Source of the DNA: a virus | IMG/VR virus record: IMGVR_UViG_3300022916_000008 | Location: 1-64,000 of that record | Direction: 5' to 3' (one strand) | DNA length: 64,000 nt | Shown here: positions 1 to 64,000 of the stretch, piece after piece | Position numbering within the stretch: the first letter of the stretch is position 1 | How the letters are laid out: each line of letters starts with the position of its first letter | Notes under the pieces: generated by a model | Databases searched by the model: none | What the model was told of the DNA's origin: nothing | Seen by the model: only the letters and a program-made list of their open reading frames with translations | Program-made: the position numbers and the translations under genes

Positions 1-405
1 AGCTGCTGCAAATGTAAGACCTGTTAATATCTTATTCCCTGCCTGACTCTTGCTCCAATCAACATTATGAGTATTACTTGTCATCTTGCCAGTCTTGGTG
101 TCCATAGCCATCTCAGAGCTATCTGAAGCCTTCCTTCCTGATATAGATGTAATCGGTAGGTTATGAACCCTAGTCAGCTCACCTGTCTCAGGATCTCTTA
201 TAACAGGGTGATAATACTTGCCACTAGCATCACGTCTTGGTGGTGGAAATGATTCAAGATAGAACCGATCATCTTCTAATGTTCCATATTGATTCTTCTC
301 ATAACTATCCAGATCCTTTACCCTCATCGGCTTTCTTCTGACAAATGGATTCTTTAGATACCTTTCCCCATCTTGATATTTTGGTAATTGTTTCTTCTTA
401 GCCAT
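1..405 (-). CDS. Virion cargo/ejection protein, N-terminal part (runs off the window)
   Basis: Not in the ORF track. ATG at 405, open to position 1: MAKKKQLPKYQDGERYL... Lies directly after the muzzle gene, as crAss-like cargo genes do. Confidence 0.55.
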   Translation of the reverse strand, partial: MAKKKQLPKYQDGERYLKNPFVRRKPMRVKDLDSYEKNQYGTLEDDRFYLESFPPPRRDASGKYYHPVIRDPETGELTRVHNLPITSISGRKASDSSEMAMDTKTGKMTSNTHNVDWSKSQAGNKILTGLTFAAA

Positions 406-458
406 AACACACAAATTGACCATAGCTTTCACCATAGTCTTTAATTAAACCATTATCT

Positions 459-3400
459 CTATTTATAGCTCTTCTGGAGCATAGCATCATATTTATGCAT
501 ATAAATCTCATATTGTTCTGTAATAGAATTACTGTATACAAACCGTATTACTATATATTTACCTCTAAAGAAACTCTTCTCATACCAGCGCTTACTCGCA
601 TTGATATTACTTGTAATTACCTTAGTGTTATCAGTTAATACTGAAGCATTTGTTCCGGTTGGTATACCTTTATCTTGATTTATTATTTGATTCGCATAAG
701 TAATGACTATGTCCTTAAAGTCATTGAATCTCCATGTACCTTCTGTGCTCTTGACATTAGCAGAACTAAGGTCTATAACACCGCTACACTGATTCTCGCT
801 GTAGATTAACAGCTTTGTAAATGTCTTTCCGTAGTAGTTTGTTCCATTGCTGTCAAATACCTCAGTTATCCACTGGAAAGCATCAAACAGCTTGTTTGTG
901 TCAAGGCTTGTTACCTGACCTGTTGTATAGTCTACACTTGTATTGATTACATACTCCACATAGAATTCATCTGGATTGTTTTGATCATAATACCTACCAT
1001 ACTTATTAGCAGTATTATGCTTATACATTTTTGCCCCTAATGAATAAGTAGGCTTAATGGCTGACATCAAGTTCTTATCATTCCTTAACATCATTGAAGG
1101 GATATAGCTATGATACGACCTCCACTCCTTTGTATTAAGAGAAAAGGTCATTGTCCATGACTTATCCGTAAATAGCCCTGAAGGGTTGGTGTCTAAATCA
1201 TATATGTTCGAATAATCAATTGCGTTCCATGTCGCTAAGGATGCATCGTAGTGAGCCATATAGTAGCCGTCAAGAGGAGAACTGAACTCTATTAACCCTA
1301 AGTCCCCATCGACAAGTACGCCTGTCCCATAGCCCTTAAACTTAAGTATGTCTTTAATCTCCACATCTCTCTTTGACATAATAATCCTATTGTACTTCTG
1401 ATCGTATTCGATATGAATACCGACCCCACCAACATTATTATCAAAGGTAATCTCAGGGTTACTTATACTAATAGATACCTGCGCCTTTAACTTGCTTGGC
1501 AACTCTTCTTTAAACCATATTCCAGCATTCCCTGATATATCATTTAGTTTACCATCATATAAGAATATCTTACCCAATTCTTGATTGACATAAACATATC
1601 CTATTGGTAGTTTTTTACAAGACCATTGGCTTGTACATCCTGCGAATCCATCCTCAGTAATTGCCTGCTCTTGTGGTTCTAATGAAAATAGGTCACCACT
1701 ACCTATATAAGTTGTTATCTCATCCAACTGTAACTTCTTACTTCCAATAGTCTTAAATATTGCCCTTGATGTATTCACAAGAAGTTCATCATTGATATTA
1801 ACTACGTTCCATACCTCTCCTCTTGTACTTGGCATATCATGGTAGTTGTTTACCAAAAAGTTCTTCCAGTTCTCAGCCAACTCTTCCTGTGATGATGCTT
1901 CACTAACCATTAACCTATTTGGAAAGTGCGTGGTTGTTGCTGAAACTAAAGGCGTTGGTATTGCCCTTGCCATATCATTAACAGCACTGTAGTCTATATT
2001 GTAATCAAAGATATTGGCTTGTGTGTCTATATCGTCACTGAGATATGCCGCCCAATCACTGGCATAAGGGCCGTATTTAGGCCAATAAGCTGCATCAGAA
2101 GAAGTGCTCAATGAGTCGGAATACCTAAGCCCTATATTTGAAGTAGCTATACAAGGAAACCAGTATAAATAACGCTCAGAATGTGTTGGATTGCCTTGTG
2201 TTGCTGGAGTAAATGAGCCACTATCCTCTATCGTCCTAAAAGCATAGTCTGTATTAAACACATCACCACCGCCAGTAATTGTCTTTGTATATGTTCCTAA
2301 AACATCAATGTCAATATCATTACCAGTATCATACAACTCTTGTGACTGAAATGGAGAATACATGTCTTGCCTATATACACAAGCATTAGTAAGATAGTAA
2401 TATGGTTCTAAATATGATTCTCCACGCCCTTGCTTTGATATGCCAGGGTATCCTACTGTTGGTACACTAACCTCTCCATAATATCTCCTTTCATGCATGT
2501 CTTCACCTAATAACAAATCATCCTCATGTATAAAGTTTTTCAATGCGCCTATACGTGTATTATCCGATGTAGTATATACATCTGGAACAGGAGCTGTGAT
2601 GTCGTACATGGAATAATAACAATTAAAGACTGAGCCTCCAACCGAAGAATCTCTTCCCTTAAATTTATATAAACATACATTCTCGATATAAGAAGCCATA
2701 GGTGGAAGACTGTTGGTCATCATATCAAAAGAGTGAAAAGCAAATTGGTTATCAGAATCACTATAATAAAGACTTTGGCCAAGAATAGTAGAATTGTTTG
2801 TACTCCTCTTAGCTATATATACATGCATCTTTTCAACCTGGATTTCTATTTCTTCTGGAATAACTATGTTTTCAAGTTTAATGCTACATACAGAAGATGT
2901 CTTTGTTGTTTCATTATACCATCCTCCTGTCTGACATGGCATTTTATGATGTCTTACATTTAGTCCATGTAATGAAGGTGCAACACTTCCTGTCTCATTT
3001 CCTACTCCAGTGAATCCCCATACCTCCCAATTGCCATCTGGATCATTGGCAAGCTCAGGATATTTCTCATTAGCATTTTCCCAAAAACACATTTGCGTTT
3101 TATTGTTTGACGTATCTCTTGTATGGAAGTACTTAATATTACCTGGATCGATTAAGTCATCTGCCTCAAGATAGTTTAATGCTGGATCAAGACTTATTAT
3201 ATCCCTCATTGTAGCATCTTCTGAGAACGTATTTCCCCCCACAGTAATATTTTGAACTTCTCTCCCCGGAACAGGATAAGCATAAGTTCTATTTCCATTT
3301 TTAAGTGTAAACCCTACATATACGGCATAGACTTCGCCAGGCATAAGGCCCTTATTGTTTATAATAAAGACACTATCTTTAAAATTAGTTAATGAATACT

Positions 3401-4502
3401 CTTCATGTTGAGTAGTAGTAAATACAGGAGCAACTGTAATACTGTTTGCATACTTCTGATAGTCTATATCTTCAAAGCCTTCTAGGTTCCCAAAACCTAA
3501 CTTGTCATTTAATGTAAAGATGGTCTTAGCCTTCTTATATGGTGCTGTCTGTGCAAGGTAACTCGTTAGTGGAACTGCAGTATCTGTTTCAAAGCCTGAG
3601 AATATCAGGTTTACGGATGATGATGTGATTGCTACCCTATAAAATAGGTACACGCTCTTCACACTATTGATACGAGATATATATCCAACGTTTAAGAATG
3701 AATATCTTTCATCAATATCCGATATTGTTATTGCTACCGACTTAGTTGTTGTTGTCCCTGCTTCGCATCCATCATACTCATACCATTGAACTGAAGACTT
3801 GTCCTCTGTAATAGTTAGTGGTTTTGTTGGTGAACTGTAATTGGTAAGGCTTGTGTTACCATCTTCGTAAGCAGTAAAGAACTGATAAGCTCCTGAAGAC
3901 AATTGCCCCCCAGAATCATTCACTTCGTCTACTGTTATTGTTGGCACATCATACTCAGGATATACATCTATAAGGGTAAGTTCAGATAAGGTATTTGGAA
4001 TAAGTGTGGCAGGATCTACTCCGCCTTTAAAAGGGAGGTTGTCAAGATTAAGTATACGCATATGATTAAGATCATCTGTCCATGATACTATTATCTCTCC
4101 ATTCTTAATCTTTGCCTTTGCTTGTATTTGATGAAACTGTGAGAATCCCATGTCTGCCCTTAACCTATGTTCATAGACTCCATTATTATGAAGTACTCCT
4201 ATAGAGTCAAGAGCGCCTGTTTGGTAGTCCCCCTCTGTGCTTTTTGTCTTTGCCAAGAACAATACATTTCTTGTCTCATCAACATTGACATTTCCTATGC
4301 ATATAAGGTCTGTAGGAAGTGCTGTAGTGGATGTTTCGGTAGTTCCTGTAATAATCTTAGTAATGAATAAACTAAATCCCTCCTCGTTGCTTACAGAGCC
4401 TATAATCTTATCAAAGTTCGCATTAAGCGCATCAACTGGATATGTATCTGGCTGATTAAGCTTCTTTGCATTAAGAAATAAACCTTTACCAACACTCTTC
4501 AT
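459..4502 (-). CDS. Tail muzzle / tail stabilization protein (crAss-like)
   Basis: 1347 aa, beta-rich. Has the GEVYAxYxxF, VRHHKMP, WxSYHSYxP and FRGKY motifs typical of crAss-like muzzle proteins; follows the ring protein gene. Confidence 0.8.
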   Translation of the reverse strand: MKSVGKGLFLNAKKLNQPDTYPVDALNANFDKIIGSVSNEEGFSLFITKIITGTTETSTTALPTDLICIGNVNVDETRNVLFLAKTKSTEGDYQTGALDSIGVLHNNGVYEHRLRADMGFSQFHQIQAKAKIKNGEIIVSWTDDLNHMRILNLDNLPFKGGVDPATLIPNTLSELTLIDVYPEYDVPTITVDEVNDSGGQLSSGAYQFFTAYEDGNTSLTNYSSPTKPLTITEDKSSVQWYEYDGCEAGTTTTKSVAITISDIDERYSFLNVGYISRINSVKSVYLFYRVAITSSSVNLIFSGFETDTAVPLTSYLAQTAPYKKAKTIFTLNDKLGFGNLEGFEDIDYQKYANSITVAPVFTTTQHEEYSLTNFKDSVFIINNKGLMPGEVYAVYVGFTLKNGNRTYAYPVPGREVQNITVGGNTFSEDATMRDIISLDPALNYLEADDLIDPGNIKYFHTRDTSNNKTQMCFWENANEKYPELANDPDGNWEVWGFTGVGNETGSVAPSLHGLNVRHHKMPCQTGGWYNETTKTSSVCSIKLENIVIPEEIEIQVEKMHVYIAKRSTNNSTILGQSLYYSDSDNQFAFHSFDMMTNSLPPMASYIENVCLYKFKGRDSSVGGSVFNCYYSMYDITAPVPDVYTTSDNTRIGALKNFIHEDDLLLGEDMHERRYYGEVSVPTVGYPGISKQGRGESYLEPYYYLTNACVYRQDMYSPFQSQELYDTGNDIDIDVLGTYTKTITGGGDVFNTDYAFRTIEDSGSFTPATQGNPTHSERYLYWFPCIATSNIGLRYSDSLSTSSDAAYWPKYGPYASDWAAYLSDDIDTQANIFDYNIDYSAVNDMARAIPTPLVSATTTHFPNRLMVSEASSQEELAENWKNFLVNNYHDMPSTRGEVWNVVNINDELLVNTSRAIFKTIGSKKLQLDEITTYIGSGDLFSLEPQEQAITEDGFAGCTSQWSCKKLPIGYVYVNQELGKIFLYDGKLNDISGNAGIWFKEELPSKLKAQVSISISNPEITFDNNVGGVGIHIEYDQKYNRIIMSKRDVEIKDILKFKGYGTGVLVDGDLGLIEFSSPLDGYYMAHYDASLATWNAIDYSNIYDLDTNPSGLFTDKSWTMTFSLNTKEWRSYHSYIPSMMLRNDKNLMSAIKPTYSLGAKMYKHNTANKYGRYYDQNNPDEFYVEYVINTSVDYTTGQVTSLDTNKLFDAFQWITEVFDSNGTNYYGKTFTKLLIYSENQCSGVIDLSSANVKSTEGTWRFNDFKDIVITYANQIINQDKGIPTGTNASVLTDNTKVITSNINASKRWYEKSFFRGKYIVIRFVYSNSITEQYEIYMHKYDAMLQKSYK

Positions 4503-5458
4503 TAGAATTCATTATTAAAGAAGTTTTGTGCTCTATCAAGTACAGCTAAAGGACGCATCCATCTCTTAGTGAATACATCTGTCTGATCAATATTCCACAT
4601 CTGCGCATTTGATCTTGCCATATCTCTGTACTTCATCCATTCAGCCTTACATGTTCTTAAATCTTCTTCTGGAAACTTATAGCCTCTCTGGATCATTCTT
4701 ACTTTGACATAATACTCAAGTGCCCATAGATACATCTCGTCATCTGGTACTTTGTAATAACCCTTACTATCTGTAGGGATAGCATCATATGACATATCTA
4801 CTGTGCCTGACTCGAAGTTAGTCATTATATAGCCCGGATTAATCTGATAAGTATACAGGTAAGGTGAACTTGTAGGAGTTGATAACCCCCCTGCATTCAA
4901 CTCTCCAACATCTGTAGACACATTCGTCCAATTGACACCGGAATAGTCAATGGTTGAAAGATCTGTTGCTGCTAAAGTAAAACCTGATCGCTTATAGTAG
5001 TTGCCTATTATGCCTCCTGCTGTATGTCCTGGTGCTACCTTAACAATCATGTTAATGTTAATGACCTGAATCCCATCTGTGGAAGTATAATCTGCTATAA
5101 TGTTGTCAAGATTAGTATTGTACCTAACAACTGTGTCTGCTTCGAAAACACTACTACGATCATTGACACATTCTTCACATAGTAGGTACTGATACTTAAA
5201 GGTGCGGCTGGACCATGTTAAAGGCCAACCATTGTAACATATCTGCCTAAGACGAAAGAAATCACAAGGTAGTTCGACCCTGTGATCTGCTATCGTCAAT
5301 TGTTTAGTAACCATCTCAAGGGTTCCATGAGCTCCGATCTCTCGTATAGCCCATCCTATAAACTCATATATATTCAAGTATTCATTGTCGTCATCCAAGT
5401 TAAGGGTTAGACTTATCCTGGAATATACATGATCGATTGAGACAGTTTCGTAAATCAT
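4502..5458 (-). CDS. Tail ring / tubular protein with an inserted module
   Basis: HRVELPCDF and YIMTNFESGTVDMSYDAIPTDSKGYYKVPD motifs; sits immediately upstream of the muzzle gene. Confidence 0.8.
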   Translation of the reverse strand: MIYETVSIDHVYSRISLTLNLDDDNEYLNIYEFIGWAIREIGAHGTLEMVTKQLTIADHRVELPCDFFRLRQICYNGWPLTWSSRTFKYQYLLCEECVNDRSSVFEADTVVRYNTNLDNIIADYTSTDGIQVININMIVKVAPGHTAGGIIGNYYKRSGFTLAATDLSTIDYSGVNWTNVSTDVGELNAGGLSTPTSSPYLYTYQINPGYIMTNFESGTVDMSYDAIPTDSKGYYKVPDDEMYLWALEYYVKVRMIQRGYKFPEEDLRTCKAEWMKYRDMARSNAQMWNIDQTDVFTKRWMRPLAVLDRAQNFFNNEF

Positions 5459-5761
5459 TTAATTACCTTCAAGTGTATTGAAAACAAATCCTATTACTTC
5501 TGGCATTGCATAGACCTCACCAATCCTTTTCTTGATTTCTGTGATCTCCTCTGCCGTCAACTCTCCTTCGCTCTTCATGGTGCTAATCTTCTGAGCCATA
5601 TTGTAACGCTTGAACTTCTGCTCGCCTGTTATCTTTTGATCTGACTCTGCTGCTGTTAAAGCAGTAATGATTGCATCCTTTACGGTCATGTTCTTTCCAT
5701 CTGCATCAGGAATCTTGTTTCCATTCAGAAGGACGATCTCTTTCTCTAGTTGTACTTTCAT
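5459..5761 (-). CDS. Small helical protein, possible tail fibre chaperone
   Basis: 100 aa, KFKRYxxAxKI...ELTAEEITEIKxxIG; follows a fibre-like gene. Confidence 0.45.
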   Translation of the reverse strand: MKVQLEKEIVLLNGNKIPDADGKNMTVKDAIITALTAAESDQKITGEQKFKRYNMAQKISTMKSEGELTAEEITEIKKRIGEVYAMPEVIGFVFNTLEGN

Positions 5762-5788
5762 ATCTCTATTTTAATTTGGTTACTAATT

Positions 5789-6823
5789 CTAAGCCACTAC
5801 AGGCTGTGTTCCTCCAACACCAGCTCCAACTCCAATGATATACCATTTGCCATTGGTAAATATAAAGTCTACACTATCACCAGCAGCCAATAAGGTCACA
5901 TTGGTATACTCTGCACTTGCAGGAGCAATAACACATGATCCACCATCTGATACGTGAATACATGTCAGTCTTTGCCCTTCTATGCCATTGGCAATAGTCA
6001 TTGCATCTGCGCCTGTACTTGTTAGCTCTGCAATAGGTTGTGTTATAGGAATTGCGCCTGCTCCTGAACGAGTAGCTGTTCCTCCAAACACAATGTTTCC
6101 TGCTGTTGCGTTAATGGCTATTCCACTACCTGCGTTAATATTAAGAGCCGAGCCTGTTGTAAGGGATGCTGCTTGGATGTCAAGCATTAATCCTACTGTT
6201 GCTCCTGTACCGTCAAGGTGTAACAAAGAGGCTGCTGCGGTCATTCCTGCTCCGCCACCTGTGATGATCATTAAGTCACCATCAACCTGATTAGTTGCAG
6301 TAAGCGAGATAACACCTGTAGCTCCAACATAAGCGCCAGTAGTGCTAACAGCTAGTGCTGTACCAAGAGTGGCTGCTCCGGCACTAATATTAAGGACACC
6401 ACCTGCTGCAGTTGCAGTTGCTCCACCACCTGTGAGTTTTGCAACCCATCCAGTAGTAAGTCCTGTAGCCGAAACACGAATAATACCTGCTGATGTTGTT
6501 GCTGAATCAGCCTGACAAAGTAGTAATTCACCGTTTGTTGTAATTGCACTAGAAGATGTAAGAGACAACCCTGTACCTGTTGTTAGTGCATCAAAACTCC
6601 CATCGATACCTGTACCTGTAGTTAATGAGTCACAAGTAAATGGGAACACTGTGCTTGTTGTAGCATCAGAAGTAATAATAAACTGCTCTGTACCTGATAG
6701 GGTAAAAGTAGCTGTATCTAATGAAGAAAACATCGAGTCAATGAGGTCCGTCCAGATCCTTTGTGTCTGTGTATCCCCATGAACGAACATTTGTTTTAAA
6801 TTAAGTTTTGTTTGTACTGTCAT
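5789..6823 (-). CDS. Fibre/spike-like structural protein
   Basis: G/A/T-rich beta repeats (LTTGTGL, LTTGSAL). ATG at 6823 preferred over the TTG at 6841. Confidence 0.6.
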   Translation of the reverse strand: MTVQTKLNLKQMFVHGDTQTQRIWTDLIDSMFSSLDTATFTLSGTEQFIITSDATTSTVFPFTCDSLTTGTGIDGSFDALTTGTGLSLTSSSAITTNGELLLCQADSATTSAGIIRVSATGLTTGWVAKLTGGGATATAAGGVLNISAGAATLGTALAVSTTGAYVGATGVISLTATNQVDGDLMIITGGGAGMTAAASLLHLDGTGATVGLMLDIQAASLTTGSALNINAGSGIAINATAGNIVFGGTATRSGAGAIPITQPIAELTSTGADAMTIANGIEGQRLTCIHVSDGGSCVIAPASAEYTNVTLLAAGDSVDFIFTNGKWYIIGVGAGVGGTQPVVA

Positions 6824-6898
6824 TGTTTTGTTATTAAACAATTTGATTGAATAATCATATAAAATCTATTATGTGCTACCGCGCTATGTTCTCCTGTT

Positions 6899-7531
6899 CT
6901 AAAGTATGTCTGAACTAATAATATTATCTATTCTCTTTACTTTTCTATTCTCCTTAATGATGTCAAAGTTAAATACTTTTCTTGCAGAAAACAAAATGCT
7001 CTTGTCTGTAAAGTATCCAACTGTATATTCCATACCCTTTTTCGTTTGCCATCCACCATGTATTCCAACAGCAAACCCAGGCTTTATCATTGCATCTACT
7101 CCTATTGTCGGACCAGACTTCCATTTACTTATTGTTATTGTCTCAACGGTCTTATATGGCAACAACCACTTGTATGATAGCTGTCTGTCCATAAGCGTTC
7201 CCCACACGAATATGTCTCCGTAAATTTCAATGGAATCATTACCGTCTTGTATCTTATATCTCCTGACGCTATCACATTGACCTTCCAGATATACCAATGA
7301 TGTGTCATACTCTTTGTAGTACACTGAATTCTCATTAGTAGTATATACGTTTTGTGTTATATGGATAGTAGTGTCATAGTAGTGATTGATAACAATGGTA
7401 GTATCTGAGCCATTTAAAGAGCCGTCAGTGGACGATAGCCTTTTGGATACTAAAATACCCGATACAAATAAGATCGTGGCTATGAGTACCGCTAAAAGGC
7501 TTGTAACTAATATGTTCTTGTACTTACTCAT
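6899..7531 (-). CDS. Membrane-anchored lysis protein (spanin-like)
   Basis: N-terminal TM helix, DTT repeats and C-terminal beta strands; follows the endolysin and holin genes. Confidence 0.5.
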   Translation of the reverse strand: MSKYKNILVTSLLAVLIATILFVSGILVSKRLSSTDGSLNGSDTTIVINHYYDTTIHITQNVYTTNENSVYYKEYDTSLVYLEGQCDSVRRYKIQDGNDSIEIYGDIFVWGTLMDRQLSYKWLLPYKTVETITISKWKSGPTIGVDAMIKPGFAVGIHGGWQTKKGMEYTVGYFTDKSILFSARKVFNFDIIKENRKVKRIDNIISSDIL

Positions 7532-7791
7532 TCTATCACATCTTTTTCAATTGTTTCTTCACTTATGGGATCTGCTTTGGAAACGGTATTCTCTCCCCAT
7601 ATCTTTTGTGCAACCTTTCCTGTTACAAAGACACCGATAAATGCTGCAATACCATACCAGTCAATATCATCACCTCTAATAGACCGTATCGTTGTTATCG
7701 CAAACACATTCACACAAGCAAGGACTAACATAATCCTCATAGTACTTGACTTAGTACCTTCTTTCCAGAAATCCCAAAACTTATAACTCAT
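7528..7791 (-). CDS. Putative holin
   Basis: 87 aa, SSxR motif, two TM segments, charged tail; adjacent to the endolysin. Confidence 0.65.
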   Translation of the reverse strand: MSYKFWDFWKEGTKSSTMRIMLVLACVNVFAITTIRSIRGDDIDWYGIAAFIGVFVTGKVAQKIWGENTVSKADPISEETIEKDVIE

Positions 7792-8207
7792 GATATCCTC
7801 CTATATTCAAGTAAACGTTCTTTCTTATATCCCATGATACATACTCGGTTCCCTTGATTGCCTCCAAGGATATAGATATACCCCTGATACTCCCTCACAA
7901 AGAAGCCAACGTGTCCATAAGCAGAATTCTTACCTTTCCTCCATAAAACAACTATGTCGCCTTGACGTGGACTTGTGACCTCATCACCAAGACTAAGGAA
8001 TGATCTCGCATTCAACTTACCTGTATGTGGTAGTCCAGATAGTTTTAACATAGCGTTTACAAAACATGCACACCATGCTAATTCATCGTCCTTTACCCAT
8101 GAATGTCCAATATCAGCAAACCATTGTACTATAGTAGGATTGTCTACTTCTCCAACAATCTCCCTCTCTCCGTAGAAGCTAAGTGCTAATTCAAATGCTT
8201 TATTCAT
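7788..8207 (-). CDS. Endolysin, TIGR02594-type NlpC/P60-CHAP-like peptidoglycan hydrolase
   Basis: DDELAWCACFVN, ARSFL, GDIVV, GHVGF and ILGGNQ motifs. Likely start is MNKAF at 8207. Confidence 0.85.
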   Translation of the reverse strand: MNKAFELALSFYGEREIVGEVDNPTIVQWFADIGHSWVKDDELAWCACFVNAMLKLSGLPHTGKLNARSFLSLGDEVTSPRQGDIVVLWRKGKNSAYGHVGFFVREYQGYIYILGGNQGNRVCIMGYKKERLLEYRRIS

Positions 8208-8623
8208 ATCATTGTTATTACAGCGCCTATAAGAGATGCTACTAGCCCGAAAAACTTTATTGGAAGAATGTTCCTGCCAAACCACTTTTCTGTCTTGCTG
8301 TTGCCCTGATGATCCCAAGGGAGCCCTCTTCGCCAGTTCTCTCCTATATCAAATGCTGGCCAAAAGAAGAACGCAGATGTAAAGCATACAAACATGAAAT
8401 TTAAACCAATCTTCCAATCCTGTTGTAGATAAGTCAGTAACAGTGGATAGATAACAACTACTGCTGAGAATATGAATCCCCAGGCATGCCAGCGATCAAC
8501 ATCTTTCTCATTGTTGATATTGTCTTTCCATCTTTCAATTGCCCAATAGTCACGATTGATTCTAGCTACCAATACAAGTAATATGTAAAGGATGAATGTT
8601 AAGATGATCTGTGTCTGTGTCAT
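8204..8623 (-). CDS. Multi-pass membrane protein
   Basis: 139 aa with about 4 hydrophobic segments; in the lysis cluster. Confidence 0.55.
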   Translation of the reverse strand: MTQTQIILTFILYILLVLVARINRDYWAIERWKDNINNEKDVDRWHAWGFIFSAVVVIYPLLLTYLQQDWKIGLNFMFVCFTSAFFFWPAFDIGENWRRGLPWDHQGNSKTEKWFGRNILPIKFFGLVASLIGAVITMI

Positions 8624-8625
8624 AG

Positions 8626-8802
8626 CTATTTGTTTTCAAGTGAACGAAAGATTCCAAAAGCAATAACTGTTAATACAGCCTCGCTAATAACATATCCAAT
8701 GATATACTTCTCTACAGAAGCCATCTCAATTATCAGTGGAAGAAAGAAACATACTGCCCATAACAACAGTACAATCATTTGTGGTACATTAATCTTTTTC
8801 AT
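8626..8802 (-). CDS. Small two-TM membrane protein (58 aa)
   Basis: Read by hand: MKKINVPQMIVLLLWAVCFFLPL...; fills the gap in the operon. Confidence 0.5.
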   Translation of the reverse strand: MKKINVPQMIVLLLWAVCFFLPLIIEMASVEKYIIGYVISEAVLTVIAFGIFRSLENK

Positions 8803-8809
8803 AATCTCG

Positions 8810-9232
8810 CTATTTATTTAGTCCGTTATCAATTAAAATATCTAATTTACTTTCTATACTATTAAACCTCCGATTGTAAAAGATATCTCTTAGTTCCTGA
8901 TCTTTCTCATAAAATGCCCAAAATGCTTTGTTATTAACCTGACCTAGATTAAAATATCCTGTCATACTATCAACAACACTATATACAACGTTTATGTCAG
9001 CACTACTGGCTTTATTAGATTTTAGCTCATGTATTTGGTTACTATGAACTTCTAATAAACCATCCTGCGAAACATTGCATTCTGTATTAACTTTTACCTG
9101 TTGGGTTTGCGTTTTACTCTTAGTTACAATACCAGCACTAAAGCTGAATACAATGCCAATTGCAATACCCACAACTTTAATCCAGAAGCTTTCTGTTAGT
9201 TTGGCTCGAAATGTTTTCTTCTCGTTTGTCAT
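8810..9232 (-). CDS. Single-TM coiled-coil protein (holin/antiholin-like)
   Basis: N-terminal TM helix and C-terminal IESKLDIL heptads. Confidence 0.45.
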   Translation of the reverse strand: MTNEKKTFRAKLTESFWIKVVGIAIGIVFSFSAGIVTKSKTQTQQVKVNTECNVSQDGLLEVHSNQIHELKSNKASSADINVVYSVVDSMTGYFNLGQVNNKAFWAFYEKDQELRDIFYNRRFNSIESKLDILIDNGLNK

Positions 9233-9243
9233 CAGTCTTTTGT

Positions 9244-11487
9244 TTATTGTTCAACGCCTTTTTTGCCTTCGGTTAGTAGTAGCATATCTCCCACTGCTCT
9301 ATTGGCTTGGGTGATGTATTTACCTTCACTATATGTAGTATCTGTTCCAGTTCCAAGACTTGTTTTAGTTGTTACGCTTCCACCTATAAGGCTCATTACA
9401 AATACACCTGCGGTTGTTCTGGTTACTTCAACTTCGTACAGTGTATTAATAGTATAAACACTTCCAGATGTGATTACGGCTGCTCCAACAGCTCCATTAG
9501 TGACAACATATACATAAAACTTTTCGTCTGTACCAAACCTAACCATATAACCATTAAGCCCAGTTGTACCTATATCACCCTGAATGTTTGCTATAAATAT
9601 GCAATCCTGAGTAGTAGTTGTATCTGCCTTATAAAACCACATCCTCCACTTACCATAAGCCTGAGTACTAGGGATAGCATAAGCATCTGCCACATTACAC
9701 AAATGATACTTAGTACCGCTATTGAAGTTAGGTAGTGGGGGGGCAAAGTCTATTGAAATATTCTTTATATAAAAACTTTCTTCTGTACCTGTATAAGTTG
9801 TACTTCCACTTGCAGAAGGAAATATAGTTAATCCTACATCGGCAGTAACCTTTGTTAAATTTGCAGAAATACGAGTCCATGCTCCTTGAACTCCAACTAT
9901 ATTAAATGGAACATCAGGAACACCACCATATTCTACATAAAGCTTTACTAATGTAGTATTTGCTGTAGGTATATAATAGTCAAAGGATGTCGTAATGTAA
10001 TCCCATTTAGTCAACCCAGCAATAGTTTTTTTCGTATAATGTGCTACACCAACGGCTGTTGTATCAGTTAATTGCAGACAGTCATCTTCTGTTCTTCCAC
10101 TATCATCGGTTATATTATCTACATTACCTGTGACAGTAATATTAGCAGAAGCAGGAAAACCATCAGCACCAGCACTAAAATCAGAAGTATATATATTACC
10201 TAATTCAACAACCCACTCATCCCAAACAATATTAGGAACTCCACCTGTAACTCCTATTCCTTGCCATTGGTCGGGAGCATTACCAACTGCTTGTCCTAGT
10301 GTGTTAGACTTAAAGGTTAGTTGGTTGGCAAAGTCATTAGAATATTTTACTATCTCTGCAAGTGTTCTTTCTTCGGTATAGAAATATAGTTCTTCAATCT
10401 CAAATGCTCCATAACTAGCATTATTTAAAGCTAGTGTACAAGCTGTCATGTCAACATCAGTTGTGCTTGTTATTTCTAATGTATGCCAAACACCTGCTGT
10501 TATAGTATCAGTGTCTACTCCATTGATATAGCAGTTATCAAATTCAGCATACTCAATTGTTCCTGCATTTGCAAGTATTAGTTTTGCGTTGGCAGCTCCT
10601 TCAAGTATTTGTTCTGTGGTAGTATCAAGTTTAATCCTACATGAGAAGCCCTTAATATTTCCTACTGCTCCCATTGCAAACTTACCATCTACGCCATGAA
10701 ACTTTCTACCACTTAATATAGGTGTTTGACCACCGCTAAACGTACCATGAAGAGTTCCTTTCACATCAAGGCTACTTCCTCTTTTAAATGTATATGCATG
10801 GCTTACATTAGCTGTTAGAACCTTTGTTGGCTTCTGACGATCATAAGCAATAGGATTAACTATCTTACGTCCTTTTGGTTTTGATTGTAGGAACTCGTTG
10901 TATAGGTTGTTGCGTTCTTGTGTGGGTAGGATACCACTATATACTTGTAAGGTCTGAATGTATGCAGTTGCACTCTCACCGCCAACAGGGTTAGCACCAA
11001 TATATAATGTATTTGTCGCTGGTGTAGCTAATGTTACAGATGCGGTTGCTCTTACCAGAGTAGGATTATTTACATATATAGTAACCACATCAGCATCAGT
11101 AATACTTATAATTGCCTGATACCACTTACCAACGTCTAAAGTTACCCCACTACTAAGATTAGCAGAGCCACCATAACCAGACCAATATAATACGTTAACA
11201 CTATTTACCCATATTGATCTTCTTTTACCTGCTGAATCTTCACCCCATGCGAATAAAAGATGATTAATTCCACTTGTTAATAATTTAAAATTACAAACTA
11301 CTGTAAAATCATTCAGAGACAACCCCATTGAAGCACCGTAGGCAATATTGGTACTCCCATTCCCTTTCCAAGCTAATCCTTTAGATGTAGTACGAAATAC
11401 GCCATTAGTATTAGTTCCTTGTACACCACTTATACCATCAATGTATGAACCTTCATGTATGTTATTGAAATCGAATACCTTACTCAT
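9244..11487 (-). CDS. LamG/concanavalin-like multi-domain fibre or receptor-binding protein
   Basis: FTV..GKWYQ..IYVN..LYIGA..IQTLQVYSG pattern plus CBM-like segments. Confidence 0.75.
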   Translation of the reverse strand: MSKVFDFNNIHEGSYIDGISGVQGTNTNGVFRTTSKGLAWKGNGSTNIAYGASMGLSLNDFTVVCNFKLLTSGINHLLFAWGEDSAGKRRSIWVNSVNVLYWSGYGGSANLSSGVTLDVGKWYQAIISITDADVVTIYVNNPTLVRATASVTLATPATNTLYIGANPVGGESATAYIQTLQVYSGILPTQERNNLYNEFLQSKPKGRKIVNPIAYDRQKPTKVLTANVSHAYTFKRGSSLDVKGTLHGTFSGGQTPILSGRKFHGVDGKFAMGAVGNIKGFSCRIKLDTTTEQILEGAANAKLILANAGTIEYAEFDNCYINGVDTDTITAGVWHTLEITSTTDVDMTACTLALNNASYGAFEIEELYFYTEERTLAEIVKYSNDFANQLTFKSNTLGQAVGNAPDQWQGIGVTGGVPNIVWDEWVVELGNIYTSDFSAGADGFPASANITVTGNVDNITDDSGRTEDDCLQLTDTTAVGVAHYTKKTIAGLTKWDYITTSFDYYIPTANTTLVKLYVEYGGVPDVPFNIVGVQGAWTRISANLTKVTADVGLTIFPSASGSTTYTGTEESFYIKNISIDFAPPLPNFNSGTKYHLCNVADAYAIPSTQAYGKWRMWFYKADTTTTQDCIFIANIQGDIGTTGLNGYMVRFGTDEKFYVYVVTNGAVGAAVITSGSVYTINTLYEVEVTRTTAGVFVMSLIGGSVTTKTSLGTGTDTTYSEGKYITQANRAVGDMLLLTEGKKGVEQ

Positions 11488-11533
11488 TACCCTTCTCTAT
11501 TTATTGGTTCATGTATACTTGCTGTGTTTGTCA

Positions 11534-12955
11534 TTAGCTTAGTTTTTCTCTTTTAAGTGTCCAAAACTGCGTATGTTCAGCTAGGTTAATATTACCAGTA
11601 GTTATCCACCCATCACTAATAATCGGACTTCCGTAACTTCCTGTATATCCCCACTTGATATTACTACCTGTTTTATCTGCTGTACTAATTACTGATATGA
11701 TGTTCCAACCTCTGGTTAAAGTGGTTGTTGCTGCTCCATTTATCCAGCAAGTAGTTCCCCAATGTGTTAGGGTAGTTCCATTGCTTGTTATATTGGTAGT
11801 TCCATTATCAAGTGTCATAATGTTTTGTGCTGTTCCATCATTCCAGAATACAAAACTTACATGATTGACTGTACCTTTATTTCCTATTGTGATTAAATCA
11901 CTATTAGCTGCTACGAACTTAGCTGCATATACACTACCTCGTCTTACAATATCAGGAAGATTGGTTGTGTTTAAGGTTGTATATAAATCCTCACTGAACC
12001 CTCTACGACTTGTGTAATTACTTAGTGTGGTTATGGAAGGGTGTAGGACTTCTTTGACACTTACATTATCAATACTACAATTAAGTGAAGAATCTGCTTG
12101 AATATATATCCTATCATCGGCAATAGCTGCATCTAATGTAATTGTTTCTGTGAATGTTCCTGCTGCACCCCTACTTATTCCTGCTCCACTAGAATCATTA
12201 CCTAGTATGAAACGAGTTCCTCCTCCTCCAGATAAATTAGATGAAGTATATATTACTTTATATGTCTTACTTGCTGTTATTCCAGCAGATTGATATATTT
12301 CTGTTTTACTTCCTGCTGCGTGACTTGCGACTCCACTTCCAATTGTCCATCCAGCTCCTTTAGTCCAACCTGTATCTGTATCAAATCCGCCATTAGTAAC
12401 CAACTCACTCCCCAACTGCTCACTAACATCTGTTAATGCCTGATGTGTAGCTTTGTTATAATCGTTGGTTGCCTCAGACGCACTAAGTAAATAATTAAAT
12501 TGCTCTGCTAAGTCAGCTTTAAAAGTACCATAAGCAGTACCATCATATCCAATCTGTAAATCATTAACTGTGAAATCAGCATTGTTTTCAACTATTAGCG
12601 TAACCTTTCCAGTAGCAGGTACAGTAGAAGTTGCTGCTCCATTGACATAATAAGTAGCTGAACTAAAGCCTGTATTGGAAACAGTACCTCCTGTAACTAC
12701 AATAGTTCTACCTGTTGCTAACTTACAACGGAAACTTGTTACATCCTCTAATTCAAACTTGATAGTTCGTGTAACCCATGTTCCTTTAAATGTAATCTTA
12801 GAACTACTAGCAGTAACAAACATAGCTTGTCCATTCTCAAATGATACATTGCTTACAGTACCTTTAAGGTTCTGCACAATATCCCATTCAGTATTGAATG
12901 TACATCTCCAGTTACTACCACTGTTGCCCCAATTATGTCTACCTTCTTTTGTCAT
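11534..12955 (-). CDS. Lectin/CBM-containing fibre protein
   Basis: GSELVTNGGFDTDTGWTKGAGWTI...IDNVSVKEV module flanked by LamG-like parts. Confidence 0.7.
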   Translation of the reverse strand: MTKEGRHNWGNSGSNWRCTFNTEWDIVQNLKGTVSNVSFENGQAMFVTASSSKITFKGTWVTRTIKFELEDVTSFRCKLATGRTIVVTGGTVSNTGFSSATYYVNGAATSTVPATGKVTLIVENNADFTVNDLQIGYDGTAYGTFKADLAEQFNYLLSASEATNDYNKATHQALTDVSEQLGSELVTNGGFDTDTGWTKGAGWTIGSGVASHAAGSKTEIYQSAGITASKTYKVIYTSSNLSGGGGTRFILGNDSSGAGISRGAAGTFTETITLDAAIADDRIYIQADSSLNCSIDNVSVKEVLHPSITTLSNYTSRRGFSEDLYTTLNTTNLPDIVRRGSVYAAKFVAANSDLITIGNKGTVNHVSFVFWNDGTAQNIMTLDNGTTNITSNGTTLTHWGTTCWINGAATTTLTRGWNIISVISTADKTGSNIKWGYTGSYGSPIISDGWITTGNINLAEHTQFWTLKREKLS

Positions 12956-12965
12956 TGAATTAAAT

Positions 12966-13415
12966 TTATGCTACTGTTAGTGAACTTCCTGCATCTAAAG
13001 GCATCCAGTGTACTGTCCACTTTATTTCTCCTGTTGCACTTGCATCACAAGCCAATTCAATAACACCTTCTCTTACGATAACAGGCGTTACTTGTGCTAT
13101 TAAAGCTCCTTCTCCATCAACACCTTGCATAGCATTTCCAAATGTTCCTGTAATATTATATAAAGTTCCAGGAATATGCGCATTTGTATTAATTGCAGCA
13201 CAAAGATTAACAGAATTACCAGCAGTAGGATTTGATATAAGAAGCATATTATTAGCTATCGCTTCCATACCTGTTGTAGCCTCTCCTATAATTTGTGTTA
13301 TAAGAACCTTTCCTGTAACAGTAAAATAAGAAGTTGTGTCTGTTTGTGGTAATGTAGAAGCTGCTCTTTCTACTATTCTTGGATATATTTGTGTTGGTAT
13401 ACTTGTTCTACTCAT
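12966..13415 (-). CDS. Small beta-sandwich virion protein
   Basis: 149 aa, YFTVTGKV...GEIKWTVHWMPL; in the fibre cluster. Confidence 0.45.
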   Translation of the reverse strand: MSRTSIPTQIYPRIVERAASTLPQTDTTSYFTVTGKVLITQIIGEATTGMEAIANNMLLISNPTAGNSVNLCAAINTNAHIPGTLYNITGTFGNAMQGVDGEGALIAQVTPVIVREGVIELACDASATGEIKWTVHWMPLDAGSSLTVA

Positions 13416-13421
13416 TAGTTC

Positions 13422-13868
13422 TTATTTAAAATAACTTACAAAATCATTCCATGTTGCTGTGCCTTCTCCGTTGCTCCATTTGATTATCATCTTGATCACA
13501 TACTCAAAAGCATCCTTGTCGCAGTCAGGGAAGAACGTATAAGCTCTTTTGTTAAGTTTAAGCTTAGTTGATGGTATGTCATAATAAATCGTCTCAGAAG
13601 CCCTCTCTTCTGTTGCAGGGATTACTTTTTTTACAGCAGTTCCATTCATTACTTGCTGTACACAAGAGAAAACAGCATCAATCTTTCCAAACAAACTTTT
13701 TATCTGTGAAGCAGGTAATCTTAACTCTCCCATTTTATGCTTGGTAACTGTAACGTTTTTGTTTGTAGACATATATAAATCTACCAAAACCTTTTTATGT
13801 TTAACTGTTATTTCTTTTGTAGAAACTTTAGTGTCAACCTGTTTTTTAATTAGAAATGGATTATTCAT
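13422..13868 (-). CDS. Hypothetical protein
   Basis: 148 aa ORF, co-oriented with its neighbours. Confidence 0.5.
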   Translation of the reverse strand: MNNPFLIKKQVDTKVSTKEITVKHKKVLVDLYMSTNKNVTVTKHKMGELRLPASQIKSLFGKIDAVFSCVQQVMNGTAVKKVIPATEERASETIYYDIPSTKLKLNKRAYTFFPDCDKDAFEYVIKMIIKWSNGEGTATWNDFVSYFK

Positions 13869-13879
13869 CTTATTTTATT

Positions 13880-15097
13880 TTAATAATATTGATTATATCT
13901 TATATCAGCAGCATTAGCTGGAGCAGCAGTATTGTCTTCATCATATTGTAATTCAAAAAATATTGCATAAGGTCTTGTTGGCAAGTCTATAAAGAATATA
14001 TCACCTACCGTCCCATCATTAATAGTAATTCCAGCAGCATTTCCAAGTACATCGTCACTTATGTCAAATATTTCATCACTGTCTGTAATGGCTGTATCTT
14101 CGTCTGGTAATGCAAAATCTGTTTTCATTGTTGCCCATGCCCTTAAAGTAACATCGTTATGAGTATCATCAGCAGTTAGTAAATAGCTACCTGACATATA
14201 ATTAAAAGTGCTGCAGTAAACAGTATGTCTTGTGTATTTAGTGTCATTCTGTGCGCCCTCATTATCTTCATCAATATCTTGTGTAGTCAATTCATGATAA
14301 GGATCAGGGCTAATCTCACTTATGTTCTTAGCAGATAATCCATAGTCTTCACTCACATTATAATGAATGATAATCTGTAACTCATCCCCATCACTCATTG
14401 TTGTAGTATCATAGTCTAGCGTAATCACATTGCCGGATATACTTCCGCCTTTTCCTGATACTTGATTATGAAATATAAGGATATTGTCTTCCAAGTTAGT
14501 TATTGAAAGAACCTCTCCTATTCCAAGTGTCTTGACTCCTGCGAGGGTAATGGTTTGTAAGGATGCATCAAATGTATAACTACCGATATCTGTCCCAATC
14601 AATGTACCATCTGTTACACCGCTTGCAGAGGCTTCTGCTGCCCTTACGTTAGTATAGACTACAAATGTATCAGTAGCAGCTAAAGTAGCGCCTGTGATCG
14701 TTATATCTTGCACACCATCGTAGGTTAACAATGTATCTTGCCTTGTATATGTAGCAACCCAAGCTCCTGTTGTATCATACCTATCGATTTTTTCCACCTT
14801 GTCAATTGTAAAATCAGTAAGCGAAAGCGTTGCTGGCATATCTGATAAACGAACTGTTGTTGCTGCCTGGTAAGCTGTTACAAAATCACCATCCGATCCT
14901 GTAGGCATTCCTATCAATGCTCCATAACCACCTTCTAGTTCCTCTACCTTGCCGATAAGTTCTGTCATCTTTGCATCAATACTTGTTGTATCTGAAAATA
15001 TTCCAGTTAACAATGCTCCTATTGTAGAAGTTACTCCATCTAATGCTCTGGAGAGTAAACGCCAAATGGCATTTAAGGTATTGTGTATGTTGTTCAT
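13880..15097 (-). CDS. Fibre/structural protein
   Basis: Acidic and beta-rich, with the YTFDAS..TITL..LDYDTTTMSDGDELQI module seen in phage fibres. Confidence 0.55.
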   Translation of the reverse strand: MNNIHNTLNAIWRLLSRALDGVTSTIGALLTGIFSDTTSIDAKMTELIGKVEELEGGYGALIGMPTGSDGDFVTAYQAATTVRLSDMPATLSLTDFTIDKVEKIDRYDTTGAWVATYTRQDTLLTYDGVQDITITGATLAATDTFVVYTNVRAAEASASGVTDGTLIGTDIGSYTFDASLQTITLAGVKTLGIGEVLSITNLEDNILIFHNQVSGKGGSISGNVITLDYDTTTMSDGDELQIIIHYNVSEDYGLSAKNISEISPDPYHELTTQDIDEDNEGAQNDTKYTRHTVYCSTFNYMSGSYLLTADDTHNDVTLRAWATMKTDFALPDEDTAITDSDEIFDISDDVLGNAAGITINDGTVGDIFFIDLPTRPYAIFFELQYDEDNTAAPANAADIRYNQYY

Positions 15098-15104
15098 TAC
15101 TTTA

Positions 15105-15698
15105 TTATTTATTGTTACATGTATACTCTAGGTCAGGGATTTTTGTTATTAACTTTTTCATCTGTGGTTGTGTCTGAAACTTATAAACTGAATGGTTTTT
15201 TATCCTACAACTAGCCATATTCCATGTACAATGAAAATAACTGTCTTCAGTATGAGGAACTACCCAGGGCTTTCCTTTCCAGTTCTTTTTTGATTTCGCT
15301 AACTCTGGCTGCTTGTGGCATATTGTGTAATAAATAATCTTACCACTATTAGAACATACAAGCATAGGGCCTCTCCCTTGTTTAGACTCCGGGCACTTTG
15401 CACATCCATAAATATCTTCTTTGTTCTTGTTGCTATTCTTGTAATCGATTACATATAGATCAAACCTTCTCTTACATTTACGTACAAACATCTTACCTAT
15501 ATGGAGACCTATATTCAATACCTTGCCTTCTAGCATTTGAGACCTATACTCAACTAACGCATGACCAATAACTCTTCTGAAGTGGTCTGGGTGAATGTAT
15601 TTCTCTGGGTGCTCGTCATGGTACTTATCATAAAGTTCCTTAAAGCTAACCCTGCTCGATAGAGTCAACGGACTCCGGCTTTTGGTCATTGGCCTCAT
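15105..15698 (-). CDS. IHF/HU-like basic protein (crAss-like conserved gene)
   Basis: LEGKVLNIGLHIGKMFVRK, IDYKNS and YKFQ motifs; matches crAss synteny. Confidence 0.6.
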   Translation of the reverse strand: MRPMTKSRSPLTLSSRVSFKELYDKYHDEHPEKYIHPDHFRRVIGHALVEYRSQMLEGKVLNIGLHIGKMFVRKCKRRFDLYVIDYKNSNKNKEDIYGCAKCPESKQGRGPMLVCSNSGKIIYYTICHKQPELAKSKKNWKGKPWVVPHTEDSYFHCTWNMASCRIKNHSVYKFQTQPQMKKLITKIPDLEYTCNNK

Positions 15699-16323
15699 AT
15701 ATATTAACCATTTTAAGTTCTTTCGCTACTTCTTGATATATTGCATTAATGAAGTCTCCACTTATTGGAAAAGGACTATCATTAGTATAACACGGATCTC
15801 CTGAACAATTCCTAAACCTTGCTGCTTGTCTTGGATCGAAAAATAATGCCGACATATTAGCGTATCTAGTGAATTTATCGTTCAATATGTATAAATAGTT
15901 GTCTGGCTTGAGAAAGGCTCTCTTAACGTCTCCTGTGAACCTTAGATTGGGCAATGATCTTACCTCTGTATGTTTCATTGCTGCAAATACAGTATCATCA
16001 TTTGTGGATGTTATTGTGAAAGCATGTCTACCTTTTATTCTGATTAATTGTGGGATCTCCAATACTGACTTAAGGACTTTACACTCGGTTGCTACACCAC
16101 AGCATATTGTTTCATCTGTAAGTTCTAGTTCAAGGCAATTGATTGATTGTTGGAATATAGGATTGATCCCATTACGTTCTACATCCCTTCTTATAAGTAA
16201 TTCTCTCCAACGGAATATCTTAAACATGATCTGTTCCCTTGAATAGTCATCATTGGGCATACCTCCATTCTTGTCATTTAGAATGTCGTCTACTATCATA
16301 TTTAATGTTATACCGTATTTCAT
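15646..16323 (-). CDS. Tail ring protein
   Basis: QSINCLELE, LKSVLEIP, YLYI, FFDP and DSPFPI motifs. Confidence 0.7.
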   Translation of the reverse strand: MKYGITLNMIVDDILNDKNGGMPNDDYSREQIMFKIFRWRELLIRRDVERNGINPIFQQSINCLELELTDETICCGVATECKVLKSVLEIPQLIRIKGRHAFTITSTNDDTVFAAMKHTEVRSLPNLRFTGDVKRAFLKPDNYLYILNDKFTRYANMSALFFDPRQAARFRNCSGDPCYTNDSPFPISGDFINAIYQEVAKELKMVNIYEANDQKPESVDSIEQG

Positions 16324-17525
16324 TATGCGCCAATAAGGTTTTTAGCTAAAAGTTCTGTTATAACTGTTCCAATAACATCAGCAAGAAGATCTATTCCTGG
16401 CTGATCAAATGTTACTGCATCACAATCGATTGTTTTGTCTTGGGTTACATTTGTAGCCGTCCATCCTGTTGACTGAACGGTTCCTGCTGAGCCAAAGAAG
16501 CCAATCTTGTCTAATATCCCACCACCAAGAACAAGACTGTCTCCTGCCGTGCTAAATGTCATATCTACTGATGATGTGAATGTGCCATTATCTATACTAA
16601 CTGTGCTATCAATAACTACTGCTGATCCAGCAAAAGGTGTTAAATTAAGATTCCCTGCAGTAGTTGATATTGTGTTTAAATTAACGTCAATATTATCAAC
16701 AACTAATTGAGTACATGCTGTGCTAGTTCCAATAGTTACATTGTCAATAGTACCTGAATTAATATCTACAGCCGTAATCGTTAATGCATTAATCTGTCCT
16801 GCTGCTCCAACAACAAGTGCTTTTGAATTTGAAAGCGTTCCTGGAGTTACTCCTAAGTATTCAAGTTGTGTTGTTGTTATTGCAGATGTTGTTAATACTC
16901 CTCCTCCTGTTGTAACAGAGACCACACTTGCAGCTCCTGTTGCCAACTTTGTCCATGCAATACTTCCGGCAAGCATCCCATTAGTAACTTTAGAAGCCCC
17001 TATTGTCGTTGCTCCTACATTGTCTACTGTTACATCACCAGTAAGAGTTCGTGGGGAAACAACTCCTGTGCCATCTCCTATCCATATCGTTCCATCTGCT
17101 AACTTAGTAGTCAGTAGGGTGGCATCAATAATTGGCATAGTAATAACAACACTTGCTGCTAAATCGAATTCAAGGTTATATGCTCCACCTGATGTAATAA
17201 GACTTCCGCCAAGAGTTACCGTCTTCCCTCCTATCTTTGATACAGTTACTGCACCAGTAGTTGCTATGTCAGCGTCTCCACTTGTAGGTACATTAGCCCA
17301 ATTAGAACCATCATAAACCAATATGTCTTTAGGTGCTGGAGCAACATCTATATCCTCATCAATGTCCGAGAACTTTAAGTTAACTATCTTAGTGTACAGA
17401 TACTTATGGGTTTCATCATGCTGAGTTACTGTCAAGGCGGTTCCGCTTCTATCAATAGCCCCAAGAGTATCTACTCCCGGAGTCCATGCTGATGCATCCC
17501 TTGTGTATAATTTATAAGCTGTCAT
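16323..17525 (-). CDS. Tail fibre protein
   Basis: DILVYDGSNW, SGDADIATTG and TGDVTVDNVG repeats; C-terminal KIGFFG. Start probably MTAYK. Confidence 0.65.
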   Translation of the reverse strand: MTAYKLYTRDASAWTPGVDTLGAIDRSGTALTVTQHDETHKYLYTKIVNLKFSDIDEDIDVAPAPKDILVYDGSNWANVPTSGDADIATTGAVTVSKIGGKTVTLGGSLITSGGAYNLEFDLAASVVITMPIIDATLLTTKLADGTIWIGDGTGVVSPRTLTGDVTVDNVGATTIGASKVTNGMLAGSIAWTKLATGAASVVSVTTGGGVLTTSAITTTQLEYLGVTPGTLSNSKALVVGAAGQINALTITAVDINSGTIDNVTIGTSTACTQLVVDNIDVNLNTISTTAGNLNLTPFAGSAVVIDSTVSIDNGTFTSSVDMTFSTAGDSLVLGGGILDKIGFFGSAGTVQSTGWTATNVTQDKTIDCDAVTFDQPGIDLLADVIGTVITELLAKNLIGA

Positions 17526-17857
17526 AATGTATGATCTAAAGTTGTGTGACTTGCGCTTGTGTGCTGTGCTGCAGATACTACTGTCGAACCTGATACTTCT
17601 GTACAATTACAACTGCAGAGTTTATTTATTCTATGTATTGTCTTTTCGATCTGTGCTCCTGTCATGCATACCTCTGACTCCCAAGTCAAATAAGTTTCTA
17701 AAGCAAAGATTATGATTGATAGCTCTTGGTTTACTAACAAGGTGGCTTCATAACCCTGTCCATTGATTGCTTTACTAAGCATCTTGCATGTATAGTCTCC
17801 CATACAACATTTTGCAGTATTAATACCTGCCTGTATTTGTGCGTTGCTATAACTCAT
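17522..17857 (-). CDS. Cys-rich tail hub-like protein
   Basis: KCC...LCSCNC; synteny with crAss hub genes. Confidence 0.5.
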   Translation of the reverse strand: MSYSNAQIQAGINTAKCCMGDYTCKMLSKAINGQGYEATLLVNQELSIIIFALETYLTWESEVCMTGAQIEKTIHRINKLCSCNCTEVSGSTVVSAAQHTSASHTTLDHTL

Positions 17858-18414
17858 TATTGACAACCACTTTGATAGCAGTCACCGTCATCATCACAAA
17901 ACTCCTCAACATAGTCGAGTTTGGCTTGTGCTTCTGTCCAGTCACCACAGTTAGTACTACCATCATGCTCTGCACCTTCTAGTAACATCTTCATGAAGGT
18001 TAAATTTGATATTGCTTTTTCCCTTGCACAATCACTACATGAATAGTCCATGATAGAAGCGATCTTAGAGGCAAGGCAACACTTTCTCTGTGCATCTGTA
18101 AAAATGTATACAGAAGTATCTGTCGTCTCTGGTGCTACTGCTGAGGCTGATAACTTGAATTCATATACTCCATCTGGAATAACATCATCCTCTGCACCTG
18201 CTACTGTAATTGAACCTCCTGATGAATAAATTGGTATTGTTCCAGGCGCTGTTGTTATTGGGTCCCCTAAAGAGGTATAGTCTGAATCACCTGGAGCTTT
18301 ATAATAAAGATAAGCAGGATCTCCAATTGTAGCTATACTATCCCAATCAGAGACTGTAAGGGTAATAGTCTTTGCTGTGCTGTTTATTGCTGCTGTGAAT
18401 ACGACTGTTGCCAT
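17857..18414 (-). CDS. Tail hub-like protein
   Basis: IPDGVY motif and Cys-rich helical C-terminus; follows the auxiliary capsid gene. Confidence 0.55.
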   Translation of the reverse strand: MATVVFTAAINSTAKTITLTVSDWDSIATIGDPAYLYYKAPGDSDYTSLGDPITTAPGTIPIYSSGGSITVAGAEDDVIPDGVYEFKLSASAVAPETTDTSVYIFTDAQRKCCLASKIASIMDYSCSDCAREKAISNLTFMKMLLEGAEHDGSTNCGDWTEAQAKLDYVEEFCDDDGDCYQSGCQ

Positions 18415-18443
18415 AGAAGTAGATGTTTAAGTTACCATGGTAC

Positions 18444-18471
18444 AAAGGAGGGGCTGTTAACTCCCCCCTTT
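18444..18471 (-). terminator. Intrinsic terminator-like hairpin after the auxiliary capsid gene
   Basis: AAAGGAGGGG / CTCCCCCCTTT inverted repeat. Confidence 0.55.
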
Positions 18472-18488
18472 ATACTACGGTAGTGAAA

Positions 18489-19964
18489 TTAAGCTGCATC
18501 TATAGTAGCTGCGAATGCACCTGATGAATTTGGGCCATCCTTTAGGTAATCTTCTAACCAGTTTGCGCCAGGAGATCCATCACCAAGAACTTGTACTGCA
18601 AGCGTATTGATAGTGAATGTTCCAATGTCATCTAAGACATAGATAACAAGTTCCATGTTATTATCATGACTCCTGCCTGTGCCATCTGTGCCCGGAATAT
18701 AGTTGTTGTATGTAATACTCCATCTATTATAAGTTCCAGTTGAAGAAGCGATATGTGTTCTTGCGTCTGGTATAAATGTTTTATTCATAGTACCATAAGC
18801 AGGATCACTCCATCCTTCTTGTTGAGTTACCTCTGCATAAGAACCAACTTGATAAGCCATTGCATTCCTTGTTACAGCTTCATCTGCATCAAAACCTTCT
18901 TCAAGTTTAGCATCAAAATTCTCATTGTAATTATCAGCTTCGAAATGAAGTCCAAATAAAGTATCAGCATCTACTGTTGCATTGGCTACAAAACATGCAG
19001 AACCAATTGCTGCAGTCGTAGATGATGGAACCGCTTGAGGTGTTAATGCGACTGTTGCTCCTTCATATGGGCGATCAATTGTAAATGATTCATCTGCTAT
19101 CTCTCCTGTAACTTTATAAGAAACATTACCAAGACTAACATAATCACCTACAGCTAGATCTGGTGTAGTTGTATCTGTACATGTTACCAATATTGATCCA
19201 TTTGTAACTCCACAGTTAGCACCTGTGACTCCATTAAACTTAATAGTCTCGCTTACGCCTTCCCATGCTCTGTCAATGGTAAATGATCCGGCTACAACAT
19301 CAGACACTTTGTATACACTAAATCCAAGTTGTACAAAGTCTCCATCTACCATAGCACTTGCATGTGTACAGGTTACAGTAGTAGATCCATTAACAACAGT
19401 TGCGTTTCCTGCTAATGCTGTTACTGTTTCACTCTGACGTAAATAAGCTTTAACATTAAGATTAGTATCTGTATTAATCTCAGTCATTAAACTTTTAAGA
19501 AGAACATATCTTCCTTGTGCTGCTGCTGGCGTATTGTAAGCTGAAATAAAAGACTTATAGAAACCTGATGGCTCCCACTTTGTACCTTCATTGTCTATAT
19601 CAGCAGGAGTAATACGAATACCATATTCATATGAACTGTATAGATTCACTGGTAAGGTGTTTGTTCCGGTCCCAATATAACCCGCTACAATACTTTTCTT
19701 TGCTCCTACAGTATAAATTGCATTGGAGAAAGTTACAACACCTTTTCCCTCTATAGTTACAACATCTGGGGCTTGCCCTGTACCTTTTCCTACTGCTACT
19801 AACACTCTTGGAAAGTTAGTGACTGTACTTGCGTTTCCAATTGCTGCAAGAGTTCCAACAGGGCTTTGTGTAAGAATACCTAATTGTCCTGATGTTAATG
19901 CTGTCAATGTAGTTGGTGCATTAGTTATGCTACTAGCTACCAACACGTTTTTTTGTCTACTCAT
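18489..19964 (-). CDS. Auxiliary capsid protein with a duplicated inserted domain
   Basis: Position after MCP and ring genes; GSYAEVTQQE motif; internal tandem beta domains. Confidence 0.6.
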   Translation of the reverse strand: MSRQKNVLVASSITNAPTTLTALTSGQLGILTQSPVGTLAAIGNASTVTNFPRVLVAVGKGTGQAPDVVTIEGKGVVTFSNAIYTVGAKKSIVAGYIGTGTNTLPVNLYSSYEYGIRITPADIDNEGTKWEPSGFYKSFISAYNTPAAAQGRYVLLKSLMTEINTDTNLNVKAYLRQSETVTALAGNATVVNGSTTVTCTHASAMVDGDFVQLGFSVYKVSDVVAGSFTIDRAWEGVSETIKFNGVTGANCGVTNGSILVTCTDTTTPDLAVGDYVSLGNVSYKVTGEIADESFTIDRPYEGATVALTPQAVPSSTTAAIGSACFVANATVDADTLFGLHFEADNYNENFDAKLEEGFDADEAVTRNAMAYQVGSYAEVTQQEGWSDPAYGTMNKTFIPDARTHIASSTGTYNRWSITYNNYIPGTDGTGRSHDNNMELVIYVLDDIGTFTINTLAVQVLGDGSPGANWLEDYLKDGPNSSGAFAATIDAA

Positions 19965-20265
19965 GATTCAATAATTTTTGTTTTAATTTAAAGTTTCTAT
20001 AGAAAAATCTCCTTTCTTCTAACAATCTCTTAGCTTCCCTTAAAAAGAATAATGTCTTATTGTTAAATCTATCGCTCTTTTTGCTATTCTGATCTTCAAG
20101 TCTATGTACTAAAATGTCAAGGAGGTCTTCATTAAGAACACCATCCACAACAAGTTTGTCTTTATCTTTATGCAAGAAACTCAAAAAGAAGTCCTTGCCC
20201 TTTGGCGTTGTCACCTTGTATTCGATACCTTGTATCATTATCTCTATTCTCTCGTTTAGTCTCAT
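19957..20265 (-). CDS. Divergent Tad1/Acb2-hairpin-like protein
   Basis: DGVLNEDLLDILVHRL...RFN..TL..LREA..LLEER matches the Tad1 core pattern GVxxxDLLxIxxxRL...RENxxALxxxEEA. Confidence 0.55.
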   Translation of the reverse strand: MRLNERIEIMIQGIEYKVTTPKGKDFFLSFLHKDKDKLVVDGVLNEDLLDILVHRLEDQNSKKSDRFNNKTLFFLREAKRLLEERRFFYRNFKLKQKLLNHE

Positions 20266-20266
20266 C

Positions 20267-21418
20267 TTAGTCTGTTTTTTCTGCTTCGATTATCATTGCT
20301 TGATAGTTCTGATGACTATTAATTGCTTTGATGTGTGCTATTGCTAAGTCACATATCTTGGCATGTGTGGAGTCGTTTAACTCGCATCCCTGATTAAGAG
20401 ATAGGCTTATTGCTTTTGGCTTTCTGATATAACTAATTACCACATCTTTGACTATTGCACCTTCATCTGTGTAGAAGTCAAGGAAATTCTGGTGCTCAGT
20501 ATATAGTACCTTCTCGCTGTTTGGTCCATGAAAAGCATTCGCTAATAACATCTCAACTTCACCATGTCTTCTCATTTCTGCTCTTGCATACTTGTAGCTT
20601 CCTGATGATGCTGTTTCTGTTAATGTTTTGTAGGTTACAGGTGTGTCTACAATTGGTTCATAGATGTCATTGTTAGTTATTCCTGTAAGATCAAACTTAA
20701 CATCTCCTGTCTGATTATCTTCTTGGACAATGATAACCTTGCCTGGATAATATAAACCCTTATAAGCCTCCCAATACATGCCTATACCTAGTCCTTGATC
20801 ATCGAACTCTGCATTAGCTGCAATTATAAATGCTTTAAGGAAAGAATCTCCGTCTTCAGGGAAGTTATAGCTTGCCCATGGAAGGTTTCCAGCTAAAGGA
20901 TCTATTTGACCTGAGTATGATCCTGTGAAATTAGATTCATATTCTATAAGGCTTATACTCGACCCCCCAAGCGTTGTTGGATTAGTGATAAAAGTAAATG
21001 TTCCTATTTGAACTGATGTTGAAGTAACTGTGTATTCTATATCACTACAATCATTATAGAACACCCTTGGACGACACCTAGTTAGTATAGCATAATCATC
21101 CGGTAGTGTTAACCTGAATTTGGTTGGTATGGATGAATCATTATTGTATACTCTCTCGATGTCGCCAGAGCTGCTCTGAGCGATGTACGCATTGTCTTTG
21201 TAGTAATCTACCACTAGCGAAGAAAGCTCCGCATAACGCTTGTTAGACTGCTCAAATCCTTGAGTGTTCTTTAAGGGTAGATAATGCTTGTCAAAATATG
21301 CACTCATTGCCCTATTGAGAAACAAATCAATCTCCTCCGACTCATATCCACGATACAAGTTTGAGTTCATGTTTTGAAGTCCTTCTAGGACATAGTTATG
21401 CATATCTAATACGAACAT
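20267..21418 (-). CDS. Head-tail ring protein
   Basis: EIDLFLNRA, GFEQSNKR, YIRKP and CEL..H..I motifs of crAss ring proteins. Confidence 0.75.
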   Translation of the reverse strand: MFVLDMHNYVLEGLQNMNSNLYRGYESEEIDLFLNRAMSAYFDKHYLPLKNTQGFEQSNKRYAELSSLVVDYYKDNAYIAQSSSGDIERVYNNDSSIPTKFRLTLPDDYAILTRCRPRVFYNDCSDIEYTVTSTSVQIGTFTFITNPTTLGGSSISLIEYESNFTGSYSGQIDPLAGNLPWASYNFPEDGDSFLKAFIIAANAEFDDQGLGIGMYWEAYKGLYYPGKVIIVQEDNQTGDVKFDLTGITNNDIYEPIVDTPVTYKTLTETASSGSYKYARAEMRRHGEVEMLLANAFHGPNSEKVLYTEHQNFLDFYTDEGAIVKDVVISYIRKPKAISLSLNQGCELNDSTHAKICDLAIAHIKAINSHQNYQAMIIEAEKTD

Positions 21419-22345
21419 CTATTTTGATATTGATAGTTCACGTTTTAACTCTTCATGTCTTGCCTTGATCTGCATATAGACCTTCTTGCTGTCAGGTGAA
21501 GCGTCTTTAAGGCTTGTAAGTACCTCGTCTATGCCCATGCCAAGTTCCCGATCATCAAACCAGTACTTACCACCTACATATGTCAGAGCCTTACTCTTAA
21601 CCATAAGTTCCACCATAGCTTTTAATTCTATATCCTTATCTAAGCATAGCAGTTCAAATACCTTCGCTGGCTTGCTTGTGTATTCAATCTTTGTTTTACC
21701 CTTTGTGATGACTGGCTTGACTGTAGCCTGGCCATTGATAATCTCACTTAGTCTGATCTTCTTTTCAGCTGGAGTCATATTGAAAGGTGACTCTCCAAAG
21801 TATGTCAGTACCCAATCTATCTTCTCCTTTTGTTCGTCCTTGAACAGGATTGCTAGTTGGTACATAGCACTTGCTGTATCATCTATAGTGGTTTCTTTGG
21901 CCTTCATCTGATCCCGAACACTCTCAATATAAAACAAACATCTCTTAGTGTCATTCTGAGCTGCCTCATATGACTCCTTAACAATACCTGTTTTGTAATT
22001 GATGTGTGATTCAGCAATCTTCCAATATAAATAATCCTGTGGTTCAATTGGATTTCCGCTTTTGTCAAGGCCAATATTCAATCTTAAACCATCATAGGGG
22101 ACATCAATACTTGTGTCAAGTAAATACTTGGCTACAGCTTCTCTAAAACCCATACCTTGCGATACATTGGTTAGTGACTGATAGACGTTCTCTCCTATAG
22201 GGTCTTCGATCTTAAGTGGCATAATGACTCGGCTATTCTTGCTGAATACGCTAAGTGCTCTCGTAGATCCTTCGAGTAACTCTTTAGGGAGCCTGCTGTT
22301 CCCTATGGTTCTTTTGATAATTACAATGTTCTCTTGTGCTTTCAT
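21419..22345 (-). CDS. Conserved crAss-like structural protein after the MCP
   Basis: PQDYLYW motif; synteny. Confidence 0.65.
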   Translation of the reverse strand: MKAQENIVIIKRTIGNSRLPKELLEGSTRALSVFSKNSRVIMPLKIEDPIGENVYQSLTNVSQGMGFREAVAKYLLDTSIDVPYDGLRLNIGLDKSGNPIEPQDYLYWKIAESHINYKTGIVKESYEAAQNDTKRCLFYIESVRDQMKAKETTIDDTASAMYQLAILFKDEQKEKIDWVLTYFGESPFNMTPAEKKIRLSEIINGQATVKPVITKGKTKIEYTSKPAKVFELLCLDKDIELKAMVELMVKSKALTYVGGKYWFDDRELGMGIDEVLTSLKDASPDSKKVYMQIKARHEELKRELSISK

Positions 22346-22368
22346 ATTTCTATTTTAATCATTTACAC

Positions 22369-23856
22369 TTATGCTACTAAGCTTAATCTTAAGCAAGCAG
22401 ATGTATCAAAGATATTAATTCCTTGCTCAAATAAATACTCTAAACTTGCAGAGTCTTTGTCTGTAGCAACAAAATTAGTACTTCCATACTGTGAAGGTAA
22501 AGTTGCAATACCGGCTACTACTTTACGTACCATTTCACGACCCTTACGAGTTACCATCTTGACGTTAGGAATACCATTGTATGTACTCAAGTCAAGGAAG
22601 ATAAATTCACCACTGAATGAAGGCAAGCCCTCATACTTTGGATAGTTCCTGTGAATAAGGTCAAAGACAGGATTTCTATGAACTGTAATAGTATGTCCAT
22701 CTCTTGTCTTGTATGTATTGAAGTATGCTCCTAAAGATAACTTATCACCATTCTTAGTCACAAAAGTATTCTGTGTCTGCTCTGTAGTGAAGTATGACTT
22801 TAATTTGTCTTGCATTGCCTCGTTGAAAATACGCATACCCAATGTACCTGTATGTAATTGAATGTGCTTCTTCTCTGCACCACTAATACCATAGAACAAT
22901 CTTGTAGCAATCTGCTCAAAACGTTTGGCTGTTAGTTGTCCAGAATATGTTTCAACATTAGTGATCTGGTTAAGGATGCCGTCTCCACGCAAAATAGGTT
23001 TGCCACTTGGGCCACGCTGAGGAACTGTTCCATCAGGCATACGGTTGTACTCGCTTGTCCAATAGTCAATCTCTTTATACCTTCTCATTTTCATTAAGAA
23101 CTGCCACTCTGCCCAATCCATCCAATACTTAAAGGTAGTTACACCACCGCCACCTTGACGCATAGGCATATCAAACTTTACTTTATCGAATTGTGCTGAT
23201 GCTGAACCACCAATAGGTAGTGCTGCAATATGACCTGCAAATTTCATAGATGAACGTAGAGTCGTAAGTTGATTCTTTGCCCTTCCAGGATATTGCTGTT
23301 CTGTTTCAACTCCTACTGATTCTTCGTATTCAACAGGAGATGCTCCTCTTTCCCATTCAATGCCTGCTGCAAGATCTGTAGCTGGTACTGTGGCTAAAGA
23401 GTTATTACCCATGATCTGAAGTAAATAATCATAGTTTTGCCCATTGGCTTTTGGTTGTTCTGCAATCCTACACACAACTCCCGAAGGTGATGTAATAAGG
23501 TTTTGGAACTTAAAGCGTCTGTGCTTAAAGGTTACTTGGAATAATGAGAAGCCAAGGCCAGCATTTGTTGTTGTTGTTGCTGTTACTACTGAATCCATTG
23601 GGTCCATATCTCCCTTCATAATTGGGTACTGATACTCAAATGAGTCAACGTAATCTACGTTACCCACTCCTTCAGTAAGTTTTGATATGGCAAAGTCCTC
23701 TGGATAGTAATAAGTACCCATAGCCCAAATGAGTGCATTTGAAATCTCACTTGGTCGTGTCTGCATTGCATTCACAATAGATTCATAATCAAATAAACCT
23801 TTATCGTTTTGGTAAACCCCATGTACTTCTAACTGAGGTGATACTGCGTTTGTCAT
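22369..23856 (-). CDS. Major capsid protein
   Basis: 495 aa; NQLTTLR, GDGILNQI, LHTGTLGMRIFNEA, NPVFD and FIFLD motifs; follows the scaffold gene. Confidence 0.9.
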   Translation of the reverse strand: MTNAVSPQLEVHGVYQNDKGLFDYESIVNAMQTRPSEISNALIWAMGTYYYPEDFAISKLTEGVGNVDYVDSFEYQYPIMKGDMDPMDSVVTATTTTNAGLGFSLFQVTFKHRRFKFQNLITSPSGVVCRIAEQPKANGQNYDYLLQIMGNNSLATVPATDLAAGIEWERGASPVEYEESVGVETEQQYPGRAKNQLTTLRSSMKFAGHIAALPIGGSASAQFDKVKFDMPMRQGGGGVTTFKYWMDWAEWQFLMKMRRYKEIDYWTSEYNRMPDGTVPQRGPSGKPILRGDGILNQITNVETYSGQLTAKRFEQIATRLFYGISGAEKKHIQLHTGTLGMRIFNEAMQDKLKSYFTTEQTQNTFVTKNGDKLSLGAYFNTYKTRDGHTITVHRNPVFDLIHRNYPKYEGLPSFSGEFIFLDLSTYNGIPNVKMVTRKGREMVRKVVAGIATLPSQYGSTNFVATDKDSASLEYLFEQGINIFDTSACLRLSLVA

Positions 23857-23867
23857 AATGTTCTATT

Positions 23868-25139
23868 TTAAATTATTAATTGTCCTCCAAAATCTGGCTG
23901 ATTACCTTTTGATGCTCTATTCTCTGTTGTCGCCATTCTCTCTGCCGGAGTGAATCCCGGTAAACTCTGCTTTGCTCTTATTGTCTGTGCTCTATTTGTT
24001 GCTAGTTTGTTAATGAATTCAGGATCTTTATCATACATAAAAGTTGCATACTCAAGGAAGGTTCTCAGTTGTGCATACTTAGGTGCATTATACTGGGGAG
24101 ATTGTGGGTTCAATGCATGATAATGTAACTCCTGTGATATAGGCACATTCTTTAGCGTTGAATCACTTCTCTGATTAAACTTGAATTTAATAAAATCATC
24201 TTTGTCCTTCTCTGCGACTGGAAGGTTTGCAATGACCTTACTTTCCTTGACTTTTTTTGAAAAAGATTCTTTGTAATTGTTATAGTCTTCGATTTGCTTT
24301 TCCCTAAGTTGCTTTTGATGATTAACAATATTGGCTTTCTCATAAGACTGTTGTTGTACTAACTTCTCTTGTGCCAACTTAGCCATCTTTCCTTTTATCC
24401 CTGATGTCTCATAATCTGCAATAATTGCTTGCGACTGTTCTTCGGAATAACCTTGGCTTGTTAGGTCAAACATTAATGTTCCTGTTTGTGTTCTGTCTTG
24501 CTCTGGAAACTGCTCAGCATCATAGTCTGCATCAAGTATCTCTATCTGTGAAAAGTCTACTTCTGGATACATGGTTGCATTGTACTGCTCAGGAGTTCCT
24601 CCATTACTTAAGTACTCATGCATGTGAGCCATTGCAGGATATTCTTTTAATAACGATTGTACAGCTACTTCCTCTGCTGTATGGTATACGTTCTTAAAGA
24701 TGTTCGCTAATCCATCTTCATCATTGGTAATATCATCGCCTATGTCAATGCCAAAGTTGTTTATGGCTAAGTTCTTTGCAATGTCAATGATGGACTTTGG
24801 TGCATTGTCTGCTACAAATGCCTTCTCGTCTTCGGTGAGTTCTTCCTCTGGCTTGTCAAGTAATGTTTCATACTTCTGCTTGTTGGCTACCTCATCGTAA
24901 GATGTTACTAAAGCCTTCTCTTCGTCTGTGCGTTGATCTTCTGGCTTGGCTACAATAGAATCGTATTGCTCCTTTCCTGCTTCTGGTAACTGCTCAACTG
25001 GCTTGTCTGGTTTAACAGGAGGTGCTTCTGGGTCAGTTTGACCTTCTACTGCTGGCTTCTCTGGCTCAAAAGTAGTTGTCGGCATAATGAATTCTACCGC
25101 TTGTGACTGAGTTGTATTTGTTTCTACTTGGTCTGTCAT
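23868..25139 (-). CDS. Putative scaffold protein
   Basis: Acidic, helical protein between portal and MCP. Confidence 0.6.
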   Translation of the reverse strand: MTDQVETNTTQSQAVEFIMPTTTFEPEKPAVEGQTDPEAPPVKPDKPVEQLPEAGKEQYDSIVAKPEDQRTDEEKALVTSYDEVANKQKYETLLDKPEEELTEDEKAFVADNAPKSIIDIAKNLAINNFGIDIGDDITNDEDGLANIFKNVYHTAEEVAVQSLLKEYPAMAHMHEYLSNGGTPEQYNATMYPEVDFSQIEILDADYDAEQFPEQDRTQTGTLMFDLTSQGYSEEQSQAIIADYETSGIKGKMAKLAQEKLVQQQSYEKANIVNHQKQLREKQIEDYNNYKESFSKKVKESKVIANLPVAEKDKDDFIKFKFNQRSDSTLKNVPISQELHYHALNPQSPQYNAPKYAQLRTFLEYATFMYDKDPEFINKLATNRAQTIRAKQSLPGFTPAERMATTENRASKGNQPDFGGQLII

Positions 25140-25231
25140 GATCTTCAAATTTAATTGTTAAACTAATATTATTTCATTCATTCTTAACGATTTTATACTT
25201 ATATACTCTTTAAAGTATTTATAGTGGCTCT

Positions 25232-27601
25232 TTATTTTCTTTTCTCTCCTGAAACCGGGTTTTTTAACTTCTTGTTCTCTATGGCTATCTTGTTCTTCAT
25301 CTCTTCACGCTTGACCTTTACATCGTCTTCATGCTTCTGCTTTTCAAAGGCTAGCTTCTCTCTGTCTATATTGCTCTTGTCTAATGCTTGCCTTGCCTTA
25401 TTTGCCTCTGCTGTAATCTTTGTAGTATCAATATCAGTAACTAATGTTTCTGGCTCAAACCCTGATGCACGAATACTTGCTTCTTTTACTCTTGCTTCTC
25501 TATCCAATGCATTTTCTTGTGATTCAAAAGCCCTGGCTTCTTGTTGTTCTTTAGCTGCTGCTTCAAGTTGTTGTTGCTGCATCTCCTGCTCATGCTTACG
25601 AATCTGCTCCTCGTACTGCTTAGTAGCTGTGTCTGCTCTCTTCATAGCTAATTCAATCTCAGATATACTGTCTGATTTAACCATGCTTCCTATCATCTCT
25701 GGAGTAATACCGTTCTTGCCTACGTTCTGTGCAAATGGTTGGGTAAGAGTTCTCATTGCATCAAGCTTAACCTTGTCTTTAGTTGCCTTGCTCATGTAGA
25801 TACCTAACTCTTCTTCCTCTATGTTCCATCCCTCAAGGTCAAGGTAAAGTGGCATGCCATCAACAATATACATTCCCTTCTTATTCTTGCTATAAACTAT
25901 CTTGGCTATATTGATAATATCATTAAGCTCTTGCTCTTCAAAGTTCTCATAGTCTACAAATACTCCCTCTGAAACACTATATGCTCCTGCGAGTGCCATT
26001 TCCGTTGTTGCCTTTCCAGCGCTACTATTAATCTCTCCCCTGCGTTGTGGTGTTATACCCATATGAAGGTCAAGCTCTTGCCGTAGTGCCAATAGAACGT
26101 TTAATATGGAAGCTACTGCATTGTGTTGAGAGAAGTCAAGCTTAGCTCCCCACTGTTGGAACTTGCCCATGTCGTCTCTGCGTGAATCAAGCCATAGGAT
26201 GTGTTGCGTCTCCATGTAATACATAGCCTGATCAATGTCTTGTGACCCCAATCCATGTCGTGCTAATACGGCCTTATCAATGATTGTTACTTGCCCTTTA
26301 TCAACTGCTATGAGTCTTTCCATCTTTGCCTTGTAGATGTTCCAGTAGAACTGATATATATACGCTTCTTTTACAAGTGATGTGTTTGTTGTGTTTAGTT
26401 CAGAGAATTTTGCCTGATTATATGGAAGTGGTGTTAAAGATGGATTACTAAGCTTGCGTGATGTGTATGGAACCTCTCCTGCACCAATGAATATATCTCC
26501 GTCTATGCGGTATACCTCGTCTATACAAGTAAGCCATTCCCATTCCTCATTCACTATGTCATAGCCAAACAACTTCTTGTCAAAGGTTTGATCAACCTCT
26601 ATGGTTTGCTTCTCCTCAAACTCATCAAGGTATGAGATGTATCCTACCTTCTTATACGACCTCCAGCAAGAATGAATAACTTCTTTCATTGACCCTGTTG
26701 TAGCATCTGTATTCTGATCACGTACAAACTGTTGCCTTGTATAGTCAATAACTGCATTAGATGGCTTGTCATTGTTTGCCGATAGATCAAGAAGCTCCTT
26801 CTCTGTCATCAAGTCCCTGAAGTTGTCTACTATCTTTGATAAAGGCATCATCTTTCTATATACTGCAGCTTCCTTGTCCCTTCCGTATGGATTGTCAGGA
26901 CTACCTATAAAGTCTATATCGATAGGATTGATTACTTCATATACCAGATCATTTTGACGCATGCCTTTGTATGTGTTTATCTCTCCAGCAATTACCCAAT
27001 GCTTCATACCTATCCTATTAAGCTTCTCTTGTACCCTTTCCTCTGATACAGCTATACGAAGTATCTTCTGGGCTTCTATGGCTCTCTTGTCAATATAGTC
27101 CATCTCGTACTTCAAAGCAAGGTCTTGTACGTTTTGTACTGGCTTACTCTCGACTCCGGTATTTACTCCATTCTCATTTGCTAAGTTGATTAGATTCTGA
27201 GTAAGTGTCTTCTTTATCTCCTCTTCCATAGCAACAGTTCTTGCACTAACTGCATCTGGGTTCTTTACCACTGCTTGATAGTTCCATGGACGCTTCTCCT
27301 TTTCATTGATAATAATGTTACCATTGGCTCGGATAATGTTCCATGGTTTGACATCATTTAGTGGAAGTGGATTAGTGGTACTCTTTGTACCAAATGGATC
27401 TTCAAATCCTGAGTAATGCCCATCAATCTTTTCTCCATTAAACACCTTGTACCATGTAAGCAAGTCTTCTGTTGATGTACCATGTTTGAACTTGGACATT
27501 GTTAGATATGCTTCGAGTGTGTCTTTGTAGTGTTGGAAATCATTTGCTTTCTTTTTAGCCAATGAAATCATTTGATCGGGTACTGAAGTTACTGTAATCA
27601 T
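25232..27601 (-). CDS. Portal protein
   Basis: 789 aa; WRSYKKVG, LPYN, GITPQRRGEI motifs; coiled-coil C-terminus; follows TerL. Confidence 0.9.
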   Translation of the reverse strand: MITVTSVPDQMISLAKKKANDFQHYKDTLEAYLTMSKFKHGTSTEDLLTWYKVFNGEKIDGHYSGFEDPFGTKSTTNPLPLNDVKPWNIIRANGNIIINEKEKRPWNYQAVVKNPDAVSARTVAMEEEIKKTLTQNLINLANENGVNTGVESKPVQNVQDLALKYEMDYIDKRAIEAQKILRIAVSEERVQEKLNRIGMKHWVIAGEINTYKGMRQNDLVYEVINPIDIDFIGSPDNPYGRDKEAAVYRKMMPLSKIVDNFRDLMTEKELLDLSANNDKPSNAVIDYTRQQFVRDQNTDATTGSMKEVIHSCWRSYKKVGYISYLDEFEEKQTIEVDQTFDKKLFGYDIVNEEWEWLTCIDEVYRIDGDIFIGAGEVPYTSRKLSNPSLTPLPYNQAKFSELNTTNTSLVKEAYIYQFYWNIYKAKMERLIAVDKGQVTIIDKAVLARHGLGSQDIDQAMYYMETQHILWLDSRRDDMGKFQQWGAKLDFSQHNAVASILNVLLALRQELDLHMGITPQRRGEINSSAGKATTEMALAGAYSVSEGVFVDYENFEEQELNDIINIAKIVYSKNKKGMYIVDGMPLYLDLEGWNIEEEELGIYMSKATKDKVKLDAMRTLTQPFAQNVGKNGITPEMIGSMVKSDSISEIELAMKRADTATKQYEEQIRKHEQEMQQQQLEAAAKEQQEARAFESQENALDREARVKEASIRASGFEPETLVTDIDTTKITAEANKARQALDKSNIDREKLAFEKQKHEDDVKVKREEMKNKIAIENKKLKNPVSGEKRK

Positions 27602-27602
27602 G

Positions 27603-29735
27603 TTAGTACCATTTTGAATGTTGATAGAATTTCGCTACCCTGTCCCTATGAAAAAAATTATTCTCTTCTGTGCTATTATCTGTCATCGGAACAACATTAA
27701 TTGTCTCACGAATGTAGTACATTAAAAGTAAAAATGCATCTACACGGTCAAAATTACCATCTCCATAAGCAATCAGTTCCTGTATAAGGGGCCTATCGTA
27801 TATTGTATGTAGATTCTGGAATACACGTCCATTCTCGTCTTCTCCTCTTGATTCTACTAACCAGTCAGCTAAATACTGCTCTCCTGTTATACGTACTGTA
27901 TCATCTTTACCTGCTCCCATTTTCATACCATAACCTCTCCTTATACTTGGCCTGGCTATCTGTGTATTGTATTTGAATTCAAATTCTACTTGTAAGAATT
28001 GTAATTTCCTATGTCTTATTGCATAGTCACGTATACTCAATCCTTTGTCATTCTCAAAGGCTATCTTAGCATTGTAATACTCTGCTAACATGAATAGATT
28101 GTCAAGATATTTTTCAAGTGTTGCTGGACGACCTACATATGCTGCTGAGATAGTATTCATTCTAAACTTAAAGTCTGCATTTACCTTTTTATATACCAGC
28201 GTTGCTCCAAGTGACGGTCCATGACTCTTATCATGATAGTAAGGGTCATTGGAAAGTAAATATAGTTTGGGACGGACTTCTCCATTTACCCTGTCTGGGC
28301 TATCATATATTACCACACAGCCCTCTTCTCCTTGTTTCTTATTATTAGGGAAACTTTCTATTGGGATGTCTTTTACGCTTTGCCTGAATGCAACTTTACC
28401 AGTTCCATCTCTATACAAATGCCCTGCTCTCCCATAGTGTAATTTATATGGATCTGTCTCTACATCGGCTAAGTGCTCAATAAGTTGCTCCATAGGAAAG
28501 ATATTCTTGTTTATATTAAGCGTTGCTTCAGCAGGCGTGAAAGGATTTTCACTCTTATAGCGTAATAATGTATGTCTTTCAGTAGAACTTTGTGCTATTC
28601 TTGCTCTCTCTTGTTCTTCATAAGCAGTAGCCTCTTCTATGTTAGAATTACCATCTGAGTCCATAAAACTCTCTGAATTGATATATGCTGGCCAAAAGAA
28701 AGCTGTATTACGATGTGATGCTCCTTTGTCCCATACATTTGGTATACCATATATATTAAAGCCATCAGGATGACTGAATAGTTCTGTTAGTCCTGCATAA
28801 TCGCTTCCTGTTTGCCCACCTGTTCCGCTTGCTAAAAGAAATCCAAAGACTTTACGCCCTCTTTGTACAGAGTTACGTAGTATCTGCCATTTCTCTAATA
28901 GGTTTGGATCTTTACCTGCCTCCTCAAGATAAATAAACTTACCCCTTATACCTCTTACCTTGCCCGGATCATTTTTTGTAGTGATACCTTTTATCATAGA
29001 TTGGAATCCACTCTCTACTTCTATCCCTCTTATAGTCTCTTTGAATGAGGCTCTTTTTTCCATAGCAGTACTGGTAAGTTGTCTGCGTTTAGCAAAGTCT
29101 GTGTGCTTATCAACAAAGTACATCATATCCCATGCTTTCTGTAGCACACCATCACCAAGTAAGAAGTCCTTATCGTCTGCTATAAGGAATGAGCGTGACT
29201 TAGGGATCAGGAAATAGTTGCGTGTTGGTTTGCTTGCATTCTTGAAACTTGACCCAACTCCTCTCACTTTGAGAACAGTACCGAACTTGCCTCCCCTCTC
29301 TGCATCATCGATATACTTGTAATACCAGAAGTCACCATCCCAAAAGTTAGGGAAGCCCTCTACACGATCTGTTTTTATTAGGTCATAGTTCTTGTAAGAT
29401 ACTTCCCCTGATTCTTTGTCTACTATAATGTTTGTTTGATAGTCTTCTTCATCAGCATCCTGGTTTTTACCCAAATGGAGAATAGGGCAGAAGTTCAAAT
29501 ACCAATAGTAGTAACCGGGTATGTATATCTTCTCACCATGAGGACCTATAGGGAAGTAATCGCCATAAAGTGACCTTTTCTCTTGTAAATCCCAGAAGTC
29601 CTCTCGTAGTGGATCTCCTTCGCTGTATGGACAGTATTTACCCTTATCCTCAAAGGCATGAGCTGCTTGCAATAAGCTCTTTGTATTCTTGAACTTAATC
29701 TTATACAAATCATCCCATGTTACTACTTTGGCCAT
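27603..29735 (-). CDS. terL: Terminase large subunit
   Basis: GYYYWYLNF, Walker A-like KVRGVGSS, Walker B YLEEAG, GTGG, nuclease NDPY and GNFDRVDA. Confidence 0.93.
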   Translation of the reverse strand: MAKVVTWDDLYKIKFKNTKSLLQAAHAFEDKGKYCPYSEGDPLREDFWDLQEKRSLYGDYFPIGPHGEKIYIPGYYYWYLNFCPILHLGKNQDADEEDYQTNIIVDKESGEVSYKNYDLIKTDRVEGFPNFWDGDFWYYKYIDDAERGGKFGTVLKVRGVGSSFKNASKPTRNYFLIPKSRSFLIADDKDFLLGDGVLQKAWDMMYFVDKHTDFAKRRQLTSTAMEKRASFKETIRGIEVESGFQSMIKGITTKNDPGKVRGIRGKFIYLEEAGKDPNLLEKWQILRNSVQRGRKVFGFLLASGTGGQTGSDYAGLTELFSHPDGFNIYGIPNVWDKGASHRNTAFFWPAYINSESFMDSDGNSNIEEATAYEEQERARIAQSSTERHTLLRYKSENPFTPAEATLNINKNIFPMEQLIEHLADVETDPYKLHYGRAGHLYRDGTGKVAFRQSVKDIPIESFPNNKKQGEEGCVVIYDSPDRVNGEVRPKLYLLSNDPYYHDKSHGPSLGATLVYKKVNADFKFRMNTISAAYVGRPATLEKYLDNLFMLAEYYNAKIAFENDKGLSIRDYAIRHRKLQFLQVEFEFKYNTQIARPSIRRGYGMKMGAGKDDTVRITGEQYLADWLVESRGEDENGRVFQNLHTIYDRPLIQELIAYGDGNFDRVDAFLLLMYYIRETINVVPMTDNSTEENNFFHRDRVAKFYQHSKWY

Positions 29736-29742
29736 ACCTTTA

Positions 29743-29862
29743 TTATAATAGGTTGATTAATTCCTTTAATTTAGTAGTTGCCAATTGAGCAATTTCCTTA
29801 TCATTGTTATCGAGTAATAGTGACAATACTTTGATTGCTTCTATAATTTCTGTTGAGCTCAT
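29743..29862 (-). CDS. Small hypothetical protein (39 aa)
   Basis: MSSTEIIEAIK..., amphipathic helix upstream of terL. Confidence 0.4.
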   Translation of the reverse strand: MSSTEIIEAIKVLSLLLDNNDKEIAQLATTKLKELINLL

Positions 29863-29872
29863 ATATTTTATA

Positions 29873-30268
29873 TTATATAGGTTTTTTATAATAAGGGTCA
29901 TTAACTTCTGAATATTCATATGCTGCCCTTTTAAATATACAGTCAATACCCTCTGTCATATTTTCATACTCCTCCAATGTGCATTCTATAGAAATACTAT
30001 GGGGTAAAGCATCTATTGGCACAAAATAATATTTCTTTTTACCGTATGGGATTTTTATTATTGGCAGTTCATATGATTTTGTTTTAATCACAAGACCACT
30101 ATATCTTTCTGGTACATGATCATTGCGAGGTATCTCATATAATTGTGGATTAGTCCCTGCTATTGGAGTAGCGTCATTAAATCTTTTTCTGAGTTGATGG
30201 AAAGACGTTACCACCCCATCATCTTTTCTTTTCTCGTCTAGTACACTTATTGTTCTCATGGTTTCCAT
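29873..30268 (-). CDS. Hypothetical protein
   Basis: 131 aa ORF; C-terminus NDPYY echoes the TerL motif. Confidence 0.5.
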   Translation of the reverse strand: METMRTISVLDEKRKDDGVVTSFHQLRKRFNDATPIAGTNPQLYEIPRNDHVPERYSGLVIKTKSYELPIIKIPYGKKKYYFVPIDALPHSISIECTLEEYENMTEGIDCIFKRAAYEYSEVNDPYYKKPI

Positions 30269-30286
30269 TTTAGTTATACCTTTATA

Positions 30287-30946
30287 TTATATAGGTTCTT
30301 CTAAATCCTTCTGCTTGACTATTAATGAATCTTCTGCTCTCTCTCTTGGGCCTGCTGCGCCTCCCCCCCTGATCTTTGCTATCTGCTCCTCTCGCCTACG
30401 TGCTGATACTTGGTCTTGTAACTTCTTGACTGTATCAAGCTTGTCAGACAACTTACCTGTCTTTGTCATCAACTCCTCTATGGAATCCGATACATTAGTT
30501 ACATCTGGATAAGTATTCTTTGCTCTTTTGATTATCCCCTCCGCACCCTGACTAATCCGTACAATCGATTTAGTAAGATTCTGAATAGACTTCTCTACAG
30601 CAAACAACATCTGCATCTCTGTGCATACATATCCCTGTAAGTCTTTATAACGGTCTCTGGCCTTGCGTATGCTGTTGTGAGGAACCCAATCCTTCTTAAG
30701 CCTATCTATCCCACAATGCCTTCTAGCATATTCAAGCTGTTTGTTCTCTGGTAGTTTTAATCCCCACATTGAGTAGTCTTCTAATAGGGCTATATACATC
30801 ATTATAGCAACAGCTACCTTTTTATCCTTTCTAGTATCAGCATTGTATATACCCCTAAATTCTGTTACAGTAAGCGCCCAAATAGTGAAAATAAGCTCTC
30901 CGTCTTCATTCAATTCAAGTACTGGTAATGTGAAATCATACTTCAT
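30287..30946 (-). CDS. Putative terminase small subunit
   Basis: Helical/coiled-coil protein ending KIRGG, upstream of terL as in crAss-like genomes. Confidence 0.5.
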   Translation of the reverse strand: MKYDFTLPVLELNEDGELIFTIWALTVTEFRGIYNADTRKDKKVAVAIMMYIALLEDYSMWGLKLPENKQLEYARRHCGIDRLKKDWVPHNSIRKARDRYKDLQGYVCTEMQMLFAVEKSIQNLTKSIVRISQGAEGIIKRAKNTYPDVTNVSDSIEELMTKTGKLSDKLDTVKKLQDQVSARRREEQIAKIRGGGAAGPRERAEDSLIVKQKDLEEPI

Positions 30947-31226
30947 CGGTTCTATTGTTTTTCTTATCCAACCATTCCTTCTTTTTCTTGTCAAAATAAA
31001 TTAACCCTATTCCGGGGATTGGAAACACCCTCCTATCCATTCTCTCCATATGCTCCTTTAACTGCCTCCAGTAGAATTCCATGATAACATCAATCTCTTT
31101 AACGCTTAGCTTCTTAAATACCTTTGGGAACTTCTCATGTTGCCTTAGTGTGTCAGCATGAACTCGTCTATGTGCCAACTTTTTGTCAAGAAGCTTATTA
31201 TACTTTATAGCAGTACGTAGTCTCAT
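30936..31226 (-). CDS. HU/IHF-like small basic protein
   Basis: LSVKEIDVI....FPIPGIG pattern. Confidence 0.5.
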   Translation of the reverse strand: MRLRTAIKYNKLLDKKLAHRRVHADTLRQHEKFPKVFKKLSVKEIDVIMEFYWRQLKEHMERMDRRVFPIPGIGLIYFDKKKKEWLDKKNNRTDEV

Positions 31227-31600
31227 GCCCTGGCTTTTGGCATTATCACTTTAGCAGAAAACTCTAGCTTATCGAAAGCATCTTTGCTAGTCATCTTACA
31301 AGTATCAACAAAGTAGTCCTTCAACTCTCCTTCTAATACGGATATAGCTGCTGTTTCTGGAATAAGGTAATAATGCATCTTCGTAGTCATATCTGTTATA
31401 GCCACTCCATGACTCATCATATGAGGATTAAGGACAATGGCATCCCCTGCCTTTACAAAATTGCACTTAGCCCCTACAAGAACTACTCTCATATAATTCT
31501 CTAACTTGGCTAATGCGGCTTCATCAACAATGAGATCCGTTGCTTTGTGTAGTCTCTCAATAAGAATCCATCCTTCTGTTACTCTAATTTTCTTCTTCAT
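31223..31600 (-). CDS. GroES-like co-chaperonin
   Basis: WILIER...RVVLVG...VKAGDAIVL...YYLIPETAAISVL. Confidence 0.7.
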   Translation of the reverse strand: MKKKIRVTEGWILIERLHKATDLIVDEAALAKLENYMRVVLVGAKCNFVKAGDAIVLNPHMMSHGVAITDMTTKMHYYLIPETAAISVLEGELKDYFVDTCKMTSKDAFDKLEFSAKVIMPKARA

Positions 31601-31607
31601 ATACTAT

Positions 31608-31763
31608 TTAGTTTAAAAATATTGGTCTAAGCAATACAGGCTTCTTTACCATATCATCCTTAAATATAATGAAATCAATGGAATCAACATAGGGTTGTAA
31701 ATCCCCTCGCCCTGCCTGTGCAAGTAATACCTCATATCCTCTGTAATAACTCTTAAGCGTCAT
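31608..31763 (-). CDS. Small hypothetical protein (51 aa)
   Basis: Read by hand: MTLKSYYRGYEVLL...; tiles the operon. Confidence 0.4.
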   Translation of the reverse strand: MTLKSYYRGYEVLLAQAGRGDLQPYVDSIDFIIFKDDMVKKPVLLRPIFLN

Positions 31764-31902
31764 ATGTTTCTTGATTTACTTCTATTCGTGCTTCAATATA
31801 CCTCCGCAAGTCTTTACTCATATCAATCCCCTCCCGATCACACACATCTCTATATGCGTCCTTAACCTCTTGTTCTATTCTAATCGGTAACCTTACTTTC
31901 AT
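31753..31902 (-). CDS. Ribbon-helix-helix DNA-binding protein (49 aa)
   Basis: Not in the ORF track: MKVRLPIRIEQEVKDAYRDVCDREGIDMSKDLRRYIE, a classic RHH pattern. Confidence 0.7.
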   Translation of the reverse strand: MKVRLPIRIEQEVKDAYRDVCDREGIDMSKDLRRYIEARIEVNQETYDA

Positions 31903-32015
31903 ACAATTCCATATTCCTTTTCAGGCTTTCAATCTTCTTATAAAGAGTGTCAAGCTCATCGTATAATCTCAATATGAGTTCGTCCTGCTCGTTCATTACT
32001 CCTGTATTCATACAA

Positions 32016-32048
32016 CAAACATACATATTCTGTGCACACATCTCCAAA
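32016..32048 (-). promoter_or_regulatory. Bacteroidota sigma-A-type promoter for the leftward operon
   Basis: Minus strand reads TTTG-N21-TATGTTTG; the spacer contains the palindrome TGTGCACA. Confidence 0.65.
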
Positions 32049-32374
32049 TAAACTTATATACCCCTATTGCATTTCTTGCACTTCCTGCACTAAAGCATAA
32101 CCAATTACATTAATAAAAGATACATTCACCCCTTAGTATCCAGATAGGGTTCAATGTGTATTCACATCCTTGAATCAAACATTATCATAGTAAGGGCGTA
32201 GGCCCATATACAATACATTATTTTTTTATAACATATATTTTAATAAGAATAGGTGAGCGTGAGTAGTACCCAATAGCAACCCCCCCTTCGTCATTTGCTC
32301 CGCAAAGGGTCCCGCTGTTGTTGTTCCTTTTGCTTTGTATGTCAATAGCTTATAAACCTTTTAAAGTATATATT

Positions 32375-32740
32375 ATGACTATTAAAATTAAAGTTAAGAA
32401 GTCTTATGATGAAGAAATTGCTAACGGTTACACTCCTATTGGTGAGGGTGGTGGATTTTCACTACCTGATGATTGGAATGACTTGACTAAGCAATATGAA
32501 GTACGCATTATAGGCAACGAGCGCATGAAGCACAGCCCAGAGGGTGCTGAGTTTAAGTGGTGTATGTTGCTTATTGATGTTGAATATACTGATGATGATG
32601 AGGAAACTCATGTTGTTGGTGTTCGTGTGCCTAATAGCTATAAGTCATTAACTGTTGGTGATGTTATCAATGTAGGCTTACAAGCTTCGAGAGATGGTAA
32701 CCGTATTTATGCATCAATAATTGATATGGTAGAAGCTTAA
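32375..32740 (+). CDS. Hypothetical early protein (possible OB fold)
   Basis: First rightward ORF; likely start MTIKIK; followed by a terminator. Confidence 0.55.
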   Translation: MTIKIKVKKSYDEEIANGYTPIGEGGGFSLPDDWNDLTKQYEVRIIGNERMKHSPEGAEFKWCMLLIDVEYTDDDEETHVVGVRVPNSYKSLTVGDVINVGLQASRDGNRIYASIIDMVEA

Positions 32741-32745
32741 ACAAG

Positions 32746-32781
32746 AGAGGGTGAGAGGGTAAAACCTCTTGCTCTTTTTTT
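32746..32781 (+). terminator. Intrinsic terminator
   Basis: AGAGGGTGAGAGG / CCTCTTGCTCTTT stem followed by a T run. Confidence 0.7.
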
Positions 32782-33035
32782 CCTTATGCCTAGAGGATTG
32801 GGCTGTGTGAGGGTGGGGTGTCTTCTTTCTTATTCTTTACTCTTACTATGGTTGAGTATTGGTGTTTATCTCTTATGGGATTTCTTCTTTTGTTTAAGTC
32901 TCTTATAGTACTGTTATTAGAGTTGTATTCAAAGTTGATGAAATGATTAGGGTTGATTATTATCTATGGTGATATTACCTTTAGTGTGCCTCGGAAGCAC
33001 ATTAGATAGCTTAAATCAATTAAAAAAACTGAATT

Positions 33036-33413
33036 ATGAAAGTAACAAATGGAGTATCTGAAAGAAGTGAATTAAGATTAGAGGCTATTGAATTAGTCCT
33101 AAAATGCAGACCAGTATTAACAGATAGTGACTTCTTAAGAGCTATGAGTAGGGCTACTGATCTGTATCCAGCAACAATTCCAGTATCAACTGATAAAGAT
33201 GGGATGGAGCCAGAAGAAGAGACTTTAATGCAAAGACTCTTTGGAAATGATGGTGCTAATGGTGTTGAATCAGCATTGGATAGATATGAAACAATTAAGG
33301 AAGTAATGGCATACAATCCTGTCCCTGTTTTATTGCGCTCTTTCTATTGCGATGCATACACTACTACATCACAATCATGGGAATTGTTTAAGGCGGGATT
33401 CGAACTTAAATAA
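33036..33413 (+). CDS. Hypothetical protein
   Basis: 125 aa ORF with an A-rich leader. Confidence 0.55.
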   Translation: MKVTNGVSERSELRLEAIELVLKCRPVLTDSDFLRAMSRATDLYPATIPVSTDKDGMEPEEETLMQRLFGNDGANGVESALDRYETIKEVMAYNPVPVLLRSFYCDAYTTTSQSWELFKAGFELK

Positions 33414-33586
33414 AGAATTGTAATTGTAGACCGAACGTTATTGCTAACGTTGCTAAAGTAAATAGCAAGGGATTTATAGAGAATACCATAGGTTATGCAG
33501 ACCACTCTTAGTAAGGACATTCACCTAACTCTATTGGAACGAGGACAGCATTAAGTGTTGGTGAACTACTTACGATGATAATGATT

Positions 33587-33783
33587 GAGGATATGGTGAA
33601 ATGGTAGACACGCACTATCGGGTGTGAACGGATTGTCCAGAACTGGAATAAAGAGGTCAGGTAAACAGGTAGACCAGAACAGTCCGCAATTTAAATGTTG
33701 ATGAAAATATTAACGATGGTCCTCTTCGGAGTGCTGACTAACATCAATTATAATTCGTACAGGTTCGAGTCCTGTTATCCTCA
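33587..33783 (+). ncRNA. tRNA-like RNA (Leu-type D arm) with a large structured insert
   Basis: Acceptor GAGGATA/TATCCTC+A; D arm GGTGAAATGGTAGACACG; T arm ACAGG-TTCGAGT-CCTGT; 197 nt; no 7-nt anticodon loop. Confidence 0.75.
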
Positions 33784-33804
33784 CTAACCTAAATAAAGAC
33801 TGAT

Positions 33805-34221
33805 ATGTATACAGGAAGCGGATTGCCCGGAAGTTATGTTAATATCAAGCCATTAGACAATAAGATTGTTTGTTATGGCTATAATTGTGAATGTACTATT
33901 CTTGCTGTTGTAAAAGTACAAGGTGAGACTGATTCATTTGGTGCAGAGTATTCTTACTATTGCCATGATTGTCATGAATTGTGTAAGCAAGCTGATCAAG
34001 AGTTTCGTGAAGAACTGGATAATTGTGATTGGTGTAAGAAAGAAGCACAACTATCACCAACTAGAGATTGGGAAGAAGGAATGAACGGACCTGTTTATTA
34101 TGTTTGTAATGAATGTAATAGTAAACAGAACCGTGAAATGATGGAAGAGTATGAAACCATGTGTAATGAATTAGATTTTCAATCAGCTATGGAAGTAGCA
34201 CAAACATTAGAACAGTCATGA
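33805..34221 (+). CDS. Cys-rich zinc-finger protein
   Basis: CHDC, CDWC and CNEC pairs. Confidence 0.55.
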   Translation: MYTGSGLPGSYVNIKPLDNKIVCYGYNCECTILAVVKVQGETDSFGAEYSYYCHDCHELCKQADQEFREELDNCDWCKKEAQLSPTRDWEEGMNGPVYYVCNECNSKQNREMMEEYETMCNELDFQSAMEVAQTLEQS

Positions 34222-34430
34222 TGAAAGATAATTGGATGCTGTTTGTTATGGGTGGTATATTAGCCGTCTCATTAACATTGTTTGTAATTGAGAATCTTGA
34301 TTACAACACGCCTTGTTATATCCTTGATGAACCACAAGAGTTTGTTATGGATAGTACTACTCATCATGTAGCATTTGCTATTAGTGAGTTAACAAAAGAA
34401 AGGAATTTATTAAAACCATTAAAAGACTGA
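34218..34430 (+). CDS. Small membrane-anchored protein
   Basis: N-terminal TM helix. Confidence 0.5.
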   Translation: MMKDNWMLFVMGGILAVSLTLFVIENLDYNTPCYILDEPQEFVMDSTTHHVAFAISELTKERNLLKPLKD

Positions 34431-34431
34431 T

Positions 34432-34806
34432 ATGAAAAAGTTATTGACTATTGTATTGTTGTTAGTTGCTATGACAAGTTACAGCCAAGACGGAGTGATC
34501 CTAGACATCAAGGGTATGTGTAGCCTGGAAAGTGGGCAAACATCCTTTAGTGATTGGGAAGAGTTTAGTGGAAAGATCATGTGTAATGATGAAAAGATTA
34601 CATTCTTCTTGAAAACAAAGATTATTATCTACGTTATCACTGTAGACCAAGTGTCTGAAATAAAATGGGAGATAGAAGCATTGGATCCTGACATAGGAAC
34701 TGTGTATGTTGATATGTCTTATGATGAAGAAAAGGATACATGGTTTGTTACGATGATGTATGATATGTTTAGTATCATGTATGCTTGTGACTTTGTAAAT
34801 AGATAG
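34432..34806 (+). CDS. Exported beta-rich protein
   Basis: Bacteroidota-style signal peptide MKKLLTIVLLLVAMTSYS|Q. Confidence 0.6.
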   Translation: MKKLLTIVLLLVAMTSYSQDGVILDIKGMCSLESGQTSFSDWEEFSGKIMCNDEKITFFLKTKIIIYVITVDQVSEIKWEIEALDPDIGTVYVDMSYDEEKDTWFVTMMYDMFSIMYACDFVNR

Positions 34807-35060
34807 CCATGAATATATTTCCATTCTATAGTGACAGTAGGCATCCAGAGGAGCATAAGAGAGGCACGAAGAAGAGTGTTCTTACTCCTAAGCAGAAGAA
34901 AGCACGTAAGAAAAACAAAGTGGCTAAGAAGTCACGTAAACAATCAAGAAAATGAGAAAAGCAATCTGTCCCAATTGTGGGCTAAATACATTTAATGGCA
35001 TAGAGTGTACTAATTGTGCAATTGATTTGTCATTCGATCCTAATTGGGATTAATAATATT

Positions 35061-35232
35061 GGGAATATGGTGGAATGGTAGACACGCTACATTAGTAGTT
35101 GAGCAAATAAGGTAGCTCCTTACAAACAGAGAACTTTGACATATAAAGAATGTACGGTCTTTGTGTTGATGAAAGTATCTGAAGACTATAGACAGTAGTT
35201 GCTCAGTTCAGGTTCGAATCCTGATATTCCTA
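35061..35232 (+). ncRNA. tRNA-like RNA (Leu-type D arm) with a large insert in the variable arm
   Basis: Acceptor GGGAATA/TATTCCT+A; D arm GGTGGAATGGTAGACACG; T arm TCAGG-TTCGAAT-CCTGA; insert closed by TGAGCAA/TTGCTCA; 172 nt. Confidence 0.75.
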
Positions 35233-35430
35233 CAAACTAAAAGATTGAACTAATGAAAGCATTTGACGCATTTAAGAAAGATCTAAGAGAAGACAAAGAG
35301 TTCTTGGACAGATTGTACCAAGAATCAAAACAAAGGGCTGTGTATGGCTCTTATGATGTTCTAGTGGTTAAGCCTAGTCATCTGTTGAGTAATATTACAT
35401 TTGATAACCTAATAAGTGAATAAAGAATGG

Positions 35431-35638
35431 TCAGGATATCTTGAAAGAGATTAGTCCTGATATGTGTTCCTGTCAGTTTTTCCATTCAGTCTTTACTGGC
35501 AGGACACTTTTTATCATAAAGACTAAAGACATACTCTCATGTAGTCGATTACCCGAATCATTAAGACCTTGAGAGTACTTACGGCTTCTAAGATATGGTT
35601 TAAAAACAAATCGCTTTTGTTCGCTATGTCTTGGAAGC
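35431..35638 (+). ncRNA. Multi-hairpin structured RNA or leader
   Basis: Four consecutive stems, one with a GAAA tetraloop, and a possible pseudoknot. Confidence 0.5.
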
Positions 35639-35675
35639 TTTTTATAATCACAATTAATACTGTAAATTAAAGACA

Positions 35676-37937
35676 ATGGAAATAACTAAGAAAGAAATCA
35701 TGACAAATAAATTATTAGAAAAAGCAAGAAATGATTATCCCACAGGTACAGAGTATTATCCTGCTCATTTAAGCGGAGAAGAACATACTTTGTGTACTGT
35801 AGGTAATCCAAACACATTTCATGTCGATAGCTCAGGAGATGTTTTAGAAAGCCATGGTGATAAACCCAAGAATGGTCATCTCCTTTCTGAAATTATTTAT
35901 CATAATGACATAAAGAAATGGGCTGAGATTAAATCAAAGCCAAATGATAAGGACTGGTGGAAGACTGTTGCAGTAGGAGACATCATTGCATGTACTGAAA
36001 CAAAAGGCCGAGGTGGTTTAGGTTTCGAGCCAAATGAAGTGTTTAGAGTAAGGGGGATTGATAAGATGCCTATCCATGCCATATTCTTTAAGGTTCAAGA
36101 AAACAATGTAAAGCCTGATGGAGTATACCAAGATGAGATACGCAAAGCAACACAAGAAGAGATCAATGCATATAAAGCAAAATTGGGCGGTGTGAAGCCA
36201 TTATCTCCTTCAAAGGGTGCAAACACTCCAGGATTTGATAAACTCGTCTTAGAAGCGAGGAAAAGGTATCCTGTTGGAACAAGGTATGTATGTCTTCATG
36301 ATTGTGGAGAAGGGAAGATTGAAACAGAAGATGATTTCCTTTTAAGAAAAAATGAAGACTGTATAAGGACGAATAAGGGCACTCGTTGTTGCTGGAATGG
36401 TACAGATTGGGCTGTTATAACAACTCTTCCAGACGGAGTAATGGCAAGGGCTATCAAGCAATATTCCATTGGTACTGTCATAAATGATCCAGGTCCAAAT
36501 AAGATAAGAAGAGCAAAAGTAGTACGTACTCCTAAACAACTACCAGATGGAAATGTTGCAGGAGGTAGTGGATATATATATCACGAAGGAGTTTGGGCAG
36601 AGATCGTTAAAGACGACAACCTTACTATCAATGATTTAGTAAAAGGAGAGATATACTATCATTATTGTGAAAACTACAAGTATATTATTAAGTTTGATAA
36701 ATTGGATGGTAAGCAAATCATTGGGAAGTGTTCTATCTCTCTTAATAGTAATAAATTTGATCCCGGTACTTATCGTAATACTGGTGTTAAAGAATTACGT
36801 GTTGCTACTACAGATGAAAAGAGGTGGTTGAACGCATGTATAGACAAGGGTAGTTTTGTAAGCATGGAAGACGCACTTAAAACAAAACCAATGAAATACA
36901 AGTTAGGACCCATAAGGTTTAAAGAAGGTGTTAGTAAAGGATGTACGCCTGAATATGAAACAGAATATGGAGGCGATATCCCAAGAGATAAGATTGTTCA
37001 TGGTACTACCGAGTTACATGATGAGTATACTGCAGAGATTGTGGACTATCATAATGAGTATTACATTGTCAGATTTCTTGATAGCAATAGCCATTACACT
37101 CAACTTGGATTCTTAGAAGATGCGTTAGAACCTGTTGGAGTAGAAGATGTCATTAAAGTAGGTGACTATGCTATTATGACTAAAGCAGGTGGTTGGGGTT
37201 ATGACGAAAGAAACAATGGTTGTCTTGCCAAGGTCACTGAAGTAAGTACAAAATACGTTGATGGTAAAAACAGGTGTTCAATTAATGGAGAAGTAATCAA
37301 TCCAAGAATCAAACAATGTTTAAAGTTTTCAATTGTTCCGCAGAATACTGATGATATAGGCGAGGTATGGCGTAAGGCAACACAGGCTGAAATAGATGCT
37401 GTAGTCAATGATGTTTCCACATTAAAGAAGAAAGAGGAATATTTTATTGGTAGCTATATTGTCTGGATAAAGAAGCCAAGCGGAAATGCTGAGGTAGGAG
37501 ATATAGATAAAATAATATCACAAGAAGATCGCTTTCTTCATCTTAAAAAATATGGTTCATGTTGTAAAAGTAGAATCCGAGATAAGGAAGTAAAATGGTT
37601 TGCTACACTTGAAGAAGCACAACTCTATACTTTAAGGATAGCCAAGGATAAAGAATTCGTAGTTGGCGATTGGATCACACTGGATGGTTGGAAACGTGCT
37701 TATCGTATAAAGAAGGTGCTTGTTCATGATTATGTCCTTGATTGTGAGGAAGGGGATGATATTGGAACTTATCTTAAAAAGAATGGGTTTAGATATGCTA
37801 CCAGAAATGAAATAGAAGGTAAGTTTGTACCTCGGGATGAAATAACTTCAGCTAAAACAAACATTAAGAGTACTGGTCCAGACTTCTCATTGAAAGAGGA
37901 GCCAGAAATAACAAAAGGAATCGATTTAATTAATTAA
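35676..37937 (+). CDS. Large modular repeat protein
   Basis: Three A..YPxGT...WAEI modules and five [RF]xATxxE[IKA] module ends. Confidence 0.65.
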   Translation: MEITKKEIMTNKLLEKARNDYPTGTEYYPAHLSGEEHTLCTVGNPNTFHVDSSGDVLESHGDKPKNGHLLSEIIYHNDIKKWAEIKSKPNDKDWWKTVAVGDIIACTETKGRGGLGFEPNEVFRVRGIDKMPIHAIFFKVQENNVKPDGVYQDEIRKATQEEINAYKAKLGGVKPLSPSKGANTPGFDKLVLEARKRYPVGTRYVCLHDCGEGKIETEDDFLLRKNEDCIRTNKGTRCCWNGTDWAVITTLPDGVMARAIKQYSIGTVINDPGPNKIRRAKVVRTPKQLPDGNVAGGSGYIYHEGVWAEIVKDDNLTINDLVKGEIYYHYCENYKYIIKFDKLDGKQIIGKCSISLNSNKFDPGTYRNTGVKELRVATTDEKRWLNACIDKGSFVSMEDALKTKPMKYKLGPIRFKEGVSKGCTPEYETEYGGDIPRDKIVHGTTELHDEYTAEIVDYHNEYYIVRFLDSNSHYTQLGFLEDALEPVGVEDVIKVGDYAIMTKAGGWGYDERNNGCLAKVTEVSTKYVDGKNRCSINGEVINPRIKQCLKFSIVPQNTDDIGEVWRKATQAEIDAVVNDVSTLKKKEEYFIGSYIVWIKKPSGNAEVGDIDKIISQEDRFLHLKKYGSCCKSRIRDKEVKWFATLEEAQLYTLRIAKDKEFVVGDWITLDGWKRAYRIKKVLVHDYVLDCEEGDDIGTYLKKNGFRYATRNEIEGKFVPRDEITSAKTNIKSTGPDFSLKEEPEITKGIDLIN

Positions 37938-37955
37938 ATAAACAATTTTATTATT

Positions 37956-38399
37956 ATGAGTACAGAAGTAAGTAAAGACAGAATGTCTTGGATCAAAGCT
38001 GTAGCAGCTTTATTCGAAATTAGTAAGCAAGGATTAGCAAAGAAGTTTCAAGCTGATCTTAAAAAGACTTGGGAAAAGAATTTGAAAACAAGGAAGAAAG
38101 AACTTGTGCAGATGAATGACCAGAAGGCTGATGAGCTGGAGGACATGAACACTCAGCTTGAAGAACTTATGGAGCAAAGAGACAATAAGTTTATTGCTGT
38201 AGATGTAGATCGCATCGGAAGTTTGGAAGAGAGAAAGGCGTATATCATAGACTTTAACCGGGCTATTGATAGAGCAATGGATGCCGTTGTAGCACAAGAA
38301 GAGGCTATTGAAGAGTATCTGTCAAACATGGATACTCGTATCAAAGACAAGCAACGTGAGATTGATCATTTCACAAATAAGCTTGAGATGATTAAGTAA
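37956..38399 (+). CDS. Coiled-coil protein
   Basis: 147 aa with a heptad pattern. Confidence 0.55.
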   Translation: MSTEVSKDRMSWIKAVAALFEISKQGLAKKFQADLKKTWEKNLKTRKKELVQMNDQKADELEDMNTQLEELMEQRDNKFIAVDVDRIGSLEERKAYIIDFNRAIDRAMDAVVAQEEAIEEYLSNMDTRIKDKQREIDHFTNKLEMIK

Positions 38400-38408
38400 T
38401 GTATTGGG

Positions 38409-38467
38409 AGATGTGTAGCTCAGTTGGTAGAGCTTTTAGGTCGTGGGTTCAAGTCCCACCACATCTA
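38409..38467 (+). ncRNA. Minimal tRNA-like RNA lacking the anticodon arm
   Basis: AGATGTG-TA-GCTC AGTTGGTA GAGC-TTTT-AGGTC-GTGGG TTCAAGT CCCAC-CACATCT-A; all three remaining stems are perfect. Confidence 0.75.
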
Positions 38468-38485
38468 CAAATTAAATAAAAGACG

Positions 38486-39124
38486 ATGAATAAAGTAAAA
38501 ACGTATCTACAAGGAGTAAATCAAAAGACCCTTGTAAAAGTAGACCTACATCCTGGGTATCTTCCGATATACTCACCAGATCGTAGAGTAGAGCTTCCAG
38601 AAGGAGCATTTGTTGAAATGATTAGGCTATACAAGCGTGGCGCAAATGATGATAAGTTTCATATTGTCATTAGCTTTCCTTGGGACACTAAACTCCAAAG
38701 GACTTGTCAATACATCATAAGACCTACTAAGTACAAGCCAGTAACAATACCATTGGTTGTAAAAGAATTGGAAGCTGTATTTAATTTCGAACACAAAACT
38801 GTTACAGGAGACAGGGTAGAAGTATATCCTGAGTTCATTAAAAAGGTATTGACACAAGAAGAATTAAAGTATGCCTTCAAGAAGCGTGTACATGATGATG
38901 TCAATCCCAAGTTAATCAAATGGTGGACTATGTGGAAAGCATTATTTACATCCTATGAAGTACATCAGGTATATCAAAGAACTACTTATTACATTCAGGC
39001 TTATGGAACCAATCCTGTAGCTGCTGTACCGGAGTATCCTGTATATGTCAATACAGATGTGTCAGAACCCAAAGAGGTTACTAAAATAGAAATTAGAAAG
39101 AGAGTACGAGTATTTGGAATATAA
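38486..39124 (+). CDS. Hypothetical protein
   Basis: 212 aa ORF with an AAAGAC leader. Confidence 0.55.
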   Translation: MNKVKTYLQGVNQKTLVKVDLHPGYLPIYSPDRRVELPEGAFVEMIRLYKRGANDDKFHIVISFPWDTKLQRTCQYIIRPTKYKPVTIPLVVKELEAVFNFEHKTVTGDRVEVYPEFIKKVLTQEELKYAFKKRVHDDVNPKLIKWWTMWKALFTSYEVHQVYQRTTYYIQAYGTNPVAAVPEYPVYVNTDVSEPKEVTKIEIRKRVRVFGI

Positions 39125-39141
39125 CCCAATAAAAAAGAAAA

Positions 39142-39510
39142 ATGAAGACTATTGAGAAGATGAATGCATTAGACCTACAATTAATACTGGACTATTGCAA
39201 AGCCTATCCGTTTGATGTAACATTTCAAACAGAAAATGACCAAGTATTATTACATGATGGTAACAAGGTATTTAATGTTATCAAGTGTGACAATGGATTG
39301 TTAGTTGGTACAGAATTGTGTAAGGGAAGACATAAGAAGTCAATTCAGATTAATAGTGCTGTTATAATAAGCAATGCTGTTGATGCCATGATACAAGGAG
39401 AAACATGCCTTCCTGTTGTGGCAATTGCAAAGAATGGTGTTCCAATGTCATTGCTAACATATGATGACTATGTGAACGATGAAGAATTGATTAAAAATGG
39501 TAGCTCATAG
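39142..39510 (+). CDS. Hypothetical protein
   Basis: 122 aa ORF. Confidence 0.5.
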   Translation: MKTIEKMNALDLQLILDYCKAYPFDVTFQTENDQVLLHDGNKVFNVIKCDNGLLVGTELCKGRHKKSIQINSAVIISNAVDAMIQGETCLPVVAIAKNGVPMSLLTYDDYVNDEELIKNGSS

Positions 39511-40336
39511 GCTAGAAAGAAGTCCTGCCCATAAGGGCAACTGTCCTCACTGTAGTAGAAATAAAGTATGGAGATACTTTGAAGGCTTCCATGGAGATGA
39601 GAGATTTGGAAGGTGTGAGAGGATCAATAGTTGTCCTTCTGGTGGGAATGTATACTATCCCGATAGAACGTCCAAGAGAACCTACTTAAAAGAGGTTATA
39701 GAGGTAAGGAATAAACAGGCATTCATCCCACAAATGTATTATAGGAATATTATGCTTGACATGAGTTCTAACTTTCATGTGTTTTGTCGTAAGCTAGGTA
39801 TACCCAATGAACATTTAATCAAATGGGGAGTAGGTACTGACAAAGAAAGGACTGTATTCTTTTTTATCAATCACAAGAAAGAGATTGTGAATAAGAAGGT
39901 GGGTAAGTATCATAAAGATGGGAAGAGAGATAAGGAGTTTGGGTTTTACAGCATGAAGCAACCAGCTAAAGAGTACAAGTATCAATTATGCTTGTTTGGA
40001 GAGCATTTAATCAATGGATTGGATATAGCTATAGTTGAATCAGAGAAGACGGCTGTACTTGCCTCTTGGGTGTACCCTAACTACTCTTGGGTAGCATGTT
40101 CAAGTGCTAATGGATTAAGTGATGGAAGTAATGGTTCTGCTGATAGGATAAGCATACTTAAAGACCGAAAGGTTATATGGGTGTGTGATGCCGATAAAGC
40201 AGGAAGAAGTAATAGTAGTATTAACAACCTTGTCAGATACAACATCAATCATGTTATTATGGACTTCTTTATTATGCGTACAGATGGCTATGATATAGGC
40301 GATAGTATTGTTGATGGCATAAAAGATTTATTATGA
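39497..40336 (+). CDS. Primase-like TOPRIM protein (DUF6371-type) with an N-terminal Zn finger
   Basis: CPHC...GRCERINSC; QLCLFGEHL; IVESEKTA; DAD; DIGD. Confidence 0.75.
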   Translation: MVAHRLERSPAHKGNCPHCSRNKVWRYFEGFHGDERFGRCERINSCPSGGNVYYPDRTSKRTYLKEVIEVRNKQAFIPQMYYRNIMLDMSSNFHVFCRKLGIPNEHLIKWGVGTDKERTVFFFINHKKEIVNKKVGKYHKDGKRDKEFGFYSMKQPAKEYKYQLCLFGEHLINGLDIAIVESEKTAVLASWVYPNYSWVACSSANGLSDGSNGSADRISILKDRKVIWVCDADKAGRSNSSINNLVRYNINHVIMDFFIMRTDGYDIGDSIVDGIKDLL

Positions 40337-40623
40337 CCAAAGAAGAAAATCAATTGATAAAGAAAGCAGAAGCTATTAAGTCTGTTGAATGTATAGACTG
40401 TGAATGCTTAGACCAAGACAAGGATGGATTAAAGTGCTGGAACTTTAACAATGGCAGAGAAGGGAAATTGTTTAGGATAAGATACATGAGTTATTCTTGT
40501 ATAAAAAAGATGCAAGTTGATATGATTAAGACAGTTAATACCCAAGATAAGCTTAACTTAGCCCATAAGATAATTCGCTTTGGCAATTCAATAAAAGGAC
40601 GTGAACTAATAAACAAAGACTAA
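40333..40623 (+). CDS. Hypothetical Cys-containing protein
   Basis: 96 aa, CIDCEC motif. Confidence 0.45.
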   Translation: MTKEENQLIKKAEAIKSVECIDCECLDQDKDGLKCWNFNNGREGKLFRIRYMSYSCIKKMQVDMIKTVNTQDKLNLAHKIIRFGNSIKGRELINKD

Positions 40624-40940
40624 TGAGTGGAGTAAAAAGTAATGAACAGATAATCCATATCAATGACAATTATGTTATTGGTATGTTTGATGAATACAAC
40701 TTCGCATTAAAGAAGAAGCGTGTTGTACAAAGTGGAAATAATACTGGAGACATTAAGTGGGATGTCAAAGCATGGTGTGGTTCCTTCAAGCAAGTAATGG
40801 ATCATGCGGAAAGAAACAATATCATTGACACTGTTGGGGATGCTACGGAAATAATGAAAACAGTAACAGATCTACACAAAGAAGTGGAAAGAATTGGGGA
40901 AGAAATTAAACAACTAATAAAAGACAAAAATGAAAGGTAA
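40623..40940 (+). CDS. Hypothetical protein
   Basis: 105 aa, translationally coupled to its neighbours. Confidence 0.5.
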   Translation: MSGVKSNEQIIHINDNYVIGMFDEYNFALKKKRVVQSGNNTGDIKWDVKAWCGSFKQVMDHAERNNIIDTVGDATEIMKTVTDLHKEVERIGEEIKQLIKDKNER

Positions 40941-41520
40941 ACTAAGATCAGTTGTGCCACTGATGAGAAATGACGCACACAACACATGGACATCAAGCCG
41001 TGGAGATTTAATGTATGATTTCAGCCTAGAAGTTGAAGTAGACGACAAGGTGCTTACAGGATCGGCAAGTGCAAAAAGAGATGTGTTTAGATTCAAAGCT
41101 GGTGATCAAATAGTATTTGAATACAAAGAGAATGATAATCCCGCATATCCTGCTAAGTTCAGTAAGGTGGCTGACCCTAACTATCAAGCAAGTGGTGGAG
41201 GTACTGGTGGTGCTCGTAAGGGAGAAGACTTTTATGTTAAGATGAAGGTTGGTATGTGTAAGAGTACAGGCAGTAAGCTTGCAGTTAATGCAGCTATTAA
41301 TCTTAAGAAAGAAGTGTCATTGGATAACCTCTATGCTCTTACTAAGTTATTTCAAGGCTGGTTGCTTACTAATCCTACTAATCAAGAGGATATGTCCAAG
41401 CGTATGAGTGCTTTGTCAAGAGCAGTAGAATGTATTGTATTTGATAACCTCAACATTGCAGACAGTAAGGCAATCTTAACTTGTGCTGATTTGTGGTTGG
41501 CTAATGTAAGCTTTGAATAA
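40930..41520 (+). CDS. Putative ssDNA-binding/annealing protein (N-terminal OB fold)
   Basis: Beta-rich N-terminus, Gly linker, helical C-terminus; next to an exonuclease. Confidence 0.45.
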   Translation: MKGKLRSVVPLMRNDAHNTWTSSRGDLMYDFSLEVEVDDKVLTGSASAKRDVFRFKAGDQIVFEYKENDNPAYPAKFSKVADPNYQASGGGTGGARKGEDFYVKMKVGMCKSTGSKLAVNAAINLKKEVSLDNLYALTKLFQGWLLTNPTNQEDMSKRMSALSRAVECIVFDNLNIADSKAILTCADLWLANVSFE

Positions 41521-42350
41521 TGAAGAGCTTAGTCGACAAAGAAGGTAATGTCCATTTAGGATCAAGCCTTATTAAACAAATATATTACAAGGGAGAAGAA
41601 AGAATCCATTGTCCGAGAAAGATCTATATCAGCTATGTAGCCAAGTCTCATAAGTCACCATCAAGTATATATATGCTTAGAGGGCTATACTTTGAATACA
41701 AGTGCTTAGGGGCTATGAGTTCTCATCAAGAAGATGTCCCTGATTGGTCATCATTGTTCTATGCAAGAGATCAGGAGAAGCCATTAGCAGAAACAGATCG
41801 TGTATTAAGGCAAGTCGATAATTTCAGAGAAAGAATCATTCCTCCTTATGGGTTAGAAGTTGATGAAGTAAGGGTTCAGGTAAAAGGAGAAAAGCTTTTA
41901 GAAGATCACAAGATAATATTAGAGGGAGAAGCTGATCTTATTAGTCCGGTATCTTTTACTGCACAGAACAAGGAGTATGTCTTTGATGATTGCATTATTG
42001 ATCTTAAGCTTACCGGAGACCTTGGTAATGATTTTGGGGAATTCAGTTGGGCAAAGGCTCAGGATATGGATCACATACAAGCATATATCTATGGAGCTAT
42101 ATGGGAACTACCATTCATGTACTTTGTGTTTGACTATAAGAAGAACCCAGAGTTCCTTCCCATACTTAAGACCATGAAGGGTGTAGAGGCTATGGAGTAC
42201 ATGCAGACTGTTCTCAATGCAAAGGAAAAGATTCTTGAGTACGAAGAAAAGAAGTGGCCAGCAGTGTCTTCATACAAGCTATGTAAGAACTGTATGCTGC
42301 AAGATGTATGTGATAAGTTTATCAATAAGCCTGATGCTGTAATCATATGA
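41520..42350 (+). CDS. PD-(D/E)XK exonuclease, Cas4/AddB-like
   Basis: HCPRK, GEADL, IIDLKLT, QAYIY and C-terminal CKNC..DVC. Confidence 0.8.
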   Translation: MKSLVDKEGNVHLGSSLIKQIYYKGEERIHCPRKIYISYVAKSHKSPSSIYMLRGLYFEYKCLGAMSSHQEDVPDWSSLFYARDQEKPLAETDRVLRQVDNFRERIIPPYGLEVDEVRVQVKGEKLLEDHKIILEGEADLISPVSFTAQNKEYVFDDCIIDLKLTGDLGNDFGEFSWAKAQDMDHIQAYIYGAIWELPFMYFVFDYKKNPEFLPILKTMKGVEAMEYMQTVLNAKEKILEYEEKKWPAVSSYKLCKNCMLQDVCDKFINKPDAVII

Positions 42351-42362
42351 AACACAAAGTAA

Positions 42363-42647
42363 TTGACTAGCGATACTTTGAGCAAACTTCGGATAACATA
42401 TAACGGTGACTACACTCCAATTAATGAAATTTTAGTTGGAGAGGTAGTTACTGCTATGTCCCGGAGATTCTTTAAGGTGTTAAAAATACATAAGAAGGAA
42501 AGATATCACACGCTTGAGAATTTAATTACAAAGCGAATTGTGAAAGTGGGTTGGGGCACATCAGAGTTCATTGTCCTATCAAAGTTATCCGAAGAAAAAA
42601 GGGATAAGTATCGACAGATATATAAGCAAGAACTAAAACTAAAGTAA
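42363..42647 (+). CDS. Hypothetical protein
   Basis: ORF track entry; start uncertain. Confidence 0.45.
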   Translation: MTSDTLSKLRITYNGDYTPINEILVGEVVTAMSRRFFKVLKIHKKERYHTLENLITKRIVKVGWGTSEFIVLSKLSEEKRDKYRQIYKQELKLK

Positions 42648-42788
42648 TGGAAAACTTATGGAAGATCCTTATGATCTCCATTGTTGTAGGAGTAATACTC
42701 TATCAGCTATGGAAGCGTATGTGTAAAGAAAAGCAATACACAAGAGATTTTGATAACAATCTTAAAAAACAAATCAAAGACAGACAGA

Positions 42789-43235
42789 ATGAAAGAATAC
42801 AAAAGTAATATCACTACATACAGACTTGTTAAAGAGCCTTGTGAGATTAAAAAGGTTAAGATAACTAAGTCCGCAGAAATTGCTGAATACTGCCGAGCTT
42901 TTTGGCATGACGACATAGGTATATACGAGAGTTTCTTTCTATTGCTAATGAACCGGGCAAACAATACCACTGGTTATGTTAAGATAAGCCAAGGTGGTGT
43001 CTCTGGAACAGTTGCAGACCTAAAGATAATCATGAAGTATGCAATTGAAGGACTAGCAGCAGCAGTAGCAGTCGTTCATAATCACCCATCTGGAAACATG
43101 AAGCCAAGTCAAGCAGATATTGAGTTGACAAAAAAGATCAATGATTCATGTAAACTAATGGATATAGCATTGCTAGATCATTTGGTTATTACCGAAGAAA
43201 GTTATTTCAGTTTCGCTGATGAAGGTCTTTTATAA
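42789..43235 (+). CDS. radC: RadC-like JAB domain protein
   Basis: ESF..LLMNRAN, HNHPSG..PSQAD and LLDHLVI. Likely start MKEYK. Confidence 0.9.
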   Translation: MKEYKSNITTYRLVKEPCEIKKVKITKSAEIAEYCRAFWHDDIGIYESFFLLLMNRANNTTGYVKISQGGVSGTVADLKIIMKYAIEGLAAAVAVVHNHPSGNMKPSQADIELTKKINDSCKLMDIALLDHLVITEESYFSFADEGLL

Positions 43236-43250
43236 GGTTTTCTTTAATTG

Positions 43251-43306
43251 GCTATAACGGTTTGTGTATGGCATCGTTTTAATGTGCTATACACGTTGTT
43301 AGGTGC
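43251..43306 (+). repeat. attC-like palindromic site 1
   Basis: CTATAAC...GTGTATGGCA/TGCTATACAC stem...GTTAGGT. Confidence 0.6.
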
Positions 43307-43336
43307 TTTTTAAAATAAATATTTAAAGATAAAACT

Positions 43337-43474
43337 ATGTTAAAAAACGAATGGTGGACAAAGCCAAACCCAGAAGGAATAAGCAATAAAGATGTACTAC
43401 AAGTGTTTTGTGCTTGGTTAATGATACAAAGCGTGTGTATAGGTAGTTACCTATTTATTTTATATTGCACCTAA
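43337..43474 (+). CDS. Cassette-borne small hydrophobic protein (45 aa)
   Basis: MLKNEWWTK...LYCT; stop codon lies inside GCACCTAA of site 2. Confidence 0.5.
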   Translation: MLKNEWWTKPNPEGISNKDVLQVFCAWLMIQSVCIGSYLFILYCT

Positions 43475-43556
43475 TGTGATCTTGTATAAATTGAGTGTGG
43501 CATTTTCGCCACACGGTAGATTTTGGATGCCACATTCAGTTTATACATTGTTAAGA
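43467..43556 (+). repeat. attC-like palindromic site 2
   Basis: GCACCTAAT...~22 bp imperfect stem TGTATAAATTGAGTGTGGCAT/ATGCCACATTCAGTTTATACA...GTTAAGA. Confidence 0.6.
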
Positions 43557-43671
43557 TTAGTTACACAAGGGAATGATAAATATTTTAATAAATAGCGAGA
43601 CTGATCGATGTGGTATTCATACAAGATCACATTAAGGTTAATTAAGTTTAAAAGGAATTAAAAAAGAAAAC

Positions 43672-43878
43672 ATGAAGATAATAAACGGAGTAATATTAGT
43701 GCAACTTGATGATCGTGATGGAGTTTTTCAAATAGATATGAAAGAAGAAAGGTTTAAATTAGCATTAAGGTTAATTCAAGAAAAAATATATAAGTTTGAA
43801 CCTATGCCAATATTTGATAAACCCATTGAAGAAGTACAGTTTGTTTTTAATGATTTAAACGACCCGAAGGGTAATTAA
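43672..43878 (+). CDS. Cassette-borne hypothetical protein (68 aa)
   Basis: Bounded by ATTAAGGTTAATTA and TAATTAACCTTAAC. Confidence 0.55.
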   Translation: MKIINGVILVQLDDRDGVFQIDMKEERFKLALRLIQEKIYKFEPMPIFDKPIEEVQFVFNDLNDPKGN

Positions 43879-43930
43879 CCTTAACTCTAAGCTATGATTC
43901 GTTTTTAATGAATTATAGCGACAGTTATGG
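43879..43930 (+). repeat. attC-like palindromic site 3
   Basis: CCTTAAC...GCTATGATTCGT/ATGAATTATAGC stem...GTTATGG. Confidence 0.6.
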
Positions 43931-44266
43931 GCAGTTTTAATTATCAAACTAATGAAAAAGAAACAAGAATTAATAAAGAAGACACGTCCTTGGCATAAAG
44001 AAAGGTGTGTATGTGGACATATGATTTATTGGAGTAGAACAAAAGGTGAGTATAGATGCCATTGTTCTAATCCTAAACCCTTTAATAAACAACATGATGG
44101 AAGGACAATATACAAATGAGGAAATGTTGGCTATGTCTAATATTATTACTTCCGTTGCTATGATGAACAGAGGACTTATAATTCGTAAAGTTGGAAGAAC
44201 TGTAAACTATTACAGCAAATGTTCTGATGACAGTTGGTTGAACTATGATTGTAAAACAACAAGCTA

Positions 44267-44614
44267 ATGAAAATTGAATTAATATCAAATCAACAACATC
44301 TGTTTATTAAGGAAATGTATGAGAAGCATCCAGTATTGACTTCCCAAAATGAAGGTTATGAATATATTGATAAATCGAAGTTTGCCAAAGAAGAGAAAGA
44401 AGCTTTTGATAATATTGAAGCTATACTTAAGAAGCATATAACAGGATTTCATGAATTCAATAACTTTAGAATATCAAGAAAGACTAATGAGTTAGAATTG
44501 CGCTTTCAATATTCTTGGACTGCTGATGATCCTGATTCTAGAGTTTCTTTTTCAGGAGTAGGATACATTTTACTTGATGAACTTTTAAACGGATTTGATA
44601 AACTTCGTAGGTAA
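44267..44614 (+). CDS. Hypothetical protein
   Basis: 115 aa, coupled by TAATG. Confidence 0.55.
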   Translation: MKIELISNQQHLFIKEMYEKHPVLTSQNEGYEYIDKSKFAKEEKEAFDNIEAILKKHITGFHEFNNFRISRKTNELELRFQYSWTADDPDSRVSFSGVGYILLDELLNGFDKLRR

Positions 44615-44916
44615 TGACTACCCAAGAAATATATGACAGAGCCGTAAATTATGGTTGTAGTCTTGAATGTACATGTGTAGACATAACGCAAAACAAATGG
44701 GATAGTCTTATGGAGGGACACACCAGAGCAAATCGGATATTAGTTGTAAAAGCTGCAATGATAGCTGGAATACTAAATGATGAAGAAGGTAGAAAAGAGA
44801 CCAGACAACCTTGGCATAATCCTTATAATCATTACAAAACTAAAACGCATTTGATCTATGTCCATCCCTGTACTGAACACTTTATAAAAGTAAATGATGA
44901 CGAGAGACGTATTTAA
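44614..44916 (+). CDS. Hypothetical protein
   Basis: 100 aa, TKTHLIYVH..EHF. Confidence 0.55.
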   Translation: MTTQEIYDRAVNYGCSLECTCVDITQNKWDSLMEGHTRANRILVVKAAMIAGILNDEEGRKETRQPWHNPYNHYKTKTHLIYVHPCTEHFIKVNDDERRI

Positions 44917-45078
44917 GGAATTAGGGAACATTCTTGACCCTAATAGATGTGAGAGCTGTATACTCATGGAATCGGGTAGAAATACTACTATATGCAGGGC
45001 AAATGGGAAGCCTATTCCTGATATCACTGGACAGCCTATATGGTGTCCTAAAAAGAAAACCCTTTAATAAACAAGACA

Positions 45079-46116
45079 ATGAATAAACCAAAAAAGACAG
45101 AAGAAGTAAAAGAAGTAATCGTGCAAAAGATTATTATCGAAGACAACAGTAAGGCAGTAGAGCTGACACTTGATCAGTTGAGAGAAACAAGAACGTTTGC
45201 AGATGCATTTGGTAACATGCCTGAGAAGTTCCTTAAAGAACACCATATCTTTATCAAGGATATTATGGATATGGCAGAAGGTGTTGGTGCAAAGCCTAGC
45301 ATAGGACAGATATTGGCTCCATCAAAAGGTATTGAGAAAATATCATTAGCAGAAGCAGAAGAAAAAGGACTTGATCAGGACCTTGCCGAGAACACTTGTG
45401 TAAAGGTCGTTATTGGACGTATTGATCTTGGTGATAAGTTTGCCAAGAAGTTATGGAATCTTGCAATAGGGTTCATGTATAATGAAAAGGGAATGGAGAT
45501 ATGCGTTGGCACTAACATCGCTATATGTAGTAATCTCACAATCTTTGGTGAAGGAGTTCATTACAAGAGTCATGGACGTGGCGCAATTAGTATATCCGAG
45601 ATGTATGTTAATGTAAAAACATGGCTTGAGAACCTTGAAGGTTTTGATACTGTTAATTCAGAGCTACTGGAACGTATGATAGCAATTCCTATTGATTGGG
45701 ATAAAGGTACTGAATCATTCGTTGGTCACTGTCTTAAAGCTGCTGTAAGGCGTAATTATCATAAAGGCAATGCTTTTCCTTTAAACATGACAGAAGTAGG
45801 ACGTATGACCTCTTATTTGATCGGACAAGAAGGAACAGAAGATGCTGAGAACCCTTCATTGTATCACTTGTATAATGCCGGAACATGGTTGCTAACACAT
45901 TCAGATGATTTACCAAATAAGTATGGTACTATCAAAGAGTTTACTGAATGGTTTGAGAAAGAATGGTTAATCCCTGCAGAAGAAGTTGCTGCATTAGCTG
46001 TTATCGAAGAGCCTTTTAAGGATGAAGTTGAAAACGATGAAGGACTTGCTAATGTACCAGACAATATTGTAGATGATACAGGGTTTCCTCTTGAAGATGA
46101 TGGTAATGGAGAATAA
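45079..46116 (+). CDS. DUF932-like protein
   Basis: GTNIAICSNL and SLYHLYNAGT motifs. Confidence 0.55.
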   Translation: MNKPKKTEEVKEVIVQKIIIEDNSKAVELTLDQLRETRTFADAFGNMPEKFLKEHHIFIKDIMDMAEGVGAKPSIGQILAPSKGIEKISLAEAEEKGLDQDLAENTCVKVVIGRIDLGDKFAKKLWNLAIGFMYNEKGMEICVGTNIAICSNLTIFGEGVHYKSHGRGAISISEMYVNVKTWLENLEGFDTVNSELLERMIAIPIDWDKGTESFVGHCLKAAVRRNYHKGNAFPLNMTEVGRMTSYLIGQEGTEDAENPSLYHLYNAGTWLLTHSDDLPNKYGTIKEFTEWFEKEWLIPAEEVAALAVIEEPFKDEVENDEGLANVPDNIVDDTGFPLEDDGNGE

Positions 46117-46264
46117 CATGGAGAAGCCAAAAGTAAGTAAAGACATTACGGATTGGTCAATGGAAATGCAGTTTGGTTGGAGAGACGGAAAGAAGCTCCC
46201 AAATCCAGATAGTGGAGTTAAAGTAATAAAGACTCCAAGGCAAGTAAAGACCAAGTAGTAACAT

Positions 46265-46307
46265 AGTCCTCTCGCTGTCACAGATGATCGTGAGGGGACT
46301 TTCTTTT
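46265..46307 (+). terminator. Intrinsic terminator
   Basis: AGTCCTCTCGC / GTGAGGGGACT stem followed by TTCTTTT. Confidence 0.65.
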
Positions 46308-46326
46308 AATATCTAATGAAACACCC

Positions 46327-46656
46327 ATGAGAAGAATGAAACGTGTCACAGACGGCAATAATCCAAATGGTACTCCAGACAATGTATTCTTTATGAAAAG
46401 CTATGGAGCAGAACCGCATAATCTAAAGATTCCATATTCTATTGCCGAAGTAGTAAGAAACTATTACGACAAGGGAATGAAGCAGTCAAAGATATGTGCT
46501 ATCGTTGGCCTTGACAAATCGTCTGTTAATAAAATTATATCATTTAAATCACACGTAACAAACTCCCGAACAGTATCTCCAGAAGAGGCAATACAGCTTG
46601 GAGTAACAAGCGGAGAATCTGTTATGAAAATGTTTAAGTATGAGAAAAATATATGA
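46327..46656 (+). CDS. HTH DNA-binding protein
   Basis: GMKQSKICAIVGLDKSSVNKII. Confidence 0.65.
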   Translation: MRRMKRVTDGNNPNGTPDNVFFMKSYGAEPHNLKIPYSIAEVVRNYYDKGMKQSKICAIVGLDKSSVNKIISFKSHVTNSRTVSPEEAIQLGVTSGESVMKMFKYEKNI

Positions 46657-46843
46657 AGTAAAAATTCAATGGCTTGATGATGAAAAAGAAATTGTATCAG
46701 GACTATTGTTTGAAGAAGGTGATTTTGAAGATAATGATAATATTTTCTTTTATATATCGTCTGAAAATGATCTCAAAGAACTTATGAAAGAAGGATCAGC
46801 AAATGATTTTATTGTATTAGACTATCACAAACTAAATTCTTAA
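46640..46843 (+). CDS. Small acidic protein
   Basis: 67 aa, D/E-rich. Confidence 0.5.
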   Translation: MRKIYEVKIQWLDDEKEIVSGLLFEEGDFEDNDNIFFYISSENDLKELMKEGSANDFIVLDYHKLNS

Positions 46844-46845
46844 TT

Positions 46846-47376
46846 ATGGCTGATAAAAAACCTGAAAAGAAAACAACTGATAACTTTAAGGCTATAATCT
46901 TAAAGACACTTGAGAAGAGAGCAAAAGACGATGAATTGTTTGCAAAGACATTCAAAAAAGAAAACAAGAACATTGATGATTGTATAAAGTATATTCTCAA
47001 TACAGTCCAGAAAAGTAAGATACAAGGGTTTACTGATGATGAAGTATATGCAATGGCAGTTCATTATTATGATGAAGATGAAATTGAAGTAGGAAAGGAC
47101 AATAAATGTCAAGTAGTAGTTAATCATACAGTAGTGCTTACAGAAGAAGAAAAGAAAGAAGCCAGACAAAAGGCTATTGATGATCTTGCCAGAGAGCAAA
47201 AGAATAAGATGAAAGGTGTGGGGAAGAAGAAAGAAGCTCCTACCAGTCCAGCTATTGACTTTACCAAAAAGAATGAAGATTATCCAGACACAGGCCTAGA
47301 GAAAGCAATCAAACAAGAAAAGGCCAAACCTAAAGCAGAACCAAAACCTGTTGCAGTACAGGGATCATTATTTTAA
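46846..47376 (+). CDS. PcfK-like protein (family that includes AcrIIA9)
   Basis: LEKRAKDDELFAK..KNIDDCIKYILNTVQKS..GFTDDEVYAMAVHYYDED; ends in QGSLF. Confidence 0.85.
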   Translation: MADKKPEKKTTDNFKAIILKTLEKRAKDDELFAKTFKKENKNIDDCIKYILNTVQKSKIQGFTDDEVYAMAVHYYDEDEIEVGKDNKCQVVVNHTVVLTEEEKKEARQKAIDDLAREQKNKMKGVGKKKEAPTSPAIDFTKKNEDYPDTGLEKAIKQEKAKPKAEPKPVAVQGSLF

Positions 47377-47379
47377 GAC

Positions 47380-48660
47380 ATGGAACCAAAAACTAAACTA
47401 CAGAAAAGAGTATATAGAAATAGCAGAAGACTTCCGTCATTAACTAAAAAGCATGAACAATGGGCTGCTGATAACTTATTTGATGCTTGGCTGTATAAGA
47501 CGAATAAAACTAATATATGCTTTAATTGTGCTCATGAATGGAGTGATGGTATTCGCAGAGATGCATTGTTAGCGCAATTTACTACTTGCCCTAATTGTAA
47601 GAAGGACTTGAAGTTAACAGAGAAAAAGTCATGGAGGCATAGAGACATTAATCAGTTCTGTATTCTTACTGTTATTGATGGATTCCAAGTAGTACGATAT
47701 GTCGAAGCAATACAGTATTGTGTAAAAGGAGAGCCTGTAGAATATGACCTATACGATATATTCTCTCATTGGATTAGCCCTGATGGTAAAACAACTGGTA
47801 TATCAAAACTTAGAGCAATGTATGGTTATTACAACTTTTCTGAGTGGAGCAGATGTTCTACATTAGAGATAAGGCAAAATTTGGCATACAATACTTATGC
47901 TGTTGAAAGTTATAAGAATGGTCGTGTTATTCCAGAACTTAAGCGTAATGGATATGATGGCAATGTTTATGGCTATGACACATCAATGTTCTTTAGGTAC
48001 TTATTAAGTGAGCCAATATTTGAAACATTGTTAAAGAAAGGACAACTTGGGTTATTGAAAAGTTATAAATCACAGTACGATTCAATAAACAAGTTATGGG
48101 CACAGATCAAAATATGCTTTAAGAACAATTATGTTATTGAAGACTTTGTGATGTGGAAAGATTATCTTGTATTGCTACATAAGTTCGGCAGGGATGTGTA
48201 TAGTCCAAGATGGATATGTCCTGTTGATTTAAACAAAAGACATGATAAGCTTGTGGAGAAGGCTAGGAAGTTGAGACAGAAGGAGAAGCTGGAAGAGCTT
48301 AAAGATAAAATCCGAGTAGATAATATCAAATACAGAAAGAAGATAAAGAAGTTCCTTGATGTTAGATTTTCTAATGATAACATTGAAGTTGTTGTAATCA
48401 AGAATGTAAAGGAGCTGCTAAAGGAAGGAGATGAATTGAATCATTGTGTATTTAGCAGTAATTACCAGAACAGATCTAATTCATTGCTTTTGTCTGCAAG
48501 AAAGGGTAAGCAGAGAATTGAAACGATTGAGGTTAATCTTAATTCCATGACAATAGAGCAAGCAAGAGGATCGGGTAATAAGCCTACAGAGTATCATGAG
48601 GAAATTGTTAATTTAGTAAACCAGAATATTAAAACATTGAAAAGGATAAAAGTGTCATGA
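47380..48660 (+). CDS. PcfJ-like protein
   Basis: MEPKTKLQKRV start, Zn ribbon, WKDYL, EGDELNHCVF, RIETIEV and QARG. Confidence 0.85.
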   Translation: MEPKTKLQKRVYRNSRRLPSLTKKHEQWAADNLFDAWLYKTNKTNICFNCAHEWSDGIRRDALLAQFTTCPNCKKDLKLTEKKSWRHRDINQFCILTVIDGFQVVRYVEAIQYCVKGEPVEYDLYDIFSHWISPDGKTTGISKLRAMYGYYNFSEWSRCSTLEIRQNLAYNTYAVESYKNGRVIPELKRNGYDGNVYGYDTSMFFRYLLSEPIFETLLKKGQLGLLKSYKSQYDSINKLWAQIKICFKNNYVIEDFVMWKDYLVLLHKFGRDVYSPRWICPVDLNKRHDKLVEKARKLRQKEKLEELKDKIRVDNIKYRKKIKKFLDVRFSNDNIEVVVIKNVKELLKEGDELNHCVFSSNYQNRSNSLLLSARKGKQRIETIEVNLNSMTIEQARGSGNKPTEYHEEIVNLVNQNIKTLKRIKVS

Positions 48661-48917
48661 GTAATAAAAATAAATTAGGACAAGAGCCAGCATTTCCATC
48701 TGGAGAGATAGATATGGAAACATTTGAGCCAACAAAAGATCATCTGGGTATGTCAAAACGATTCTATGCAGCTTGTAAGGCTATGCAAGGACTTTGTAGT
48801 AGTGAACTAATAGGTATAACTGCAGAACAAGCAACTAAGAGGGTGCCTAGAGTAGTAAAATTGGCATATGTGTATGCAGACGAACTATTAAAACAAGAAG
48901 AAGATGAAAGTATTTAA
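48657..48917 (+). CDS. Small phage protein of the PAFP...GM(S/T)xRxY(F/A)AxxAMQG family
   Basis: PAFP, GMSKRFYAACKAMQGL, AYVYADELL. Confidence 0.65.
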   Translation: MSNKNKLGQEPAFPSGEIDMETFEPTKDHLGMSKRFYAACKAMQGLCSSELIGITAEQATKRVPRVVKLAYVYADELLKQEEDESI

Positions 48918-51631
48918 CGCACAACAAGTATTGAAAGAATTCCCCAATGAGCTTAGAAAGTATATTTGGGATAGTAGAGATAACCTTATGATGGTTGTTA
49001 CAAATGAGTTTTGCATAGACTTGCCTAAGCTCGATGATACATTGGCTAGGCATGATAAAGAGTATGATCACAAGAATTGTACTTACAAGGGAGAAGAGAA
49101 TGTGTCTATGTCGGGTTATATCAAAGCCAAATATGGAGAAGATATCTCTAATACAATTGAAAAACTAATGTAATGAAAGTAACTAAAGATGGATTTGTTT
49201 GGAAGCTAATAACTCCATACAAAGCAAAGGAGATGTTCTATTACGGAATGTTCGATATATATCTATTATATGATGATGACAGTGAATCAAAGGCTGAAAC
49301 AATGGTTGATATAAATACTCATGAAGGATTGTTTGGTATTGAAGTAGGTCATCTCAACAGAAAAACATGGCAAAGAAACAACCTAGTGTAACAATCCCTG
49401 ATCTAGCAATAGAATCATTTAGGATTGGTGATAAGCTAAGTGGTCCAGGTGGACAGAGAATCGAGATAACAGGATTCAAGGTGTCATGGGCTTTTTATGG
49501 TCAAGATCACATATTCTTTGATAAGTGCAACAATTGTTTAATGCTTGAATTTATTGAAGGTGGGGAGAAAAGAGAACGCAGGGCATGGATTCTAGCCAAT
49601 GATTGGGTTATTGATGAAAAGGGAAAAGGAAGGGATGTTCCGGTCATACCAATTGGATATGATTTTCCAGAGCTTATAAGAGGCGTAGAGCGACACAAGC
49701 CCAAGGAGTGGCCGAATGTATCAGAAGTACCAAAAGAGTTGAGTGGTAGCCCACTGACAGCTTCTAAGGTATATAAAGAAAAGATTGTTGAACCGCCCAA
49801 AGAAGAAGAAGGGCAATTAAGTTTATTCTAATGATAGGAATAGCACAAATAAAGGTAGGCGACTATGCTTTAAGAAGCCTTGGTATTGATCATGGGTTAC
49901 AGAAAGATGATTGGGTGTTCATACTTAAAGCAGATCCCTGTCCTATTATGGGCAAAGGATATAGAGTTACTACTGACTCACAAGTATTGGGAGATGATTA
50001 TTATTGGGTTAAGTCATCACATTTGAAAAACGTTTTAAAGTATAAGAAATGAGTAAATGCAGAAGAAGCTTGGATGATATTGATGTAGAACTTAAAACTG
50101 CAAGACAAATGTTAATACTCGTCTTGGTACTTTATGTTATTGCAGTAATACTAATGTTTTTAACAACTTAAATTATTTGAATGAAAACAAGATTATTAAA
50201 AATCCTCAGAGCTAAGTTTTATGTAGAATATTATCCAAGTACAAAACAATATAGATGTGTAACAGGAGATAGATCAGATGATACTTGGCATTCTAGCAAG
50301 GAAAGTGCAATAACTCAGAGAGAGTGTAATATTATCAATTACGGAAGAAAGTATTACCGGAAATATTCAAAGCACATAAAGATTACCTAACCTTTTAAAG
50401 TATAAACAATGGAAGTACATTTTAAGAAAAGCGTTTGGGAAAGAGTATCTATTCCAGACAGAATAACAAAAGAAGAATTAATTGCACTTATCGACAAACA
50501 TAGTCCAGTTGAATTAAATCATCTGCTTGTAGATAAAGAAGAATGTTTGTGGGAGAATATATTAGAAACAGAAGAGCTTCTTACTCCTGATGATAATGAT
50601 AGTCAAACAACAATTGAACTATTGGATGATGAAGGAGTAACTATTTATAATAATCAAAAATATATGTAATGGGTTGGACAAGTTATAGAACAAATGATTC
50701 CTTTATGGAAGTGTTTAAAAGCGAATATAGGCAATGGCATCAGCCAGATAGTGAGCATCTAGTACGTCAATCAGTAGAAATGAAAGTAAGTCCACATGAT
50801 TGGGATGAAGGTACTGACAGTGAAAGTGAAATATGGTCAGCAATAGAATGGAAAGGTAAAGGTATTTATGCTCATGTTCTATTAATGTCAAAACGTGATG
50901 GAGAAGTATATTTTAAGGGCATGGATGAAACAGTAGGGCCATATTCCAAAACAAGGTGTCCTGATGAAATATTCAATCTACTTACACCATTACCCGAAGA
51001 TATTGAAGGGTATTCTAAAGACTGGAGGGCAAGACGATGATCTATTTTGTATATGAAACAGATAAACATCAAACATACTGCTCTACCTGTATTAAAATGG
51101 TTGAGACCAATCACAGAAGAGCATTGGCTTTTTATAAAAAGATTGCTCCAGAGTGGGAAAAAGAAGAATGGAATTTATATTTCTCATACTTCAATATTGA
51201 TGAACATCGAGAAGATCTAGGTAGTAGATCAAATATATTACGTTTATTAACTGTAATTAAAAGCACTGAAGAAAATGAGTAAAATAATGAAATGTGAATG
51301 TTGTAAAATTAATGAAGCTGAGGTTAAAGACTTTAGAACAACAGATGAAATAACATCCAGTTATCGTGTTTGTAGAAAATGTCAAGTACTATCAGATGAA
51401 GATTTCAGAGAAAAGAAATATGAAACTAATAAAATTGTTTCGTCAGGTGATTGGTATTGTGAAAGATGTTTGTCTACAGAGGTTGAAATGAAGCTATGGG
51501 TTAATCTTAAAACAAAAGTATGTACTGATGATTTGGGTGACATAAAAGAAGTTAATGGCATTGATGGTAATGGTGAAATTGACACTCATTGTGCTAATTG
51601 TGGCAAAGATGTAAACTTAAAACGATTATGA
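48904..51631 (+). other. Run of tightly packed small hypothetical ORFs
   Basis: ORFs at 48904-49173, 49173-49391, 49367-49831 (ends QLSLF), 49831-50052, 50181-50390, 50409-50669, 51037-51282 and 51275-51631 (Zn ribbons), many with overlapping stop/start codons. Confidence 0.55.
50669..51040 (+). CDS. DUF6927-like protein
   Basis: MGWT start, KGMDETVGPY..CP..I..LLTP..WR. Confidence 0.6.
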   Translation: MGWTSYRTNDSFMEVFKSEYRQWHQPDSEHLVRQSVEMKVSPHDWDEGTDSESEIWSAIEWKGKGIYAHVLLMSKRDGEVYFKGMDETVGPYSKTRCPDEIFNLLTPLPEDIEGYSKDWRARR

Positions 51632-51735
51632 AATACGATGAATACAAACTCGCTAATCCTTGGGATGATCAAGAAGTTCATGAAGTGGATGAAGATGATC
51701 ACCATGAAGAACAAGAAGAACTAAAAGAATAAATG

Positions 51736-51898
51736 CTTCTTACTTCGAAATAATGTACTCTGATTTCTTAGAGTGAGCAGTTGATGGGTATTGTGTCTGT
51801 CCTCGCAGATTAAGTCTACTGAGGTAAGAAGTTCCGAAAGGAGATTAGTTTCATAGTAGTTAACAATATCAAAGAATGACGAGCTGGAAAGACAGCTA
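51736..51898 (+). ncRNA. Candidate structured RNA
   Basis: CTTCTTACTTC/GAGGTAAGAAG closing stem, internal hairpins, TCC-GAAA-GGA and AGCTG/CAGCT. Confidence 0.45.
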
Positions 51899-51916
51899 TT
51901 TTTAAATAACAAAGCC

Positions 51917-52513
51917 ATGAGTAAACATAATTTATTTTTAACAAGTGTTTCTATACTAACTATCCTTGCAATTGTATTGCTTGTAAAGGAGGTTCATCAG
52001 GAAAGAACTATTAGAGAGCCTTATACGGACATGGAGCAGTTTGATGAAGCATTCGTCCAAGAACAAGAAGATAAGGCCGTGTATAGCGCTGAAAAAGCTT
52101 TATATGACTATACCATTGACTTCATTAAGAATCATGAAGGTTATGTTGCCGAACCATATCAATGTGCAGCTAATAAATGGACAATTGGTTACGGTCATAG
52201 AACGTATGGTCATGAATCATATAAGCATCTTACCGAAGTAGAGGCAGAGGCATTGCTAAGAACAGACTTTGATGTTCGCTTAGACATTGTAATGGAGAAA
52301 TATCCTGAACTTAGCTTTCATCAACAAATAGCATTAGCACACTTCGCATTTTGTTGTGGAGTAGGCGCTATGGAGAAGATGTATGCCGATACAAGTATTG
52401 ACGACATCGATAATTGGATTCATATATTGGGAAAGCCTAATAGCTTCTTGATAATGATCCGTAAGTTTGAAACAGACATTTATAATAACAACCCTTTTGG
52501 ACATGATAATTGA
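51917..52513 (+). CDS. GH24 lysozyme with an N-terminal membrane anchor
   Basis: HEG....Y.C....WTIGYGH and EAEALLRTD motifs; N-terminal TM helix. Confidence 0.85.
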   Translation: MSKHNLFLTSVSILTILAIVLLVKEVHQERTIREPYTDMEQFDEAFVQEQEDKAVYSAEKALYDYTIDFIKNHEGYVAEPYQCAANKWTIGYGHRTYGHESYKHLTEVEAEALLRTDFDVRLDIVMEKYPELSFHQQIALAHFAFCCGVGAMEKMYADTSIDDIDNWIHILGKPNSFLIMIRKFETDIYNNNPFGHDN

Positions 52514-52674
52514 CATACAACACAACTTGCTTACTGTTAAGGAATACAAGAACTTTCTATTTCAATGGAATGGTATAGACAAGATAAAAAGTTATGAAAC
52601 TCGCAAACGAAAGAGAAATGAATTGTGGGATAGGTGGCTGGAAAAGCTGAATAATGAAAAAAGATTAGAATAAA

Positions 52675-52707
52675 TTTGGAAACTACTACCAGAATGTAGT
52701 ACGTTTG
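52675..52707 (+). promoter_or_regulatory. Bacteroidota sigma-A-type promoter
   Basis: TTTG-N21-TACGTTTG with an overlapping inverted repeat TACTAC-N6-GTAGTA. Confidence 0.65.
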
Positions 52708-52774
52708 AAGTCATGCTAAACATTCAATTAAATATCAATAATAAGAAAGACAGTGTCCCCGGACACACCCAGAG

Positions 52775-52822
52775 ACTCCTTGGTTGGATGTTTAGCAAAG
52801 TTGATAGCCAAGGAGTTTTTTT
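52775..52822 (+). terminator. Terminator or attenuator hairpin
   Basis: ACTCCTTGGTT / AGCCAAGGAGT stem followed by TTTTTT. Confidence 0.6.
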
Positions 52823-53092
52823 ATTATACCCCCTCAAGATATAGCTACAATAACTACAGTAGCGACACAGACACAGGCTACTTGAAAAGGTTAAACTTTA
52901 TGACAAGTATTGGATCGGATAACTAAAATTGTAGACATCTCTACCTTTTTGTAGGCTTTTTGGTGTCAAAGAGAAAATACCTTATATGTCAAGAAAAAGA
53001 ACTATAGCGCAAGCAACGTTATCCAAATAGTAAGTAATTAAATAGTAAATATATGTTAGATAATAGAGTAGGTTATAACTTAATAGTAAGAT

Positions 53093-53578
53093 ATGATTAC
53101 CTTATGCTTCTTTGATGGCTCATGTGGAGATAGTGGTGATGGAAAGTTTCATAACCCTGGCGGTGAAATGGGAATAGGAGCTGTTGTATTCTGGAATATC
53201 GATATTGCTGTTTTTAAATCAATTATTAATAGGGAATTGTTGTCTGAGACAATATTACATAGAGACTGTGATGAGATTAGTTACAGTGTTCCTCCACACA
53301 ATTCTAATAGTAATAATGTTTCCGAATACATGGCAGTCATAGAAGTAATGAAACTACTTAATAATAACAATGATAAAATTAGTCCAAAAGTATATATCCT
53401 TGGAGACAGTAGGCTTGTAATAGAGCAGCTTAATGGGTATTGGAAAATAAAGCAGGGAAGGTATAAAAAATATGCCTTGGAAGCTAAAGAAATGATAAAG
53501 CCAAGCTATAGATTTTTATGGATACCAAGAGAGTATAATGGCTATGCAGATATTTTATCAAAACAAAAAGATATATGA
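53093..53578 (+). CDS. rnhA: Ribonuclease HI
   Basis: FDGSC, NPG, SNNVSEY, GDSRLVIEQL and WIPREYNGYAD. Confidence 0.9.
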   Translation: MITLCFFDGSCGDSGDGKFHNPGGEMGIGAVVFWNIDIAVFKSIINRELLSETILHRDCDEISYSVPPHNSNSNNVSEYMAVIEVMKLLNNNNDKISPKVYILGDSRLVIEQLNGYWKIKQGRYKKYALEAKEMIKPSYRFLWIPREYNGYADILSKQKDI

Positions 53579-53895
53579 AAAAACTAGAACAGACAAGATT
53601 ACAAAGACTATGGATGCAATTTAAGTCATGGATAAAACCTACAAAGCTTGACCTTGTAAACGAATTACGAGGTATTGATATGTTCGAACTACCAGAGTGC
53701 GATTACAAAGAACTTCCCGGTAAAAAGTTTGAACCATTTAAAATGACGATGAATCGTAATGAGTTTGATAAAGATATCATTTACCAAGACTCTTCTTTTA
53801 CAAGAATTAAGATTATTGAACCACCCAAATATAAGCGTTTCTTGTTTTTTTGGAAGAGACGTTGGGAATATACAGTAGAACCTTATAAAGAATAA
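53575..53895 (+). CDS. Protein resembling an MCP beta-domain fragment
   Basis: PG..FEPFKMT....F...I......IKIIEPP....WEYTVE parallels the MCP segment AGLGFSLFQVTF...F...I.....RIAEQP....YDYLLQ. Confidence 0.5.
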   Translation: MKKLEQTRLQRLWMQFKSWIKPTKLDLVNELRGIDMFELPECDYKELPGKKFEPFKMTMNRNEFDKDIIYQDSSFTRIKIIEPPKYKRFLFFWKRRWEYTVEPYKE

Positions 53896-53899
53896 TACT

Positions 53900-54205
53900 A
53901 TGGCTTATTTTAGTAATGGAACCGATGGAATGGTATTAGACGATGAGTGTAGTACATGCTTAATAGGAAAAGACCCTGAACAGCTCTGCCCTATCTTATT
54001 CGTACAGATTGAAAATAACTATAATGCAGTTAATAATGAAGTTGCAACAAACATACTTAATCATTTAATTGATAACAATGGGAAGTGTGCAATGAAAGAA
54101 ATAATAACAGAAAAGAGCCTAATAACAAAAGGACTTAGTACATGCTGTGGATTTGTTAAAGAAGAGGCAGTGATATGCTCAAGGTGTAAAACAATAATTT
54201 TATGA
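53900..54205 (+). CDS. Cys-rich hypothetical protein
   Basis: MAYFSNGTDG start, CxxC, CP. Confidence 0.55.
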   Translation: MAYFSNGTDGMVLDDECSTCLIGKDPEQLCPILFVQIENNYNAVNNEVATNILNHLIDNNGKCAMKEIITEKSLITKGLSTCCGFVKEEAVICSRCKTIIL

Positions 54206-54289
54206 TACTATCAACATGCTGTAGTGCTCCTTATATAGGAGATGAAGTAGATCCGTTATGTACGGAATGTAAAGAACACACTGAATTAT

Positions 54290-54499
54290 ATGACGATGAG
54301 TAAGAAAAGACTAAGACATTTTTTATTGATATGCATGAGAGATGTGTATGTCAACAAAGTAAATCCGGATGAGTGGATAGATGATATTATGAAAGAAATC
54401 TCTAATTCAAAAATGTTTAACGCTACAAGTTTTCTCAATGGACTATATGTTGGAATGATTGTGCTATATGTAATACAATTAATAGTAGGAAATAGGTAA
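54290..54499 (+). CDS. Small protein with a C-terminal TM helix
   Basis: 69 aa. Confidence 0.45.
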   Translation: MTMSKKRLRHFLLICMRDVYVNKVNPDEWIDDIMKEISNSKMFNATSFLNGLYVGMIVLYVIQLIVGNR

Positions 54500-54888
54500 T
54501 GACGAAGAAGTATAAATCATACAAAGGTCCGATGATGCACCGTGGAATAGATGACCTCAAGTCCTTACATCCATGGGTATCAACAATGCAAGGAGATCAT
54601 ATGTGGTCAGACAAGGTAGATGAAGATCATACCTACTTAATGGAATCATATTCATGGAGTGGTATAGACCTTACAAGTCAGAAAGCAATTGATGAAGAAA
54701 TAGCCAGGCGTAAGGCATGGAATGAAGAGTATGTCCGTGGGTTGTTAATTAACGGCAGCTATGGAGAAGATATTGGACAGAATGAGATTAAGATGATAGT
54801 TGATTCCTTTTGGGATAAATCAATAGGGAGCCAGCCAAAGTCATCATATAAGATGATATTTTTAGATCATGGTAAAACAAAAACATAA
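54499..54888 (+). CDS. Protein ending in an MCP C-terminal-like motif
   Basis: FWD...PKSSYKMIFLDHG versus MCP VFD...PSFSGEFIFLDLS. Confidence 0.5.
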   Translation: MTKKYKSYKGPMMHRGIDDLKSLHPWVSTMQGDHMWSDKVDEDHTYLMESYSWSGIDLTSQKAIDEEIARRKAWNEEYVRGLLINGSYGEDIGQNEIKMIVDSFWDKSIGSQPKSSYKMIFLDHGKTKT

Positions 54889-55328
54889 TGGCAGTACTAC
54901 TAATAGCAAAGAACTTTTTACAAGGACATCCTAAAGCAGGAACTCCAACTAACTTTGGTGGACGCATAGAGTCTGGATGGAAGAAGCATACAGTACGTCA
55001 GTCTTATACTGATTGGAAGAACATGGAAAAGAAGGTTAATGAGAAAAGACTTGTCCTTGATATACGTCAATGGAGTGCGAATCCATATAGCTCCAAACAA
55101 GAACAGTTGATGACGTTACGAAACATCTGCGTAGAGACCTTTCAGATCAATTCTAAGGGACTTTATTATGTCGGTGGCACATTGATACCAAATATCCATA
55201 ATTTCGTCTATAATGACGGATTTACACGTGATGAAGAAGGCGTGTTGGATTTCGAAGAATGGATAGGTTGGGAAAGAGGTAAGACCTTCAATGGATGTTT
55301 GATTTACTTAACAGATTTTAGATATTAA
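54888..55328 (+). CDS. ASCH/PUA-like protein
   Basis: G.KKHTVR, RQWS..PY.S.Q and NDG motifs. Confidence 0.5.
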   Translation: MAVLLIAKNFLQGHPKAGTPTNFGGRIESGWKKHTVRQSYTDWKNMEKKVNEKRLVLDIRQWSANPYSSKQEQLMTLRNICVETFQINSKGLYYVGGTLIPNIHNFVYNDGFTRDEEGVLDFEEWIGWERGKTFNGCLIYLTDFRY

Positions 55329-55345
55329 CACTATAAGGAAAAGAA

Positions 55346-55540
55346 ATGAAAGTTAAAGACCTGATAAGAAAATTAAAGAAAATGCCAAAAGACTCAGATG
55401 TTGCATTTCAAGATCACGATCAAGATGCTGCTGAATTAAATAATTTTGTAAATAATGTAGAATTGGTTGATTTTAACGAATTTGATGATACGGAAAACTA
55501 TGCAGGATATGAAGGAGAAATTGTAGTATTAAAGGGTTAA
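55346..55540 (+). CDS. Small acidic phage protein
   Basis: MKVKDLIRKLKKMPKDSDV family. Confidence 0.55.
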   Translation: MKVKDLIRKLKKMPKDSDVAFQDHDQDAAELNNFVNNVELVDFNEFDDTENYAGYEGEIVVLKG

Positions 55541-55558
55541 ACACTATAAAGAAATAGC

Positions 55559-56122
55559 ATGAAAGCAAAAACAGCAGAAATATTAAAGAAATTAGATAGC
55601 CTTAAATTTAGTAGTGATTTGGGCAAAGGATATACAGATGTAGTTTTATTACATGATGTTGAAAAGGTTTTAAGAGAATACGCTAACCAAAGCAAGTCAC
55701 TACCAACGGATGTAGAAATTGAGAATATTGCATCCAGACAGTATAATTCATCTATATTATTAGAACATTTTCCAGAAGGGAATAATATGAGGCGTATTAT
55801 AGTTTCGGTTATTACAAAAGCACTGAAGCATATGCGAGACACATACAAGCCTACAGAGTGGGTAAGTGTTGAGGATATGCTGCCAGAAGAAAATCAAGAT
55901 GTGATTGTATACGAACCATCTACAGGTACTTCTTGTGCTGAATTAGATCAAGGTATGTGGTATGATATATCAGCAGCATGTTACTTCCCTCCACATCAAA
56001 AGGTTACTCATTGGATGTATTTACCTGAGTTTAAAGAAGATGATTTTCAAGAAAAGCTTAAAAAGTATTTACCAGAAATAAATTCAAATGAGTTTCCTGA
56101 CGATTCAGATGTAGCTCTTTAA
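55559..56122 (+). CDS. DUF551-containing mosaic protein
   Basis: EWVSVEDMLPE...VTHWMYLP. Confidence 0.7.
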   Translation: MKAKTAEILKKLDSLKFSSDLGKGYTDVVLLHDVEKVLREYANQSKSLPTDVEIENIASRQYNSSILLEHFPEGNNMRRIIVSVITKALKHMRDTYKPTEWVSVEDMLPEENQDVIVYEPSTGTSCAELDQGMWYDISAACYFPPHQKVTHWMYLPEFKEDDFQEKLKKYLPEINSNEFPDDSDVAL

Positions 56123-56131
56123 ACAAAAGAT

Positions 56132-56305
56132 ATGACACGAATAATATTTACTGATAGGATAACTCCAAAAGAATTAGGATTTAAAACTCCCAGGCTTCCC
56201 AGAAAAAGGAAGAAAAGATTGAAAAAAATATATGCCCGAAGTGGAATGGATTGGAGAGAATGGGTTAGACTAAAAAGAGTTAAAAGAACTAAAAGAAATG
56301 ACTGA
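56132..56305 (+). CDS. Small basic protein (57 aa)
   Basis: Read by hand: ...PRLPRKRKKRLKK...MDWREW... Confidence 0.5.
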   Translation: MTRIIFTDRITPKELGFKTPRLPRKRKKRLKKIYARSGMDWREWVRLKRVKRTKRND

Positions 56306-56543
56306 TAAATTATACTTAGGTTCTCTGCTTTTAGAGATTGAGAAATGGTCTGAAAAATACGATATGAATTTCCAATTTTGGAATGATGATAACAGTGTGT
56401 TTCTATACGCAAAAGGAACAAGTACTGAATTATTTAGTAATGGGGGACTATCATCTCCACAAGAAGTTATTAAAGAAGTACTTAAATTTATTTATAGAGT
56501 AAACAGAACCCCTAAAGATAAAAGGGTAAAAAGTCATGACTAA
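56298..56543 (+). CDS. Hypothetical protein
   Basis: 81 aa. Confidence 0.5.
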   Translation: MTDKLYLGSLLLEIEKWSEKYDMNFQFWNDDNSVFLYAKGTSTELFSNGGLSSPQEVIKEVLKFIYRVNRTPKDKRVKSHD

Positions 56544-57039
56544 GATAACTACATTAGAGATAGAGGTTAGGATGATGCAACACCTAGACTTTCGCACAAA
56601 CCTTATTGTACCCAATGTTAGTTGGGGAATACCTATTGACTGGAATGCGTCTGGTAACAGAAAGTATGGAAACTTACATGAATGTGACTTACTATCATTA
56701 AGTGTGGCAGGATATGCAACAGAGGTTGAGATAAAAGTATCTAAAGCAGACTTGATAAAAGATGATGCTAAGAAGCACAGCCATGATCACAACTTGATTA
56801 AGTACTTATACTTTGCCGTTCCTAAGAAATTAGAAGCAATAGCCTTGGAAGTTATACCAGAACGTGCCGGACTATTTGTAATTGAAAGAATGACCCACAA
56901 CTCCTATCTGAAAGTAAAATGTGTTAAACGTGCCAAGCAAAGAAAGGATGTGTTGAAGTGGAGTGATCATCAAAGATATGTCCTTGCCAGACTAGGTGCA
57001 ATGAGAATAGTTGGGTTAAAACAAAAGTTAATTAAATGA
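56536..57039 (+). CDS. MmcB-like PD-(D/E)XK nuclease
   Basis: HECDLL...EVEIKVSKADL...YFAVP...AGL. Confidence 0.7.
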   Translation: MTKITTLEIEVRMMQHLDFRTNLIVPNVSWGIPIDWNASGNRKYGNLHECDLLSLSVAGYATEVEIKVSKADLIKDDAKKHSHDHNLIKYLYFAVPKKLEAIALEVIPERAGLFVIERMTHNSYLKVKCVKRAKQRKDVLKWSDHQRYVLARLGAMRIVGLKQKLIK

Positions 57040-57641
57040 CAATGGGATTTAGTGAAGAAGAATTTAAACAGTTACAGAACAATGTAAACAAGGGAAAGGG
57101 TATGATAGATGAAAAGAAAAAGATTGTTGCTAAAAGAAAGAAGCGTAATCCAAAGCAGGAGCAAACAGCCTTATTCACAGAAGATGTTTATGATGTTCGT
57201 AAAGGACAAACCGTTGAGTCAGAAACTTATTATAAGCTGATTTCTCCAACAAAGGTTGTATTGCCTAGAAAGACAAAAAAGGACAATACTGTATACCTTA
57301 ACCTTAATATCTACAGGAACCTTCATTATATAATTAACAACAATGCTAAGAAGGAGTACAAGCGATTAATGTTTGATCAGGTAGTCCAACTACCTAAAAT
57401 GAAAAAGATCGCCTTGGTGTTCGTATTAAACAAGTCTACGATGGGTGTTAAGGACAGACATAATGTGTGCTGTATAGTCCAGAAGTTCTTTTGTGATGTA
57501 CTCACAGATAATGAGCTTAAAATTATCCCTGATGATGATGACAAGTATATCGAATACGAGAGGTATGTGTCAGCAGATCAGCTATCAAAAAGTGACTTCA
57601 TTGAAATCTATGTAATAGATAAATCATATACAGTTGAATAA
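57036..57641 (+). CDS. RusA-like Holliday junction resolvase
   Basis: DxxN....K...D.L.....IPDDD. Confidence 0.65.
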   Translation: MTMGFSEEEFKQLQNNVNKGKGMIDEKKKIVAKRKKRNPKQEQTALFTEDVYDVRKGQTVESETYYKLISPTKVVLPRKTKKDNTVYLNLNIYRNLHYIINNNAKKEYKRLMFDQVVQLPKMKKIALVFVLNKSTMGVKDRHNVCCIVQKFFCDVLTDNELKIIPDDDDKYIEYERYVSADQLSKSDFIEIYVIDKSYTVE

Positions 57642-57653
57642 TCAATATAGCCT

Positions 57654-59183
57654 ATGGAAAATAAACATACATTTGAATGTACTGTATTAAATAAAATCCG
57701 TCATATTAACGATTGGAGGATTTATACATTTGTTACAGATGAAAGCGTACCTCATACAATACCTTTGAAAATAAAAGGGACTCATCATGGAAAAAACTTT
57801 GGCAGGCTCACATGCTTTAATGATATGACCAGAAACACTAAGTATGTTATTTCTATAAGCATACGTAATAGCAAGAATAAAGATCAGAATGGCATATGCT
57901 ATAAAAACTTATATCTTGAAACATATTATCCTATACTTGGTGAAGAAGCAGATCAGGATTTTTTAAAAGCCATTGTATCAGAAGCAAGATATGATTTGAT
58001 TATGTCTGTTTACCCAGACTTCATTGACTTGGTTCGTAATGGAAAAGAAATAGATCTAAACTTATTACCCGGTATTAAAGAAAAGACTTTTGCTATTATC
58101 AGAGACAAGGTTACAATCAATTACTGGAAGGCTGAGCTTATGTCATGGCTATTACCACTTGGTATTACCGAGAAGATGATCCAGAAGCTTATAGGTAGGT
58201 ATAAGACACCTGATGCACTCAAGGTAGCATTAAAAGGTAATCCATACATACTTACTGAGATTCATGGATTAGGTTTCTTTAGAGTAGATGATATGGTCAT
58301 GAAAATGTTTCCTGAAAAAAGAGTTAGTAGGGAGCGCATGATGGCATTTGTTACTTATCAGCTACAACATGTAGGGAATACGTCTGGACATACTGTAATC
58401 AGTAAAGCAGATATACTTGTATACATAAAGAAAAGTATACCGGAATGTGAGGCATTGTATAAGATAATGGCAAGTAGTCCAACGCAAGAATTATTGATAA
58501 TGTATAATGAGTTCGTAGGGCTTAAGCGTTACTATGATGCTGAGAAGTATATCTATGAAAAGCTCAAGAAGATAGCAGATGCGCCTATAGAGGTTATGCA
58601 TAATGAGAATGACTATATCTTTATGACAGAGGAGAAGATAGGCTTTAAGTTATCAGAAGAACAGAAGGAAGCTATAGAGTCATTACAAACCAATAACCTT
58701 GTGATAATCGTAGGAAGTGCTGGTGTTGGTAAAACAAGTTCTATTCAGGGAATTATACATGAATATGATGAGTGGGATATACTCTTGTGTTCATTAAGCG
58801 CTAAGGCTGCTGATAGGATGAGAGAGATAACAGGTAAGGAAGCATTTACTATTCATAGAGCATTAGGATATGACGGAAAAGGTTTTGCTTACAATGAAAG
58901 AAGTCCATTACACAACAAGGTTATTATTATTGATGAAGCCAGTATGGCTAATCTATACATCTTTAAATCATTGATAGAGGCTATAAGTATAGGGTCTAAA
59001 TTAGTAATAGTTGGAGATGATGGACAGTTACCGCCAATAGGGGCAGGTAATGTCTTTCAGGATTTATTGCAGAGTGAATTTAAGATATGTAGGCTTACAA
59101 AGATATACAGGCAGGCACAGAGGAGTGGTATCATAGTAGATGCTAATTATATTAGAAAAGGAATTAACCCATTTAAACAATAG
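57654..59183 (+). CDS. RecD2-like helicase, N-terminal part (HhH plus domain 1A)
   Basis: NPYILTEIHGLGF, GSAGVGKT, TIHRALG, DEASM, GDDGQLPPIGAG and LTKIYRQ; stops before motifs V/VI. Confidence 0.85.
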   Translation: MENKHTFECTVLNKIRHINDWRIYTFVTDESVPHTIPLKIKGTHHGKNFGRLTCFNDMTRNTKYVISISIRNSKNKDQNGICYKNLYLETYYPILGEEADQDFLKAIVSEARYDLIMSVYPDFIDLVRNGKEIDLNLLPGIKEKTFAIIRDKVTINYWKAELMSWLLPLGITEKMIQKLIGRYKTPDALKVALKGNPYILTEIHGLGFFRVDDMVMKMFPEKRVSRERMMAFVTYQLQHVGNTSGHTVISKADILVYIKKSIPECEALYKIMASSPTQELLIMYNEFVGLKRYYDAEKYIYEKLKKIADAPIEVMHNENDYIFMTEEKIGFKLSEEQKEAIESLQTNNLVIIVGSAGVGKTSSIQGIIHEYDEWDILLCSLSAKAADRMREITGKEAFTIHRALGYDGKGFAYNERSPLHNKVIIIDEASMANLYIFKSLIEAISIGSKLVIVGDDGQLPPIGAGNVFQDLLQSEFKICRLTKIYRQAQRSGIIVDANYIRKGINPFKQ

Positions 59184-59187
59184 TATT

Positions 59188-59448
59188 ATGGATTGGGAGA
59201 AAGAGTATAAAAAGTGTATAGGGAATCCTTATTATTTCTATACAACATATGTCCTTGTTAATGGAAAGCAAGCAACAACAATGTTGTCAAAAGAAGAGTT
59301 TAATAAATATTTTGAAGCAAAGAGATATTCTGAATGGTGGAGAAAGACAACTCCTAAACACATACAGGAAAAGATGCAAAAAGAATTTGACAAGATAGAG
59401 GAGGAACTTTGGACTAAAGAGTATAAGAAAGATGGCAATAATAACTAG
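59188..59448 (+). CDS. Inserted mini-ORF with a terminase N-terminus-like motif
   Basis: EYKKCIGNPYYFYTTYV; lies between the two RecD2 halves. Confidence 0.6.
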   Translation: MDWEKEYKKCIGNPYYFYTTYVLVNGKQATTMLSKEEFNKYFEAKRYSEWWRKTTPKHIQEKMQKEFDKIEEELWTKEYKKDGNNN

Positions 59449-60094
59449 AGGAGAGCTAAAGGATATTCACTATTCCTTTATAGAGGAGAGGGATAAGATA
59501 TTCGATCAGGCAGTACGTGCTTATATGAAAGCTGCAGGAAAGTATGGAACAGATGAGGTTATTCTTATCACTCCTAAGCGTATACATGAGGGTCTAACTA
59601 CTAATAGCTTTAACAGGGCTATTCAGGACTTGCTTATTGAGAAAGATGTTAAGTCAATGAAAAGAGGAGCTCATGAGTTTAGGTTAGGCGCTAAAGTAAT
59701 ACAGAAGGAGAATGATTACAAAGGCAAGGGAGTTATCAATGGGCAGATAGGATATATATGGTCTATAAGTGATGAAGGGTTTAGCGTGGACTTCAAGGGA
59801 GAGGTTGTAGAATACCAAAAGGATGAGATCAGGCAGATAGAACTTGCCTATGCATTAACAGGACATTCCTATCAGGGTAGCCAGGCGAAGATCGTTATCA
59901 TTGCCTTTGATATGAGTGTATACATATTATTGTCCAGACAGTGGCTGTATACGGCTATCACAAGGGCACAAGAACAATGCTATATCATATGTCCAAAGAA
60001 AGCTCATGATGTAACAATTGGAAAGAACTTCACACACCGAAGAACATTTATGCAGAGAATATTAGCAACAGCAAAACTATTAATGACATTATAA
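59432..60094 (+). CDS. RecD2-like helicase, C-terminal part (domains 2A/2B)
   Basis: FRLGAKVIQKEN, INGQIG, LAYALTGHSYQGS and LYTAITRA. Confidence 0.85.
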   Translation: MAIITRGELKDIHYSFIEERDKIFDQAVRAYMKAAGKYGTDEVILITPKRIHEGLTTNSFNRAIQDLLIEKDVKSMKRGAHEFRLGAKVIQKENDYKGKGVINGQIGYIWSISDEGFSVDFKGEVVEYQKDEIRQIELAYALTGHSYQGSQAKIVIIAFDMSVYILLSRQWLYTAITRAQEQCYIICPKKAHDVTIGKNFTHRRTFMQRILATAKLLMTL

Positions 60095-61044
60095 TGGGAG
60101 ATAAACTAAAATCAGCAATAGAGGGTCTGGAAAAGACTTATGGGAAAAATGTAATACTTAAGCTAGACGACAAGCCTTTAAAGGTTCCTACGCTATCAAC
60201 AGGAGTAGCTAACATTAACAGAGCATTGGGCATAGGTGGTTATCCCTTTGGACGTATAGTAGAGATATTTGGTCCAGAATCTGCGGGTAAGTCAACCCTA
60301 GCCTTACATGCGGTTAAAGAAGCACAGGTAAAAAAGATTACAGTGGCTTATGTAGATACAGAGCATTCACTTAATATCCAATACGCACAAGATCTAGGTA
60401 TAGACATTGATAAGCTATTGATCTCTCAACCTAATAGTGCAGAAGAAGCATTAAATGTAGTAGAGGTATTAGTCAAGACAGAAGAGGTTGGTCTGGTCAT
60501 AGTCGATAGTGTATCAGCATTAGTTCCTAAATCAGAAGAAGAAGGTGAGATGGGAGATCAAAGCATTGGTAGACAGGGTAAGCTAATGTCACAAGCCATG
60601 AGAAAGCTAGCTGGACCAGTAAGTAAAAGCAAGTGCATTGTTATCTTTATAAATCAACTACGTGACAAGATAGGTGGTTATGGAGGACAAACTACTTCTG
60701 GAGGTCATGCATTGAAGTACTATGCATCTATACGCATTGATATTAGAAAGATGGGTGTGAAGATAGAGGATAAGACTAAGCATATAGGAGATACTACTAA
60801 AGTCAAGATAGTCAAGAATAAACTTGCTCCCCCATTCATAACCACAGAAGTTGACTTGATTTATGGAAAAGGATTCTGTCCTATACGTAATACTATTAAT
60901 GCAGCAGTGGAAATGGGTATTGTCCAAAAGGCAGGAGCATGGTATAGTTATAATGGTACTAAGCTAGCTCAAGGATTAAGCAAGGCAGTTGCTTTAATAG
61001 AAGACAATGATGAATTATTCAAAGAAATAGAGTCCAAGTTATGA
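60094..61044 (+). CDS. recA: Recombinase RecA
   Basis: GRIVEIFGPESAGKST, IVDSVSALVP, INQLRDKIG, ALKYYAS and KNKLAPPF. Confidence 0.97.
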   Translation: MGDKLKSAIEGLEKTYGKNVILKLDDKPLKVPTLSTGVANINRALGIGGYPFGRIVEIFGPESAGKSTLALHAVKEAQVKKITVAYVDTEHSLNIQYAQDLGIDIDKLLISQPNSAEEALNVVEVLVKTEEVGLVIVDSVSALVPKSEEEGEMGDQSIGRQGKLMSQAMRKLAGPVSKSKCIVIFINQLRDKIGGYGGQTTSGGHALKYYASIRIDIRKMGVKIEDKTKHIGDTTKVKIVKNKLAPPFITTEVDLIYGKGFCPIRNTINAAVEMGIVQKAGAWYSYNGTKLAQGLSKAVALIEDNDELFKEIESKL

Positions 61045-61155
61045 GTAAGAAAAAGAAAGATGGTTATAAACCTCATATGTGTGAGATGTGTGAGAAGGAG
61101 CCAAGTGCTATAATCACATTAGAAAGGAAACGGATATGTTTAAAATGTTGGAAGG

Positions 61156-61701
61156 ATGAAAACAAAGACCTGTAGTATTTGCGATAGACCTGTTTGGAAG
61201 AATGGGAAGTGTAGGTATCATGACGATACACAGAAGCCTCTGGTGAGCTCTTCTAACTTCAAGAGTACAAATGTACCACTTAGGAGGAGATCGTCCATCA
61301 GCGTTCCTTATACAGCCTTAAAACGCAAGTCTCCTAATAAGGTTGAGAACACTGAATGGGGATATGACAATCAGTTTGGAATGTTCTTATCTTTATGGGA
61401 GAATGCTAAGAAAGCAGGAAAGGTATATTCACAGATATCAGGAATAGATATTACATGGACATATGGAACAGACTTATGGGTAAATTGCTTTGCCCACATA
61501 CTTGCAAAAGGGATCTATCCTCGGTGGAAGTTGAATCCTGCTAACATAATGATAGTAGAACCACATGAACATTCACTTTTAGATCAAGGGACGGTTAAAC
61601 AAAGACAAGACTATGAAAAGAAATATAATTGCAGCTTTGATATCTTTTATGAAAAGAAAGACAGGCTTAAGATCGAGTACATGGCCACAACGAGCCGTTG
61701 A
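61156..61701 (+). CDS. HNH/NinG-like nuclease-fold protein
   Basis: N-terminal CxxC..C..H; FAHILAKG.YP...NPANI...EH. Confidence 0.55.
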   Translation: MKTKTCSICDRPVWKNGKCRYHDDTQKPLVSSSNFKSTNVPLRRRSSISVPYTALKRKSPNKVENTEWGYDNQFGMFLSLWENAKKAGKVYSQISGIDITWTYGTDLWVNCFAHILAKGIYPRWKLNPANIMIVEPHEHSLLDQGTVKQRQDYEKKYNCSFDIFYEKKDRLKIEYMATTSR

Positions 61702-62524
61702 GTATTATAATAATAATATAAAGGATGATCCATGGAAAGCATCTACTAGCTGGTCCGATACAGGCAAGAGATATACTTGTGGTGCTGATCCTTATAGGAA
61801 TGTCGATGATGTTACTTATCATTGGCCTCTAGGTAAGGGTATATTAGAACAGGTAAGGGATAGCAACTATGTAGAGTATTCCAAAATGCCACCAGTGACA
61901 GGGGAGTCCATTAAGGAAGCGTGTAGGAGAGCATTGGAGCAATATATAAATCCTGTTATTGAAACGGATAGAGCAGGTGCTAAAATGTTTCATGAAGCAA
62001 TGAAACGAGCTGCTGCTGCTGATTATCCTACACCTATTGAACATGACAAGAACAAAGCCTATGACTACTACTATGATCAATATAAAGAAGCACTAGAAAA
62101 GCGAGTAGCTAAGGATAGAGCAGAAGTCAATGAAAAAGGTACTGTATTTTCTAAGGAACAGATAGAGAAGTTAGAGAAAGAACATCCGGGATTCATTCAA
62201 TCTGCAATACAGTCTGGAGATATTAAACCTTCAGATATGCATCCTTCATTAAAAGAACACAACCAACTATACTTTACCAAAGATGTTAGTGAAGATACTG
62301 ATAGGCACAAACCTTTTCATATATATACAAACAAGCCAATTGCTAAATACAACAGCAAAGGTATTGAACACAAGATAGTAACTTCATGTGGTGATGAGTT
62401 TAGGATGATAAATGACAATAGTTATTCTGATGGATATACATGGGTAATGTATTGTGCTAATACCAATATAGGTTATGCAGCAGCAGTCTCAAAGGGTGAT
62501 GAATTTGTATTAAAAGAAGTTTAG
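61613..62524 (+). CDS. Mosaic protein of MCP- and TerL-like motifs
   Basis: YTCGADPY, VDDVTYHWPL, GKGILEQV and TDRAGAKMFHEAM; the start is preceded by an AAGAC leader. Confidence 0.6.
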   Translation: MKRNIIAALISFMKRKTGLRSSTWPQRAVEYYNNNIKDDPWKASTSWSDTGKRYTCGADPYRNVDDVTYHWPLGKGILEQVRDSNYVEYSKMPPVTGESIKEACRRALEQYINPVIETDRAGAKMFHEAMKRAAAADYPTPIEHDKNKAYDYYYDQYKEALEKRVAKDRAEVNEKGTVFSKEQIEKLEKEHPGFIQSAIQSGDIKPSDMHPSLKEHNQLYFTKDVSEDTDRHKPFHIYTNKPIAKYNSKGIEHKIVTSCGDEFRMINDNSYSDGYTWVMYCANTNIGYAAAVSKGDEFVLKEV

Positions 62525-62526
62525 TT

Positions 62527-62790
62527 ATGAAAGATCAGAAATATAACAAAGGAGATAGAATCAGGATAATCAATTACGGACATCAGATATGGGAACAGTC
62601 AGGTGTTCCGGGCAAGGTAAAAGTAATAGACTTAAGTCCAGAATTAGTAGGACAGCTTGGAACTATTCAGTATTCTTATAATGACCTATATGATTCAAAA
62701 CTAAGGAGGTCAGCCGAACAGTATAGTATTAAATTTGATAATGGCAGGGAAGTGTCTTGGTTTACTCTTAATCAATTAGAAAGAATTTAA
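62527..62790 (+). CDS. SH3-like small protein
   Basis: KYNKGDRIRI...GTI...YSIKF...WF...LERI. Confidence 0.55.
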   Translation: MKDQKYNKGDRIRIINYGHQIWEQSGVPGKVKVIDLSPELVGQLGTIQYSYNDLYDSKLRRSAEQYSIKFDNGREVSWFTLNQLERI

Positions 62791-62803
62791 GGTTGTTAAG
62801 GGG

Positions 62804-62872
62804 AGGGGACTACTGTGCGAAATAAGGCTATTTTCGTCTTGTGAAGCAGTAACAGTAGCACCCCTTTTTTTT
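62804..62872. terminator. Terminator at the junction of convergent modules
   Basis: AGGGG-CTACTGT / ACAGTAG-CCCCT stem followed by a T run. Confidence 0.6.
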
Positions 62873-62874
62873 GA

Positions 62875-64000
62875 CTATCTACGTGTAGTCCCTATCTCTT
62901 TATATCCTAAGAACCTACCTAGTTCTGAATTTTTTATGTCATCCTTGAAGTATCTTTCAAACTCAGCAAATGTAGATAATACAGGAACAGACTTTCTTAT
63001 TTGGTATGCACCAGGCATTCTTCCGTCCTTAAGACGTTCTCCTTTAATTACTCCATTAAACATGTATTGGAACAATGCTGTATTAACATCATAAAGTCTC
63101 CCTATTACTACTACTGGTTGATTAACGTTCCTTAGTATATCTGCAGGCCTTAGTCCTTGAGTAATGTCTTCCATCATAAGTCTACGCAACCTTACTTCTA
63201 ATGCTGATTCAGCTTCATCGTCATCTGCTGCTCCTCCTGCAAGTAACCAACTAGCCATAACTGCACCCGTCAATAAAACTTCAACTACATGCTGTTTTTG
63301 CCTTGATGACAATTGTTCCCAAGTATATGCTTCATTATATCTTATATCAAGTGGGCTAATTTTATTAATGGCTACCATTGAGTATGTTTTAAGTACATTC
63401 CACATAACCCAAACCCTACCTTGATTAAGTACGTCTAAGAATTCATATACTGTTGCTCCTTCATGCATAATGATGTTACCAAACTCATCTTGTCTTGGCT
63501 TCCAAGCTCCTAATGACTTATCTTTAAATTTACCAGCGTAAGCATTATTAAGTTGTGCCTTCATATACCTTTTGAATTGCTGTAACCATTCACCGTATAC
63601 AGTAACGTCCATAGCAGTCTTTTCTTCATCTCTGTAGCCACCATGAATAAGTTGTGATACCCTCTTTAGTCTTATCTTTTCTTCAGTAGTTAATTCATTT
63701 AACTCCTCAAAACTACCATCGCCTTTCTGTGTCCAACCTCTTTGACCACCCTTATATATAGCCCTGCCATCTTCAATTTCATAAGCATCCCACATACTCA
63801 TACTCTTTGGATCATTCATGTCCACTTTCATATGACGTAGCTGTGCTGCAAGAAGTGTGTACAACGCAAAGTCTTCACCTATCCTATAAGTAAGGAAGAT
63901 GTTTGATCTATCAAGAAGCTTAGCCTTACTCGCTATCTTTTCTTTACTCCTGATCTTAAAGTCATAGTTGTCATTCATATACTCTAACTCTTTAGCTAGT
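62875..64000 (-). CDS. C-terminal part of a large virion ejection protein
   Basis: Frame stays open beyond 64000; IHGGY and GEWLQQFKRY motifs plus a hydrophobic helix, like the C-termini of crAss large cargo proteins. Confidence 0.6.
   Translation of the reverse strand, partial: LAKELEYMNDNYDFKIRSKEKIASKAKLLDRSNIFLTYRIGEDFALYTLLAAQLRHMKVDMNDPKSMSMWDAYEIEDGRAIYKGGQRGWTQKGDGSFEELNELTTEEKIRLKRVSQLIHGGYRDEEKTAMDVTVYGEWLQQFKRYMKAQLNNAYAGKFKDKSLGAWKPRQDEFGNIIMHEGATVYEFLDVLNQGRVWVMWNVLKTYSMVAINKISPLDIRYNEAYTWEQLSSRQKQHVVEVLLTGAVMASWLLAGGAADDDEAESALEVRLRRLMMEDITQGLRPADILRNVNQPVVVIGRLYDVNTALFQYMFNGVIKGERLKDGRMPGAYQIRKSVPVLSTFAEFERYFKDDIKNSELGRFLGYKEIGTTRR

What the first reader, a model, noticed from the sequence alone, without database searches (positions are those of the whole stretch)
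33587..33783. 197-nt tRNA-framed RNA with a multi-helix insert
Seen: Leu-type ends with an A discriminator. The anticodon position holds only a stub, GCAC-TATCGG-GTGT. It is followed by a domain closed by CGGATTGT/ACAGTCCG with internal hairpins, and a second domain closed by TTGATG/CATCAA containing CTC-TTCG-GAG. It lacks the G3-U70 pair of tmRNA and a recognisable group I core. Known: bacterial LeuRS relies on A73 and overall shape rather than the anticodon. Inference: a tRNA scaffold displaying a functional RNA domain, possibly chargeable.
Basis: partly seen in the sequence, partly recalled or inferred. Interest (0 to 1): 0.78.

Follow-up and report, generated by a model that had tools for sequence, protein, structure and literature searches.

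The report
Phage tRNA-shaped RNA with knotted insert
A marine crAss-like phage encodes a 197-base RNA built on a leucine-tRNA frame whose variable arm has become a conserved, doubly knotted 130-base domain that pairs with the RNA's own leftover anticodon loop; it belongs to a widespread phage RNA family that I found in no catalogue, and its job is unknown.

Summary
Window 33587-33783 (+) has a complete Leu-type acceptor stem, D arm, T arm and A73, a 4-bp stub where the anticodon arm should be, and a 130-nt insert.

The insert is a family, not an oddity. Pattern scans and a covariance model recovered more than 30 distinct relatives in metagenomes and IMG/VR phage contigs. T1 scores 99.6 bits.

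Covariation supports six nested helices and two pseudoknots. 93% of cells are paired and 30 of 42 pairs show compensatory changes. PK1 joins the two domains. PK2 pairs the stub's loop with the second domain. By position the insert is an overgrown variable arm.

It matches no Rfam family, has no group I core and is not a tmRNA. Two metatranscriptome contigs are colinear with the DNA, so no splicing is seen.

Some relatives have lost the T arm or A73. Related phages put unrelated middles into one constant frame. So the frame most likely serves as a processing and stability scaffold for a payload RNA.

The scan met this family once before, in a Flavobacterium prophage. The kind resembles the unexplained tRNA-like stable RNAs of T5 and T4. 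Function is unknown and charging is untested.

The parts
33587..33593 (+). Acceptor stem, 5' strand (GAGGAUA)
   Evidence: Pairs 7/7 with 33776-33782. Acceptor stems differ in sequence but stay complementary across relatives.
33596..33611 (+). Leu-type D arm (GUG-AAAUGGUAGA-CAC) with A14 and G18G19
   Evidence: The same 20-nt string is found in more than 100 phage tRNA-sized genes of 73-87 nt, nearly all with A73; anticodons not read.
33612..33625 (+). Anticodon-arm remnant ('stub'): 4-bp stem GCAC/GUGU with 6-nt loop UAUCGG
   Evidence: Inner stem pairs covary in the family, and relatives have 3-5 bp with a 7-nt U-A-N-N-G-G type loop. T2 has compensatory changes.
33617..33620 (+). PK2 5' strand (AUCG in the stub loop)
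   Evidence: Pairs with CGAU at 33714-33717. The 3-bp core is 91% paired and all 3 pairs covary. New pair types appear in members found independently.
33626..33628 (+). Base helix of the insert (GAA), at the position of the variable-arm stem
   Evidence: Pairs with UUC at 33754-33756. 98.8% paired, 3/3 pairs covary.
33629..33636 (+). H1 5' strand (CGGAUUGU), closing domain 1
   Evidence: Pairs with 33679-33686. Modelled as 7 bp in the family (T1 extends to 8): 99.5% paired, 5 of 7 pairs covary.
33643..33646 (+). H2 5' strand (CUGG)
   Evidence: Pairs with CCAG at 33674-33677. H2 is 95% paired and 6/6 pairs covary in the family alignment.
33655..33660 (+). PK1 5' strand (GGUCAG), followed by the conserved GUAAAC
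   Evidence: Pairs with CUGACU at 33734-33739. 100% paired in 28 sequences and 4 of 6 pairs covary. The model that made the alignment did not contain this helix.
33674..33677 (+). H2 3' strand (CCAG)
   Evidence: See H2 5' strand.
33679..33686 (+). H1 3' strand (ACAGUCCG)
   Evidence: See H1 5' strand.
33698..33703 (+). H4 5' strand (UUGAUG), followed by the near-invariant AAAAUAUUAA
   Evidence: Pairs with CAUCAA at 33742-33747. 99% paired and the 2 outer pairs covary; the inner pairs were fixed by the search pattern.
33714..33717 (+). PK2 3' strand (CGAU)
   Evidence: See PK2 5' strand.
33721..33733 (+). H5 hairpin CCUC-UUCG-GAG(U)G with an invariant bulged U at 33732
   Evidence: 90% paired, 3 pairs covary. 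Relatives carry expansions of up to about 40 nt in the loop.
33734..33739 (+). PK1 3' strand (CUGACU), followed by the conserved AA
   Evidence: See PK1 5' strand.
33742..33747 (+). H4 3' strand (CAUCAA)
   Evidence: See H4 5' strand.
33754..33756 (+). Base helix of the insert, 3' strand (UUC)
   Evidence: See 33626-33628.
33759..33775 (+). T arm ACAGG-UUCGAGU-CCUGU
   Evidence: Canonical T loop. The stem changes compensatorily in the paralogue T2.
33776..33783 (+). Acceptor stem 3' strand (UAUCCUC) and discriminator A73. No CCA is encoded.
35061..35232 (+). T2: a paralogous Leu-type frame with a stub and a different payload of about 100 nt
   Evidence: Rfam tRNA 36.5 bits with a 92-nt insertion. 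The frame is 24/27 identical to T1 with compensatory changes. The T1-core model does not hit it.
38409..38467 (+). T3: a 59-nt tRNA frame with no anticodon arm
   Evidence: Rfam tRNA 51.5 bits with the anticodon arm skipped. The same design is in 8 other viral contigs.

Best explanation
T1 is a gene for a non-decoding RNA derived from a class II (leucine-type) tRNA.

**Architecture (shown).** The acceptor stem, D arm and T arm are intact. The anticodon arm is reduced to a short hairpin. The variable arm has expanded into a domain of about 130 nt made of two sub-domains. These are locked together by a 6-bp pseudoknot (PK1). A second pseudoknot of 3-5 bp (PK2) ties them to the loop of the anticodon-arm remnant. 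That loop is therefore occupied and cannot read a codon.

**Mechanism (inferred).** The RNA is transcribed within the phage's plus-strand (replication-gene; timing inferred) operon. It is cut out by the host's tRNA-processing enzymes (RNase P at 33587, a 3' tRNA-end nuclease after 33783, then CCA addition). The tRNA frame keeps it stable. The knotted domain is the working part and acts in trans on a partner, protein or small ligand, that is not yet known.

The frame is a reusable vehicle. The same phage uses a paralogous frame for a different payload (T2) and a bare frame (T3). Related phages put six different middles into one frame.
For: **Family and fold.**
- More than 30 distinct homologues of the insert exist in metagenome and IMG/VR contigs.
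- T1 scores 99.6 bits, E 6e-17, against model R1.
- 93.4% of cells are paired against 70.6% in shuffles and 29-43% when partners are slid by 1-3 columns. 30 of 42 pairs have changes on both sides.
- PK1 is 100% paired and PK2 91% paired, although neither was in the model that made the alignment.
- Five members found with a different pattern keep both pseudoknots, with new pair types.

**Not a decoder.**
- ARAGORN finds no tRNA. Rfam's tRNA model fails on T1.
- The stub loop covaries with its internal partner instead of keeping one anticodon.

**Scaffold logic.**
- T1 and T2 have paralogous frames but unrelated middles.
- Contig L141 has six frames with the same acceptor and T arm and six different middles, one of them T1-type.
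- Four lineages keep the core in a plain closing helix without a T arm. One of these sits between two tRNAs of a 15-tRNA array, where neighbouring tRNA processing would define its ends.

**Operon setting.**
- The gene is co-oriented with its neighbours. A same-strand ORF starts 13-42 nt downstream in T1 and 10 of the 22 relatives examined; it is 21 nt in T1.
- No conserved neighbouring protein family was found.

**Unspliced RNA.** Contigs from RNA libraries of two studies cover 33532-33773 and 33603-33757 with no joint.
Against: - No direct evidence exists for processing, stability or abundance. The RNA contigs are shallow (depth 3-5), one runs 55 nt upstream of the mature 5' end, and DNA carry-over in those libraries cannot be excluded.
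- The partner of the domain is unknown, so 'payload' is an inference from conservation.
- T1 keeps every Leu-type feature, which a mere scaffold would not strictly need.
- Most homologues were retrieved with a pattern that fixes 23 nt of domain 2. Conservation of those positions is therefore partly by construction.
Confidence: 0.6

Rival explanations
1. Aminoacylated tRNA mimic. T1 is charged with leucine by the host LeuRS, which does not read the anticodon. The charged 3' end then does the work: as a decoy for enzymes or toxins that act on tRNA acceptor ends, as an amino-acid donor, or as a ligand of the translation machinery.
For: - T1 has A73, U8, A14, G18G19, a canonical T loop and a D arm identical to that of many phage tRNA-sized genes, presumably tRNA-Leu.
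- Most framed relatives also have A73.
- From general knowledge, bacterial LeuRS identity rests on A73 and the tertiary core, not on the anticodon.
Against: - Relatives have U73 (L208, L209, L239), G73 (L211, L220) or C73 (L218).
- Several have 8-nt non-canonical T loops.
- Four lineages have no T arm, yet all keep the core intact.
- No CCA is encoded.
- Nothing was tested biochemically.
Confidence: 0.15
2. Pure punctuation. The tRNA frame is only a cleavage signal that cuts the polycistronic transcript between genes, and the insert has no role of its own.
For: - T1, T2 and T3 all lie between co-oriented ORFs and end 18-21 nt before the next ATG.
- T3 is a bare 59-nt frame, and the same design occurs in 8 other phage contigs.
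Against: A role-less insert would not keep 42 base pairs with 30 compensatory pairs, two pseudoknots and long invariant single-stranded runs across more than 30 divergent phages. The core also survives where the frame is lost.
Confidence: 0.1
3. Cis-acting leader, either a riboswitch or a translation element, that controls the ORF 21 nt downstream (33805-34221).
For: A short gap to a same-strand ORF is seen in T1 and about ten relatives. The fold is pseudoknotted with A-rich joining strands, as in many aptamers.
Against: - The downstream ORFs are not homologous to each other; no shared protein cluster lies within 3 kb.
- The other 12 of 23 have no ORF within 100 nt, or sit inside a tRNA array.
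- No alternative terminator or start-site-masking helix is apparent.
Confidence: 0.05
4. An intron-bearing tRNA gene whose insert is spliced out to give a decoding tRNA. ARAGORN in intron mode calls it tRNA-Pro(CGG) with a 106-nt intron.
For: - ARAGORN -i makes that call, using GCACU with a distal AGUGC as the anticodon stem.
- Other phage tRNA-Leu genes found here do carry long ORF-bearing inserts (L052, L097).
Against: - No group I or group II match, even at E<=10.
- The insert is anchored at the variable-arm position by a covarying helix, not in the anticodon loop.
- ARAGORN's registers for T1 and T2 are inconsistent with each other although the two share the same D arm.
- ARAGORN's distal AGUGC strand overlaps the covariation-supported H5.
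- RNA contigs are colinear, with no joint.
- 106 nt is far below any self-splicing intron known to me.
Confidence: 0.03

Closest known systems
Bacteriophage T5 RNA1 (rna1, AY543070 30501-30644), annotated 'tRNA-like stable RNA with unknown functions'
   Same: - Phage-encoded.
- Leu-type D arm (CCGGAAUUGGUAGACGG), canonical T arm and acceptor stem.
- No usable anticodon.
- A large structured middle, 144 nt in all.
- Function unexplained.
   Different: - In T5 RNA1 the anticodon arm is the part that is lengthened, and the variable arm looks ordinary. In T1 the anticodon arm is a stub and the variable arm is expanded.
- The T1-core model finds no similarity in the T5 region.
- T5 RNA1 lies in a tRNA cluster, whereas T1's phage has no ordinary tRNA gene.
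Bacteriophage T4 species 1 and species 2 RNAs (rnaC, rnaD; AF158101 70908-71171)
   Same: Small stable phage RNAs of unknown role next to tRNA genes. rnaC ends in a T-arm-like hairpin CCGGG-UUCGAAU-CCCGG.
   Different: No Leu-type D arm, and no similarity to the T1 core (best hit in that region 13.5 bits, E 2.2, elsewhere in the locus). They belong to a tRNA cluster of a T4-type phage.
Class II bacterial or phage tRNA-Leu (Rfam RF00005)
   Same: Acceptor stem, D arm, T arm, A73 and a helix at the variable-arm position. The D-arm string is identical to that of many phage tRNA-sized genes, presumably tRNA-Leu.
   Different: No 5-bp anticodon stem and no free anticodon. The variable arm is about 130 nt instead of 13-21. 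It fails the Rfam tRNA model and ARAGORN.
tmRNA
   Same: A tRNA-like top half joined to a large pseudoknotted body that replaces the anticodon arm's function.
   Different: - No G3-U70, and a full D arm is present.
- No conserved tag reading frame; indels in H5 break any frame.
- ARAGORN finds no tmRNA.
- The topology differs: the body is in the variable arm.
Engineered 'tRNA scaffold' for recombinant RNA expression (the 2007 technology referred to in PMC3401473; details from my own knowledge)
   Same: A foreign structured RNA is carried inside a tRNA frame so that cellular tRNA enzymes process it and it escapes degradation. This is the working logic I infer for T1.
   Different: The engineered system puts the payload in place of the anticodon arm. 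T1 is natural, uses the variable-arm position, and its payload pairs with the leftover anticodon loop.

Membership tests
T1-type phage RNA family (unnamed; model R1 built here) | Significant match to the covariance model of the ~160-nt core | tested here: met
   99.6 bits, E 6e-17, full length 1-159, although T1 was one of the 25 seed sequences. The other members score 112-158 bits.
T1-type phage RNA family (unnamed; model R1 built here) | PK1 (AGUnGG with CCnACU) and PK2 (stub loop with the 3-4 nt after UUAA[C]) | tested here: met
   T1 has GGUCAG/CUGACU and AUCG/CGAU. In the family PK1 is 100% paired and PK2 91% paired, both with covariation.
Decoding tRNA (Rfam RF00005; tRNA-Leu) | Cloverleaf that reaches the Rfam gathering score or is called by ARAGORN | tested here: not met
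   No hit in the window-wide and 10-kb scans. Only 13.2 bits (cut-off 29) for a 3' fragment in a 251-nt scan. ARAGORN default finds 0 genes.
Decoding tRNA (Rfam RF00005; tRNA-Leu) | 5-bp anticodon stem with a free 7-nt loop that presents an anticodon | tested here: not met
   T1 has a 4-bp stem and a 6-nt loop. The loop bases pair with 33714-33717 and covary with that partner across the family.
Decoding tRNA (Rfam RF00005; tRNA-Leu) | Acceptor stem, D arm with G18G19, T arm with a UUCRANY loop, and A73 | tested here: met
   All are present in T1. In relatives they are variable or lost.
Decoding tRNA (Rfam RF00005; tRNA-Leu) | Aminoacylation by LeuRS | not testable with these tools
   Needs a charging assay.
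Bacterial tRNA gene with a self-splicing group I intron | Group I catalytic core (Rfam RF00028) | tested here: not met
   No match at E<=10 in scans of 10 kb and 251 nt.
Bacterial tRNA gene with a self-splicing group I intron | Insertion in the anticodon loop, with exons that join into a canonical tRNA | tested here: not met
   The insert is closed by the covarying GAA/UUC helix at the variable-arm position. Removing it leaves a stub, not an anticodon arm.
Bacterial tRNA gene with a self-splicing group I intron | A spliced RNA product | tested here: inconclusive
   Two RNA-library contigs are colinear and no joint was reported. Depth is low, and contigs drop rare forms.
tmRNA | G3-U70 alanine identity, a reduced D arm and a tag reading frame | tested here: not met
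   T1 has G3-C70 and a full D arm. No conserved frame exists. ARAGORN finds no tmRNA.
Phage tRNA-like stable RNAs (T5 RNA1/RNA2, T4 rnaC/rnaD) - a descriptive kind, not a homology family | Phage-encoded, tRNA-like acceptor and T arm, no usable anticodon | tested here: met
   The phage is crAss-like. Frame and stub are as above. The architecture of T5 RNA1 was checked.
Phage tRNA-like stable RNAs (T5 RNA1/RNA2, T4 rnaC/rnaD) - a descriptive kind, not a homology family | Homology of the inner domain to T5 or T4 RNAs | tested here: not met
   R1 gives nothing in the T5 locus and only 13.5 bits (E 2.2) off-target in the T4 locus.
Phage tRNA-like stable RNAs (T5 RNA1/RNA2, T4 rnaC/rnaD) - a descriptive kind, not a homology family | Accumulates as a discrete stable RNA in infected cells | not testable with these tools
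   Only shallow metatranscriptome contigs are available.

The most novel reading that the evidence does not exclude
T1 is leucylated, and its variable-arm domain supplies in cis a codon-like strand to its own anticodon loop (PK2). That would make a self-contained 'codon-anticodon' helix on a charged tRNA body. Such an RNA could enter a ribosomal A site without mRNA. It would be a protein-free functional analogue of tmRNA-SmpB or of the anticodon-mimicking pseudoknot of dicistrovirus IRESs, used by the phage to manipulate or rescue host ribosomes.
Probability: 0.05. Interest if true: 0.9.

Novelty: new variant of a known kind. Interest (0 to 1): 0.62.

Why it matters
Phage 'tRNA-like stable RNAs' have been known from T4 and T5 for decades without an explanation.

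This case gives a well-defined, widespread family. It has a fold supported by covariation, two pseudoknots, long invariant single strands, and a clear modular logic of constant tRNA frame plus exchangeable payload. That combination turns a curiosity into something testable.

- If the scaffold reading is right, phages invented long ago the trick that biotechnologists use to express recombinant RNAs. The payloads (this one, T2's, the six in L141) would then be a reservoir of unknown functional RNAs, perhaps aptamers, decoys or regulators used early in infection.
- If the charged-mimic reading is right, it would be a new way of interfering with translation or with tRNA-directed defences.

In either case the family deserves an Rfam entry.

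Tried and rejected
**Searches that returned nothing.**
- Cultured phages: blastn of T1 plus flanks and of the L215 element against 50,697 phage records gave no match.
- Representative bacterial genomes: the core pattern gave only two false matches inside coding DNA. I could therefore not confirm a prophage or host myself.
- Relatives of this phage through neighbouring proteins (33805-34221 and 35676-37937): none found.
- A protein partner by synteny: all-against-all of ORFs within 3 kb of 30 family loci gave only spurious antisense ORFs over the RNA itself.

**Ideas about the sequence that I dropped.**
- Single-sequence folding: the T1 MFE is no better than shuffles (z = -0.58), and its long-range pairs disagree with the comparative fold.
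- Sigma-70 promoter and terminator scan: at or below shuffle expectation, so uninformative. The host is probably Bacteroidota, which that scan does not cover.
- C/D-box or K-turn reading of UGAUGA...CUGA: CUGA is part of PK1 and is not conserved (CCAACU, GCAACU, GUCACU in relatives). The Rfam snoRNA hits are noise at E 3-4.
- A small ORF (a 30-codon ATG frame from about 33696 to TAA at 33784-33786): indels in H5 break the frame in relatives, and substitutions preserve the hairpin instead.
- Hammerhead and group I R/S-box resemblances (UGAUGA, GACUA): wrong order and context, and no Rfam support.
- T2 as a member of the same family: it shares only UGAUGAAA.UAU and GACUA, and model R1 does not hit it at E<=10.
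- A long-range anticodon stem GCACU/AGUGC as used by ARAGORN -i: the registers for T1 and T2 are inconsistent with each other, and the AGUGC strand overlaps the covariation-supported H5.

**Literature.** Three full-text searches found no description of this family. The IMG/VR catalogue of 10,006 candidate structured RNAs (PMC10690425) mentions tRNA-like candidates, but I could not check whether this one is among them.

Full report
**What is at the coordinates**

Window 33587-33783 (+) reads as a complete tRNA frame around a large middle.
- The acceptor stem GAGGAUA/UAUCCUC pairs 7 of 7 and is followed by A73.
- U8, a 3-bp D stem and the loop AAAUGGUAGA (A14, G18G19) are present.
- The T arm is ACAGG-UUCGAGU-CCUGU.

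The 20-nt D-arm string recurs in more than 100 phage tRNA-sized genes in IMG/VR, 73-87 nt long and nearly all with A73. I did not read their anticodons, but the string and sizes fit tRNA-Leu, so the frame is of leucine (class II) type.

Where the anticodon arm should be there is only GCAC-UAUCGG-GUGU. ARAGORN finds no tRNA or tmRNA in the window. Rfam finds nothing for this stretch at gathering level, at E<=10 in 10 kb, or in a 251-nt scan. The best results there are a 13-bit partial tRNA match and snoRNA noise. The thermodynamic fold of the single sequence is no better than shuffles. The case therefore rests on comparison.

**The host genome and the two sister elements**

The window is part of a 90.9-kb IMG/VR virus record. 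It is a crAss-like phage, with a Crassvirus major capsid match at 4e-64 and a 6492-codon ORF. Its DNA is held by many seawater metagenomes. It has no ordinary tRNA gene.

It does have two further tRNA-framed elements in the same plus-strand block of replication-type genes.
- **T2, 35061-35232.** Its frame is a paralogue of T1's. 24 of the first 27 nt are identical, and there are compensatory changes in the acceptor and T stems. Its stub is GCUAC-AUUA-GUAGU, again compensatory to T1's. Its middle of about 100 nt is different.
- **T3, 38409-38467.** This is a 59-nt frame with no anticodon arm at all. It still scores 51.5 bits against Rfam's tRNA model.

All three end 18-21 nt before the next ATG.

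**The insert is a family**

A pattern taken from the second domain found one relative in IMG/VR (L141). A stricter pattern found about 30 true relatives in metagenome contigs. A different pattern found five further members in IMG/VR contigs.

I built a covariance model of the ~160-nt core, R1. It scores the members at 112-158 bits. T1 scores 99.6 bits and is the most divergent full-length member.

The model does not hit T2, T4 rnaC/rnaD or the T5 stable RNAs. No member was found among cultured phages or in one genome per bacterial species.

**The fold**

Counts were made on the model-based alignment of 28 distinct sequences.

| Element | T1 coordinates or sequence | Paired | Covarying pairs |
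|---|---|---|---|
| Base helix GAA/UUC, closes the whole insert at the variable-arm position | 33626-33628 with 33754-33756 | 98.8% | 3 of 3 |
| H1 | CGGAUUGU/ACAGUCCG | 99.5% | 5 of 7 |
| H2 | CUGG/CCAG | 95% | 6 of 6 |
| H4 | UUGAUG/CAUCAA | 99% | 2 |
| H5 | CCUC/GAG(U)G, invariant bulged U | 90% | 3 |
| Stub | inner pairs | - | covary |
| PK1, joins the loop of domain 1 to the internal loop of domain 2 | GGUCAG with CUGACU | 100% | 4 of 6 |
| PK2, joins the stub loop to the bases after UUAA(C) | AUCG with CGAU | 91% | 3 of 3 |

Overall 93.4% of cells are paired, against 70.6% in shuffles and 29-43% with slid partners. 30 of 42 pairs show changes on both sides.

Neither pseudoknot was in the model that produced the alignment, so their counts are not fitted. 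PK2 uses at least seven partner combinations, for example UGG/CCA, UAG/CUA, AAG/CUU, UCG/CGA, ACG/CGU and UGC/GCA. The members found with the independent pattern add AACG/CGUU and GUG/CAC.

Where the stub has a clear stem, its loop has 7 nt of the form U-A-N-N-G-G, and the pairing covers positions 34/35 to 37. This is the old anticodon loop, now occupied internally.

One caveat applies. The long invariant runs UGAUGAAAAUAUUAA and CUAACAUCA were part of the search pattern for most members, so their invariance is partly by construction. The second pattern fixed only part of the first run, and both runs were still there.

The two closing helices, the UUCG hairpin and the stub are right. The conserved alternatives are H2 and PK1.

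**Is it an intron?**

ARAGORN in intron mode forces tRNA-Pro(CGG) with a 106-nt intron for T1 and tRNA-Thr(AGU) with an 81-nt intron for T2. It puts the anticodon stem in different registers although the two share the same D arm. Several observations argue against an intron.
- There is no group I or II signal.
- The insert sits at the variable-arm position.
- Removing it leaves no anticodon arm.
- The 'anticodon' varies together with its internal partner.

RNA-library contigs from two studies cover 33532-33773 and 33603-33757 colinearly, with no joint. These contigs are shallow and DNA carry-over cannot be excluded. They show only that the unspliced form is what is seen.

**What the frame is for**

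Three observations point to a scaffold.
1. Frames and payloads are combined freely. T1 and T2 share a frame but not a payload. Contig L141 carries six elements with the same acceptor stem and T arm (AGUCAGG... / ACAGGUUCGAAUCCUGUCCUGACUA) and six unrelated middles of 82-203 nt, one of them the T1 type. The T1-type core occurs in frames of many different sequences.
2. tRNA-specific features decay in relatives while the core does not.
   - The discriminator is U, G or C in about a third of them.
   - T loops of 8 nt occur.
   - L213, L216 and L244 have no T arm and only a closing helix; L240 keeps a hairpin with an oversized loop in its place.
   - L244 sits between tRNA-Arg and tRNA-Gln in a 15-tRNA array, where processing of its neighbours would set its ends.
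3. The elements lie inside co-oriented operons, often 13-42 nt ahead of the next ORF. Those ORFs are not related to each other.

So the RNA has to be cut out of a longer transcript, and it is not a leader for one gene family.

I therefore read the frame as the handle by which RNase P, the 3'-end nucleases and the CCA enzyme release and stabilise the RNA. I read the knotted domain as the working part. These steps are inferred; none was observed.

**What the domain does**

I could not find out. It has the look of an aptamer or a protein-binding core: two pseudoknots, A-rich invariant joining strands and a peripheral stem (H5) that tolerates insertions of 40 nt.

T1 itself keeps all leucine-type features, so charging of this particular member remains possible. 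I give that rival 0.15.

**Comparison with what is known**

T5 RNA1 is annotated 'tRNA-like stable RNA with unknown functions'. It also has a Leu-type D arm, a T arm and an acceptor stem around a large middle. There, however, the anticodon arm is the lengthened part, and there is no similarity to the T1 core. T4 rnaC and rnaD are looser parallels.

The kind is therefore old and unexplained. The family and its architecture, a variable-arm domain clamping the anticodon loop, are not in Rfam 15 or in the papers I could search.

Notes from this scan had already met the same family in a Flavobacterium prophage, with the same reading of the variable arm and anticodon loop. They also record similar arrays in other phages. 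I re-derived the pairing independently from covariation and checked the T4 and T5 records myself.

**Verdict**

This is a real gene for a structured, non-decoding RNA. It is a new variant of the known but unexplained kind 'phage tRNA-like stable RNA'.

Noticed in passing
window 38409-38467 (+): T3 is a 59-nt tRNA frame (acceptor stem, D arm, AGGUC variable loop, T arm, A73) in which a UUUU linker replaces the whole anticodon arm. It lies 9 nt after one ORF's stop and 18 nt before the next ATG. The same armless design (58-62 nt, different complementary acceptor stems) occurs in 8 other IMG/VR contigs, L368-L375.
   Followed up: partly
window 35061-35232 (+): T2 is a 172-nt paralogue of the T1 frame, with a stub GCUAC-AUUA-GUAGU and a different payload of about 100 nt closed by UGAGCA/UGCUCA. 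Its MFE z-score is -2.5. It shares only UGAUGAAA.UAU and GACUA with T1 and is not hit by the T1-core model. I did not search for its own relatives.
   Followed up: partly
L141 157-3099 (-), IMG/VR contig of 13.3 kb: Six tRNA-framed elements of 82-203 nt have nearly identical acceptor and T arms and six unrelated middles, interspersed with small ORFs. One of them is the T1 type. This looks like a cassette system on a constant frame.
   Followed up: partly
L034 616-728 (-) and L087 7881-7993 (-): These are 113-nt Leu-type frames whose middle seems to form a different pseudoknot: UAAGA with UCUUA in the loop of a GUGG/CCAC hairpin, nested in AUGUUAU/GUAACAU. L087 has a second framed element of 121 nt next to it.
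   Followed up: no
L244 4113-4313 (+) (same sequence in L279, L291, L340): A T1-type core without a T arm, closed by an 11-bp helix, lies between tRNA-Arg and tRNA-Gln inside a 15-tRNA array of a 175-kb contig.
   Followed up: partly
L052 and L097 (viral contigs): tRNA-Leu genes with the same D arm are interrupted just after the anticodon-stem region by several hundred bases containing an ORF. These are probably intron or homing-endonuclease insertions.
   Followed up: no
window 22369-23856 (-) and genome 62875-82353 (-): There is a Crassvirus major capsid protein match (PF23898, 4e-64) and a single 6492-codon ORF. The phage is a marine crAss-like virus with no ordinary tRNA gene in 90.9 kb.
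   Followed up: partly
L212 2031-2235 (+) and L233 1621-1819 (-): In these T1-type members the frame carries an extra hairpin inserted in the D loop. L225, L266 and L277 carry 20-40 nt expansions in the H5 loop.
   Followed up: no

Follow-up and report, generated by a model that had tools for sequence, protein, structure and literature searches.

Hairpin elements bordering putatively mobile small-gene cassettes in a phage genome belong to an integron-like family of Bacteroidota and their phages

Three hairpin sites separate small genes downstream of a RadC-like gene

The viral record is 90,856 bp long, with an estimated completeness of 93%, and the window, that is, the whole stretch of DNA analysed here, is its first 64 kb (64,000 nt). 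The region under study is a run of plus-strand genes in which a RadC-like gene is followed in turn by site 1, a 45-aa ORF, site 2, a 68-aa ORF, site 3 and a 55-aa ORF. Its features are the following.

42750..43235, plus strand: RadC-like JAB-domain gene (Pfam PF04002, E 2.5e-36), backbone left of the array
43250..43304, plus strand: site 1, canonical family element; TAAC 43255-58, stem 43264-73/43285-94, loop TCGTTTTAATG 43274-84, TGTTA 43297-43301
43298..43475, plus strand: cassette A; start GTTA-GGTG (43298-43305), end CACC-TAAT (43468-43475)
43301..43881, no strand: block with other content in a near-identical strain (run X18), covering cassettes A and B and site 2
43337-43474, plus strand: 45-aa ORF, inside cassette A
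43467..43556, plus strand: site 2 core, divergent family element with an enlarged apex; hairpin 43483-43547, TGTTA 43549-53
43469..43637, plus strand: composite palindrome (~165 nt) enclosing site 2; outer 20-bp stem 43472-91/43615-34
43631..43885, plus strand: cassette B; start ATTA-AGGT-TAATTA (43631-44), end TAATTA-ACCT-TAAC (43872-85)
43672-43878, plus strand: 68-aa ORF, inside cassette B
43882..43927, plus strand: site 3, looser family element; TAAC 43882-85, stem within 43891-43919, loop TCGTTTTTAATG 43899-43910, GTTA 43924-27
43952..44119, plus strand: Cys-rich 55-aa ORF from the ORF list, first gene past site 3, retained in the X18 strain

The initial annotation had described three imperfect palindromes separating small ORFs, and these are indeed present. 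Its remark that ORF stop codons lie in or beside the left box also holds: the 45-aa ORF ends on the TAA of the site 2 left box, the 68-aa ORF stops 4 nt ahead of the TAAC of site 3, and the RadC-like gene stops 20 nt ahead of the TAAC of site 1. Sites 1 and 3 do share the loop TCGTTTT(T)AATG, as had been noted. By itself this loop word is not enriched within the window; its meaning comes from the family described below, not from the window. A search of literature text with the loop word returned an unrelated primer only, and a pattern made from the GTGTGGC motifs of site 2 gave a single, unrelated GC-rich match.

The fold of site 1 as DNA has a z-score of -2.7 and that of site 3 one of -2.6. 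The 21-nt arms of site 2 are 90% complementary. Within the composite palindrome around it lie a hairpin resembling a terminator (43495-43514), another right foot (ATTCATAC...ATTA) and a micro-ORF of 20 codons (~43573-43635). Folded as RNA, this palindrome reaches -62.3 kcal/mol on the plus strand (z -7.5) vs -51.5 on the minus strand, and of all 70-nt folds in the 90.8-kb genome the most stable one lies inside it.

Homologues of the 45-aa protein are 67-98% identical to it. No occurrence of the 68-aa protein was found outside this phage, and family searches with the Cys-rich 55-aa ORF gave no match. At the three sites, Rfam returned nothing at either the gathering threshold or E<=10. The 28 loci that are related through RadC have no synteny with this region. 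In two relatives connected through a 345-aa gene (L038 and L039, 57% amino acid identity), the slot holds three other tightly packed genes and the hairpins are absent; these relatives are too distant for their borders to be informative. The identical 345-aa protein is encoded on 8 contigs.

The sites belong to a conserved element family

A recurring intergenic element flanks the 45-aa cassette in 16 metagenome contigs, and the search pattern was derived from it. The pattern was matched by at least 119 contigs of IMG/VR. Bacterial genomes gave 113 matches, 96 of them in the short form, nearly all in Bacteroidota. The family consensus (alignment A3) spans ~55 nt and reads TAAC, 4-6 nt, a 10-12 bp stem, the loop TCGTTTTAATG, the returning stem, 1-3 nt and TGTTA. 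In an alignment of 72 elements, 92% of stem cells are paired, and 201 cells carry double changes, vs 65 +/- 10 in shuffles (0/500 shuffles reached the observed value); slid controls gave far lower covariation. The aligned stems are continuous save for an optional 1-nt gap, and a conserved bulged G or T (extrahelical bases) was not found in them. We conclude that the element family exists and that its stem is under structural selection. Because the two arms of a hairpin covary with each other, we rejected a crossover within the conserved loop.

Site 1 scores 65.9 bits against covariance model R1 (E 2e-17; the model was built from other contigs and site 1 itself) and the site 2 core 22.5 bits (E 1.2e-3). 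Site 3 gave no match to R1 at E<=1, despite its family loop and boxes. The hairpin type of site 1 recurs in loci L045, L047, L049, L072, L128 and L138, and the stem type of site 3 (GCTATGA...TTATAGC) is found in L047 and in Polaribacter phage P12002L as well. It is scarcely credible that the three sites are unrelated terminator hairpins which resemble cassette borders by chance in AT-rich DNA. The model E-values of 2e-17 and 1e-3, the more than 200 homologous and covarying elements elsewhere and the exactness of the module borders all speak against it, although within the window there is no enrichment of the loop word taken alone, and the single-site DNA folds are just modestly better than shuffles. 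The family covariation and the model scores refute it.

Within this phage, family elements are confined to 43.25-43.93 kb of the 90.8-kb genome, and they are thus not its general punctuation. Bacterial genomes carry 1-11 clustered copies. Cultured carriers are Cellulophaga phage phi19:3 and Polaribacter phages Freya_9 and P12002L, the last with five to six sense-strand copies that precede methyltransferase genes and small genes. The primer sequence P12002L_attC1 is itself a family member with the same loop TCGTTTTAATG and scores 57 bits.

Gene neighbourhoods change at the site borders

The 45-aa cassette was found in 16 unrelated metagenome contigs, and in blastn comparisons it is the only DNA that they have in common with this phage. 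The left end of the shared DNA is mostly at 43297, in some contigs at 43237-44 (hairpin 1 included) or at the ATG; the right end is almost always at 43474. Downstream of this cassette at least 6 different neighbours were seen, and upstream of it at least 4.

A replacement was seen in a near-identical strain (run X18). One contig from this seawater run agrees with the window across RadC and site 1 as far as 43300 (GTT|A) and is different beyond that point; a second X18 contig is unlike the window until 43882 (|TAAC of site 3) and then matches over 43882-44270. A second skip in the near-identical strain, from 44270 to 45064, drops three further small ORFs. A fixed gene order lacking exchange at the borders had been named in the initial annotation as the outcome that would overturn its reading. 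Exchange is found both between unrelated contigs and within the phage population, and the gene order is therefore not fixed.

Across the family, pairs of loci with the same upstream flank have the same hairpin in 18/71 cases (25%) and pairs with the same downstream flank in 46/148 (31%), over a background of 1.4%. The hairpin is therefore inherited about equally with either neighbouring cassette, which suggests that the unit of exchange is bounded by the inner feet of both hairpins. In the remaining 53/71 left-flank pairs the flank is common and the hairpin differs. This implies crossovers inside ~8-10 nt, which is short for homologous recombination. Some junctions lie at an ATG with mere microhomology (L042 vs L045), and junctions that have no hairpin also exist (TATAAC-GT-GTTATGTGC in L046).

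Judged from these contig comparisons, the sites are junctions of mobile single-gene cassettes. We infer that recombination at them would be site-specific, enzymatic and single-stranded.

Cassette starts are complementary to their own ends

The initial annotation had paired the start of each cassette with its own end, and both pairings are present. In cassette A, GTTAGGTGC (43298) pairs with GCACCTAAT (43467) at 8/9 positions, and the complementarity extends to a 28-nt inverted repeat (82%). In cassette B, ATTAAGGTTAATTA (43631) pairs with TAATTAACCTTAAC (43872) at 13/14 positions, including a 13-nt perfect inverted repeat, and the ends fit the family end consensus GTTA-N4-TARTAT.

For the family as a whole, we compared the four variable bases after GTTA with the four before the next TAAC and scored exact reverse complements. 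These were found in 13/38 phage cassettes and 10/22 genome-contig cassettes (23/60 in total, with ~1.2 expected), while 2000 shuffles gave means of 1.3 and 1.1 and maxima of 6 and 5, respectively. The two flanks of one hairpin match in only 4/154 and 4/98 cases (8/252). Pairing at the cassette ends is 10-14 nt long, e.g., GTTAGGTGTAGTAT with ATATTACACCTAAC, and the terminal inverted repeat has the form GTTA-N4-TARTAT ... ATAYTA-N4-TAAC. Both window cassettes follow the rule (GGTG with CACC; AGGT-TAATTA with TAATTA-ACCT), as does one chromosomal cassette of Fluviicola. The complementarity of a cassette start to its own end is thus statistically strong across the family.

These data bear on the idea that the elements are selfish, MITE-like or REP-like palindromic repeats inserting between genes, with the cassette pattern as a by-product. 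Such repeats would not be predicted to show complementarity across a gene instead of across the element. In its favour, the elements are short, palindromic and bounded by the inverted tetranucleotides TAAC and GTTA, they are present in many unrelated genomes, and the hairpin-less junction in L046 would also agree with insertion. Their stems, on the other hand, covary freely around a fixed loop, unlike recent copies of one element; direct target duplications were not seen; and copy numbers are low, with no further copies in this phage. We therefore consider this explanation improbable. A second copy of the 700-nt stretch was not found in the phage's own genome, which rules out a MITE within this phage, and the low copy number rules out a REP-like repeat.

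Xer-like recombinases are linked to some arrays

The initial annotation had found no tyrosine recombinase in the window. We can extend this to the whole 90,856-bp record, in which no PF00589 protein is encoded, so that a site-specific enzyme, if there is one, must act in trans. It had also proposed a search of Bacteroidota genomes and phages for the site and for linked recombinases, and this search returned the large family described above, with Xer-like genes linked in some loci.

A 265-276 aa Xer-like recombinase is encoded in 9 of the 119 viral loci listed, several of which are related phages. In 9/9 of these loci the array is upstream of and co-oriented with the recombinase gene, with no element after the gene. 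Among the cultured phages, Freya_9 encodes a 271-aa Xer-like integrase following its array, and a tyrosine recombinase is encoded 0.5 kb downstream in phi19:3. A complete Fluviicola chromosome carries six to seven elements among accessory genes at 2.526-2.553 Mb, with an Xer-like fragment 3.8 kb beyond the array on the GTTA side. In two other genomes the distances from element to recombinase are 1 kb and 2.9 kb. Where arrays have a linked recombinase, it is an Xer-like enzyme of ~270 aa at their GTTA end. The linked recombinases score 96-142 bits on the TIGR02249 model (cut-off 265) and are also under the cut-offs of the XerD and XerA models.

Orientation and RNA signals

Almost all phage copies are sense to their genes (102/105). 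They directly follow a stop codon, which in 24/67 is the TAA of the TAAC box, and the median distance to the next ATG is 43 nt. On large bacterial contigs, copies are mostly antisense to genes (39 vs 29), and for antisense chromosomal copies the stop codon is the TAA of the reverse TGTTA. With chromosomal copies mostly antisense, a function tied to one RNA loop sequence is hard to hold. On the phage sense strand, G.T wobbles outnumber A.C wobbles 57 to 7 (19 vs 3 in the cassette-end stems), as expected for RNA structure; in the chromosomal class the two are even, 12 to 12 in a noisy count.

Matches to a sigma-70-like promoter are fewer than expected by chance (20 vs 30 in shuffles). The contigs from the RNA-library runs X19 and X20 were all short. 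Hairpin promoters for a virion RNA polymerase, on the N4 model, are disfavoured: the phi14:2 paper reported no common early motif, and the wobble pairs favour the non-template strand.

The elements could be RNA hairpins and cistron-closing stems that act as terminators between cistrons, or as processing or stability signals to which a conserved factor binds through the loop, with the cassettes shuffled by ordinary or relaxed homologous recombination between the conserved sequences. There is a precedent for this in the PeSL cassettes of T4-type phages (PMC2839356; PMC4122927). The sense orientation in phages, the position between a stop codon and an ATG ~43 nt away, the strong G.U bias of the sense strand and the independent assortment of hairpins and gene bodies all fit such RNA elements, as does site 2, in which the plus strand folds better by 11 kcal/mol and encloses a terminator-like hairpin. 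However, mRNA from the mostly antisense chromosomal copies would carry the complementary loop, and this phage has no copy of the element in the remainder of its 91-kb genome. The terminal complementarity reaches over 200-2400 nt and dozens of unrelated genes, each of which would need a separate RNA function. Crossovers within ~8-10 nt, as implied by the 53/71 left-flank pairs, would be short for homologous recombination, and the consistent placement of the Xer-like gene would be left unexplained. We judge the RNA explanation, the chief alternative, unlikely without being far-fetched.

Comparison with described systems

The initial annotation had ascribed the end pairing to the logic of the R'' and R' boxes of integron attC sites. 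The own-end rule itself stands, and it holds family-wide; membership in attC/IntI integrons is not supported, on grounds of the R boxes, the inheritance of the hairpin, the Xer-like nature of the linked enzyme and the result with IntI1. As in integrons and CALINs (attC clusters without an integrase), the cassettes are co-oriented and hold single genes, the site follows the stop codon, AAC and GTT boxes surround a hairpin, and the cassette start is complementary to its own end. Integrase-less arrays in virulent phages are also a feature of the CALINs described earlier (PMC9892861). Unlike in integron attC sites, where the apex is variable, the loop is conserved in the family, the extrahelical bases are absent and the R-box consensus is not matched: among 186 family elements, 16/186 fit RYYYAAC and 21/186 fit GTTRRRY. 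Within the window only the right box of site 1, GTTAGGT, fits GTTRRRY; none of the left boxes (CTATAAC, ACCTAAT, CCTTAAC) and neither of the other two right boxes (GTTAAGA, GTTATGG) matches its consensus. The inheritance of attC sites, in which the hairpin travels with the upstream gene and the crossover occurs only at G|TT of R', was not seen in the family, where the hairpin goes with either neighbour about equally often. A complete integron would have, beside the array, an attI and an intI gene with the IntI-specific insertion; this genome encodes no PF00589 protein, and the enzymes linked to arrays elsewhere are short and Xer-like.

A CALIN has been reported in P12002L (Qi et al., 2023; PMC9892861). 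Its site P12002L_attC1 was predicted by HattCI only (Table S3) and did not pass the Infernal step, and among six phage sites it was the single one that IntI1 failed to recombine in attC x attI1 assays (PMC9892861). Complete integrons are, furthermore, nearly absent from Bacteroidetes (10.1101/2022.02.28.482270). That the sites are genuine attC sites of a CALIN, recombined by a host IntI integrase, is very improbable on this evidence. The linked recombinases, at ~270 aa, are under the integron-integrase cut-off; the geometry of TAAC, hairpin and GTTA, together with the own-end rule, does resemble inverse-core and core sites, the right box of site 1 fits its consensus, and HattCI did call a family member.

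The rAID-1 (recombinase-associated acquired interbacterial defence) arrays of gut Bacteroidales combine an XerD-like recombinase with repetitive intergenic sequences that were called reminiscent of integrons (10.1101/471110). They are defined by >44% identity to one B. fragilis recombinase (BF9343_RS08045), and their cargo consists of immunity genes (10.1101/471110). Likened by description, the two systems have in common their occurrence in Bacteroidota, co-directional low-GC accessory genes and repetitive intergenic sequences (Ross et al., 2019). The 45-, 68- and 55-aa ORFs, which are co-directional on the plus strand and separated by sites 1-3, have this layout. An Xer-type recombinase, and not IntI, at one end of the array is likewise found elsewhere in the family: the XerD-like recombinase is absent from this genome and is present in the 9 viral loci, in Freya_9 and beside the Fluviicola array, where, as in rAID-1, it lies 5' of co-directional genes. 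Unlike rAID-1, the carriers here are marine Flavobacteriia-type phages and chromosomes, the cargo consists of tiny uncharacterised ORFs, and the phage arrays run towards the recombinase and not away from it; this phage has no recombinase. Compared by description, the rAID-1 array of Bacteroidales is the nearest described relative of the system.

The PeSL (promoter-early stem-loop) cassettes of T4-type phages (Arbiol, 2010; Comeau, 2014) also have conserved intergenic stem-loops that flank small non-essential ORFs in hyperplastic regions of lytic phages and that mark points of insertion, deletion and replacement between relatives. PeSLs occur many times per genome, have a sigma-70-like promoter and are known from one phage lineage only. 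Our family, in contrast, is restricted to the cassette locus in this genome and is found across phage families and in host chromosomes, and it has a cassette-specific terminal complementarity that the PeSL descriptions do not include. An early promoter with a terminator stem-loop, repeated through the genome as in PeSLs, was not found.

Discussion

Xer recombinases can act on hairpin-folded single strands, as at attP of the CTX phage, and in the pdif modules of Acinetobacter plasmids inversely oriented Xer sites flank modules that move between replicons. Both kinds of site are dif-like 28-bp cores with conserved arms. The family site differs from these in that it consists of TAAC, a hairpin and GTTA with cassette-specific 4-mers.

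With a modest lean in its favour, we read the window as a small, recombinase-less outpost of an Xer-linked, integron-like cassette system in which recombination would take place at either foot of a folded hairpin. The sites would fold as single strands, and an Xer-type recombinase, provided in trans by the host or by a co-infecting phage, would recombine them with crossovers at either hairpin foot, TAA|C or G|TTA. Crossovers at both feet are needed in this model, since the hairpin is co-inherited equally with both sides, unlike in classical attC; they would also explain the independent assortment of hairpins and gene bodies. Several observations weigh against this model. The excess of G.T over A.C on the phage sense strand fits RNA structure, some junctions lie at an ATG and show microhomology only, the recombinase is encoded in just 9 of the 119 viral loci listed, several of them related, and P12002L_attC1 was negative with IntI1. 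The basis of the model is sequence comparison.

The initial annotation had suggested that the phage captures accessory genes through an attC-like system acting in trans. The mobility of the cassettes and the lack of an enzyme in cis bear this out in part; the linked enzyme is Xer-like, and the enzymatic mechanism is a matter of inference. The system is integron-like in its working but is not an integron.

A broader proposal is tentative and, in our view, somewhat likelier to fail than to hold. Bacteroidota and their phages, including lytic crAss-like phages, may share a second, independently evolved gene-capture system of the integron type. A short Xer-like recombinase that does not have the IntI insertion would act at either foot of folded TAAC-hairpin-GTTA sites, small genes would circulate between chromosomes and unrelated phage families, and phages that have no such enzyme would depend on one borrowed in trans. 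Both the P12002L "CALIN" and rAID-1 would then be partial views of this single system.

With its consensus, covariance model and end-pairing rule, together with candidate enzymes and the cultured carriers P12002L, Freya_9 and phi19:3, the family is defined sufficiently for searches and bench tests. The published phage "attC" P12002L_attC1 is thereby reinterpreted as a member of a different and much larger family, and this family is linked, by description, to the Xer-associated arrays of Bacteroidales. Should recombination truly take place at the sites, this would offer a concrete mechanism for the exchange of small accessory genes by lytic phages, both between phage families and with host chromosomes, in a major marine and gut phylum where integrons proper are almost absent.

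Empty Cassettes, Duplications and a Composite Site

Two of the compared contigs carry "empty cassettes" (L048, 1650-1725; L086, 2400-2460), in which GTTA-GCAAA-TCGTTTTAATG-TTTGC-(T/C)AAC lies between two normal family elements. Here the cassette-type stem closes the conserved loop directly and no gene is present inside. Contig L042, 2 kb long, shows a hairpin duplication: the same hairpin together with the start of a 51-aa ORF is found at 763-887 and at 1938-2062, downstream of two different genes. The TAAC box is the exact starting point of the duplicated sequence.

Site 2 of the window is a composite, in which one left foot faces two alternative right feet:

43469-43637, composite palindrome
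43540-53, first right foot, GTTTATAC-AT-TGTTA
43615-34, second right foot, ATTCATAC-AAGATCAC-ATTA

The word GTGGC/GCCAC occurs four times in the palindrome, and these copies allow two mutually exclusive pairings; a 20-codon micro-ORF is also contained. The palindrome looks like either a site that took in a tiny or decayed cassette, or a switch.

Related Sites and Matches in Other Contigs

The published site P12002L_attC2, which has been recombined with IntI1 (Qi, 2023; PMC9892861), is present twice in Polaribacter phage P12002L, at 29175-29243 and 37200-37266. The early genes lie on the other strand, each copy is located at a gene's 3′ end, and one copy is flanked by convergent genes. With the family described here the site has only the ...GT-TGTTAGG foot in common.

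A few pattern matches were found in contigs labelled giant virus, Pelagibacter, archaeal or gammaproteobacterial, namely L131 (a GVMAG contig), L181, L189/L204 (a Methanolobus MAG), L207 and L231. Those in L189 and L204 are true family arrays, and both are probably misbinned phage contigs. The remaining matches look like chance.

Elsewhere in the window, Rfam tRNA matches were obtained at 38409-38467 and 35061-35232, two places at which ARAGORN made no call.

Variability of the Slot

The variable slot of the window lies between two conserved genes:

41520-42350, first conserved bracketing gene
45079-46116, second conserved bracketing gene

In a 1744-nt contig from X18, a seawater run with a near-identical strain, position 44270 is joined directly to 45064. 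The 793 nt missing from this contig (44271-45063) contain ORFs of 115, 100 and 57 aa. This stretch opens with the first ORF's ATG and closes where the last ORF ends, just 5′ of the conserved 345-aa gene. No family hairpin is found at these borders. This is a second strain-level indel within the same variable slot as the cassettes. In the distant relatives L038 and L039, whose 345-aa gene has 57% amino acid identity, another three genes, which overlap one another (238, 130 and 93 aa), occupy 5549-6995, between the two bracketing genes. The entire variable slot between the two conserved genes is hyperplastic.

What the first reader, a model, noticed from the sequence alone, without database searches (positions are those of the whole stretch)
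53575..53895. Stand-alone copy of an MCP beta-domain
Seen: PGKKFEPFKMTMNRNEFDKDIIYQDSSFTRIKIIEPPK...WEYTVE aligns by eye with MCP NAGLGFSLFQVTFKHRRFKFQNLITSPSGVVCRIAEQPK...YDYLLQ, with the same hydrophobic spacing and I-x-E-x-P-K. Inference: a second member of the structural-fragment family, likely taken from a different crAss-like MCP because identity to the resident MCP is low.
Basis: partly seen in the sequence, partly recalled or inferred. Interest (0 to 1): 0.7.

Follow-up and report, generated by a model that had tools for sequence, protein, structure and literature searches.

The report
Stand-alone capsid insertion-domain homolog
A marine crAss-like phage carries, among its replication genes, a small gene whose second half is a much-diverged, shortened copy of the outward-facing "insertion domain" of the phage coat protein; this shows a capsid part reused as a separate small protein, whose job is still unknown.

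Summary
The ORF is real: window 53575..53895, + strand, 106 aa. Its start overlaps the stop of an RNase H gene.

The ORF has one true homolog in about 15 billion proteins (P0004, 37% identity). With it the signal becomes clear. An HMM built only from 56 crAss MCP insertion domains scores P0004 at P=1.8e-9 and the ORF at P=5e-6; the best of 354 decoys is 1.6e-3. P0004's only PHROG hit is the crAss MCP family. The reverse profile hits the MCP I-domain in other phages.

The matched segment is the core of the I-domain, the beta-barrel inserted in the E-loop (crAss001 gp32 residues 79-180). The copy is truncated to about 55-70% of the domain. It carries two family-specific, highly conserved basic/aromatic additions.

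- Fold confirmation failed: AF2 pLDDT was 48.
- No donor MCP can be named.
Nothing was found on other DNA.
- Function is inferred only.

The parts
53575..53895 (+). Small gene, 106 aa, pI 9.4. It is the stand-alone I-domain-like protein (P0001).
   Evidence: ORF listed. Its ATG overlaps the upstream stop (ATGA), and the next ORF starts 4 nt after its stop. A 37%-identity homolog, P0004, has the same architecture. An identical copy lies on a JGI metagenome contig, and a 1-aa variant (P0028) also exists. pI.
53593..53640 (+). Residues 7-22: family-specific N-terminal basic amphipathic helix (TRLQRLWxQFKxWIxP). It is not MCP-like.
   Evidence: 13 of 16 residues are identical between P0001 and P0004. 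The low-confidence AF2 model predicts a helix at residues 3-19. It lies outside every MCP alignment.
53707..53880 (+). Residues 45-102: the I-domain-like beta core, aligned to resident MCP residues 96-147.
   Evidence: hhalign results. HMMER results. Six-frame scan E=0.03. Matches fall on conserved MCP core positions F106, V108, F110, F115, I131, P135 and Y144.
53836..53871 (+). Residues 88-99: the W/R-rich motif FLxFWKRRWxY. It includes a 6-residue insertion (88-93) relative to the MCP hairpin.
   Evidence: There is a gap of 6 in the MCP row of the hhalign alignments. 9 of 11 residues are identical between P0001 and P0004.
22369..23856 (-). Resident major capsid protein, 495 aa, HK97 fold, crAss type.
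   Evidence: PF23898 4e-64. phrog_11589 9e-78. 7qof gp32 5.8e-15.
23332..23637 (-). I-domain of the resident MCP (residues ~74-175). The part aligned to the small ORF is residues 94-147, at 23416..23577.
   Evidence: Mapped from gp32 residues 79-180 (PMC10172136) through the alignment. The AF2 MCP model has a beta-rich block at 88-171 with pLDDT 80-92. A six-frame I-domain profile hit lies at 23329-23631.
53093..53578 (+). Upstream RNase H gene, overlapping the small gene's start by 4 nt. The two are probably co-translated.
   Evidence: PF13456 1e-09; phrog_531 and phrog_22885 are annotated RNase H. Sequence shown.

Best explanation
SHOWN: a real, tightly packed gene in the replication/recombination block encodes a small basic protein. 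Residues ~45-102 are a truncated, very diverged homolog of the crAss-type MCP insertion (I) domain, the surface beta-barrel set into the E-loop. The protein keeps the central five strands and lacks the first and last ones. It has gained an N-terminal basic amphipathic helix and a W/R-rich hairpin insertion.

INFERRED:
1. The gene arose in this phage lineage by partial duplication or capture of an MCP I-domain segment, followed by fast divergence. The direction is MCP to ORF, because only two such proteins exist while the I-domain is universal in crassviruses.
2. It is not a virion part. It is an early or middle protein made together with RNase H.
3. The beta core now serves as a scaffold. Function lies in the two strongly conserved basic/aromatic additions.
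4. These additions most likely bind a nucleic acid, or an acidic partner, during replication. This would be comparable to the way other small beta-barrels use aromatic and basic residues.

My odds: homology 0.9; non-virion exaptation 0.75; scaffold-plus-new-binding-surface mechanism 0.45; nucleic acid as the ligand 0.3.
For: Homology, forward direction:
- hhalign A1 vs 56 I-domains: Prob 90.4%, P=1.4e-6.
- HMMER I-domain HMM: P0004 at 23.7 bits (P=1.8e-9) and the ORF at 12.6 bits (P=5e-6), against a best decoy of 1.6e-3.
- P0004's only hit among 38,880 PHROG families is the crAss MCP family, at profile positions 103-151.

Homology, reverse direction:
- The A1 profile's single six-frame hit in 10 other crAss-like records lies inside an MCP I-domain (E=9.6e-4).
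- Its best domain falls in the I-domain for 83 of 89 MCPs.

Not a winner's curse: simulated homologs reach at most 27.9, against 34.2 for P0004.

Lineage-specific: there are only 2 family members in 1.84e9 cluster representatives, and none in three complete crAss-like genomes.

Context: the gene sits among RNase H, DUF551, an MmcB-like nuclease, RusA, a RecD-like helicase and RecA/UvsX, with an ATGA overlap with RNase H.

Conservation pattern between the two members: 13/16 and 9/11 identical in the two additions, against 10/52 in the I-domain-like core. pI is 9.4 and 10.2, with 4-5 Trp.

Precedent: I-domain barrels fold on their own (isolated P22 and CUS-3 I-domains, PMC11243222). A capsid accessory fold has been proposed as the source of a small non-structural protein (AcrIIC1, bioRxiv 10.1101/216911).
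Against: - No structural confirmation. The AF2 model is poor (pLDDT 47.7) and predicts a helix, not a hairpin, for the W/R motif. Foldseek and the ESM Atlas give nothing.
- The family has only two members, so conservation statistics are thin.
- The ORF alone is weak against the MCP: P=0.004 by hhalign, 3rd of 97 ORFs.
- A barrel lacking two strands may not fold as a barrel at all.
- Nothing shows expression timing, absence from virions or any ligand.
- High conservation of the additions could be structural, covering the open side of the barrel, rather than functional.
Confidence: 0.45

Rival explanations
1. Capsid-domain mimic. The protein works through the native interfaces of the I-domain. 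It would compete for, or shield, an I-domain partner: the auxiliary capsid protein, neighbouring MCPs, or a host immune sensor that recognises newly made MCP. It would then act as a decoy, an assembly timer, or a dominant-negative against co-infecting relatives.
For: It is homologous to the exposed I-domain, which in crAss001 forms a three-fold assembly with the auxiliary protein. The gene is placed outside the late structural block, so the protein could be present before capsid proteins. The idea that small anti-defence proteins derive from capsid accessory folds has precedent.
Against: The I-domain-like core is the least conserved part between the two family members (10/52 identical). It is only 22% identical to the resident I-domain, so surface mimicry is doubtful. 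Two strands are missing. The partner protein could not even be identified in this genome. No paper describing an MCP insertion-domain decoy was found.
Confidence: 0.2
2. No common descent. The ORF is an ORFan small protein whose beta-strand pattern happens to resemble, or has converged on, the I-domain.
For: Pairwise similarity is at chance level. The ORF alone ranks 3rd of 97 ORFs. Pfam gives no hit. The library-wide PHROG E-value is only 0.27. The fold is unverified.
Against: Three kinds of null never approach the observed profile scores. HMMER and HH-suite agree on the same register. The reverse search lands in MCP I-domains of unrelated records.
Confidence: 0.08
3. Reverse direction. The small protein descends from the free-living beta-barrel gene that was once inserted into the E-loop of the crassvirus MCP. 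It would be a relic of the I-domain's ancestor, not a copy of the domain.
For: In the I-domain tree the two small proteins lie outside all 56 MCP I-domains (SH-aLRT 98).
Against: That placement is what long-branch attraction would give (branches of 2.6 plus 2.3 and 0.9, with odd composition). Only two members exist, in one narrow lineage, among ~15 billion proteins. None is present in three complete crAss-like genomes. The copy lacks the terminal strands.
Confidence: 0.07
4. Minor virion or decoration protein. On this reading it is a free I-domain-like subunit that binds the capsid surface.
For: Its homology is to a surface capsid domain.
Against: The gene lies ~30 kb from the structural block, on the other strand, inside the replication genes and coupled to RNase H.
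Confidence: 0.05

Closest known systems
I-domain of the crassvirus major capsid protein (PhicrAss001 gp32 residues 79-180; PDB 7QOF/7QOH/7QOI/8CKB; part of Pfam PF23898 and phrog_11589)
   Same: There is significant profile-level sequence similarity over the central five strands. Matches fall on the conserved hydrophobic core positions and the conserved Pro and Tyr.
   Different: It is free-standing, not inserted in an HK97-fold E-loop. It covers only about 55-70% of the domain. It carries an N-terminal helix and a 6-residue W/R-rich insertion that MCPs lack. It is encoded in the replication block. The fold is unverified.
I-domains of P22-like coat proteins (P22, CUS-3): six-stranded beta-barrels that fold autonomously
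   Same: They are small beta-barrel accessory domains of an HK97-fold MCP. [quoted passage not shown] The isolated domains are stable proteins (PMC11243222), so a stand-alone form is physically plausible.
   Different: I tested no sequence relationship to them here. In P22 the domain sits in the A-domain, and my literature searches found no free-standing gene copy.
AcrIIC1 and the phage decoration-protein beta-tulip (Stone et al., bioRxiv 10.1101/216911)
   Same: It is a proposed case of a capsid accessory fold reused as a small non-structural phage protein.
   Different: That link rests on structure alone, with no sequence similarity. Here the link is by sequence profile, to a domain of the MCP itself, and no anti-defence activity is known.
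ORF 61613..62524 of the same genome
   Same: It is in the same phage and the same replication block, and it is also suspected to resemble an MCP part. Its only PHROG hit is phrog_11589, at profile positions 223-302.
   Different: It has no detectable similarity to this ORF's family (P=0.3). Its C-terminal third gives no I-domain sequence signal (P>=0.012). The two are not one family by sequence.

Membership tests
crassvirus MCP I-domain (beta-barrel insertion, gp32 residues 79-180) | Significant sequence-profile similarity to the I-domain segment of crAss MCPs | tested here: met
   I-domain-only HMM: P0004 at 23.7 bits (P=1.8e-9), the ORF at 12.6 bits (P=5.3e-6), best decoy 1.6e-3. hhalign Prob 90.4%. 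Sole PHROG hit. Reverse hits.
crassvirus MCP I-domain (beta-barrel insertion, gp32 residues 79-180) | Beta-barrel fold that superposes on the I-domain | tested here: inconclusive
   AF2 on the 2-sequence alignment gave pLDDT 47.7. Foldseek against PDB gave no match with E<=0.001. The ESM Atlas model has pLDDT 0.46 and no usable neighbours.
crassvirus MCP I-domain (beta-barrel insertion, gp32 residues 79-180) | Complete domain with all strands | tested here: not met
   The match covers HMM positions 14-61 (ORF) or 18-77 (P0004) of 87. MCP strands 88-93 and 167-171 have no counterpart.
crassvirus MCP I-domain (beta-barrel insertion, gp32 residues 79-180) | Inserted in the E-loop of an HK97-fold capsid protein | tested here: not met
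   The protein is 106 aa with no A- or P-domain. There is no Pfam Crass_capsid hit even at E<=10. An exhaustive phmmer search finds no longer form.
crassvirus MCP I-domain (beta-barrel insertion, gp32 residues 79-180) | Three-fold assembly with the auxiliary capsid protein on the virion surface | not testable with these tools
   This needs virion proteomics or cryo-EM. The auxiliary protein could not be identified by sequence.
   A1 vs the ORF 61613 protein gives P=0.3. ORF 54499 matches the MCP over only 14 columns, HMMER P=1e-3, which is decoy level. ORF 61613 pieces score P~2e-3.
Phage decoration/cement proteins | Encoded with the structural (late) genes and present in virions | tested here: not met
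   The gene location part was tested. The ORF lies in the + strand replication block, ~30 kb from the MCP on the - strand. Virion presence is not testable here.

The most novel reading that the evidence does not exclude
The phage makes, ahead of its capsid proteins, a soluble look-alike of the exposed capsid I-domain. The look-alike would act by mimicry. It could be a decoy that blunts a host immune sensor triggered by the coat protein. Or it could be a dominant-negative piece that spoils capsid assembly of competing crAss-like phages, comparable to capsid-derived restriction factors of animal genomes.
Probability: 0.15. Interest if true: 0.85.

Novelty: new variant of a known kind. Interest (0 to 1): 0.55.

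Why it matters
Insertion domains of HK97-fold coat proteins are known only as parts of the coat protein. This is a sequence-supported case of such a domain living on as a separate small gene outside the structural module.

It gives a concrete example of how phages may recycle structural domains into early accessory proteins. That route had been proposed for some anti-defence proteins only from fold resemblance.

It also gives crassvirus biologists a defined 106-aa target to test, whether for binding to capsid proteins, to host sensors or to nucleic acid.

The case further shows that a by-eye similarity at chance level for one pair can be validated or rejected with one extra homolog and proper nulls.

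Tried and rejected
Searches with the ORF that found nothing:
- BLASTP of the ORF against the MCP: nothing (E=13).
- Pfam and PHROGs with the ORF itself: no hit even at E<=10.
- tblastn and blastn against 50,697 phage records: no match.
- IMG/VR pattern scans with the ORF, the A1 profile, the RNase H gene and the downstream phrog_8581 gene: no relatives.
- JGI metagenome scan: only an identical copy.
- PDB sequence search with A1: nothing.

Structure:
- AF2 of the family: pLDDT 47.7, unusable.
- Foldseek of that model against PDB: nothing meaningful.
- ESM Atlas: no usable feature hit, and structure neighbours all have TM<0.5.

The contig, neighbours and MCP of the phage that carries P0004 could therefore not be examined. 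The listing of cluster members gave no accessions.
- Sequencing runs: no RNA holder listed.
- The genome search with an I-domain profile over 19 records found only the MCPs. It also missed this genome's own small ORF, so that negative is uninformative. I replaced it with a local filter-free scan.

Ideas tested and dropped:
- Relationship to ORF 61613: none.
- Donor phylogeny: no supported placement inside any MCP clade.
- Identification of the auxiliary capsid protein by Pfam, PHROGs or PDB sequence search: failed.
- Sigma-70 promoter and terminator scan around the gene: counts were at shuffle level and no terminator lies between RNase H and the ORF. This is not informative for a Bacteroidota-type host.

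Full report
**1. What is at the coordinates**

An ORF runs from 53575 to 53895 on the + strand and encodes 106 aa (P0001).
- Its ATG overlaps the TGA of the upstream gene (ATGA). The next ORF starts 4 nt after its stop.
- The upstream gene is an RNase H (PF13456 1e-09; phrog_531 and phrog_22885).
- The wider + strand block holds an endolysin, DUF551, an MmcB-like nuclease, a RusA-like resolvase, a split RecD-like helicase and a RecA/UvsX-like recombinase.

The window is bases 1-64000 of a 90,856-bp IMG/VR virus record with estimated completeness 93%.

This is a true crAss-type MCP: PF23898 4e-64, phrog_11589 9e-78, crAss001 gp32 (7qof) 5.8e-15. It is only ~31% identical to MCPs of known Crassvirales and at most 37% identical to any in IMG/VR.

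**2.

As a single pair, it is not.
- BLASTP gives E=13, and in another register.
- With hhalign against a 21-sequence MCP profile (A2), the ORF alone scores 25.4. That ranks only third of 97 window ORFs.

**3. The homolog changes the picture**

An exhaustive phmmer search of 1.84 billion cluster representatives, with no length limit, found one relative. This is P0004, 112 aa, 37% identity, E=4e-11. The search also returned a fragment of the ORF itself. A profile search added nothing more.

P0004 has the same architecture, with a conserved N-terminal helix and a conserved C-terminal motif. It was not selected for resemblance to the MCP, yet it matches the MCP better than the ORF does.
- hhalign scores 34.2 for P0004 alone and 35.9-37.2 for the two-sequence profile A1 (P=6e-5 to 9e-5).

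Three nulls were run.

| Null | n | Mean ± SD | Max |
|---|---|---|---|
| Column shuffles of A1 | 250 | 13.7 ± 2.6 | 23.1 |
| Real ~106-aa pieces of this phage's other proteins | 176 | 14.1 ± 3.1 | 29.4 |
| Simulated homologs (see below) | 218 | 15.0 ± 2.7 | 27.9 |

The simulated homologs keep the 37% of residues shared with the ORF and mutate the rest by BLOSUM-conditional draws. Only 19% of them land in the same MCP region. The last null excludes a winner's-curse explanation.

**4. Independent methods and profiles**

- HMMER against all 38,880 PHROG families gives P0004 a single hit. It is phrog_11589, the crAss MCP family, at profile positions 103-151 (library-wide E=0.27). For one pre-specified family that is about 7e-6 by my arithmetic.
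- My own MCP HMM, run with filters off on 354 sequences, ranks P0004 first (P=9e-7) and the ORF second (P=1e-4). The best decoy is at 1e-3.
- An HMM built only from 56 de-duplicated I-domains of diverse crAss MCPs gives P0004 23.7 bits (P=1.8e-9) and the ORF 12.6 bits (P=5.3e-6). The best decoy is 1.6e-3.
- hhalign of A1 against that same profile gives Prob 90.4%, P=1.4e-6.

In reverse:
- The A1 profile searched in six frames over ten other crAss-like records gives one hit (E=9.6e-4). It lies inside the I-domain of that record's MCP.
- Against 101 MCPs its best domain falls in the I-domain for 83 of 89, with 23 at P<=1e-4.
- In an unbiased six-frame scan of four crAss-like genomes (4439 frames), the I-domain HMM finds the four MCPs and then this ORF (E=0.03). 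The next frame is at E=1.9.

**5. What the matched segment is**

In PhicrAss001 gp32, residues 79-180 are a beta-barrel I-domain inserted in the E-loop. It is exposed on the capsid and forms a three-fold assembly with the auxiliary capsid protein. It is structurally similar to the P22 I-domain (PMC10172136).

Through the alignment this corresponds to residues ~74-175 of the resident MCP. My AF2 model of the MCP shows a confident beta-rich block there (residues 88-171, pLDDT 80-92), upstream of the spine helix at 248-267.

The small proteins cover HMM positions 14-61 (ORF) or 18-77 (P0004) of 87. That is the central five strands, not the first and last. Matches fall on the conserved core positions of the MCP family (F106, V108, F110, F115, I131, P135, Y144).

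**6. What is not MCP-like**

Residues 1-44 are not MCP-like; they contain a basic amphipathic helix (TRLQRLWxQFKxWIxP). Nor is a 6-residue insertion in the last hairpin, which lies within the motif FLxFWKRRWxY.

These two elements are 13/16 and 9/11 identical between the two family members. The I-domain-like core is only 10/52 identical. The proteins are basic (pI 9.4 and 10.2) and Trp-rich.

**7. Fold**

- AF2 with the two-sequence alignment gave pLDDT 47.7.
- Foldseek found nothing.
- The ESM Atlas model is equally poor.

That an I-domain-type barrel can exist alone is known for P22 and CUS-3 (PMC11243222). Whether a barrel lacking two strands does so is open.

**8. Family and donor claims**

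The ORF's profile shows no similarity to the protein of ORF 61613..62524 (P=0.3).

By sequence I see no I-domain signal there (P>=0.012). Its N-terminal part does have the MCP PHROG as its sole weak hit, at profile positions 223-302.

ORF 54499's MCP match is 14 columns long and at decoy level. So there is no 'family' by sequence, and each ORF stands or falls alone.

For the donor, the resident MCP is among the weaker matches (4.9 bits against 12.2 for the best clade). In a tree of I-domains (88 columns) the two small proteins form their own clade (SH-aLRT 98). That clade sits on a very long branch outside all 56 MCP I-domains and has deviant composition. No donor can be named. This placement is what long-branch attraction would produce.

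**9. How it most likely works**

Shown: the homology, the truncation, the additions and the gene context.

Inferred:
- The rarity of the family (two members; none in three complete crAss-like genomes), set against the universality of the I-domain, argues that the gene arose from an MCP segment in this lineage and then diverged fast.
- Its place in the replication block and its overlap with RNase H argue for a non-virion role.
- Conservation concentrated in the basic/aromatic additions argues that the beta core is now a scaffold and the additions are the working surface.
- I favour binding of nucleic acid or an acidic partner during replication (about 0.3). Mimicry of the capsid I-domain, as decoy or assembly competitor, is the main rival (0.2).
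- A precedent for capsid accessory folds giving rise to small non-structural proteins is the decoration-protein/AcrIIC1 proposal (bioRxiv 10.1101/216911).

**10. Novelty**

My literature searches found no description of a free-standing homolog of an MCP insertion domain. They cover only the held library. I class it as a new variant of a known kind: the I-domain in a stand-alone, truncated, non-structural setting. Interest is moderate. The homology is solid, the biology is untested, and only two members are known.

Noticed in passing
window 61613..62524 (+): This 303-aa ORF has as its only PHROG hit the crAss MCP family phrog_11589. The hit is at residues 12-93 against profile positions 223-302 (E 0.03 library-wide; 4.3e-4 in the own-genome six-frame scan). 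hhalign against the MCP profile scores 37.8. Its C-terminal third gives no I-domain sequence signal, and the ORF is unrelated to the ORF studied here.
   Followed up: partly
window 57654..60094 (+): The RecD-like helicase is split into two ORFs. ORF 57654..59183 matches phrog_4412 positions 53-507 of 743, and ORF 59432..60094 matches positions 518-741. A 102-aa ORF (59140..59448) bridges the gap.
   Followed up: no
window 54499..54888 (+): This ORF's resemblance to the MCP (residues 112-125 against MCP 411-424) is a 14-column match. Its HMMER P of 1e-3 equals the best decoys, so it is probably chance.
   Followed up: partly
window 51917..52513 (+): A phage-lysozyme endolysin with a hydrophobic N-terminal segment sits inside the replication/accessory block rather than next to the structural genes.
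   Followed up: no
window 53900..54205 (+): A Cys-rich 101-aa ORF lies directly downstream of the studied gene. It has several CxxC-like pairs and no Pfam or PHROG family. It may be a zinc-binding partner in the same operon.
   Followed up: no
window 11534..12955 (-): The N-terminal ~115 aa of this 473-aa structural-block protein is the best decoy against the I-domain HMM (P 5.7e-4, three weak sub-hits). It aligns over 85 columns to MCP 73-160 in hhalign (score 20.1). This is not significant, but it could be another small beta-barrel.
   Followed up: no
window 20267..22345 (-): The two genes downstream of the MCP (308 and 383 aa), where the auxiliary capsid protein is expected, match no Pfam or PHROG structural family and no crAss001 chain by sequence. 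The capsid accessory proteins of this lineage are very diverged.
   Followed up: partly
whole record (G000): This phage lineage is poorly sampled. The nearest MCPs in IMG/VR are at most 37% identical. A few metagenome proteins reach 57-72% identity (P0006-P0010).
   Followed up: partly
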